A DNA stretch of 31,154 nt from Candidatus Thorarchaeota archaeon (lineage in GTDB: Archaea; Asgardarchaeota; Thorarchaeia; Thorarchaeales; Thorarchaeaceae), in contig JBHLRS010000003.1 in assembly GCA_048882325.1 (NCBI GenBank), forward strand, positions 146,379 through 177,532. The letters run 5' to 3'. Position 1 is the stretch's first letter. Each line of letters begins with the position of its first letter. The notes beneath the pieces were generated by a model. The model did not search any database and had not been told where the DNA came from. It saw only the letters and a program-made list of their open reading frames with translations. The position numbers and the translations under genes were made by a program. This document shows, in pieces, positions 1-31,154 of this stretch.

Positions 1-1770
1 GCTTTCTCAAGCATTCCATTTCATCTGTACCTCTCTGGAATGTTTGCGCAAGAGCGACTCGGCTATATCGATATTCATAGTGTCACTGCATTTACGCCCA
101 GTCCGATTCCGTTATCTTACGATGTCTTTTCTGCTACACAACTCATGTGGGTTCATCTGAATGAAGACCTTCAGCCAAACACATCAGTCGTCCTCAAGAT
201 AGTTTTCGAATCAGTTCTTCCAACCAATTCGAGTGATCGTGCCGGAGTCAGCGGGTCAGACATAGAAAGCTCAAGGATGTTTGAGTTTGCCAGTGCATAT
301 CCCATCCCCTGTGTCTATGATGAATATGATGGATGGAATACTGACCCATACTTGGCGACTGGAGACCCCTTCTATCTCGATATGGCTCACTATGCATTCA
401 ATCTCTCAATTCCAAATGATATGAAGATTGCAGCAACTGGAGAATTGGTCGGGATTGATGTCGGAACAACAGAGACAACATATCGATACATACCATCTGC
501 GCCTGTCCGCGAGATTACTTTCTGTGCATCTCGTTACTATATCGTAGAGTCTCAACTCTACAACGGTGTCAATGTTTCCTCGTACTATCTGCCCGAGTCA
601 GCCGGTCTCTGGAGTTCCAATGGTCTTGATTGGGGAGTAAGAGCGATGGCGCTCTACAATGACACCTTTGGGCCCTACCCATACACTACCTTGAACATGG
701 TGGAGGACTCTGGATTCTACTATGGCATGGAGTATCCATGTCAGGTCTATCTCTCCCATATCATATATGACAGATACGAACTTGGATATATCACGCCAGA
801 CACTCTTGATGCTGTGATTGCACATGAGGTTGCTCATCAGTGGTGGTATCAGCTCGTTGGGAATGATGAGGTGGATGTTGGTTTCCTAGATGAAGGACTT
901 GCAGTATGGTCCGTCTATTACTATTCAGAATTCTATGATCTTGGTTGGCCAGGAAAGGAAGATGACTTCTATTTTGTCAAAATGGTCTATCCTGCCAAGA
1001 TCAACCAGTCAATCTATGATAATGAATCGACCTATTATTTCACAGCCTATGATAAGACCCCGGTAGTCCTTGAACGATTACGGCAAATCATTGGTACAGA
1101 TGCCTTTCTTGACTCAATAAGACTGTTCTTCTCCCGTTTTAGTTTCAGGATTGCGTTTCTCCCAGATTTGCAAAAAGCATTTGAAGATCATCTCAATTCG
1201 GACTTAGATTGGTTTTTCATTCCCATGTTTGACAATGCATATCTACCCAATTACTCATTCCAATCTGTCATCTACAATAAATCTGGAGCAAGTCTGACCA
1301 TCACTATTGAGGATCTCAATGAACATCTCCATGTTCGCAATTACAAGCAGAACTTCAGCATTGAAGTGCAGGCATCAGCCCTTTTGATGGATTGGGCTGG
1401 ATCTAGATTTATCTCGGCGGAAGATTTTGCATTCACAGACATCCAGCTTTTTGGTACAACTGAAGTGGTTCTCTATGACCTGAACTTTGCAACCTATACT
1501 CCTGAGATTGTAACACTTCAGTATGATGCGTACTCGTTAGTTCAACTTGATGATCCATCAGTACACTATATCAGCACCACAGACATCAAAGGCATTCCCA
1601 CTGGCCCCACATCAGGTACGACCAGCACCACTGCAACAACCACGCAACCGACAACACCAACAACGCCCACCAATTGGTTACCGATGTCAGTATATCTTAT
1701 TGCCGCTGGCACCATTGGAGCTATTGCTGTCATCTCGGTAGTGGTTGTACTGAAAAAGAATAGACCCTGA
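1..1770 (+). CDS. M1-family (aminopeptidase N-like) zinc metallopeptidase with Thr/Pro-rich linker and C-terminal membrane anchor; probably 5'-truncated by the window edge
   Basis: GMEYP exopeptidase-like motif, HEVAHQWW followed by DEGLA (HExxH..E), YDK motif. Ends TTATTTQPTTPTTPT, hydrophobic helix, KKNRP. Frame is open from position 1. Confidence 0.88.
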   Translation, partial: AFSSIPFHLYLSGMFAQERLGYIDIHSVTAFTPSPIPLSYDVFSATQLMWVHLNEDLQPNTSVVLKIVFESVLPTNSSDRAGVSGSDIESSRMFEFASAYPIPCVYDEYDGWNTDPYLATGDPFYLDMAHYAFNLSIPNDMKIAATGELVGIDVGTTETTYRYIPSAPVREITFCASRYYIVESQLYNGVNVSSYYLPESAGLWSSNGLDWGVRAMALYNDTFGPYPYTTLNMVEDSGFYYGMEYPCQVYLSHIIYDRYELGYITPDTLDAVIAHEVAHQWWYQLVGNDEVDVGFLDEGLAVWSVYYYSEFYDLGWPGKEDDFYFVKMVYPAKINQSIYDNESTYYFTAYDKTPVVLERLRQIIGTDAFLDSIRLFFSRFSFRIAFLPDLQKAFEDHLNSDLDWFFIPMFDNAYLPNYSFQSVIYNKSGASLTITIEDLNEHLHVRNYKQNFSIEVQASALLMDWAGSRFISAEDFAFTDIQLFGTTEVVLYDLNFATYTPEIVTLQYDAYSLVQLDDPSVHYISTTDIKGIPTGPTSGTTSTTATTTQPTTPTTPTNWLPMSVYLIAAGTIGAIAVISVVVVLKKNRP

Positions 1771-1793
1771 AGGAGATCATTGATCCCCTTCAG
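1767..1793. terminator. Hairpin between the convergent M1 peptidase and secY 3' ends
   Basis: CTGAAGG-A-GATC-ATT-GATC-C-CCTTCAG: 11 paired positions with one mismatch. Confidence 0.45.
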
Positions 1794-1801
1794 TTCCATC
1801 G

Positions 1802-3319
1802 CTAGAGGATACCTAAGAGTCCTGCGACTCCTTCGCCACCCATACCTGCAAGCTGTTCCTTTGCTATCTGCTCATAGTACTGTTTGATGATTGACACCAT
1901 GAGCAAGATACCTGTCCCACTCGCAAGCGCTCCCAGGATATCTGCCGTCGCAGCTAGAATTCCTATGAGGAACCCTCCAAGTCCAGCTACAACAGGGATG
2001 TAACGCTCAAGTAGTCTCTCAAGAACTTTCTCACTTGTTCGGAAACCTGGAATGATATATCCTGAGTTTAACAGTTGTCTAGATACATCCCTCGGAGCAA
2101 TACCTGAGATATCGACCCATATTTTGCTGAAGCCCCAACAGAGCAGAATCATGAGGGACACATAGATGAAGATATGGACCCACCCCTCCATCCCCTCCTC
2201 TATGAGGCGGAACACACCCTGGGGCGGAGTAATATACTTCGCCAGACCTTTAGTAGCCACCATACGCCCACTATCGTCTCGTTCAAAGGCACCTAACCAG
2301 TTCAAGAACGGGTTGTCACCATCAGGATTGAATGCTCCTGCAATTATTTGGCCGAAGAAGAGAATGTTGGCATAGAGTGCCTGAGCAAGAATAACTGGGA
2401 TGTTTGAAGTATAGAGCAGCTTGATTGGGTATCTTGCTTTCATTCCACGATACTTTGCATACTGAAGTGGAATTTCCACTCTAACAGACTCTAGCCAAAT
2501 GACCGCGAAGAAGATGATGAACGTGACAGAGAGTGACATTAGACTTGGATCAAAGCCATTCCTGACTAAGAACCAACTGATAGGTACTGGATCACCCTGA
2601 GTGCGTCCAATGCCAAACCATCTCAGAAGATTGCTGATTAGTGCGGCAATGATTCCTTTCGGTAGGTTTGTCGGAATCTCATTTGCAGCTCCACCCATAT
2701 AACCTTCTGGTGACGCCACCTCTGCATCAAGGACATTCAGTGAGGCGAACATCACTTGTCCTGCGACATTGGTCATGATGAAGAGCGATACTCCGGATCC
2801 AAGACCCCATCCTTTCTGAACTAGCTCGTCCATCAGAATGACGATGATTCCAGACATGAATAGCTGGAGGAAAACCATCACAGACTCTGTTGGAGTTAGC
2901 TCGCCATATGCCTGACCAAGTATGTATGCGATTGCTTGAAACGCAGTCATGAACAGGGCTATGACTTTCTGACCACCAGTGAACAGAGCTCTGTCCTCAG
3001 GATCACCGAAGTCTACATCGATGATCTTAGAGCCTGAAAGTAGTTGCATGACCAGTCCTGCAGTTACTATAGGACCAATTCCAAGCTCCATCAAGGTACC
3101 ACGTGTGCTAGCAAGTATAACACGCATTGCCCACAGATAGTCCGTTCCTACCCCTTTGTCCACACCATAAAGTGGCATGTGTGACATGATAAGGAATATT
3201 ATGAGAATTAACGCTGTCCAGACGAATTTCTCCCTAAAACTGACTTCACGGTCTGGAGTCTTTACTTCAGGCATTATCCTAACAAATGGGGACAATGCCT
3301 TGAGGAACCGACTAGTCAT
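1802..3319 (-). CDS. secY: Preprotein translocase subunit SecY (Sec61alpha)
   Basis: GTLMELGIGPIVTAGLVMQLL, YPIKLLYTSNIPVIL, IPGFR and GTGILL motifs; about 10 hydrophobic segments; end of spc cluster. Confidence 0.98.
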   Translation of the reverse strand: MTSRFLKALSPFVRIMPEVKTPDREVSFREKFVWTALILIIFLIMSHMPLYGVDKGVGTDYLWAMRVILASTRGTLMELGIGPIVTAGLVMQLLSGSKIIDVDFGDPEDRALFTGGQKVIALFMTAFQAIAYILGQAYGELTPTESVMVFLQLFMSGIIVILMDELVQKGWGLGSGVSLFIMTNVAGQVMFASLNVLDAEVASPEGYMGGAANEIPTNLPKGIIAALISNLLRWFGIGRTQGDPVPISWFLVRNGFDPSLMSLSVTFIIFFAVIWLESVRVEIPLQYAKYRGMKARYPIKLLYTSNIPVILAQALYANILFFGQIIAGAFNPDGDNPFLNWLGAFERDDSGRMVATKGLAKYITPPQGVFRLIEEGMEGWVHIFIYVSLMILLCWGFSKIWVDISGIAPRDVSRQLLNSGYIIPGFRTSEKVLERLLERYIPVVAGLGGFLIGILAATADILGALASGTGILLMVSIIKQYYEQIAKEQLAGMGGEGVAGLLGIL

Positions 3320-3376
3320 TCTCTTTGCTTCCTGCAGTTCGTTTCGGGTTCCAGATGACTTGTGCTTTAAAAGCTA
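3242..3376 (-). repeat. Copy 1 of a diverged direct repeat: secY upstream region plus first 26 codons (attached to intact secY)
   Basis: Aligns with 6093-6228 at an offset of ~2851 bp. Exact 26-bp core tttacttcaggcattatcctaacaaa at 3261-3286. Confidence 0.92.
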
Positions 3377-3769
3377 TCGAACCATGATATATAGAATCAA
3401 AGAATTTGTCATATAGCAATCTAGAGGGAACCTAAAGATCGTCTTCCTACCCGCAGTTAGGGACAATTGTTTGCGATTATATCCCTCTTCTTGAAACTCC
3501 CAGCTTTCTGACTTGAAGAGTTCCTTGTAACCTTGAGGAATGAACACCCTGTCCTATTCATTTTTAATCTTGAAATAGTCTTGAGGTTGATAGACCACAT
3601 TGTCACTCGCTGAGAGGTCAATGACATAACGAGAGGGTAGACTTTCTCTGGCTAGAAACCGGCCCTCGAATGGCATGAGGATTGATTTGTATGTGTGAGC
3701 TAGTAGGTTGCTACAGACATGCTGCGGGACACATTTGCCAGAACCCTTTGGATGAGATTCACTCCAACC
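3374..3769 (-). pseudogene. Possible degraded gene fragment of unknown family inside the island
   Basis: One frame reads ...YKSILMPFEGRFLARESLPSRYVIDLSASDNVVYQPQDYFKIKNE*DRVFIPQGYKELFKSESWEFQEEGYNRK... with a single internal TAG (3554-3556) and no good start. Confidence 0.35.
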
Positions 3770-3837
3770 TCAGCAATGTTTCTCTTGTACTCCTTTTCAG
3801 CCTTCTAACCTCGATGGAACGTTTAGAGTGAAATAGA

Positions 3838-3858
3838 GGAGAGGGACAAGCCCTCTCC
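3838..3858 (-). terminator. Terminator-like hairpin downstream of island ORF 3875-4360
   Basis: Perfect 8-bp inverted repeat GGAGAGGG-N5-CCCTCTCC followed by TCTATTT on the minus strand, 16 nt after the stop. Confidence 0.6.
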
Positions 3859-3874
3859 GAGGCTACATTGAAGA

Positions 3875-4360
3875 TCAGACAGTAATCGTAATCCAGTTTG
3901 TAACGCCGCCTCCCGGCAGCCCGCCACTGAACGCACTATCCCTGAGCTGATCCCCAGTCTGTGCAGATATGCCAGGATACCTCACAAGGTGTGAAATCCA
4001 ATACCTGCCAGAGTACCATAGTTCTTGGTAATTCCTTAGAATAAACATCTCGGCCATAGAGTAGCAAGAAATCCACGGGTATCCCGGGTTCTGCGCCTTA
4101 AAAGTGTGCTCAACTTTGTACCACTCTACACTTATTAGTCGTAGCCTCCCGCCGATAAATGAATACTTGTATCGAATAGTGGCCTCAGTGTGCAACCAGT
4201 AGGTAACAGGGTCCTCGCCACCTTCATAGATATAGCCATCAGCAGTATAGACTGCATCTTCAATTATGTATGCTGCAACTGGTCTAGGTATAAGAAAGAG
4301 TCCTAATACCATAATGCACAGGGTGGCTAAAACCACTCTTTTTTTATTGAATTGCTTCAT
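3875..4360 (-). CDS. Hypothetical secreted protein (Sec signal peptide), 161 aa
   Basis: ATG at 4360 preceded by GGAGGAG. N-terminus MKQFNKKRVVLATLCIMVLGLFLIPRPVAA has basic n-region, hydrophobic h-region and small-residue cleavage site. Mature part is Tyr/Trp-rich. Confidence 0.75.
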   Translation of the reverse strand: MKQFNKKRVVLATLCIMVLGLFLIPRPVAAYIIEDAVYTADGYIYEGGEDPVTYWLHTEATIRYKYSFIGGRLRLISVEWYKVEHTFKAQNPGYPWISCYSMAEMFILRNYQELWYSGRYWISHLVRYPGISAQTGDQLRDSAFSGGLPGGGVTNWITITV

Positions 4361-4737
4361 ATTATACTCCTCCTTCCAAGAGTTTACATCCTCAACAGCA
4401 GACAAATGGCTGCTGTATGCTTCTTTATACTGAATTTACATATAAGACGGACCTCGTTTCTAAACAAGTAAGAATTGCTCTTTCTTGCAACATCCTGAAT
4501 GTCTAGAGTGGATATATAGCCCAATCTTGAAAAATCGCATAATACCCAAATATTACCTAAACATTTGGCCAACATCCCCTCTTTCCTCAAATGTGTAGTC
4601 TTTGTAGAAATAATATCTAAACCTTTTTTTCGTCTGCCAAAGCATGTTTCGAGGAGCTTAAATCTCGCTTATTATGACTGTAAGATTAGCATAACAGTCA
4701 ATATTTGAACTGAGTGACAATCAGCGCATAGAGAGGT

Positions 4738-5073
4738 TTGAGGACGGGAGTCAAGGGTTACCCTCGTGAGGACTGGGAGCTTGGCATCAAGACCATGCAG
4801 TTCTGTGACCAGTTCAACATCACAGCCACCTTCCTCAGACGATTCTGGAATGTGCCAACTGACCATCAGTTCACACAGATGGCAAGGTCCAAGGCCATCA
4901 TTCACGGGTCAGTCGGTATTCCTAATCCACCCGAGCACGTTTCGATTATTCTGGATGTTCTTGAGAGGTATGAGGAGCTTAAAGGATGGTCTGTTCGAAG
5001 AGTAATCACGATCCCACTTCGTGTTAAAGCACACTATCAGAAAGAGCACTCGCAAAACTCACGACCAATCTGA
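4738..5073 (+). pseudogene. Protein-like ORF or fragment of unknown family inside the island
   Basis: 111 codons with weak TTG start; GC-richer than its neighbours; no recognised motif. Confidence 0.35.
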
Positions 5074-5241
5074 TTATACAATCTTATTCTCTCGCCTTTC
5101 CCTGCTTCTAAATCGATCCAATGCTAGCGCCTGCACCCTTGTATGAGGTCCACCTATTACTAATCTACACAGTTTCAACTTCAGGGTTCTGAAAGTCCCA
5201 GTAGCTTCTCTATTTGACACCCTCATTAATGGGAATAGTGT

Positions 5242-5868
5242 TTATGGGCCTAAATAACCCCAGCCTATATACGTGACTAGAAAGGTAGCTGGATCGAATA
5301 TACTGTTCTGAGACCGAATATGGGATTTATACCGAAGCTCTACATAGAGTTTTACAGCAAAGAGATAGGTATGTCCCCCACTGACTCTATAGTTTATCAC
5401 GTACATATCCTCATCATAGAAGTTCTTTGTTACATCCTCGGTACCAGTCGTAATCCAATCAGAGTAGACTAGTTTCTGTGCGATCAGATGCTCACTTGTA
5501 CTAAATAAAGCCACAAAAACTAGAACTACGGCCTTATCTCCCAAGAATTCCCAAAATGCACCAAATTCATATTTCAACTGGCCATCAAAGCCAATCTTCA
5601 CTTTATAGTTATCAGCGTAACTAGGGACCGTCCTCTCCTCACCAACGCAAAGCCATGCATAATTGATTCCGATTAATGAATCGCCTTTTATCTCCATCAG
5701 TCCTAATACCTTATCAGCTTCTGTCACACTAAAGACTGTAGGATACATATTATGTTCAAAATCCCAATCAAATGGACGGTATCCTGCGTAAACAGGTTGT
5801 ACAGAGAGGAGCCCAAGAATGGTAACAACAAAGACCATTAAAAGTACATTCCTCTTCTTTCGCTTCAC
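5242..5868 (-). CDS. Hypothetical secreted protein (Sec signal peptide), 208 aa
   Basis: GTG start with GGAGG upstream. MKRKKRNVLLMVFVVTILGLLSVQPVYA signal peptide, then aromatic, beta-strand-like mature region. Confidence 0.78.
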   Translation of the reverse strand: MKRKKRNVLLMVFVVTILGLLSVQPVYAGYRPFDWDFEHNMYPTVFSVTEADKVLGLMEIKGDSLIGINYAWLCVGEERTVPSYADNYKVKIGFDGQLKYEFGAFWEFLGDKAVVLVFVALFSTSEHLIAQKLVYSDWITTGTEDVTKNFYDEDMYVINYRVSGGHTYLFAVKLYVELRYKSHIRSQNSIFDPATFLVTYIGWGYLGP

Positions 5869-6053
5869 CTTATGACCTCCGCATCACGATTACATGAATA
5901 ATTCATGCCAATACAACAGTATGTTTCTAAGTTGTTATTATCCTTTACTGTTTTTTGTTCAAATCAATAATTTGAAGATGAAACCGATGATGATGATGCA
6001 ATCTTGCTTGCGAAAAAAGAAAGCGAACTGGATTGCTCAGACTAACCTCTTGT

Positions 6054-6075
6054 AAGGAGAGATAATCTTCTCCTT
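6054..6075. terminator. Hairpin just after the truncated secY copy
   Basis: AAGGAGA-N8-TCTCCTT followed by a T-run on the plus strand. Confidence 0.4.
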
Positions 6076-6080
6076 TTTCT

Positions 6081-6170
6081 TCAGTAATAGATAACCTCTC
6101 TGTCGGGTGTTTTTACTTCAGGCATTATCCTAACAAAGGGGGATAATGCTTTGAGGAACCTAATGGTCAT
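6081..6170 (-). pseudogene. secY: Truncated second copy of the secY 5' end; 29-aa micro-ORF MTIRFLKALSPFVRIMPEVKTPDREVIYY*
   Basis: 25 of the first 26 residues are identical to SecY (MTSRFLKALSPFVRIMPEVKTPDREV). Starts 77 nt after the uL15 stop, the canonical secY position. Too short for the ORF track. Confidence 0.92.
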
Positions 6171-6228
6171 TTACATATGCCTTCTGCAGGGATTTTTGTG
6201 GTCCAACTTGAGAATACCATTAAGGCTA
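6093..6228 (-). repeat. Copy 2 of the secY 5' direct repeat
   Basis: Exact 26-bp core at 6112-6137; upstream CTGCAG and TTAA..GCTA elements at nearly the same spacing as in copy 1. Confidence 0.92.
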
Positions 6229-6246
6229 GTGGTTCTCTCTGACAGA

Positions 6247-6696
6247 TTATTCCGCTGGTAGGTCGATGGTGCCTCCAGCACCAGTGACCTTCTCTCTAGC
6301 TCTTGGAGTAATAGCTTTCACACCGACGAGGTTCAGTTTCCGTGTCACCTTTCCAGAACCAAGGATTCTATCGATTCCGAGTTTGGACACATCGATACTG
6401 TATTTCTTGCCAGTCATGGTCGCTACACCTTGAGCAACAAGTCTGTCTGCAGCCTCATCGATGTCTCCAATATTGATGGCCACGAGGTTGTCAATTACCT
6501 TCTGGGGTCTCTTGAATCCCCATTTTCCAAAGTATCTGGGGTCTTCCTGCATCACTTTGATGTAATGATGTTTCTTCGACCCGGCCATTCCCTTACCGCC
6601 TTTCTGCCCAGAGGCTCGATGACCTGCGCTGAACCCATACCCGGCCGCTCGACGTCCTCTCATTTTGTTAATCTTCTTTGATGGTCGTTTCTGCAT
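6247..6696 (-). CDS. rpl15: 50S ribosomal protein uL15
   Basis: KMRG...HRASGQKGGKGMAG, YFGKWGF, ILGSG motifs; ATG at 6696 (alternative GTG at 6705). Confidence 0.96.
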   Translation of the reverse strand: MQKRPSKKINKMRGRRAAGYGFSAGHRASGQKGGKGMAGSKKHHYIKVMQEDPRYFGKWGFKRPQKVIDNLVAINIGDIDEAADRLVAQGVATMTGKKYSIDVSKLGIDRILGSGKVTRKLNLVGVKAITPRAREKVTGAGGTIDLPAE

Positions 6697-6711
6697 TTCT
6701 ATCACTCCACT

Positions 6712-7245
6712 CTATGCTTTCTTGAGCCGCACTTCTAGCACACCATTACGAATCGCAGATTTCGCATCTTCCTTTTGTACTTTGGAAGGAAGGTCAATGA
6801 CCTTGTGATATGGCCTGTCCGGGTTGTCTGCGTGTATAGTCAGGGTCGTACCTTTGATTCGGACCTTGATCTCATCTCTCTCCACGCCTGGCACCTCTGC
6901 CACAACGATGATTTCATCATCATCTTCAACGACATCTACCAGAGGTTCTAGACTTGGAGTTACCTCAACACCTCCATCCATTGGAGGATTTCCGAAACGC
7001 TGGATGATTGGTTTACCGTCTGGACCAATCTTCATTGAGAAACCAAATACAAAGGGGTTTGTCCCTTCCGGATTTCTGAGCATCTCTTCAAATGCCTCAC
7101 TGTTAAACAGTGTACCTTCGTTCATCTCGCTCATCATCCTTTCCATCATCTCTTCGATTTGACGGAACATCTCCTCAGGTAGGAAATCGCCAAACCAGCG
7201 CCGGAGTTTTTTCCGGGTTTCATCATCTCGGTCGTCCCACGACAT
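6712..7245 (-). CDS. hsp20: Small heat-shock protein Hsp20 (archaeal type)
   Basis: PFVFGFSMKIGPDGKPIIQRFGN, EPLVDV, VVAEVPGV and NGVLEVRLKK alpha-crystallin motifs. Confidence 0.93.
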   Translation of the reverse strand: MSWDDRDDETRKKLRRWFGDFLPEEMFRQIEEMMERMMSEMNEGTLFNSEAFEEMLRNPEGTNPFVFGFSMKIGPDGKPIIQRFGNPPMDGGVEVTPSLEPLVDVVEDDDEIIVVAEVPGVERDEIKVRIKGTTLTIHADNPDRPYHKVIDLPSKVQKEDAKSAIRNGVLEVRLKKA

Positions 7246-7254
7246 TTCTTCACC

Positions 7255-7737
7255 TCATATCATTCGTAGGGCAAGATTGTTGATATCTTCCCCTCGATAT
7301 CCAGTTATACCTCCCATACCGACTCCGAGGTTCTTTTTCCCCTTGAAGCCTTTTGTGGGTGGAGTTAATCTGAAAACTGGTTTCAGACCTTCGACATCCT
7401 TTACGCTCGCTTTTCCAGTTGCAATGGCTTTCGCGAGAGCTTTGATGCTAGTGTACTTTGAGTTCTTCTTGACATAAGCGTCAGTCAATCTCCCGTTTCC
7501 TGGAAGTCGTCCTCTCTTTGTAAGAAGCTTGACAATAACATCCTCTGTGACTTCTCCCCAAGTGATGTAATCTTTTGCCTTCGTAATCATCCCTTCTAGG
7601 CTTGGTGTGACCTTCAAGATTCTTGCTTGATGAAGCCGACCAAGCAAGAGTTTATCGAGGGTGTCCTCTAGTTGAGGTCTCACTCTGACTTGTCCTCTTA
7701 CTCGAATTGCGAGAACTATCTTCTCTTCTTCACTCAT
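7255..7737 (-). CDS. rpl30: 50S ribosomal protein uL30
   Basis: IRVRG, KDYITWGE, FRLTPPTKGF, GYRGEDINNL; operon position. Confidence 0.96.
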   Translation of the reverse strand: MSEEEKIVLAIRVRGQVRVRPQLEDTLDKLLLGRLHQARILKVTPSLEGMITKAKDYITWGEVTEDVIVKLLTKRGRLPGNGRLTDAYVKKNSKYTSIKALAKAIATGKASVKDVEGLKPVFRLTPPTKGFKGKKNLGVGMGGITGYRGEDINNLALRMI

Positions 7738-8411
7738 ATTTCAGCCACTCCTGTTGTCCCCCACTCCTGTGGTGGGAGCATTTTGTACGTCTGCGTTAGT
7801 GCATCAACGAAGGCTTTGGCAAAGTTAGACGATGTTCGTGATCGCCCCTTTGTGATTGACCAGACATCATGCAGTCCAGCAATTCTCAGAACTATCTTCC
7901 CCACATCAGCAGTCACTAAACCAGTTCCCTTTGGGGCCGGTCTAAGGGTGACAGATACTGATCCAGATCTGCCATTCACCTGAAATGGAATGCTATGAGG
8001 ATCATGACATCTGCACTCCCAAGAGCCACAGCCTCTCCTGAACATCGTGATGTTCAACTTGGCTCGTGACTCAGCTGCGCGGACCGCTGGTACGAACTCT
8101 GGTGCTTTGCCAACACCTATTCCAAGAACACCTTCACCGTTCCCGACTACAACAGTTATTCTGAAACTCTTCTGCTGACCGCTATCAGATTGCCGCTGTA
8201 CAAGGCTGACATCAACAACCTCCTGACGAAGGTCCGGAAACAGAGCGTCAACTATCTCCGGTTCCCTGATTCTGTAGTTGTTCTGCATGATCTCCTCAAT
8301 AGAGTTGATGTGGCCTTCCTTAACTAAGCGACCAAGTTTGGTCTTAGGAACCCAGTCATCGAGAGGGTTAATCTCAGCACGTGGTTGTCGTCTTCTTCTT
8401 TGTCTACTCAT
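7734..8411 (-). CDS. rps5: 30S ribosomal protein uS5
   Basis: WVPKTKLGRLVKEG, RRGCGSWEC, PAPKGTGLV. Confidence 0.97.
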   Translation of the reverse strand: MSRQRRRRQPRAEINPLDDWVPKTKLGRLVKEGHINSIEEIMQNNYRIREPEIVDALFPDLRQEVVDVSLVQRQSDSGQQKSFRITVVVGNGEGVLGIGVGKAPEFVPAVRAAESRAKLNITMFRRGCGSWECRCHDPHSIPFQVNGRSGSVSVTLRPAPKGTGLVTADVGKIVLRIAGLHDVWSITKGRSRTSSNFAKAFVDALTQTYKMLPPQEWGTTGVAEI

Positions 8412-8423
8412 CACATGTCACCC

Positions 8424-9182
8424 CTATTTTTTGGATCTCCTGCCTTTCTTGCCTCTACCTCTGGATATCAGCTTCTTCGGCTTTGGTTTGTGAGGTATAG
8501 CCCGCGGGGGCTTGACTGTGGGTTTTTCCTTCTTAGGTTTCTTTGCTGCTGGCTTCGCAGCTGCTTTCTTTGCAGGTGCTTGAGCCTTCTTCTTTTTCTT
8601 CAGTTGAGCGGCTGGAATTGCATCGAGCACTTTCTTGACAGCTGTGACCTTTTTAGGAATTCCAGTAATGGTCGTCTTCTTCTTTCCTAACTCACTAAAC
8701 ATAGTTGATTTGTCACCATAATGGTTGAAAGACGAAACGATGTGCTCGCCTGAAATTCTATCGTCACTGGGAATGATATCGGGATCATGTGGTACTTCTA
8801 GACCTGCATCAACTGCACCTTTTAATGCTGCATAGATTCTTGATCCCTTGACTGGCGGATTAAGGCCCACATCTAGTACCGCTTCCTTGACACCTCGACT
8901 CTTGGCTCTGAGACCTGCTAGGTATCCGGTCAGATAAGCTGCAGGAATATTGCCTGTACCCGCCTCCCATCCGTGATTACCAAGCTCAGTTGAGATGGCA
9001 GACGCTACTGTCGAATCGCCGACAACGCTGGCATTGACAACTTGTACTATTGTGTTCGTGTTTGTTTTCCTTACTACAAGTCTTGGACGTCTGGAGAGCA
9101 GCAATCGTTTCCGACGATAGTAGTTGGTTTTACCCTCTCTCCTACGTCGAAACTTGACTCTGTATGTTGGTCCCTGCGCCAT
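8424..9182 (-). CDS. rpl18: 50S ribosomal protein uL18 with Lys/Ala/Pro-rich C-terminal extension
   Basis: GPTYRVKFRRRREGKTNY, AAYLTG, LKGAVDAGLEVPH. Confidence 0.97.
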   Translation of the reverse strand: MAQGPTYRVKFRRRREGKTNYYRRKRLLLSRRPRLVVRKTNTNTIVQVVNASVVGDSTVASAISTELGNHGWEAGTGNIPAAYLTGYLAGLRAKSRGVKEAVLDVGLNPPVKGSRIYAALKGAVDAGLEVPHDPDIIPSDDRISGEHIVSSFNHYGDKSTMFSELGKKKTTITGIPKKVTAVKKVLDAIPAAQLKKKKKAQAPAKKAAAKPAAKKPKKEKPTVKPPRAIPHKPKPKKLISRGRGKKGRRSKK

Positions 9183-9628
9183 TATTTGGACAGCCTCCTC
9201 TCTGAAATGTATGTTCTAAGGTGAGCAGTGTTTCGAAATGCATTGCCTTTGGCTTTCAGATAGAGTTCTCTGTAGACTTTCGGTGTGATCTTGCCTTCAT
9301 CACGAAGTTTGCGAAGCTCCTTCCGCATTGGTCGGACTTTCATCATCCAACGTTGTTTACTGCTCAGCTTGGATGTTGCTTTACCTTTCTTCCTTCCTGG
9401 ACCTGACCTCTGACCTTTTCGCTTCTGACGTAGATTATATCGGGCTCGGCCTCTACTGACACCACGAACTGGTTTCTTTTGGATTGCACCTTCATCAACC
9501 AGACGTCTGATGTCATCCCTTGTGATAGCGAGACTAATCTCGTCTTCGAATACAGGATCCATCCAGACGCGGGTTTCTCCGCACTTCAATACGTCTGCGG
9601 CCAGTCTCTTTTGTGTACTGAGTTTCAT
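9182..9628 (-). CDS. rpl19e: 50S ribosomal protein eL19
   Basis: QKRLAADVLKCG..RVWMDP, AITRDDIR, YRELYLKAKGNAF. Confidence 0.97.
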   Translation of the reverse strand: MKLSTQKRLAADVLKCGETRVWMDPVFEDEISLAITRDDIRRLVDEGAIQKKPVRGVSRGRARYNLRQKRKGQRSGPGRKKGKATSKLSSKQRWMMKVRPMRKELRKLRDEGKITPKVYRELYLKAKGNAFRNTAHLRTYISERRLSK

Positions 9629-9630
9629 TC

Positions 9631-10455
9631 TTAGTCCACCTCCAAGTCAAGATCCGTGAAGAGGTCTGCTTCATCTATTTCCTCACCCTTACCAGGATTG
9701 AGTACTCTCAGGAGTTTCGCATCTGCTGCAGCTATAATCTCTTGTCGCTTCCTGAAACCAACAGTAGAGGCGATACGGACAGCATGAATGTCTGGATCCA
9801 GTTCTTCAAGTTCAGAAGCTCTGTGAACTCTGACCTCTACGTACAGTGAAGGATGGAGGTCTCTGACTGCTTTCGGTGTGCGATAACCTGAGGAAACCAT
9901 TGCAATACGTCCTTTTCGCTTCTCACGAATTGGACTGTCTATTCCTCTGACTTTTCGCCAGGAATCACTTACCCTGGTCCATCTATGTGTCTGTTCATGA
10001 CGAAACTTTGGCATGCGCTTCTTTTTCTGTTGGGCAATCTTCAGAAGTCTCTGGTCTGTATTTTTCACCCTTAGTGGGACTTCGACCTTCGGCTTCTTCT
10101 TGGGCTTAGCTTTCTTTGGCTTCTTCTTTGGCTCTGCTTTCTTCTTCTTGGGCTTAGCTTTCTTTGGTGCTTCTTTCTTAGGAGCAGCCTTCTTCTCAGC
10201 TTTTGGTTTAGCCTTCTTTTTTGGTTTCTCTGTTGATTTCTTCTTAGGCGCTTCTTTATCCTTAGGAAGTAGCTTTGAAGCTTCGAAAATGAAACTCTCT
10301 GCACTGGTTTCTCCAACACCCTCGACTTTTTCTGAGAGCTTCTTTGGATCCATCTTCGATAAACTGAGGACTGTCTTTATTCCAGCCTCACGGAGTTTCT
10401 CCTCCATTGCTGGTCCAATTCCTGGGACATCGCTCAGTTTTGGTTTCTTCGACAT
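9631..10455 (-). CDS. rpl32e: 50S ribosomal protein eL32 fused to an N-terminal helix-hairpin-helix domain by a Lys-rich linker
   Basis: C-terminal PKFRH..W, WRKVRGIDS, GYRTPKAVRDLHPS; N-terminal LSDVPGIGP and VEGVG HhH motifs. Confidence 0.93.
   Translation of the reverse strand: MSKKPKLSDVPGIGPAMEEKLREAGIKTVLSLSKMDPKKLSEKVEGVGETSAESFIFEASKLLPKDKEAPKKKSTEKPKKKAKPKAEKKAAPKKEAPKKAKPKKKKAEPKKKPKKAKPKKKPKVEVPLRVKNTDQRLLKIAQQKKKRMPKFRHEQTHRWTRVSDSWRKVRGIDSPIREKRKGRIAMVSSGYRTPKAVRDLHPSLYVEVRVHRASELEELDPDIHAVRIASTVGFRKRQEIIAAADAKLLRVLNPGKGEEIDEADLFTDLDLEVD
10093..10167. repeat. Exact 27-nt direct repeat (10093-10119 and 10141-10167) encoding PKKAKPKKK in the eL32 linker
   Basis: cttcttcttgggcttagctttctttgg occurs twice with a 48-nt period. 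Confidence 0.9.
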
Positions 10456-10468
10456 TTCATTCCTACTC

Positions 10469-11032
10469 CTATACTATTGCCTTTGTTTCCTCGCCTTTCC
10501 TCTTCCTGATGACATAGATTCCATCAAGGAAGACTCTGCGGTCTTTGTCACGGATCTTGCATGCCTGTTGGATATTGGCCGCACTCTGTGACACATGTTC
10601 GATATCGATTCCGCTGATGAACACTTCATCTTCTGTTGTCCTTACTTGGACATCGCCTATCAGACGGGCTGTTCTCACGCCACGTTCTCCGATGAAGTTC
10701 TTGATTATCACTATCTTGTCCTTTACCTCCACTGTGATTGGGAAGTGACTGTACACAATCTTCAGCTCATACTCATAGCCATGCTGTACACCAATGAACA
10801 TGTTCCGAACATGTGCTACAACAGTTCCGACAAGGGCTTTGGATCTTTTTCTATTGATATGAGTAGTAACAATCAGCTCATTACCTTCAGTCTTGATCTT
10901 GGTCTGTGGCTCTGGGAATGAACGTTCAAGAGAACCCATAGGACCACTGACTGTGACTGTCTTGTCCTCTAGTGAGAGCTTACACTCACTCGGTATCTCA
11001 ATCCGTTGTTCATAGACTACATCTTCAGTCAT
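10469..11032 (-). CDS. rpl6: 50S ribosomal protein uL6
   Basis: VYSHFPI, NFIGE, KDRRVFLDGIY. Confidence 0.97.
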   Translation of the reverse strand: MTEDVVYEQRIEIPSECKLSLEDKTVTVSGPMGSLERSFPEPQTKIKTEGNELIVTTHINRKRSKALVGTVVAHVRNMFIGVQHGYEYELKIVYSHFPITVEVKDKIVIIKNFIGERGVRTARLIGDVQVRTTEDEVFISGIDIEHVSQSAANIQQACKIRDKDRRVFLDGIYVIRKRKGEETKAIV

Positions 11033-11045
11033 TTGTCAGTTCTCC

Positions 11046-11438
11046 TCAATACACGTATGCCAGTAATCTTCCTCCAATACCTCGTGTCTTGGCATCCTCA
11101 TGAGTCATCACACCCTCTGGTGTTGTGACAATTAGAATGCCATAGTTGAAGGCTGGTAGGAACCGTTTCTCGAACTTCTCGAAACCATCCCGTCGCACTG
11201 GGAATCTAGGCTTGATTACACCACACTTGTTTGTCCGGCCCATGAGTTGTATGCGGAATCTACCCGCTTTTCCATCATCAATGCGCTCAAACTCTCCGAT
11301 GTACCCCTTCGATTGCATGACCTGTAACACTTTCTCTATCAGGCGTGATGCTGGGGCGATAACCACTTCTGGCTTACCAACTATCTCACTGTTGTAAATG
11401 TTAGACATTGCATCAGCCAATGGGTCTAGTAGTGTCAT
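11046..11438 (-). CDS. rps8: 30S ribosomal protein uS8
   Basis: [36 protein letters not shown]; start corrected to ATG 11438. Confidence 0.97.
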
Positions 11439-11454
11439 TTTTTCTGAAGCCTCC

Positions 11455-11625
11455 TCACTCGTACTTGCGGAAACCAAGTTTCTCCGCAGTTTCTCTAAAG
11501 CAGCGTCGGCACATGTTGAGACCGTAAGATCTGATTATTGCCTGGTGAGTTCCACAGCGAACGCATGTTCTACTACCTTTGCCCATTTTTTTGCGGTGTC
11601 TAGTCCGTTCTTTCTTTGCACTCAT
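11455..11625 (-). CDS. rps14: 30S ribosomal protein uS14 (Zn-binding), 56 aa, missing from the ORF track
   Basis: Hand translation [56 protein letters not shown]; lies between uL5 and uS8. Confidence 0.96.
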
Positions 11626-11636
11626 CAATGATCACC

Positions 11637-12212
11637 TCAGAACAGATAGGTTCGCTCACGCTCCTTCTCGAGTATCTCGATTCCGAACTTGTTCTTGACG
11701 AATACCATACTCTCTTCTGGAGTCAGGCGATGCCTGTATGGTACTTTCGTCTTCTTTCTCCGTCTGCGCTTCACTCTGAAGCCAGGGCGTTCGATACATA
11801 CTGTGATGTTCATACCTTGAATCCCAAGTTGTGGGTCATACTTCACATCGGGTATGTCAATGTGCTCTGCAATACCAAAGGCGAAATTACCATCTAAGTC
11901 CCAGTTTTTGATTAAAAGAACATCATCCTTTGCTTTTAGTGCTCTTGCAAGAAACTTCTCAGCTTTCTTGTGCCGTAAAGTGACTCTTACAGCAATAGCT
12001 TCTTTTCTTCGGATTCCAAAGTCTCTAACAGTTTGCTTTGCTCGTGACTGTGTAGGATTTTGTCCGGTAAGCTCCTCAAGAATGGTTGCCGCTCTGTTGA
12101 GTGGCTCACCTCCGCCAGTACAGACATCTATGACGACCTTCGCCACATAGGGCTCTCTCATTGGATATGCTTTCCAGTCATCAAGGTAGATCTGGTCATT
12201 CTCGATGCTCAC
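11637..12212 (-). CDS. rpl5: 50S ribosomal protein uL5
   Basis: AKQTVRDFGIR, GNFAFGIAEHIDIP, YDPQLGIQG, RPGFRV. Confidence 0.97.
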   Translation of the reverse strand: MSIENDQIYLDDWKAYPMREPYVAKVVIDVCTGGGEPLNRAATILEELTGQNPTQSRAKQTVRDFGIRRKEAIAVRVTLRHKKAEKFLARALKAKDDVLLIKNWDLDGNFAFGIAEHIDIPDVKYDPQLGIQGMNITVCIERPGFRVKRRRRKKTKVPYRHRLTPEESMVFVKNKFGIEILEKERERTYLF

Positions 12213-12964
12213 TCGGAACTACCTCCTTTGGATTCCAGAGCAACCTCTGGTTTGCTCTTTCCAACGACGAATACGTATTCAAGCGCAGTTTGGAACCTGT
12301 TTCCATCAGGATCCTGAAGTGTAACGGTACTCGCGTTGGTGCCAAGTCTCTTCTCAATCTCGAGGATTTTTCCTTCGATACCAACGTTCTTGCCTCGTGA
12401 TACGACAGCGTACGCACCTTTGTCGAGATTGATGGTCTTCATGAGTTTCTGTGTGGGGATTCCAACTTTTAGCGTGTCTAGTGTTTGATAATCAGCGGCT
12501 TTCTCTCCCTCTGGAAGTAGTAGAGTTCTTCCATCATGCAGACCCAGCTGAACTTTGCCGCCTTTCACCATGGTCTTGGTTTCAATGCGACAAAGCTTGA
12601 ACTTGGCCTCTGCGTCATCAATACTTACAAGTTTCAGACCACCTCGCAACTTCGGCAGGAGTCTGAATCGTTCCCCGGATGTCGTGATTTCAACCACATC
12701 CATGAGACCAACTGGAAATCGGCCATCTTTTCGAATCACACCGTCTACCAAAACTTGCCCGCTGGAGAGTATTGATTTCACTTCACGCATATTCTCAGCG
12801 TATCCAAGAACTTCTCTCAATAGTATGGCCAGTGTAAGACTGTGCTCCTTTGGATGTGGACCTGGAATCACTCTTGTCGTGAACTTTGACTCTTTTCTCT
12901 TAATAGGCCAGTGTCTTGGTGCTGGTAGTCTCTTCAGGTGTTTCTTTTGACCTCGTCTTGCCAT
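12209..12964 (-). CDS. rps4e: 30S ribosomal protein eS4
   Basis: KHLKRLPAP..W, PGPH, FPVGLMDV, LHDGRT. Confidence 0.97.
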   Translation of the reverse strand: MARRGQKKHLKRLPAPRHWPIKRKESKFTTRVIPGPHPKEHSLTLAILLREVLGYAENMREVKSILSSGQVLVDGVIRKDGRFPVGLMDVVEITTSGERFRLLPKLRGGLKLVSIDDAEAKFKLCRIETKTMVKGGKVQLGLHDGRTLLLPEGEKAADYQTLDTLKVGIPTQKLMKTINLDKGAYAVVSRGKNVGIEGKILEIEKRLGTNASTVTLQDPDGNRFQTALEYVFVVGKSKPEVALESKGGSSE

Positions 12965-13353
12965 TATTCTTCACCCTCCCCCACTTTCATGACCTTTCGT
13001 TCAATGATGGTCTTCCTCTCATCATCCAGTTCCAGTTTCACAAGCATGAGATTTGAAGGATGCATCGGCACATGAGCCTCCTTTCCATCTGCTTTCGTGA
13101 TTGTAGTGTTGTCAAGATAGACCAATCCCTTCTTGTAGCTAACATTGGTGACCTTGCCCTCGGTGTCACGAAATTGACCTCTCATTATTCTGACAAGATC
13201 TCCTTTCTTGATGACAAGAGATCGCAGCCCATACTCTTCCTGTAGGAATTCGTCTAACCGGCACTTGAGCAAATTCTTTCGCTCATGCAGAGTGGCATTC
13301 CGAACTCTCCTGCGCTGTTTCCTTGGTGACTTTGAGCTTGGTTTCTTTACCAT
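12964..13353 (-). CDS. rpl24: 50S ribosomal protein uL24
   Basis: SKSPRKQR, KGDLVRIMRG KOW motif, HPSNL; start corrected to ATG 13353. Confidence 0.96.
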   Translation of the reverse strand: MVKKPSSKSPRKQRRRVRNATLHERKNLLKCRLDEFLQEEYGLRSLVIKKGDLVRIMRGQFRDTEGKVTNVSYKKGLVYLDNTTITKADGKEAHVPMHPSNLMLVKLELDDERKTIIERKVMKVGEGEE

Positions 13354-13364
13354 AATTCTCACCC

Positions 13365-13787
13365 TCACACAATCTTTGAAGCAATTGCTGCAACTCTGGG
13401 CCACTTCAGAGTGACCTCTCTTGCCATGGGTCCTCGCAGCTCTGAGCCCTGGGGCTCACCTCCTGGTTTTACCAAGACTGCTGCATTATCCTCAAACTGC
13501 ATCCAGGTGCCATCAGGTCTTCTGAACGGTTTTCTCTGTCGTACAATGATTGCTTGGAGAACCTGCTTTCGTAGTTCCTGTTTTCCCTTTGTGACTGATA
13601 CATTGACCATATCACCAACTCCCGCCTTTCCCAGCTTTCTCAGTTTGCCTTTGTAACCAAATACGGTGATCAGTTTGAGCTCCTTAGCTCCGGAGTTGTC
13701 AGCACACATAATGGTGGCACCAATCGGGAGTCCTCGAGCAATTCGGGGAATGAATTTCCTAATTCCTCTTCCAACTTTTCTTGACAC
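13365..13787 (-). CDS. rpl14: 50S ribosomal protein uL14
   Basis: CADNSGAK, IVRQRK, FEDNAAV. Confidence 0.97.
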   Translation of the reverse strand: MSRKVGRGIRKFIPRIARGLPIGATIMCADNSGAKELKLITVFGYKGKLRKLGKAGVGDMVNVSVTKGKQELRKQVLQAIIVRQRKPFRRPDGTWMQFEDNAAVLVKPGGEPQGSELRGPMAREVTLKWPRVAAIASKIV

Positions 13788-13790
13788 AAA

Positions 13791-14159
13791 TTATTCCTCC
13801 TTTGCCCCTTCTTCTGCTGGAGTGACCGACACCACAACACTCGAAACATTCTTACTCAAGGGGCGACATTCTACCACTTTCACAGTGTCACCCACTTTCA
13901 CCTCAATACATGGAGGCAAGTGTGCCAGCTTTTTCGATCTACGACGTTCATAACGAGCGTATTTCTTGATAAGACTGAGATAGTCGGTCTGAAAGACAAT
14001 TGTCTTGTGCATCCTTGTGCTAGTGACTATACCATCCATGACACGACCTCTCACTGAGAGACTACCGTGAAATGGACAATGCTTGTCATCACAAGTGCTT
14101 TCAGGCGGTTCCACGTTTGGGATGCCAATGTTTCGGACTTTGTTCTTTGTTTCAGACAT
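13791..14159 (-). CDS. rps17: 30S ribosomal protein uS17
   Basis: CDDKHCPFHG, KYARYERR, ECRPLSK. Confidence 0.97.
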   Translation of the reverse strand: MSETKNKVRNIGIPNVEPPESTCDDKHCPFHGSLSVRGRVMDGIVTSTRMHKTIVFQTDYLSLIKKYARYERRRSKKLAHLPPCIEVKVGDTVKVVECRPLSKNVSSVVVSVTPAEEGAKEE

Positions 14160-14160
14160 T

Positions 14161-14445
14161 TCACCAGCTCCTATTGAGGCGTTTCTTCATCCTGTCTTCT
14201 GGTCTTCCTCTTAGTAGTCCACCATCGATTCTGACCACTGAGTTATCTGGGAGAGTCATGTCGAAGACACAGATGTCCTTTGGGACTGCTATGGTTCCAT
14301 GCTCCGTTCCAATCTGGAACATCTCTTTGGTTTCACCCAGGATTATTCCCTTTCTGCACACGTGATTGGGGTCCTTGGATTCTATAATGTGTGTTGACAG
14401 ACCCACAAGCTCGTGTCTTACTATATTATGAGGAGTGATTCTCAT
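14161..14445 (-). CDS. rnp1: Ribonuclease P protein component 1 (Rpp29/Pop4)
   Basis: HELVGL, ETK, VPK, LRGRPEDR; position between uL29 and uS17. Confidence 0.93.
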   Translation of the reverse strand: MRITPHNIVRHELVGLSTHIIESKDPNHVCRKGIILGETKEMFQIGTEHGTIAVPKDICVFDMTLPDNSVVRIDGGLLRGRPEDRMKKRLNRSW

Positions 14446-14654
14446 TCTGTTTCCTCCATCTCCTCTTCATGCTGAATTGTGAGGATTCTGGCAATCGCCT
14501 TCCTCACATTACGGATTCTGTACGGGTTCTCTGTACCTCCACCAGTTGCAGCTTCAATTCTGATGGATGACATCTCATTGTACAGCTCGTCTAGTTTCTT
14601 TTGACGTTCTGCTGGTGTCAATTTCCTGATCTCTTTTGCATTCAAACCTGGCAC
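14442..14654 (-). CDS. rpl29: 50S ribosomal protein uL29
   Basis: EIRKLT, ENPYRIRNVRKAIARILT. Confidence 0.95.
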   Translation of the reverse strand: MPGLNAKEIRKLTPAERQKKLDELYNEMSSIRIEAATGGGTENPYRIRNVRKAIARILTIQHEEEMEETE

Positions 14655-15580
14655 TACTCGGCACCTCCTTCATCAAGGGAATCCAATTCCTTTAGGTCTT
14701 CCAAAATTGCCTCTTCAGCAGATTCCTCTGGTTCTTCTTTTTCTTCTTCTTCTTCGTCGAGGTTCTTTTCCTCGGTGGCAGGTTCTCCCTCTGGCTCGGG
14801 CGGAGTTTCCTCTTCCACCTCAAAGGGGTCATCAACCAACTCAAGTCCATCAAGCTCTTCTAGCTCGCGAAGCTCATCAATGTCAGTGATTCCCTCTAGT
14901 GCATCTTCAACCACTGCTACCTCTTCGTCAACCTCTTCTTCCTCAGGCTTTTTGACGAGTTCAATCTCTTCCTTCTTTCTTGGTTTGGGTGGTTTAATGT
15001 GTATGACACCAGGAAGTTTCGAATCAGGTCTCATGATTCGAACAGTGATTCCAATAACACCGGGTTTTAGAACTGCCATGTCGTTTGCATGGTCAACAAA
15101 GACACCTGCGGGTTCTCCTGTTTTTGCTATCGTACCCTGTTTGAATTTCTGATATCGGGCTCGTCTGCTTGAAAGTTTGCCCTTTACTATAATCTCACAG
15201 CCTATCGCCCCAGCTCGCATCACGCGTCTGAGGATCCAATACGCCATTCTGCGGAAGCGGACACCTCTTTCGAGTTGTCTTGCTAGTCGTGAAGCCATCA
15301 CAGCGGCATCTAGCCATGGGTTCTCAATCTCAGAAACCTCAAGTTGTACATTCTCAATACCAAATTCATTCTCTAGGATGTAGGTCAGTTCTCTGATTTT
15401 CGCACCGCGGCGACCAATCACAACACCTGGTCTAGAGGCATGAATGACAACCTCCGTCTTCATTGGCATCTTTCTGATTTCTACACCACCATATCCTGCT
15501 GCATTGAGCTCACTTGATAGAAACTCATCAATTGCCAATCTACGAGAGTTCTGCTCTATGAAGTACTTGACTGCTGACAC
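14654..15580 (-). CDS. rps3: 30S ribosomal protein uS3 with long acidic C-terminal tail
   Basis: KH motif RPGVVIGRRG, GAIGCEI..GKL, GVIGITVRIM; about 100 Glu/Asp-rich C-terminal residues. Confidence 0.97.
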   Translation of the reverse strand: MSAVKYFIEQNSRRLAIDEFLSSELNAAGYGGVEIRKMPMKTEVVIHASRPGVVIGRRGAKIRELTYILENEFGIENVQLEVSEIENPWLDAAVMASRLARQLERGVRFRRMAYWILRRVMRAGAIGCEIIVKGKLSSRRARYQKFKQGTIAKTGEPAGVFVDHANDMAVLKPGVIGITVRIMRPDSKLPGVIHIKPPKPRKKEEIELVKKPEEEEVDEEVAVVEDALEGITDIDELRELEELDGLELVDDPFEVEEETPPEPEGEPATEEKNLDEEEEEKEEPEESAEEAILEDLKELDSLDEGGAE

Positions 15581-16045
15581 TTAGCCCACCTCTTCCAGTA
15601 CAATCTCCACATGGGATGTGTTCTCAAAGTACGGACTACTTCGACCAAATGCTCGTTCGATGTATGCCTTGTAGGTTCGCCCACGCTGGGTTGCAGCATG
15701 GGAAATTCTGAGGCGATCTATGTCCAAACCCTTTGCATCCGCATTGGCTTCTGCATTCTTTAGGACCTTCAGAATGTATTCTGAGGCCTTGACAGGATGA
15801 CCACCCGATGGCCACCTCTTCATTCCAGGATGATGCCCGCGCTTTTTCTTGTGGCGTCTATAGGGAATCCAGGCTTTCTCCTCAATCACAAGTTCAAGGA
15901 GGTCGATAGCTTTGTCCAGCATCATTCCCTTAATGTGATTGCAGACCTCTCTACATTGCTTCGGGGAAACCCGCATATTCCTACCACTAGCTATGGCTGT
16001 CCTATCCGGGTCAATGCCTATGATTGAATATCGATATGATGGCAT
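15581..16045 (-). CDS. rpl22: 50S ribosomal protein uL22
   Basis: RVSPK, LKNAEANA..KGLD, RAFGRSSP, HVEIVL. Confidence 0.97.
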   Translation of the reverse strand: MPSYRYSIIGIDPDRTAIASGRNMRVSPKQCREVCNHIKGMMLDKAIDLLELVIEEKAWIPYRRHKKKRGHHPGMKRWPSGGHPVKASEYILKVLKNAEANADAKGLDIDRLRISHAATQRGRTYKAYIERAFGRSSPYFENTSHVEIVLEEVG

Positions 16046-16067
16046 ATTGCCTCACTTCCGCTGTGGG

Positions 16068-16230
16068 GACTTTATCTTGCCTACTCTGTAAGCTGTAAAG
16101 TCATCATTTTGCTCTCACAACCACTCCCGAACCTACCGGCACCCGTATACAGACTGTTCTCGCGAGCAGAACTAGATGTCTGCACTGCTTCCATCGGTTC
16201 GGAAACAGCTGTCTCAGTTGAGCAGCAGTC
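16068..16230 (-). ncRNA. Candidate structured 5' leader (r-leader) of the ribosomal operon
   Basis: On the minus strand 16196-16212 pairs with 16117-16133 (17 bp including 5 G-U), enclosing UGCAGAC/GUCUGUA and GUUCU/AGAAC stems. A second hairpin spans 16068-16102. Confidence 0.55.
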
Positions 16231-16249
16231 CGGTTTCGGAAGAGTTTTG

Positions 16250-16262
16250 CATTTAAAGCTTG
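16250..16262 (-). promoter_or_regulatory. TATA-box candidate for the ribosomal operon
   Basis: AGCTTTAAATG on the minus strand, about 205 nt upstream of the uL22 ATG. Confidence 0.45.
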
Positions 16263-16290
16263 TCACTTGTCCGAATCCGAAATACAGGAA

Positions 16291-16680
16291 TCAAGGATTA
16301 TCTCCGAATTCAGCAGTGACTCGCCTCAGTACTGGAGTCTTTATCGATTTCTTCACGAGTTCTACACCCGCTTCAGTCAGAGTCCCTTTTACAAAGTGGA
16401 CTCCAGCTGATCGTATGTAGACCAGTCCCTTATTCTTGAGCTTATGGAGGCTGCCCAGCACGATCTGGGTCAGCTCATCCTCAGTGACATCTAACCCTCC
16501 CCCGGGGACTTGTAGGGTTTCAGACATTTTGAGAACATTCCGCATTGAACTGAGCTGGCGACGATTATTGTCATACGGATTGGAATACATCCAGAGCAGA
16601 ACTATGAGGTCCACCACATCGAGACCTATGTCTGGATTGAGCTCCAAAGTCTTCTTGGCCACCAGTTCTACTATTGGCAT
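16291..16680 (-). CDS. Hypothetical winged-helix (MarR-like) protein
   Basis: LHKLKNKGLV.....LTEAG pattern; ATG at 16680 chosen as start. Confidence 0.6.
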   Translation of the reverse strand: MPIVELVAKKTLELNPDIGLDVVDLIVLLWMYSNPYDNNRRQLSSMRNVLKMSETLQVPGGGLDVTEDELTQIVLGSLHKLKNKGLVYIRSAGVHFVKGTLTEAGVELVKKSIKTPVLRRVTAEFGDNP

Positions 16681-16729
16681 GATTTTCACACCTTTGTGCA
16701 CTTGAGTCCTATTCAACTAATCGAAACTT

Positions 16730-17443
16730 TTAGGCAAGGCTGATATAGCCGCTTTTTGGCTCAAAGATCTCACCCTTTTGCATCAACTTTTCCAGTGATG
16801 ACTCCACTGATTTCTCTGAGATGCCCTGCCCTCTGAATGTGGAAACTATATCAACGACCTTAATCATCTTCTCAGAGCCCTGAAGAAGTGTTAGAATCTC
16901 AACTGTGACATCCTTGCTAGTGGTTTCTTTCACTTCGGATAAATCATCAGACACCACGAGTTGGACAGACCAGGGTCTGGGAAAGACCAATGTGCCACTA
17001 TTCGAAAGACCCTCAAGCTGTTCCTCTACCCATTTCCAGTCTAGCTCATATTCTGGACACAATTCCTCTATCCTGTCAAGTGAACACGAAGCAGTCTTTG
17101 CCTCCTTGTGCAGGAGCTTCATCAATCGTTTTCTCTTTCCGGGCGGTCTCTCTATATCCTCGTTTGAAGAGATATCCTCCGCACTCACTCGCTGTTTCGG
17201 GAGCAATGCAAGTATTCGTTCTCTTGATCTCTCAACAGCCCTCTCAAACTCATCCCCACCACGAGATGCGTTGAATTCCTTCACCGCTGAAGACGCCATT
17301 TCAGGCGTGTCAAAAAGTGCCGATGCTGCCTTTGAGATATCTATGATTGATCCACAATAGCTACATCGTCTATGTTTTTGTCCAACAGGTGCGTTGGTGA
17401 AGTTGTGACACTTGGAGCACATGAACACAAGAAATTGTTTCAA
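16730..17443 (-). CDS. Zn-ribbon (DUF1922-like) protein with tandem C-terminal winged-helix domains
   Basis: N-terminal CSKC...CSYCG; LEGLSNSGTLVFPRPW and LEKLMQKGEIFEPKSGYI winged-helix ends. Confidence 0.65.
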   Translation of the reverse strand: MKQFLVFMCSKCHNFTNAPVGQKHRRCSYCGSIIDISKAASALFDTPEMASSAVKEFNASRGGDEFERAVERSRERILALLPKQRVSAEDISSNEDIERPPGKRKRLMKLLHKEAKTASCSLDRIEELCPEYELDWKWVEEQLEGLSNSGTLVFPRPWSVQLVVSDDLSEVKETTSKDVTVEILTLLQGSEKMIKVVDIVSTFRGQGISEKSVESSLEKLMQKGEIFEPKSGYISLA

Positions 17444-17560
17444 TCGTTCTACACCTACACTACAAGGTCCTGATACACAGTATATAATGCCTGCTCTCTT
17501 GGTTCAGATGAATATGGTTATATCCCCCTGAGCATGCGGGTGAAATCGGAGGCCCAGAAC

Positions 17561-17785
17561 ATGGCTAAAAAGGCTAAAGCAATAGTTATCGATCCCAAAC
17601 TTTGCAAGGGCTGCCATATCTGTATCTCCGTCTGTCCACATGGTGTCCTGAAGAAATCAGAAGTTGTAGATAACCGTGGGTTCTTTCTTCCCAGAGTCAT
17701 TGACCTAGAAGCCTGCAAGGTCTGTAAGCTATGTGAGTTGGAGTGTCCGGACTTTGCCATCTCAGTAGCTGCGATTGATGAGTAG
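17561..17785 (+). CDS. 2x[4Fe-4S] ferredoxin (KorD/VorC-like)
   Basis: CKGCHICISVCP and CKVCKLCELECPDFAI. Confidence 0.92.
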   Translation: MAKKAKAIVIDPKLCKGCHICISVCPHGVLKKSEVVDNRGFFLPRVIDLEACKVCKLCELECPDFAISVAAIDE

Positions 17786-17900
17786 TCTGTTTACTCACAA
17801 TAACCGAGAGAATCAATATTCTACGAGTTCTAATAATACAATCAACCATATAGTGTTGGACGTTTCTTCAGAGTGTCCGCTTGATATGTTGGTGTATGTT

Positions 17901-18458
17901 GTGTCAAATCCAGATATCCGTGTGCTGCTTGAATTGAGAACCCAACTGGGTGAAGAGCTGGATCGACTCAGGGAGCGAGTTGAGCAACTGGAGGAATTCA
18001 TTCAGGCGTTGGATTCACAAATTGGTCAGGGCAGCTTTGCCACCGCTGACGTAGCAATGGAAACTGCTGTAAGAACTCCTATTGTCACTCCAGCAGAAAC
18101 TGGAGAGCCACGAAGCCTTGTGGTCCTGAACAAACCTGGTGACTTAGAACTGGCAACTATCGAGGTTATCGAACAGACTCTCCGCATAATTCCTGCCGAC
18201 CATGCCGTATACAACATTACACGTGGCGCATTTGCGAGGTTCTTTGTTCAGGATATACTGGGGAAATTCCAACAGGAAGACAGACTTCGAGTCGAGAGTG
18301 GTGAGATTGAGTGGGAAGACACCTTTGACTTTGAGGTCAAATCAGATGACAAGATACTCGATGAGATTGTAATCAAAAACTATGGTGAGGAGTCCAGACT
18401 AGAGGAGATTCAACGAACTCTTCGATGGACTTTAGAAAAAATATACCGTGCAAGGTAG
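17901..18458 (+). CDS. Conserved-looking hypothetical protein with N-terminal coiled coil (start uncertain; ATG 17886 is an alternative)
   Basis: Heptad segment LRTQLGEELDRLRERVEQLEEFIQALD. The GSF..A, IVIKNY and WTLEKI motifs resemble a TACK-archaeal hypothetical family as I recall it. Confidence 0.75.
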   Translation: MSNPDIRVLLELRTQLGEELDRLRERVEQLEEFIQALDSQIGQGSFATADVAMETAVRTPIVTPAETGEPRSLVVLNKPGDLELATIEVIEQTLRIIPADHAVYNITRGAFARFFVQDILGKFQQEDRLRVESGEIEWEDTFDFEVKSDDKILDEIVIKNYGEESRLEEIQRTLRWTLEKIYRAR

Positions 18459-18573
18459 CAACGCGCCAAAACAGCCGACCTCTGTTTCTATTGCAAAAGA
18501 GTCATATACTCTGAACGAGTTTCTGCTCGCTAAGCGACGCTTTGTTCATGGATAGTTTTTTGGAGCGGAGGCA

Positions 18574-19188
18574 ATGGTCACACACTTTGACAATGAACAC
18601 TTGGCCGTGAGTCCACAGATAATCGTCAAAGTAGTCAGGGATGCTCATGAGTTTTTCAAGGAGAACAAAGTGGATGAGCGCTATGAGAACATGGCACTCG
18701 ATCTTATACGACGGTTTGTTTCCAAAGAGGGTGTCCCTCGAGAGGTTGACCCATTTTTTGGGGCCGCACTGTATATGGTGACACGCCATCCATGGAGTCA
18801 CCCAAACCCCCTAACAAAGACTGAGTTTGCAAACAAGCTTAGGATGAAAGAATCAAGCTTGGAGTGGTACACCGAAAGCATTGCTGATAAACTTGGGTTC
18901 ACGACACTTCATGATAATGCACATCTTCCGTTCTTCATGGATCCTAAGGGGATTATCGCTAGTGTTATTGACTCTGTTGTTGGTGCGAGTGTTGGTGAGG
19001 TTGTTGTGCGCGGCATAGTCGCAGGCAGCCCTCCCTCATATTCAAATCTAGCAGACAGTATTGTTGATAGACTTTGCAACGTTGTGAAAATAGTACCAAG
19101 TATCTTCGAACAGGACCTCCACAATCTTGTTCGGCGTAAGATAGAGGAAGAGAGTAAGAAACTTACTGATCAAATCTCTGGAAAGTAA
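18574..19188 (+). CDS. Hypothetical protein with one TFIIB/cyclin-like helical repeat
   Basis: GAALYMVTRH...PLTKTEFANKLRMKESSLEWYTESIADKLG resembles the TFB repeat; GGAGG RBS. Confidence 0.6.
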   Translation: MVTHFDNEHLAVSPQIIVKVVRDAHEFFKENKVDERYENMALDLIRRFVSKEGVPREVDPFFGAALYMVTRHPWSHPNPLTKTEFANKLRMKESSLEWYTESIADKLGFTTLHDNAHLPFFMDPKGIIASVIDSVVGASVGEVVVRGIVAGSPPSYSNLADSIVDRLCNVVKIVPSIFEQDLHNLVRRKIEEESKKLTDQISGK

Positions 19189-19196
19189 TTTGTATT

Positions 19197-19508
19197 TTAG
19201 GAGTTCTCTGGTTGAAGAGTCACCTCTTCAACAAATCGTTTTCCAGCAACAACTTGATCTATTGAGTGAATGACAGCTCCAGCTTGCTCCAAAATCTCTT
19301 TGATTGAGTCATAGCTTAGATCATCGCCCTCCAGTGTTATAGTTATACTCTCAGTATTCTGGTCTACTTCTTTCAGTGAGATGTTCAGCCCATTGACTCT
19401 CTCATCACGTGAGAGCATCAAAGCCAAATCAGTAAGACGAGGGCTGTGAGGTTTCAGCACATCAAGAACTATTCTTCGTATGCCATGAGGCAATAATTCA
19501 TTCCCCAT
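19197..19508 (-). CDS. DUF211 family protein
   Basis: IRRIVLDVLKPH.P and GAVIHSIDQVVAG signatures. Confidence 0.88.
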   Translation of the reverse strand: MGNELLPHGIRRIVLDVLKPHSPRLTDLALMLSRDERVNGLNISLKEVDQNTESITITLEGDDLSYDSIKEILEQAGAVIHSIDQVVAGKRFVEEVTLQPENS

Positions 19509-19832
19509 TCATGACCCGTAGGTCGTATTCTTCCTGCGTGTCATTCCGGCAAGTCCAGTTAAACCTTACTACGTGGGAAGCGCGCCATCTGAGATAGTGG
19601 TTTCCTTGCTTTTGTGTCACTCCACGCAAGCTGAAGAAAATCCTGTAGCAGCTCCCCAATGCTTATATCAACTATAAGGAAGTTCTATGAAGAGCCTACT
19701 CTTGTGTAGGTCTCGCCGGGAAACTAAGGTTGGGACGCCGCCTTGAAGCAAGAGAGACTGACAAGACAAACAAAGGACACTCTACCTGACTCAAAACAGA
19801 GGACAAGAAAGTCCAACAAAGAATCAGGTCGT

Positions 19833-20051
19833 ATGATTGACATCAACGTAGCAGATTTCAAAGGGCATCCATTGTATTCACTCCTCATTGAAACTGCAAA
19901 AAGCAATCCACTCTTTGCTGGGAATGCAGGATATGCTCAGAACTATATTTTGCCAAAAAACCCGAACATCACCGCACGAGAATTGGCAAGTAAACTCTCA
20001 ATCACTCTTGGAGAGGCTTTGGCAATTCTAGATGGACGCGACTCTGACTAG
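19833..20051 (+). CDS. Small hypothetical protein with HTH-like C-terminus (72 aa)
   Basis: NPNITARELASKLSITLGEA; ATG 19833 preceded by AGGT. Confidence 0.6.
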   Translation: MIDINVADFKGHPLYSLLIETAKSNPLFAGNAGYAQNYILPKNPNITARELASKLSITLGEALAILDGRDSD

Positions 20052-20120
20052 TCACGTTTGGGTACACACATCTGCACTTTTATGCAACGTCAGTCCGATG
20101 AAGGTTGGATTGATATTCCG

Positions 20121-20415
20121 ATGAGTGAGGACAGAGGATTCCGTGACGCTCAGTATGCCCAAGCGATTGCAAAGGGAATAATTACCCCTAGCCAGGGGCG
20201 GGAGATCAGGATTGTTCATGTCTGCGGAACTCACGAGGATACAATCAGTAGATATTCTGCCTGGTTGCAGATGCCATGAGGTCATTCTTGGTATGATCGA
20301 CCCGCTGGACTGCTCACTCTTTGGGAAACGATGCATTCCTGAAAACCCATATGGCCCCTGTATGGTGGGTCATGAGGGGACGTGTTGAATTAGGCATGAG
20401 TATTCAATGGACTAG
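20121..20415 (+). pseudogene. hypD: hypD (hydrogenase maturation) remnant: N-terminus joined out of frame to C-terminus, with a premature stop
   Basis: 20121-20256 encodes MSEDRGFRD...EIRIVHVCGTHEDTISRY. From 20260 another frame gives PGCRCHEVILGMIDPLDCSLFGKRCIPENPYGPCMVGHEGTC*IRHEYSMD*. Confidence 0.88.
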
Positions 20416-21041
20416 CTCTTAGGTTTCTTCGAAATCTTTCTTTCTGCAAGCTTGAGATCCTTGTGTGTGTTGAAGTTGACAAAGGTGTCTAAATCTGGAT
20501 CGAACTGCTTGAGGGTGTCTGTGGAAACGAAAAGGACATTCTGAAGAGCATCTAGCATGTTGCTCATCTTATGCTGTCGACTCTCCATGACTTTGAGACC
20601 GTGATAGTACGCATGCTCAGCCAAGTAGACTGAATGAAGAGGCTCTATATATCCAGAAGGCCAAGATGGTACAACCGCACCGTGTCCAGAACTCATCCTT
20701 ATTAATACCCTGAGAAGGTCGACATTTGCAAGGGGTGAGTCGACAGGAAGAAGCAATGTGTATGATGTGTCCGTGTACTCGAATGCTGTCAAGGCTCCAA
20801 CCAATGCACACTTGATATCACTTGGTGGATCTACAACCAATTGCACATCCTTGACTATATCACGAATAGATGCCTTCTGCTTCTCATCTGATACGACCAC
20901 GAGGATATCTGATGATAACCTGCGAGCGACTTCAATCATATGTATGATGAGAGGTTTCCCTTTAAACTCTGCAAGCGCCTTTTCTGAACCAAATCTTTTG
21001 GATGATCCACCTGCTAAAATTGCCACGGTTATTTCCTCCAT
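20412..21041 (-). CDS. mobA: Molybdenum cofactor guanylyltransferase
   Basis: ILAGGSSKRFGSEKA, PVDSP, EPLHSVY, FVNFNT. Confidence 0.92.
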   Translation of the reverse strand: MEEITVAILAGGSSKRFGSEKALAEFKGKPLIIHMIEVARRLSSDILVVVSDEKQKASIRDIVKDVQLVVDPPSDIKCALVGALTAFEYTDTSYTLLLPVDSPLANVDLLRVLIRMSSGHGAVVPSWPSGYIEPLHSVYLAEHAYYHGLKVMESRQHKMSNMLDALQNVLFVSTDTLKQFDPDLDTFVNFNTHKDLKLAERKISKKPKS

Positions 21042-21096
21042 TGGTTCAGTCTCCTACTACAAATCCTCTTCATGCACCGAGAGAACCCCGAGCCAT

Positions 21097-21993
21097 TTAC
21101 GGACTCGATGCTTCCGCTTCTTCAGTGGTTTTTTCAACCTTGGGCAAGTCAATCTTGACTCGATGTTCAGCAAGTAGGAGGTCGACCTCTGGGAGGTCCA
21201 TCGCTACAGCTAGTAATTCCGTATAGTAGAAGACAGGAAACTTGAATTCTGTACCAAAGTTTTTGTTCGTCATTCGCTGTCCTGACTCAAATGATATGAA
21301 GCACGTGGGGCAGAAGACAACAATCGCATCTGGATTGACCATTGCAATACTAGTCATCTTCTCACGAAGTACAGCATACGATGTTTTCGAGTCTGCCTTT
21401 CTAACACCCGCACCACAACACATGGTCTTATCCATATAATCCAGTGACTCCATTCCTATTGCTTCGCACAGGTGATCCAGTTTCACAGGTACTTCTGCAC
21501 TGTCAACATGAAGTACTCTCTCTGGTCTCAGAAGGTGACATCCAGAATGCGTGACCACTTTGATGGGAATGGGTCGAACGACCTTAGAGGAGATTGTTTC
21601 CACACCAATCTCATCATACAATACTTGGTGCATATGAACTATCGATGAGGTTCCCTTATACTCAAGTCCAAGACTCTTTAGAATATCATTTGTTTTCTCC
21701 TTTCTCTTAGGCTTTTCATCAAGCTCGTGTTTAGCGAGAGAGAGTGATTCATGGCACCCTGCACAAGCTGTCAAAATATCTAAACCTTCAGCTTCTGCAA
21801 GAGCAATGTTTCTTGCAGCGAAGGTCAACCATGTGTCATCTGACATAGCACGTACAGCATTTGGTTCAGGACAACAAGTGAACGCCAAATCCACAAGCTC
21901 GATATCAAATTTTGGAGCTACCATCCTAACTGACTTCTCTGCAAACTGAAGGCGGTAAGCCATCGTACAGCCTGGGAAGAACGCATACTTCAT
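21097..21993 (-). CDS. hdrB: Heterodisulfide reductase subunit B
   Basis: FFPGC, TCCP, TACAGC, HSGCH, CCGAG, CPTC (two CCG domains). Confidence 0.94.
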   Translation of the reverse strand: MKYAFFPGCTMAYRLQFAEKSVRMVAPKFDIELVDLAFTCCPEPNAVRAMSDDTWLTFAARNIALAEAEGLDILTACAGCHESLSLAKHELDEKPKRKEKTNDILKSLGLEYKGTSSIVHMHQVLYDEIGVETISSKVVRPIPIKVVTHSGCHLLRPERVLHVDSAEVPVKLDHLCEAIGMESLDYMDKTMCCGAGVRKADSKTSYAVLREKMTSIAMVNPDAIVVFCPTCFISFESGQRMTNKNFGTEFKFPVFYYTELLAVAMDLPEVDLLLAEHRVKIDLPKVEKTTEEAEASSP

Positions 21994-22496
21994 TCGGACG
22001 CTTCCTCCAGTGCTGCTTTGTTTATTTCAAGAACCTCAGCAGCTCCTGTTGCCTCAAACAGCTTCCGGACCTCTGCTGGATCTGGTCGAGGTAAATCTGG
22101 TAGACCTAGCTCAGCTCGCTTCTTCTCAGACCTACTTGATATCGGTGATAGACAACCGTCATCCACTAGGGTTTCTGCAGTTTGGACGAAATCTGGCGGA
22201 GCCCGCCCTTCCCTTGCAGCGATGTTCTTGATGCCCAAGAGAATCTCTGCCAACGACACTCCCATTGGACACCTCTGGTCACACATTAAACAATATGCAC
22301 AGAGCCATTCCTTGCCCTCTTCATTGACTTCTCCACTTGTGATGAATGCATCCACCGCCACCCTTGGATTCATCTCAGGTGCGACTCTGAAAACTGGACA
22401 CGATGATGCACATATCCCACACTGAAAACAGGGTCGTGCTGCTTCCCTGAGCTCTTCCAGCTCACTCTTTCTGTTCTCATCAGCATTGTCAGTCAT
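21990..22496 (-). CDS. hdrC: Heterodisulfide reductase subunit C
   Basis: CFQCGICASSCP and WLCAYCLMCDQRCPMGV; lies between hdrA and hdrB. Confidence 0.93.
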   Translation of the reverse strand: MTDNADENRKSELEELREAARPCFQCGICASSCPVFRVAPEMNPRVAVDAFITSGEVNEEGKEWLCAYCLMCDQRCPMGVSLAEILLGIKNIAAREGRAPPDFVQTAETLVDDGCLSPISSRSEKKRAELGLPDLPRPDPAEVRKLFEATGAAEVLEINKAALEEASE

Positions 22497-25048
22497 TTCT
22501 TGCTCGATGCCTTCTTCTTTTTACTAGCACTCTTCTTAGTGGTGCTGCCCTTTGGTTTGGACTTGGCCTTGGTCTTTGGCTTTGCCTTCTGTGTCTTTGA
22601 TTTTGCTTTAGGTTTGTCTTTTGCTGTAGTTTTCTTGGGGGTTGGGATACTTTCCTTGTGTTTCTCAACGACCTCCGACATTTCGCTCATGATAGTCTGC
22701 CACTTCTTTCCCTCTCCTGCCGAGACCCACTCAACCCTGAATCGGTCATCTGAGATGTTGTTTCTCTTCATCCATCCTCGTATTCTCGGTTCTCGTTTTG
22801 CCATCCAATGGTTGCCAGTTTGAAAGTGGCAGTCAGCAGGGAGATGACACCCTGAATACAAGACTGCACCAGCTCCTAGCTCAAAGGCCTTCTGTGCGAA
22901 TCTTGTTGAGTATCTCCCTGAACACATCGATCGAATAACTCGAGCATTTGGAGGGTACTGCATCCTTGAAACGCCTGCTAGGTCTGAGCCACGATAGGAA
23001 CAAAACGCGCATGCAAATGCAACAATCTTGTCCTCTGGGTTCTCTCTCAGAGCAATTCCAATCTGCGCCTCTATTTGTTCACTTGTGAAGTTGGGCATAT
23101 AGATTGCATCCTTTGGACAGTCACCAGCACATGTACCGCATGCTTGACAAAGTGCACCCATGACTGTGAACTTGCCTGTTCCATCCTGAGATATCGCCCC
23201 ATAGGGGCAACGACTTACACACGTCCCACATCTGTTGCACAAGTCCTGCATTATCTTGGCACTCAGAGCTTCAATTGGATATCTTCCCTTCTGAAGTATG
23301 ATGGCCGCACGACCTGCTGCTGCGCTTGCCTGAATCACTGAGTCACGAATGTCCTTGGGACTCTCTGCTCCACCACAGATGAAAACACCAGCAGATGATG
23401 TATCAACTGGTCTAAGTTTTGGGTGTGACTCGATATAGAATGAGTCTTCGGTGCATGATATTGGAAGTGGGAAGTTACCTGATCTGCCCTCTGCTCCCAT
23501 GGAAAGAATGACCATCTCATAGTCAACCATCAAGAGTTTGTTGTGTGTGGTGTCTTCGACACTAACTCGGAGATTCTTTGTATCAGGATATTGCTGAATC
23601 TCACCGACTCTACCTCTGACAAACTTCACACCCTCTTCACGAGCCTTGAGATACTGGTCTTCAAAGTACTTACCATGCATCCTCAGGTCTTGATAGTAGA
23701 TAGTCACCTCTGTATCTGGATAGTGTTCTTTGACAAGAAGAGCGCACTTCACTGACTCTGCACAGCAGAAGTTGGAGCATGCTATTCGGGTGTCTTTGCT
23801 TCGTGATCCCACGCATTGCGCAATTGCAACTGACTTAGGTTTGACAAGGTCCGAAGGTCGAACCAGGCTTCCCTCAGTTGGTCCTGCTGCATTGATGAGC
23901 CGTTCAAATTCGAGTGTTGTGATGACGTTTGGATAACGTCCCCACCCAAGACGGGGCTCTTTATTGGGGTCAGCTGGGTTAAATCCCGTGGCAAGAATGA
24001 TCACACCGGCCGGGAAGTCTATGAATTTGTCCCTATCCGAGGGTACAATGGCTTTCTGTTCACACCTGTCAATACACTTTCCACATCGAATCAAGTCCAT
24101 TCCAAGACATGTTTCAGGATCGATGAAATAGGATGAAGGTACTGCTTGTGGAAATGGGATTTGAATCGCCTTCTGCCACGTAAGACTCTGGTCTGTCCTA
24201 CTCGGAACATCCACTGGGCAGACCTCAACACAATCGCCACATGATGTGCATGTGTCTATATCGACATATCTTGCGCGCTGCTTCACTCTCACATCGAAGT
24301 TTCCAACATAACCCGAGATGCTCTCAACTTCGGCCATTGTAATGAGATTGATGTTCGGATGCTTGGCCACATCGACCATCTTTGGTCCGAGAATACAGAT
24401 ACTGCAGTCATTTTGAGGGAACACTTTGTCAAGAATGGCCATGATGCCACCTATTGTTGGCTCCTTCTCCACTAGATGGACCTTGAAGCCTGCATCTGCC
24501 AAGTCAAGAGCTGCTTGCATTCCCGCAACCCCTGCTCCCACGACTAACGCTGCCTGAGTCACCGGCACATCGAGTTCAGGCTGTGCCTCAAGTGTAGCTG
24601 CCTTAGCAACCGACATAGCAACTAGGTCCTTTGCCTTCTGTGTTGCCGCAACCGGGTCATGTTGATGGACCCACGAAACATGCTCTCTGACATTTGCCAT
24701 GATACAAAGGTAGGGATTGAGACCTGCTTCCCTCACAGTCTTTCTGAATGTGTCTTCATGCATAGTTGGACTACAAGAAACTACAACAACCCTGTTCAAT
24801 CCATGTTCCTTGATTGCTTCCTGAATTTCCCTTTGTCCAGGATCGGCACAGGTATATGTGTTGACTTGAACAAAAACCACACCAGGAAGTGACTTTGAGT
24901 ATTCTGCAAGGTCATCTACATTTACAACTGCACCAATATTTTTTCCACACTTACAGGGGAACACACCTATGCGCAGTTCAGGATCTGTTGAAACAACTTC
25001 CACTTCTGATGTTTCTGAGCTGCTCTCTTTTGGGTCACTTGTGGTCAT
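22493..25048 (-). CDS. hdrA: Heterodisulfide reductase subunit A fused to MvhD, with Lys-rich tail
   Basis: CKCG.NI, SCSP..HE.TF, GAGVAG FAD motif, DCSICIL, QCVGSR, CSNFCC, ferredoxin motifs. C-terminal CAFCSY..D, MCSGR, GCH..DCHF, WVSAGEG match MvhD. Confidence 0.95.
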   Translation of the reverse strand: MTTSDPKESSSETSEVEVVSTDPELRIGVFPCKCGKNIGAVVNVDDLAEYSKSLPGVVFVQVNTYTCADPGQREIQEAIKEHGLNRVVVVSCSPTMHEDTFRKTVREAGLNPYLCIMANVREHVSWVHQHDPVAATQKAKDLVAMSVAKAATLEAQPELDVPVTQAALVVGAGVAGMQAALDLADAGFKVHLVEKEPTIGGIMAILDKVFPQNDCSICILGPKMVDVAKHPNINLITMAEVESISGYVGNFDVRVKQRARYVDIDTCTSCGDCVEVCPVDVPSRTDQSLTWQKAIQIPFPQAVPSSYFIDPETCLGMDLIRCGKCIDRCEQKAIVPSDRDKFIDFPAGVIILATGFNPADPNKEPRLGWGRYPNVITTLEFERLINAAGPTEGSLVRPSDLVKPKSVAIAQCVGSRSKDTRIACSNFCCAESVKCALLVKEHYPDTEVTIYYQDLRMHGKYFEDQYLKAREEGVKFVRGRVGEIQQYPDTKNLRVSVEDTTHNKLLMVDYEMVILSMGAEGRSGNFPLPISCTEDSFYIESHPKLRPVDTSSAGVFICGGAESPKDIRDSVIQASAAAGRAAIILQKGRYPIEALSAKIMQDLCNRCGTCVSRCPYGAISQDGTGKFTVMGALCQACGTCAGDCPKDAIYMPNFTSEQIEAQIGIALRENPEDKIVAFACAFCSYRGSDLAGVSRMQYPPNARVIRSMCSGRYSTRFAQKAFELGAGAVLYSGCHLPADCHFQTGNHWMAKREPRIRGWMKRNNISDDRFRVEWVSAGEGKKWQTIMSEMSEVVEKHKESIPTPKKTTAKDKPKAKSKTQKAKPKTKAKSKPKGSTTKKSASKKKKASSKK

Positions 25049-25265
25049 TTGACTGTCCTCGTTCTGCAGAACGTACCTTGGCAGCTTCTTCCTATTTCAG
25101 TAATAAAGGTTGAGAATAATTGCACGATTTGCCTCAGAATATTTCAGATTCTATTAACAAGTTCACTTGACGCATCAAAACAGTCCATATGCTCAATGGG
25201 TTGGAATCACCAAAAGCGTAAAAAGCCCGGTACCATGGGGAGCTATTACTTTTGGAGGCCTCATA

Positions 25266-26039
25266 ATGGTCGGTAAGGTCTGGAAGTACATTACTGAAAA
25301 GTTGGAGTCTGATGGAGCATGTCACTTCTCCCTGCTCGACCCCGACCCGCTGTCCACATCAATCGAAAATGTGATTGAGATTGCTACATTGGCTGAGAAG
25401 TCTGGGAGTGATGCTCTTATGATCGGAGGGAGCACAATCTTTGGGGTCATCGATGATGCAGTTGCAAAAATTGGCGAAGCTGTAGAGATACCAACCATTC
25501 TGTTTCCTGGAAACATCACTGGAGTATCTGAGCATGCTGATGCGATGTTCTTCATGACTCTTCTAAACAGTACAAATCCATATTATATCATTGGCGCCCA
25601 GGCACTCGCTGCACCAAAGGTCAAACTAACCGGGATTGAAACGATTCCTATGGCATACCTAATTGTTGCTCCAGGAAAGACAGCATCATGGGTGGGTGAC
25701 GCAAAACCATTCTTGAGAGACAAGCCAAAACTACCAGCAATGTATGCCATAGCGGCTGAGCTTCTCGGGATGAAACTAGTCTATCTTGAGGCTGGCAGCG
25801 GAGCAGAGGGTGGTGGAGTTCCCCCGGAGATGATTAGTACTGTTTCCAGATTCATTGATATTCCACTGATTACTGGCGGTGGTTTCAATGACGAGAAATC
25901 AGTAGTCACCGCTGTTGAGGCTGGCGCCTCTATTGTTGTTCAGGGTACTTATTTGGAAAAACATGTTCAGAAAGATGGAGGCGAAGGACTGGCAAAGATA
26001 GTCCAAGCCCTCAAGAAAGCTGGCGCCAAGAGAGTTTAA
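25266..26039 (+). CDS. Geranylgeranylglyceryl phosphate synthase (group II)
   Basis: HFSLLDPD, IGGST, LFPG, YLEAGSGA, GGG motifs; ATG 25266 with GGAGG. Confidence 0.94.
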   Translation: MVGKVWKYITEKLESDGACHFSLLDPDPLSTSIENVIEIATLAEKSGSDALMIGGSTIFGVIDDAVAKIGEAVEIPTILFPGNITGVSEHADAMFFMTLLNSTNPYYIIGAQALAAPKVKLTGIETIPMAYLIVAPGKTASWVGDAKPFLRDKPKLPAMYAIAAELLGMKLVYLEAGSGAEGGGVPPEMISTVSRFIDIPLITGGGFNDEKSVVTAVEAGASIVVQGTYLEKHVQKDGGEGLAKIVQALKKAGAKRV

Positions 26040-26090
26040 ATACTTGACAATCTATTTGCACGAAAGACGCCATTGGAGGCTTGCTGTACC

Positions 26091-26486
26091 TTGTCCTCAA
26101 AGACCGAAATGTTGAATGAGCTTCTACTGGACTTGAGCAGAGCTTCTCAGGGAAATGTTGAAGCAAGCGCTGTCATTTCGAAATCACAGGGCTTGACGAT
26201 TTCTACTCATTATCCAGAGGGAATTGATGAGAACTTAGTCCCTGATGAGGATGTTATTGCTGGAAGATCAACTCAGATCCAGGAAGCAACACGTAAGGTC
26301 TTCAAGCAGCTCAAAAGAGGTTCACTCATTAGGATGCTCATCGAAGGTGAAACAGGCTATGTCATCATCTGTGATGCTGGCAATGATGCCATTCTTGCAG
26401 TTCTCACAAACAAACGCGCTAACATTGGTTACATGTTTTTCATGATGACTCGTATAGCTAAACGCATTGAGAAGGTCCTTTCATAG
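26091..26486 (+). CDS. Roadblock/LC7 (MglB-like) domain protein
   Basis: VEASAVIS..GL.I, LKRGSL...LIEGETGYVII..AG..AILAVLT....IG..F pattern; TTG start after GGAGG. Confidence 0.88.
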   Translation: MSSKTEMLNELLLDLSRASQGNVEASAVISKSQGLTISTHYPEGIDENLVPDEDVIAGRSTQIQEATRKVFKQLKRGSLIRMLIEGETGYVIICDAGNDAILAVLTNKRANIGYMFFMMTRIAKRIEKVLS

Positions 26487-26545
26487 CTGGTCTTTCCGTC
26501 ACTTTTATCTGGCTAACCCGCACGAGCCAACTAGTTGGTGAAATC

Positions 26546-27478
26546 ATGGCAGATGACAAGCCCGTCGACAAAACTGAGGATGAAGAATCAGAGGACAACT
26601 GGGACAAATGGCGACGTGCTGGAGTGGTTGCAAAAGAAGCACTTAATCTAGCGCGACCAATGGTAAAACCAGGTACAAAAGTCCTAGACATCATAAACAT
26701 TGTTGAGAACTATATTCGTGAGAACTCATCGGGTACATCCTTTCCCTGCAACGTTGCATTGAACAATGTTGCTGCACATTACACATCCCCTCTCAATGAT
26801 GAAACCACCATTGAGGAGGATGACCTTGTGACAGTTGACTGTGGCGCTCATGTGGACGGATGTATTGCAGACACTGCTTTCACAATTGCCCTAAACCCAG
26901 ACCATGAAGCTCTGGTAAAAGCTGCTGTTGATGCCACTAACGTAGCCATCCAGATGATGCGCCCTGGAGCAAAGCTGAACACAATTGGTGCACTTATTGA
27001 AGACACCATTCAGTCTGCTGGATTTGAACCAATAAAGCAACTCTCGGGGCATCAACTAAAAGAATACGAACTTCACGCTGACAAACAGGTGCCTTGCGTT
27101 TCTGGAAAATCCGAAGTACTTGTGGAGGAGGGAGAAGTGTATGCCATCGAGACCTTCGCCAGCACAGGATCCGGAAACATATCTGACCAACCTAGACCCT
27201 TGATATTCCAGCTTCTTCCAGTTCGTGTACCTGTACGATTCAAAGGCACAAAACAATTCCTCGGAATTACTAGAAAGAACTACAAGGAGTTTCCATTTGC
27301 CAAGCGGTGGGTCGCTGAACAGATGTCACCAGCCTCTCTTGAGATGGCAATCAAGGAGCTCGAAAAGAATGGAGCTCTGTTTGGACACAATATTCTCTCT
27401 GAGGAAAAGGGAGAATTTGTTTCTCAATATGAACACACCATCATAATCACTGAGCGCGGTCACGAAAGGACTACTTAA
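26546..27478 (+). CDS. map: Type II methionine aminopeptidase
   Basis: FPCN, AAHYT, DCGAHVDGCIADTAFT, LSGH, AIETF, QYEHT. Confidence 0.96.
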   Translation: MADDKPVDKTEDEESEDNWDKWRRAGVVAKEALNLARPMVKPGTKVLDIINIVENYIRENSSGTSFPCNVALNNVAAHYTSPLNDETTIEEDDLVTVDCGAHVDGCIADTAFTIALNPDHEALVKAAVDATNVAIQMMRPGAKLNTIGALIEDTIQSAGFEPIKQLSGHQLKEYELHADKQVPCVSGKSEVLVEEGEVYAIETFASTGSGNISDQPRPLIFQLLPVRVPVRFKGTKQFLGITRKNYKEFPFAKRWVAEQMSPASLEMAIKELEKNGALFGHNILSEEKGEFVSQYEHTIIITERGHERTT

Positions 27479-27666
27479 TGACAAAATGTGCATGCGCAAA
27501 CAAGCATCACGATGAGTCGAAGCTCCTTTCACAGAATTCAGAAGTATTAAAAGAATATTTTTCTAAATGATTTTCTGTGGGTTTCCGGGAGACTGTCTTC
27601 AAGGCAATGATTAAGCAGTGAATACTGGCGGTTTTTTCCGGTATAAACTCGGACGGAGGAGAGGCA

Positions 27667-28635
27667 TTGGACCGTACGCGTGGCGCAAGTGATAGAAAGA
27701 GTACCGTCTCAGACGTGAGCATGGAGCCAGTCTCTTGTTCAGAGTGTGGTTCCACATCTGTTGTTGAAGACCTGTCCCGGGGGGAGCGGGTGTGCGGAGG
27801 GTGTGGATTGGTCCTTTCGGACCATAGGATAGACACTGGTGCAGAGTGGCGGGCTTTCAGTTCTGAGGAAAGCGATGCTCGTAGCAGAGTAGGTGCACCA
27901 ATTAGATACACAGTCCATGACAAGGGTCTCTCAACTGTGATTGATTGGAGAGATCGCGACACTTCAGGCAAGAAACTAAGTCCCACTCGTAGGTCTGAGA
28001 TTTACCGCCTTAGAAAGTGGCAGATTCGCTCTCGGGTTCACAGTTCAATGGACAGAAACCTGGCTCAAGCAATGTCTGAGTTAGAGCGTCTTGCATCGCA
28101 GCTGGGAATCCCAGGTCCGATCCGAGAACTTGCAGCCCTGTTGTATCGGAAATCCATAATTCAGAAGCTTGTGAGAGGTCGGTCAATCGAGGCAATGGTG
28201 GCTGCAACACTATATGCTGCATGCCGAATCAGAAAGAAACCTCGACCATTGGACGAGGTCGCTGACGCTTCTCGTGTTGACAAGAAGAAACTTGGTCAGT
28301 GCTATCGACTACTTCTCCGGAGTCTAGCCATCAAGATACCCCTCAGTAATCCGATAGACTACATTTCCCGCTTTGCATCTCAGTTGTCATTATCAAGTCC
28401 CGTTCAGCTTCGAACCGTAGAGATTCTTCAGAGGAGCAGGGACATCGGTCTCACTATTGGGAGAGACCCCCTGGGCTTAGCTGCAGCAGCCATCTATGTT
28501 GCATCCATCATGCTTGATGAACGTAGAACTCAGCGCGAGATAGCAGAGGTTGCCCGAGTCACTGAAGTCACCGTACGAAACCGCTACAAGGAGATTGTGA
28601 AGAAACTTGGTATAGACTCAATGACACTCGGATAG
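27667..28635 (+). CDS. tfb: Transcription initiation factor IIB (TFB)
   Basis: CSECG/CGGCG Zn ribbon, DTGAEWRAF, HDKGLST, two cyclin repeats, VTEVTVRNRYKE. Confidence 0.97.
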   Translation: MDRTRGASDRKSTVSDVSMEPVSCSECGSTSVVEDLSRGERVCGGCGLVLSDHRIDTGAEWRAFSSEESDARSRVGAPIRYTVHDKGLSTVIDWRDRDTSGKKLSPTRRSEIYRLRKWQIRSRVHSSMDRNLAQAMSELERLASQLGIPGPIRELAALLYRKSIIQKLVRGRSIEAMVAATLYAACRIRKKPRPLDEVADASRVDKKKLGQCYRLLLRSLAIKIPLSNPIDYISRFASQLSLSSPVQLRTVEILQRSRDIGLTIGRDPLGLAAAAIYVASIMLDERRTQREIAEVARVTEVTVRNRYKEIVKKLGIDSMTLG

Positions 28636-28701
28636 CAATATGACTCAACTAATTACTTCTGCAGACCTACTCCTATAGGACATAGAGTAGATCCGTGGTC
28701 G

Positions 28702-29046
28702 TTACCTTCTTCCCCTTGCTTGAAACGACCAGTCCACTTGGACCATTTCTTCTGGAAAACCTAGCTTGGCAAGTACATCTTGGATGACTCCTCGATGGTC
28801 TCCCTGAAGTTCAATGTGACCGTGCTTTGCAGCACCTCCACACGCAAGCTTACCCTTCAGTTTGGTTGCCAAATCTCCGAGGTCGATGTTCTTATCAAAA
28901 CCTTCTATCACCGTAGTGAGTCGACCCCATTTTCTTCGTTCAACAGTCACAGCAATTCGTGCCTCTTCCTGTGCGATTGTTTCACAGACACACAGGTCCT
29001 GAGGCAATCCGCAGTTCGGGCAAATTCCGCCTTCGTCAACACTCAC
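28702..29046 (-). CDS. sui1: Translation initiation factor aIF1 (SUI1)
   Basis: CPNCGLPQDLCVCE, LACGG, IELQGDHR. Confidence 0.95.
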   Translation of the reverse strand: MSVDEGGICPNCGLPQDLCVCETIAQEEARIAVTVERRKWGRLTTVIEGFDKNIDLGDLATKLKGKLACGGAAKHGHIELQGDHRGVIQDVLAKLGFPEEMVQVDWSFQARGRR

Positions 29047-29188
29047 TTAGTTTTTTACTCCTTAGTTTTGGCTATAATTTTGTGCCGGAGCAAGCTTTGT
29101 CCGTAGCGCCTTAAAAGTGCTATGAGTCTGTGCAAAATTGGGTTAGGCAACAGTAAAGAACCAGTCATCATATGAGCTGAGGTTGATA

Positions 29189-30784
29189 ATGTCAGGTCCA
29201 GTACTAATCATTGATGCCCTCAGTGCAGGCTCTGGACACCGAACCAGCTCCAGAGACTCCATAGGTTGCGGCCCTCGTACTGTTGCCGGGATCTTCGAAA
29301 AGCACAGCGTACGATGCTCGATCCGTCGAGTAGAAGATGTTCTTTCAAAGAAGAGCATGCTGAAGCGATTTAACCACCTCGCAGTAAGTGCAATGACAAT
29401 GGACCAAAACGCGGTTCAGATGACAGTAAAGTACTGGCGGCAGATGCGACCTAAGGGTAAGGTCCTTCTTGGTGGTCCAATTGCTGCAGACCCTACCTCT
29501 ATACTCAGACAGATTAGACCTGATGTTCTTGTGGTTGGCGAGGGCGAAGCCACGCTTGACGAGGTACTTGAGAGGGGTCTCTTAGAGGATGACATAGACC
29601 TCTCTGCCATTCAAGGGATAGGATTCCTTGAGTCTGACAAACCTCAGGTGAATCAGACTCGTGCTCTAATCACATCTCAGGAGTTCTCAGAAAAATACCA
29701 TCCATCAACTACAAGGATAATTGACTACCCAGCCTATCAGGCCTGCAAGGTCTATGTTGAGATACTTAGAGGTTGTTCGAACTTCAGGAGGACAAAACAC
29801 CCTCTTGTCAATGGTTCTCAGTGTACAGAATGTAGCAACTGTGATTCGAAAGACTCACTTACCCGAATGGATTGTCCAGAGGATATTCCTCCTGGTTGTG
29901 GTTTTTGTAGTGTACCTGGAACTTGGGGTCCCCCGAGAAGTCGTTCAGCTGCTTCTATCGTAGAAGAAGTCAAGGAACTCATAGATCTCGGAGTTCATCG
30001 AGTTGTTCTGGAAGCTCCAGGCTTTCTAGACTACATGCGTGGTAATGAACCCATGACTGATCCATGCTACCCTCCAGCGAATCTCGAAGCAATTGAAGAC
30101 CTTCTAAATCGTTTGAACTTGCAGCCTCAGGTTTCAAACGGAGATGTCCATATCGCTATTGAAAACATGAAGGCTTGTCTCTTCACAAAGGAAGTTGCTG
30201 AAACATTAAAACGATCTATGATTTCAAGTTCTCCTAACATCGGGTTGGAAACCGGGTCTGAAGACCATATGCGTCAGATTGGGAAGTGTGGAAGTCCAGA
30301 CGATGTTGTCCGGGCTGTCAAGATTGCGAAACACTATGATATGAAGCCCTTTGTCTACCTGATTTATGGTCTCCCTGGAGAAACTGCTGAATCAGTAGAG
30401 CAGTCCATTCGGATAATGCGAGAGGTTAGTGAGGCTGGTGCAGAGAGAATCATTCTCTATGGTTTTCGACCATTACCTGGCTCCGCTTTTGCAGGATATC
30501 CTGAGTCCTCTCTCAAGGATGAGCTAGGACAGGTTCTAAGAAAAGAGGCAGAGAAAATAAATCGTCAGAAGAAAGAGCAGTACATTGAGAAAGTGGTTCG
30601 TGGAATTGCTGGAGAACCATCCAAGACGCATCATGGTTTTACAATGGTCTATCCTCTTGAAGAGGGCCCTCTAATGACAGTGCCCGGAGGATTCTCAGCA
30701 GGTACACTCTTACTTATCAGAGTCACCAAAGTACTAAGTAGTGGTCTAGTTGCTGGAGAAATCGTGCATGATTCTGATTTGTGA
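29189..30784 (+). CDS. B12-binding-domain radical SAM protein with C-terminal TRAM-like region
   Basis: LGGP and GEGE in the N-terminal domain, YVEILRGC...GCGFCSVP, IGLETGS, IYGLPGET, FRPLPGS. Confidence 0.88.
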   Translation: MSGPVLIIDALSAGSGHRTSSRDSIGCGPRTVAGIFEKHSVRCSIRRVEDVLSKKSMLKRFNHLAVSAMTMDQNAVQMTVKYWRQMRPKGKVLLGGPIAADPTSILRQIRPDVLVVGEGEATLDEVLERGLLEDDIDLSAIQGIGFLESDKPQVNQTRALITSQEFSEKYHPSTTRIIDYPAYQACKVYVEILRGCSNFRRTKHPLVNGSQCTECSNCDSKDSLTRMDCPEDIPPGCGFCSVPGTWGPPRSRSAASIVEEVKELIDLGVHRVVLEAPGFLDYMRGNEPMTDPCYPPANLEAIEDLLNRLNLQPQVSNGDVHIAIENMKACLFTKEVAETLKRSMISSSPNIGLETGSEDHMRQIGKCGSPDDVVRAVKIAKHYDMKPFVYLIYGLPGETAESVEQSIRIMREVSEAGAERIILYGFRPLPGSAFAGYPESSLKDELGQVLRKEAEKINRQKKEQYIEKVVRGIAGEPSKTHHGFTMVYPLEEGPLMTVPGGFSAGTLLLIRVTKVLSSGLVAGEIVHDSDL

Positions 30785-31005
30785 ATCTTTATCACCAGCC
30801 AAACGAATTGGAAGTCCATGCAGAAAAAACAACTGCGCTAATCATCGTGGCAATCTATATTGTATTCTGCACATCCATCCTTTTACTTAGTGCATTTTTT
30901 GGTTTCCTTCCTTTATCATCAGCACTCATTATTTGGGTCTTTGTGATTCCAATGTTCCTATACCTGTTTAGCGGTGATCTCAAGAAGATAGAACCACTTG
31001 ATTGA
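30781..31005 (+). CDS. Small two-TM membrane protein
   Basis: Two hydrophobic segments; start overlaps the upstream stop (GTGA). Confidence 0.55.
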   Translation: MNLYHQPNELEVHAEKTTALIIVAIYIVFCTSILLLSAFFGFLPLSSALIIWVFVIPMFLYLFSGDLKKIEPLD

Positions 31006-31083
31006 CTAAGGGTCGAGGGCTATTTTCGGGCCCTAAGAAAAGCTTCATATTGCCTTACTCTGCGAGAGCATTAGGTGACTGGA

Positions 31084-31154
31084 ATGGTCTACGTTTGTCA
31101 TAAATGCCACAAGGAAGTTACTCCCGAAGGTCTAAAGACTCTCCCGGGTGTCAA
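31084..31154 (+). CDS. rpoP: RNA polymerase subunit Rpo12/RpoP, 3'-truncated by the window edge
   Basis: MVYVCHKCHKEVTPEGLKTLPGV; YxCxxC and LPGV pattern; AGGTGA RBS upstream. Confidence 0.75.
   Translation, partial: MVYVCHKCHKEVTPEGLKTLPGV

Follow-up and report, generated by a model that had tools for sequence, protein, structure and literature searches.

How did a 2.7-kb block of orphan genes come to lie between uL15 and secY in the genome of a Thorarchaeota (Asgard) archaeon, and why does a secY start stand on either side of it? The earlier note had read this arrangement as an integrase-free island inserted in the secY 5′ end, with flanks corresponding to attL and attR of an element that now lacks its recombinase or is mobilised in trans. 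All positions refer to the window, i.e. the whole stretch of 31,154 nt that was analysed, and features are on the minus strand unless stated otherwise.

Two secY starts and the block between them

The order of the locus is uL15, the native promoter with 26 codons of secY (the stub), the cargo, a promoter and start of foreign type, and the native body of secY. The uL15 gene (6247–6705, Pfam Ribosomal_L27A) is the last ribosomal protein gene of the operon, and its orthologues adjoin secY in relatives. It is followed by the native uL15–secY spacer with the relic secY promoter (6171–6246), which was aligned to 14 relatives (best match L148, 89%). The truncated copy occupies the native slot: it begins 76 nt past the uL15 stop (70–90 nt in relatives). 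It holds 26 secY codons (6170–6093) and then runs through Ile-Tyr-Tyr into a stop. With its ATG at 6170–6168, the relic ORF spans 6170–6081 and comprises 29 codons plus the stop, a small correction to the earlier note.

The intact secY (1802–3319, 505 aa, Pfam SecY and Plug) is headed by a working-type promoter block of foreign type (3320–3381) with a TATA-like box at 3365–3374 and the conserved CTGCAGGA motif. The gene itself is a mosaic: at least the first 78 nt are of the foreign type, and the native type starts from about +150.

The duplication described in the earlier note was found again: a stretch from −62 to +78, covering the secY promoter and 26 codons, is present twice, 2851 bp apart. 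The direct repeat at 3243–3320 and 6094–6171 has this spacing. Taken from −62 to +78, the repeat comprises 140 nt. Its coding part is diverged by 17% (13 of 78 nt) with a synonymous bias, as 12 differences are synonymous and only one is non-synonymous (Ile3 versus Ser3). Apart from residue 3, all 26 aligned residues match between the copies. Upstream, the similarity reaches about −62, with 37 matches at 62 positions (z 2.9 versus shuffles). Past −63 and past +79 it is lost, and neither similarity nor a common core was found at the +78 junction or in the region beyond −62.

The inserted block (3382–6092, 2711 nt, G+C 0.38–0.46) is non-homologous. Its position was confirmed as an insertion relative to an empty site, since more than 20 relatives have uL15 and secY 70–90 nt apart; 21 of the 72 Thorarchaeota loci have this spacing, as do most relatives of the same genus.

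The cargo is composed of two orphan, predicted secreted proteins and an internal fragment of another gene. The first protein (5242–5868, 208 aa) has an N-terminal signal or anchor helix followed by a beta-rich body. Among 5.8 billion proteins it matched only itself, and it has no Pfam, NCBIfam or PHROG match. The second (3875–4360, 161 aa) has a signal peptide, then a beta-rich body. It belongs to a very small family, with three homologues of similar length (41–43% identity) and two weak partial matches among 1.84 billion representatives, and it matched no Pfam, NCBIfam or PHROG family. The gene contexts of P0046 and P0047, which are homologues of cargo protein P0002, gave no clue. AlphaFold models of both cargo proteins were of low confidence (pLDDT 44 and 48), and look-alikes in the Atlas hint loosely at small secreted beta-sandwich proteins. 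The gene fragment (4738–5022, plus strand) covers residues 129–223 of a 315-aa family restricted to Thorarchaeota and is a pseudogene remnant; no full copy of this family was found in the same genome.

The cargo is single-copy in its own genome. With the exception of the fragment at 4738–5022, it was absent from 27 genomes of the genus, and tblastx against about 100 Thorarchaeota secY loci gave no match. That the cargo arose from downstream DNA by tandem duplication was rejected, because the genome has no second copy of it. None of the collections searched contained a donor that carries this cargo upstream of secY.

Ancestry of the two copies

The earlier note had taken the two copies to be two functional alleles, and this was supported. 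Local duplication followed by neutral decay has P = 1e-4 to 4e-4, and sisterhood of the two secY copies was rejected (AU p = 0.017). It was likewise correct that the copy heading secY retains every conserved promoter element and that the copy on the uL15 side is decaying. In the alignment to 14 relatives, the relic departed from 8 of 74 invariant columns and the intact copy from 1. The TATA-like box of the relic (6217–6226) carries two changes at genus-invariant positions, and its GGAG-like motif carries one.

The stub fits the rest of the gene. It is 89% identical to L148, the closest lineage, shares with it a unique motif before the ATG, and groups with the 12-member clade that contains the secY body. 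Its identity to the relatives is as predicted from the gene body (mean z −0.1). For the 5′ segment of the intact gene, the corresponding values against the gene-body clade were z −2 to −3.4, and this segment fits only outgroup lineages. The promoters most similar to the intact one are those of G011 and G013, both of which belong to lineages outside the gene-body clade. As the segments are short, a position within the native clade was not formally rejected for the intact 5′ end (p-AU 0.12).

The earlier note had also named a 26-bp core as the crossover core of attL and attR. The two copies are indeed identical over these 26 nt (3261–3286 and 6112–6137, secY codons 12–20), but neither copy changes ancestry or is hybrid there. 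The stub is native-like on both sides of the 26-mer, and the intact copy is foreign-like on both sides. After the 26-mer, the differences to L148 amounted to 4 of 24 positions for the stub and 9 of 24 for the intact copy. The stub remains native-like to its last base. The intact copy is foreign-like through +78 and apparently to +87, and codons 27 and 29 of the intact secY, just beyond the repeat, are also of the non-native type. When the mosaic test was run with a second grouping of the relatives, the signal was noisy; hence, the position of the right-hand crossover is only rough. A search of the upstream operon for an imported tract revealed no breakpoint.

Origin of the arrangement

The best explanation, which we hold with moderate confidence, is that one-sided homologous plus illegitimate recombination imported the cargo, the promoter and the secY 5′ end from another Thorarchaeote. 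The incoming segment, presumably linear DNA from another Thorarchaeota lineage, would have carried accessory DNA, then its own secY promoter, and then at least 78 nt of secY. Its secY end would have paired with the resident secY, with a homologous crossover between +78 and about +160 (located roughly), and its other end would have been joined illegitimately at the resident +78/79. The secY gene would now be transcribed and started from the imported copy, leaving the native copy to decay. The donor plausibly had the cargo already in the permissive gap between uL15 and the secY promoter that is found across the family. Such a process would be homology-facilitated illegitimate recombination with a ‘displacement’ of the 5′ end. 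Entry would be by host recombination, and an element-encoded recombinase would be unnecessary.

Both ends of the added DNA are consistent with displacement. On one side, it is contiguous with a stretch that is homologous to the recipient but of different ancestry, which has moderate support given the short length of this segment (about 140–200 nt). On the other side, the joint (+78/79) is without homology and lies within about 100 nt of the inferred crossover. The locus looks like a recombination of two lineages at a spot known to be permissive, and not like a new kind of mobile element. It would be a clean trace, supported by reads, of between-species recombination in an uncultured Asgard lineage about whose DNA exchange hardly anything is known, and it suggests that host recombination alone can add accessory genes beside an essential gene.

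Homology-facilitated illegitimate recombination is known in Acinetobacter, Streptococcus pneumoniae, Pseudomonas stutzeri and E. coli conjugation (PMC3240628, PMC5361080). The locus shares with these cases a homologous anchor at one end, a non-homologous join close by, and foreign DNA without an element-encoded enzyme. It differs in that the case is built from sequence alone and concerns an Asgard archaeon; moreover, it is an essential gene whose 5′ end would serve as the anchor, and a working promoter and a start codon would come with the import. To our knowledge, the process is undemonstrated in archaea.

In Rhs/CDI and T6SS effector–immunity arrays, a module with a conserved arm displaces the end of a resident gene, and the orphaned fragment lies beside it (PMC5361080). 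As in these arrays, an orphaned fragment is left at the present locus, and the copies come from different alleles. However, the arrays displace variable 3′ toxin ends under diversifying selection, whereas here a housekeeping 5′ end is concerned and the protein is unchanged. Hence, the secY part looks like a passenger of the cargo gain rather than a selected change.

The alternative that survives best, although unlikely, is the remnant of a site-specific integrative element (attL/attR) that targeted the secY 5′ end and brought a replacement promoter and start, with its recombinase lost or acting in trans. The topology matches an integration that restores its target, the relatives have empty sites, and the copies stem from different alleles. 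The family of the cargo fragment also occurs elsewhere amid strings of small unannotated ORFs that may be mobile DNA. Against this stands the absence of an ancestry switch at the sole identical stretch, and the true junctions are without a common core. Judged by its distribution, the 26-bp ‘core’ is ordinary conserved secY coding sequence: G003, whose secY is single-copy, has the same 26-mer, and near-identical forms recur across two genera. Two secY cores occurred only in the genome studied here (G000) among 87 genomes of the class and 19 metagenome loci. These 19 loci, obtained by a metagenome scan with the secY-core pattern, were all single-copy; a scan with the promoter-type pattern gave no match, and viral contigs had no match to the secY core.

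Moreover, no recombinase was found in the island, and neither a tyrosine nor a serine recombinase in the assembly. The island is integrase-free, as the earlier note had stated: its three ORFs have no Pfam, NCBIfam or PHROG match, and no recombinase, tRNA, inverted repeat, virus or plasmid gene or Rfam match was found in it. The idea of a recombinase acting in trans was not supported, as the 93%-complete assembly had no PF00589 or PF00239 match and control genomes scored. The same applies to a recombinase-bearing version or a related element at the site, of which there was none among about 100 Thorarchaeota loci. The att repeats known from archaea are short and identical (median 17 bp in Thaumarchaeota, 29–69 bp in Crenarchaeota); they lie mostly in tRNA genes or gene 3′ ends and also in intergenic sites, and the elements encode an integrase (PMC6563490). 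Like archaeal elements that restore their target, the locus has an insertion at a gene end, flanking direct repeats of the target and an empty site in relatives; unlike them, it has a diverged 140-nt repeat, no integrase and no crossover signature. A transposon or casposon is not indicated either, as there was no transposase or casposase, no terminal inverted repeats and no short identical duplication. The locus is no evidence for a new class of mobile elements. A duplicated gene fragment that flanks an island, even with allele-like divergence, is not in itself evidence for att sites, and it should be checked where the ancestry switches.

Next comes a Campbell-type insertion, which is also improbable. 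Circular DNA (a plasmid, a virus or an excised circle) with a secY promoter/5′ arm would have entered by one homologous crossover made by the host. This would yield exactly the order seen, with the native copy cut at the end of the arm, then the cargo, and then the arm-derived copy heading the gene; the older analogue in G024/G015 has the same topology. However, because the stub stays native-like throughout and the intact copy foreign-like through +78 and apparently to +87, this model needs either a crossover no earlier than the extreme end of the arm or a deletion at a later time. Furthermore, the cargo is without replicon or virus genes.

A little less probability still is given to the mirror image, in which the resident DNA is the cargo together with the intact secY and its promoter. 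The import would then be the stub, as the tail of a fragment from an L148-like relative whose homologous anchor lay in the ribosomal operon and whose other end was joined illegitimately to the cargo. This is mechanistically as simple as the import of the cargo and the secY 5′ end, it puts the cargo exactly where other Thorarchaeota have theirs (upstream of the promoter block), and the stub is unusually near L148. The ancestry data speak against it: the intact gene has a 5′ segment that resembles the relatives of the body less than expected, and the stub fits; nor does a tract of raised identity to L148 extend into uL15 or further upstream.

A local tandem duplication of −62 to +78, with the cargo inserted at the duplication joint and divergence in place, is very improbable. 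The topology is like that of a long target duplication, and the G024/G015 layout is similar. Against it stand the synonymous bias (12 of 13 differences, P about 1e-4), the rejected sisterhood of the copies (p-AU 0.017) and the stub itself, which resembles other species (up to 89%) more than it does the intact copy.

An assembly chimera of two strains can practically be dismissed: the genome is a metagenome bin (93% complete, 4.3% estimated contamination), but separately assembled Logan contigs from four runs of two studies span both junctions with uniform depth and 1–2 SNPs, and the joints do not fall at the common 26-mer. Both junctions are thus real. Empty-site or excision joints were not found in these contigs, which cannot show rare variants.

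The uL15–secY gap in relatives

Many Thorarchaeota have unrelated cargo between uL15 and the conserved secY promoter, in no case with a recombinase. This gap is an insertion hot spot across Thorarchaeota and is identified here as a landing site used throughout the family. A regex hunt in 47 expanded gaps found no further relic promoters or cores. All relatives already own the same dedicated secY promoter block, so the uncoupling of secY from operon read-through, which had been suggested as an effect of the insertion, is nothing new.

More speculatively, and with low probability, Thorarchaeota may have integrase-free cassettes in which a portable copy of the secY promoter and 5′ end serves as the homology arm; they would enter the uL15–secY gap by host recombination and then be retained by promoter capture. 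On this view, the case in G000 would be young and that in G024/G015 old. Once in place, such cassettes would be difficult to shed: with the displaced native promoter in decay, any deletion between the repeats would put the essential secY under a crippled promoter.

In G024/G015, the downstream copy starts inside uL15 and the upstream copy ends inside secY. For this layout, a compact donor and later filling would fit better than a co-import of the cargo, which weighs against the favoured explanation of the present locus. The 3′ fragment of uL15 contained in the downstream copy is a point against co-import.

Layout of the locus and integrity of the assembly

The source is a Candidatus Thorarchaeota (Asgard) metagenome bin (G000; 3.6 Mb, 89 contigs, 93% complete), in which an archaeal ribosomal protein operon lies on the minus strand (... 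L19e, L18, S5, L30, Hsp20-like gene, uL15). uL15 (6705–6247), first in the gene order of the region, is followed by a 76-nt spacer and a secY-like ATG at 6170, from which 26 secY codons run into Ile-Tyr-Tyr-stop, ending at 6081. This stub occupies exactly the native secY slot after uL15. Next come an inserted block of 2711 nt without similarity to secY (6092–3382), a second promoter-like block (3381–3320, minus strand) and the intact secY (3319–1802, minus strand; Pfam SecY and Plug).

Sequence comparison bore out the earlier note's description of the repeat. The copies (3243–3320 and 6094–6171, spacing 2851 bp) differ at 13 of 78 coding positions, 12 of the 13 being synonymous, and have one exact 26-mer in common (3261–3286 and 6112–6137). 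Upstream similarity was weaker (37/62, z 2.9) and reached its limit at about −62 from the start codon; none was found beyond −63 or beyond +79.

The region is genuine DNA and not an assembly product. The stretch was present in five public runs of two studies. Separately assembled contigs of the second study span 2600–4629 and 4610–6900, with even depth and 1–2 SNPs, and one contig covers the entire region. The comparison covered assembled contigs, in which excised forms of the island could go unseen. Assembly error is thus dismissed, as both junctions are bridged by independent contigs, and a k-mer chimera is unlikely because the joints do not coincide with the shared 26-mer.

A hairpin lies directly 3' of the stub ORF (6054–6075) and scored as terminator-like on the plus strand only, opposite to the operon direction. 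The Hsp20/alpha-crystallin-like gene (6712–7245, minus strand) sits between uL30 and uL15 and is kept at the same operon position in same-genus relatives (74–76% identity). Hsp20 also appears in the legend to a published figure of Asgard ribosomal clusters (PMC10833476). L32e (9631–10455, minus strand) is a 274-aa fusion with an N-terminal helix-hairpin-helix (HHH_5) domain.

Ancestry of the two secY starts

For a neutral stub after local duplication, ~60% of the differences would be expected to be non-synonymous; one of 13 was observed (P = 1e-4 to 4e-4). The copies did not group together in a tree of −62..+120, and forcing their sisterhood was rejected (p-AU 0.017). Local duplication with neutral decay is made very unlikely by these two results, which uphold the proposal that the copies come from two functional alleles; the comparison indicates that two alleles, not a local duplication, gave rise to them.

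Four lines of evidence indicate that the stub is the native secY start. It is 89% identical across all 140 nt to L148, a secY locus of the lineage that also has the closest uL15, and a pre-ATG motif common to both was seen nowhere else. The best tree built on the 5' segment joined the stub to the clade containing the secY body (12 members, 11 of them sampled here; clade support 99% on the body, weak on the short 5' segment). Identity of the 5' segment was calibrated against gene-body prediction in 153 pairs of relatives. The stub matched the prediction for each relative (mean z −0.1), whereas the segment now heading secY was too divergent from the native clade (z −2 to −3.4). The latter fitted only lineages outside that clade (genomes G003, G011 and G013, and locus L156), and its promoter has specific features in common with G011 and G013. 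Placing it inside the native clade was formally unrejected (p = 0.12) with an informative segment of only 140–200 nt, and an alternative grouping of relatives gave a noisy signal in the mosaic test. G000 is without a close relative, the nearest genomes being ~80% identical in this operon.

Of 74 columns invariant in 14 relatives, the stub deviates at eight; two of these fall in the TATA box and one in the GGAG-like motif, and codon 3 is affected as well. The intact copy deviates at one, a synonymous site. The stub is therefore decaying and the intact copy constrained.

The uL15–secY gap in related genomes and its contents

We surveyed 72 Thorarchaeota loci with uL15 and secY on one contig. The distance between the genes ranged from 70–90 nt up to about 4 kb. 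The empty 70–90-nt spacing was found in most same-genus species, so the block in G000 is an insertion. Larger distances were roughly 145, 190–260, 400, 629, 1107, 2248, 3092, 3209, 3218 and 3994 nt. The wider gaps carry unrelated genes, for example those for a beta-helix/NosD protein of 1000 aa, a GNAT acetyltransferase and a beta-propeller-like protein, as well as a 378-aa ORF without family match. Occupied gaps of other Thorarchaeota (L076:2800–5772, L078:2800–5832, L100:2007–6000, L101:2909–6000, L112:5332–5742) encoded PQQ-like and unknown proteins besides a beta-helix/NosD surface protein and a GNAT acetyltransferase, and no flanking relics were seen at them. Cargo was always upstream of the conserved secY promoter block. 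The gap between uL15 and this promoter is a family-wide insertion hot spot. No larger version with a recombinase was found among the genes of the larger gaps.

A second intact 26-mer occurred only in G000 among the loci compared. The sister species G024 (L043:5837–8145) and G015 (L044:4958–5660) have an older analogue in common: full uL15, a decayed secY promoter with a codon relic, a 0.5–2.2 kb insert, and a downstream copy whose start is the final 34 nt of uL15 and which runs through the promoter into intact secY. The 378-aa ORF of the G024 insert, without Pfam match, looks nuclease-like by eye at its N-terminus.

The promoter block is kept family-wide, with a TATA-like GCTTTAAAGG ~50 nt before the start, followed by CCTGCAGGAG. 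As a dedicated secY promoter is present throughout the family, the independence of secY was not created by the island, and the suggestion that the island uncouples secY from the operon did not hold.

The cargo, slightly low in G+C, encodes an orphan protein of 208 aa that has a signal/anchor helix (sole match itself among 5.8 billion proteins) and a 161-aa signal-peptide protein (three similar-length homologues at 41–43% identity, two weak partial matches). On the opposite strand lies an internal piece (residues 129–223) of a 315-aa Thorarchaeota-only protein, of which G000 has no full copy. The block is pieced together from accessory DNA and is not a recognisable element. Members of the 315-aa family (L139:8001–8948, L138:8001–8948, L040:1228–2175) have a Cys-rich motif near residue 85–95 and lie among long runs of small family-less ORFs, possibly uncharacterised mobile or viral DNA.

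Probable recombination history and the 26-mer

From its sequence, the feature is best read as a scar that recombination left at a site permissive for insertions. Homology-facilitated illegitimate recombination is the most likely history, and we give it about an even chance. DNA from another, unsampled Thorarchaeote would have brought the cargo, then its secY promoter and 5' end. The secY end would have crossed over homologously with the resident gene between +78 and about +160, and the far end would have been joined illegitimately at +78/79. Codons 27 and 29, just beyond the repeat, are of the non-native type (AGT, AGG versus TCG, CGT in native-like relatives).

The same mechanism has been proposed for T6SS and Rhs displacement arrays (PMC5361080, PMC3240628). 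There, too, orphaned gene ends from other alleles are left behind. The event is best seen as a 5'-end variant of this displacement process. The process itself is known; in this phylum, such events have to our knowledge not been described.

Insertion of a circular molecule through a secY arm would work only if the crossover fell at the arm's very end. The mirror image, with the stub as the import, is disfavoured: no imported tract was found in the upstream operon, and the stub, not the intact 5' segment, fits the calibration.

A decayed site-specific element is a further rival, and the earlier note had taken the 26-mer as the attL/attR core of an element targeting secY. Crossover within a core turns each copy into a hybrid. 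Neither copy is one: 3' of the 26-mer the stub differs from L148 at 4/24 positions and the intact copy at 9/24, and the stub is likewise the native-like copy 5' of it, promoter included. The att sites known from archaea consist of short identical repeats that lie in tRNA genes, intergenic DNA or gene 3' ends (PMC6563490). The true joints of the island have no short core in common. This att reading is therefore not supported, and the 26-mer is conserved secY coding sequence.

Pfam, NCBIfam, Rfam, PHROG, tRNA and repeat searches of the island found no recombinase, transposase, tRNA, known RNA, phage-family match or terminal inverted repeat. The island thus lacks a recombinase, as had been noted, while supply in trans found no backing: PF00589 and PF00239 had no match anywhere in the 93%-complete assembly, and control genomes scored. 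Such a lack of matches to the tyrosine (PF00589) and serine (PF00239) recombinase families is uncommon among archaea, and could stem from contigs missing from the assembly or from divergent sequences. Without a PF00589 match, no XerA-like gene was found either. Of the earlier proposal, the two alleles stand and the mobile-element interpretation is not supported by the sequence.

The 26-mer encodes secY residues 12–20; it recurs unchanged in the single-copy secY of G003 and almost unchanged across two genera. Nucleotide conservation of codons 12–20 across the two genera extends to third positions, and a small dyad (AGG..N6..CCT) lies within these codons; this may reflect an mRNA 5'-end constraint beyond protein sequence.
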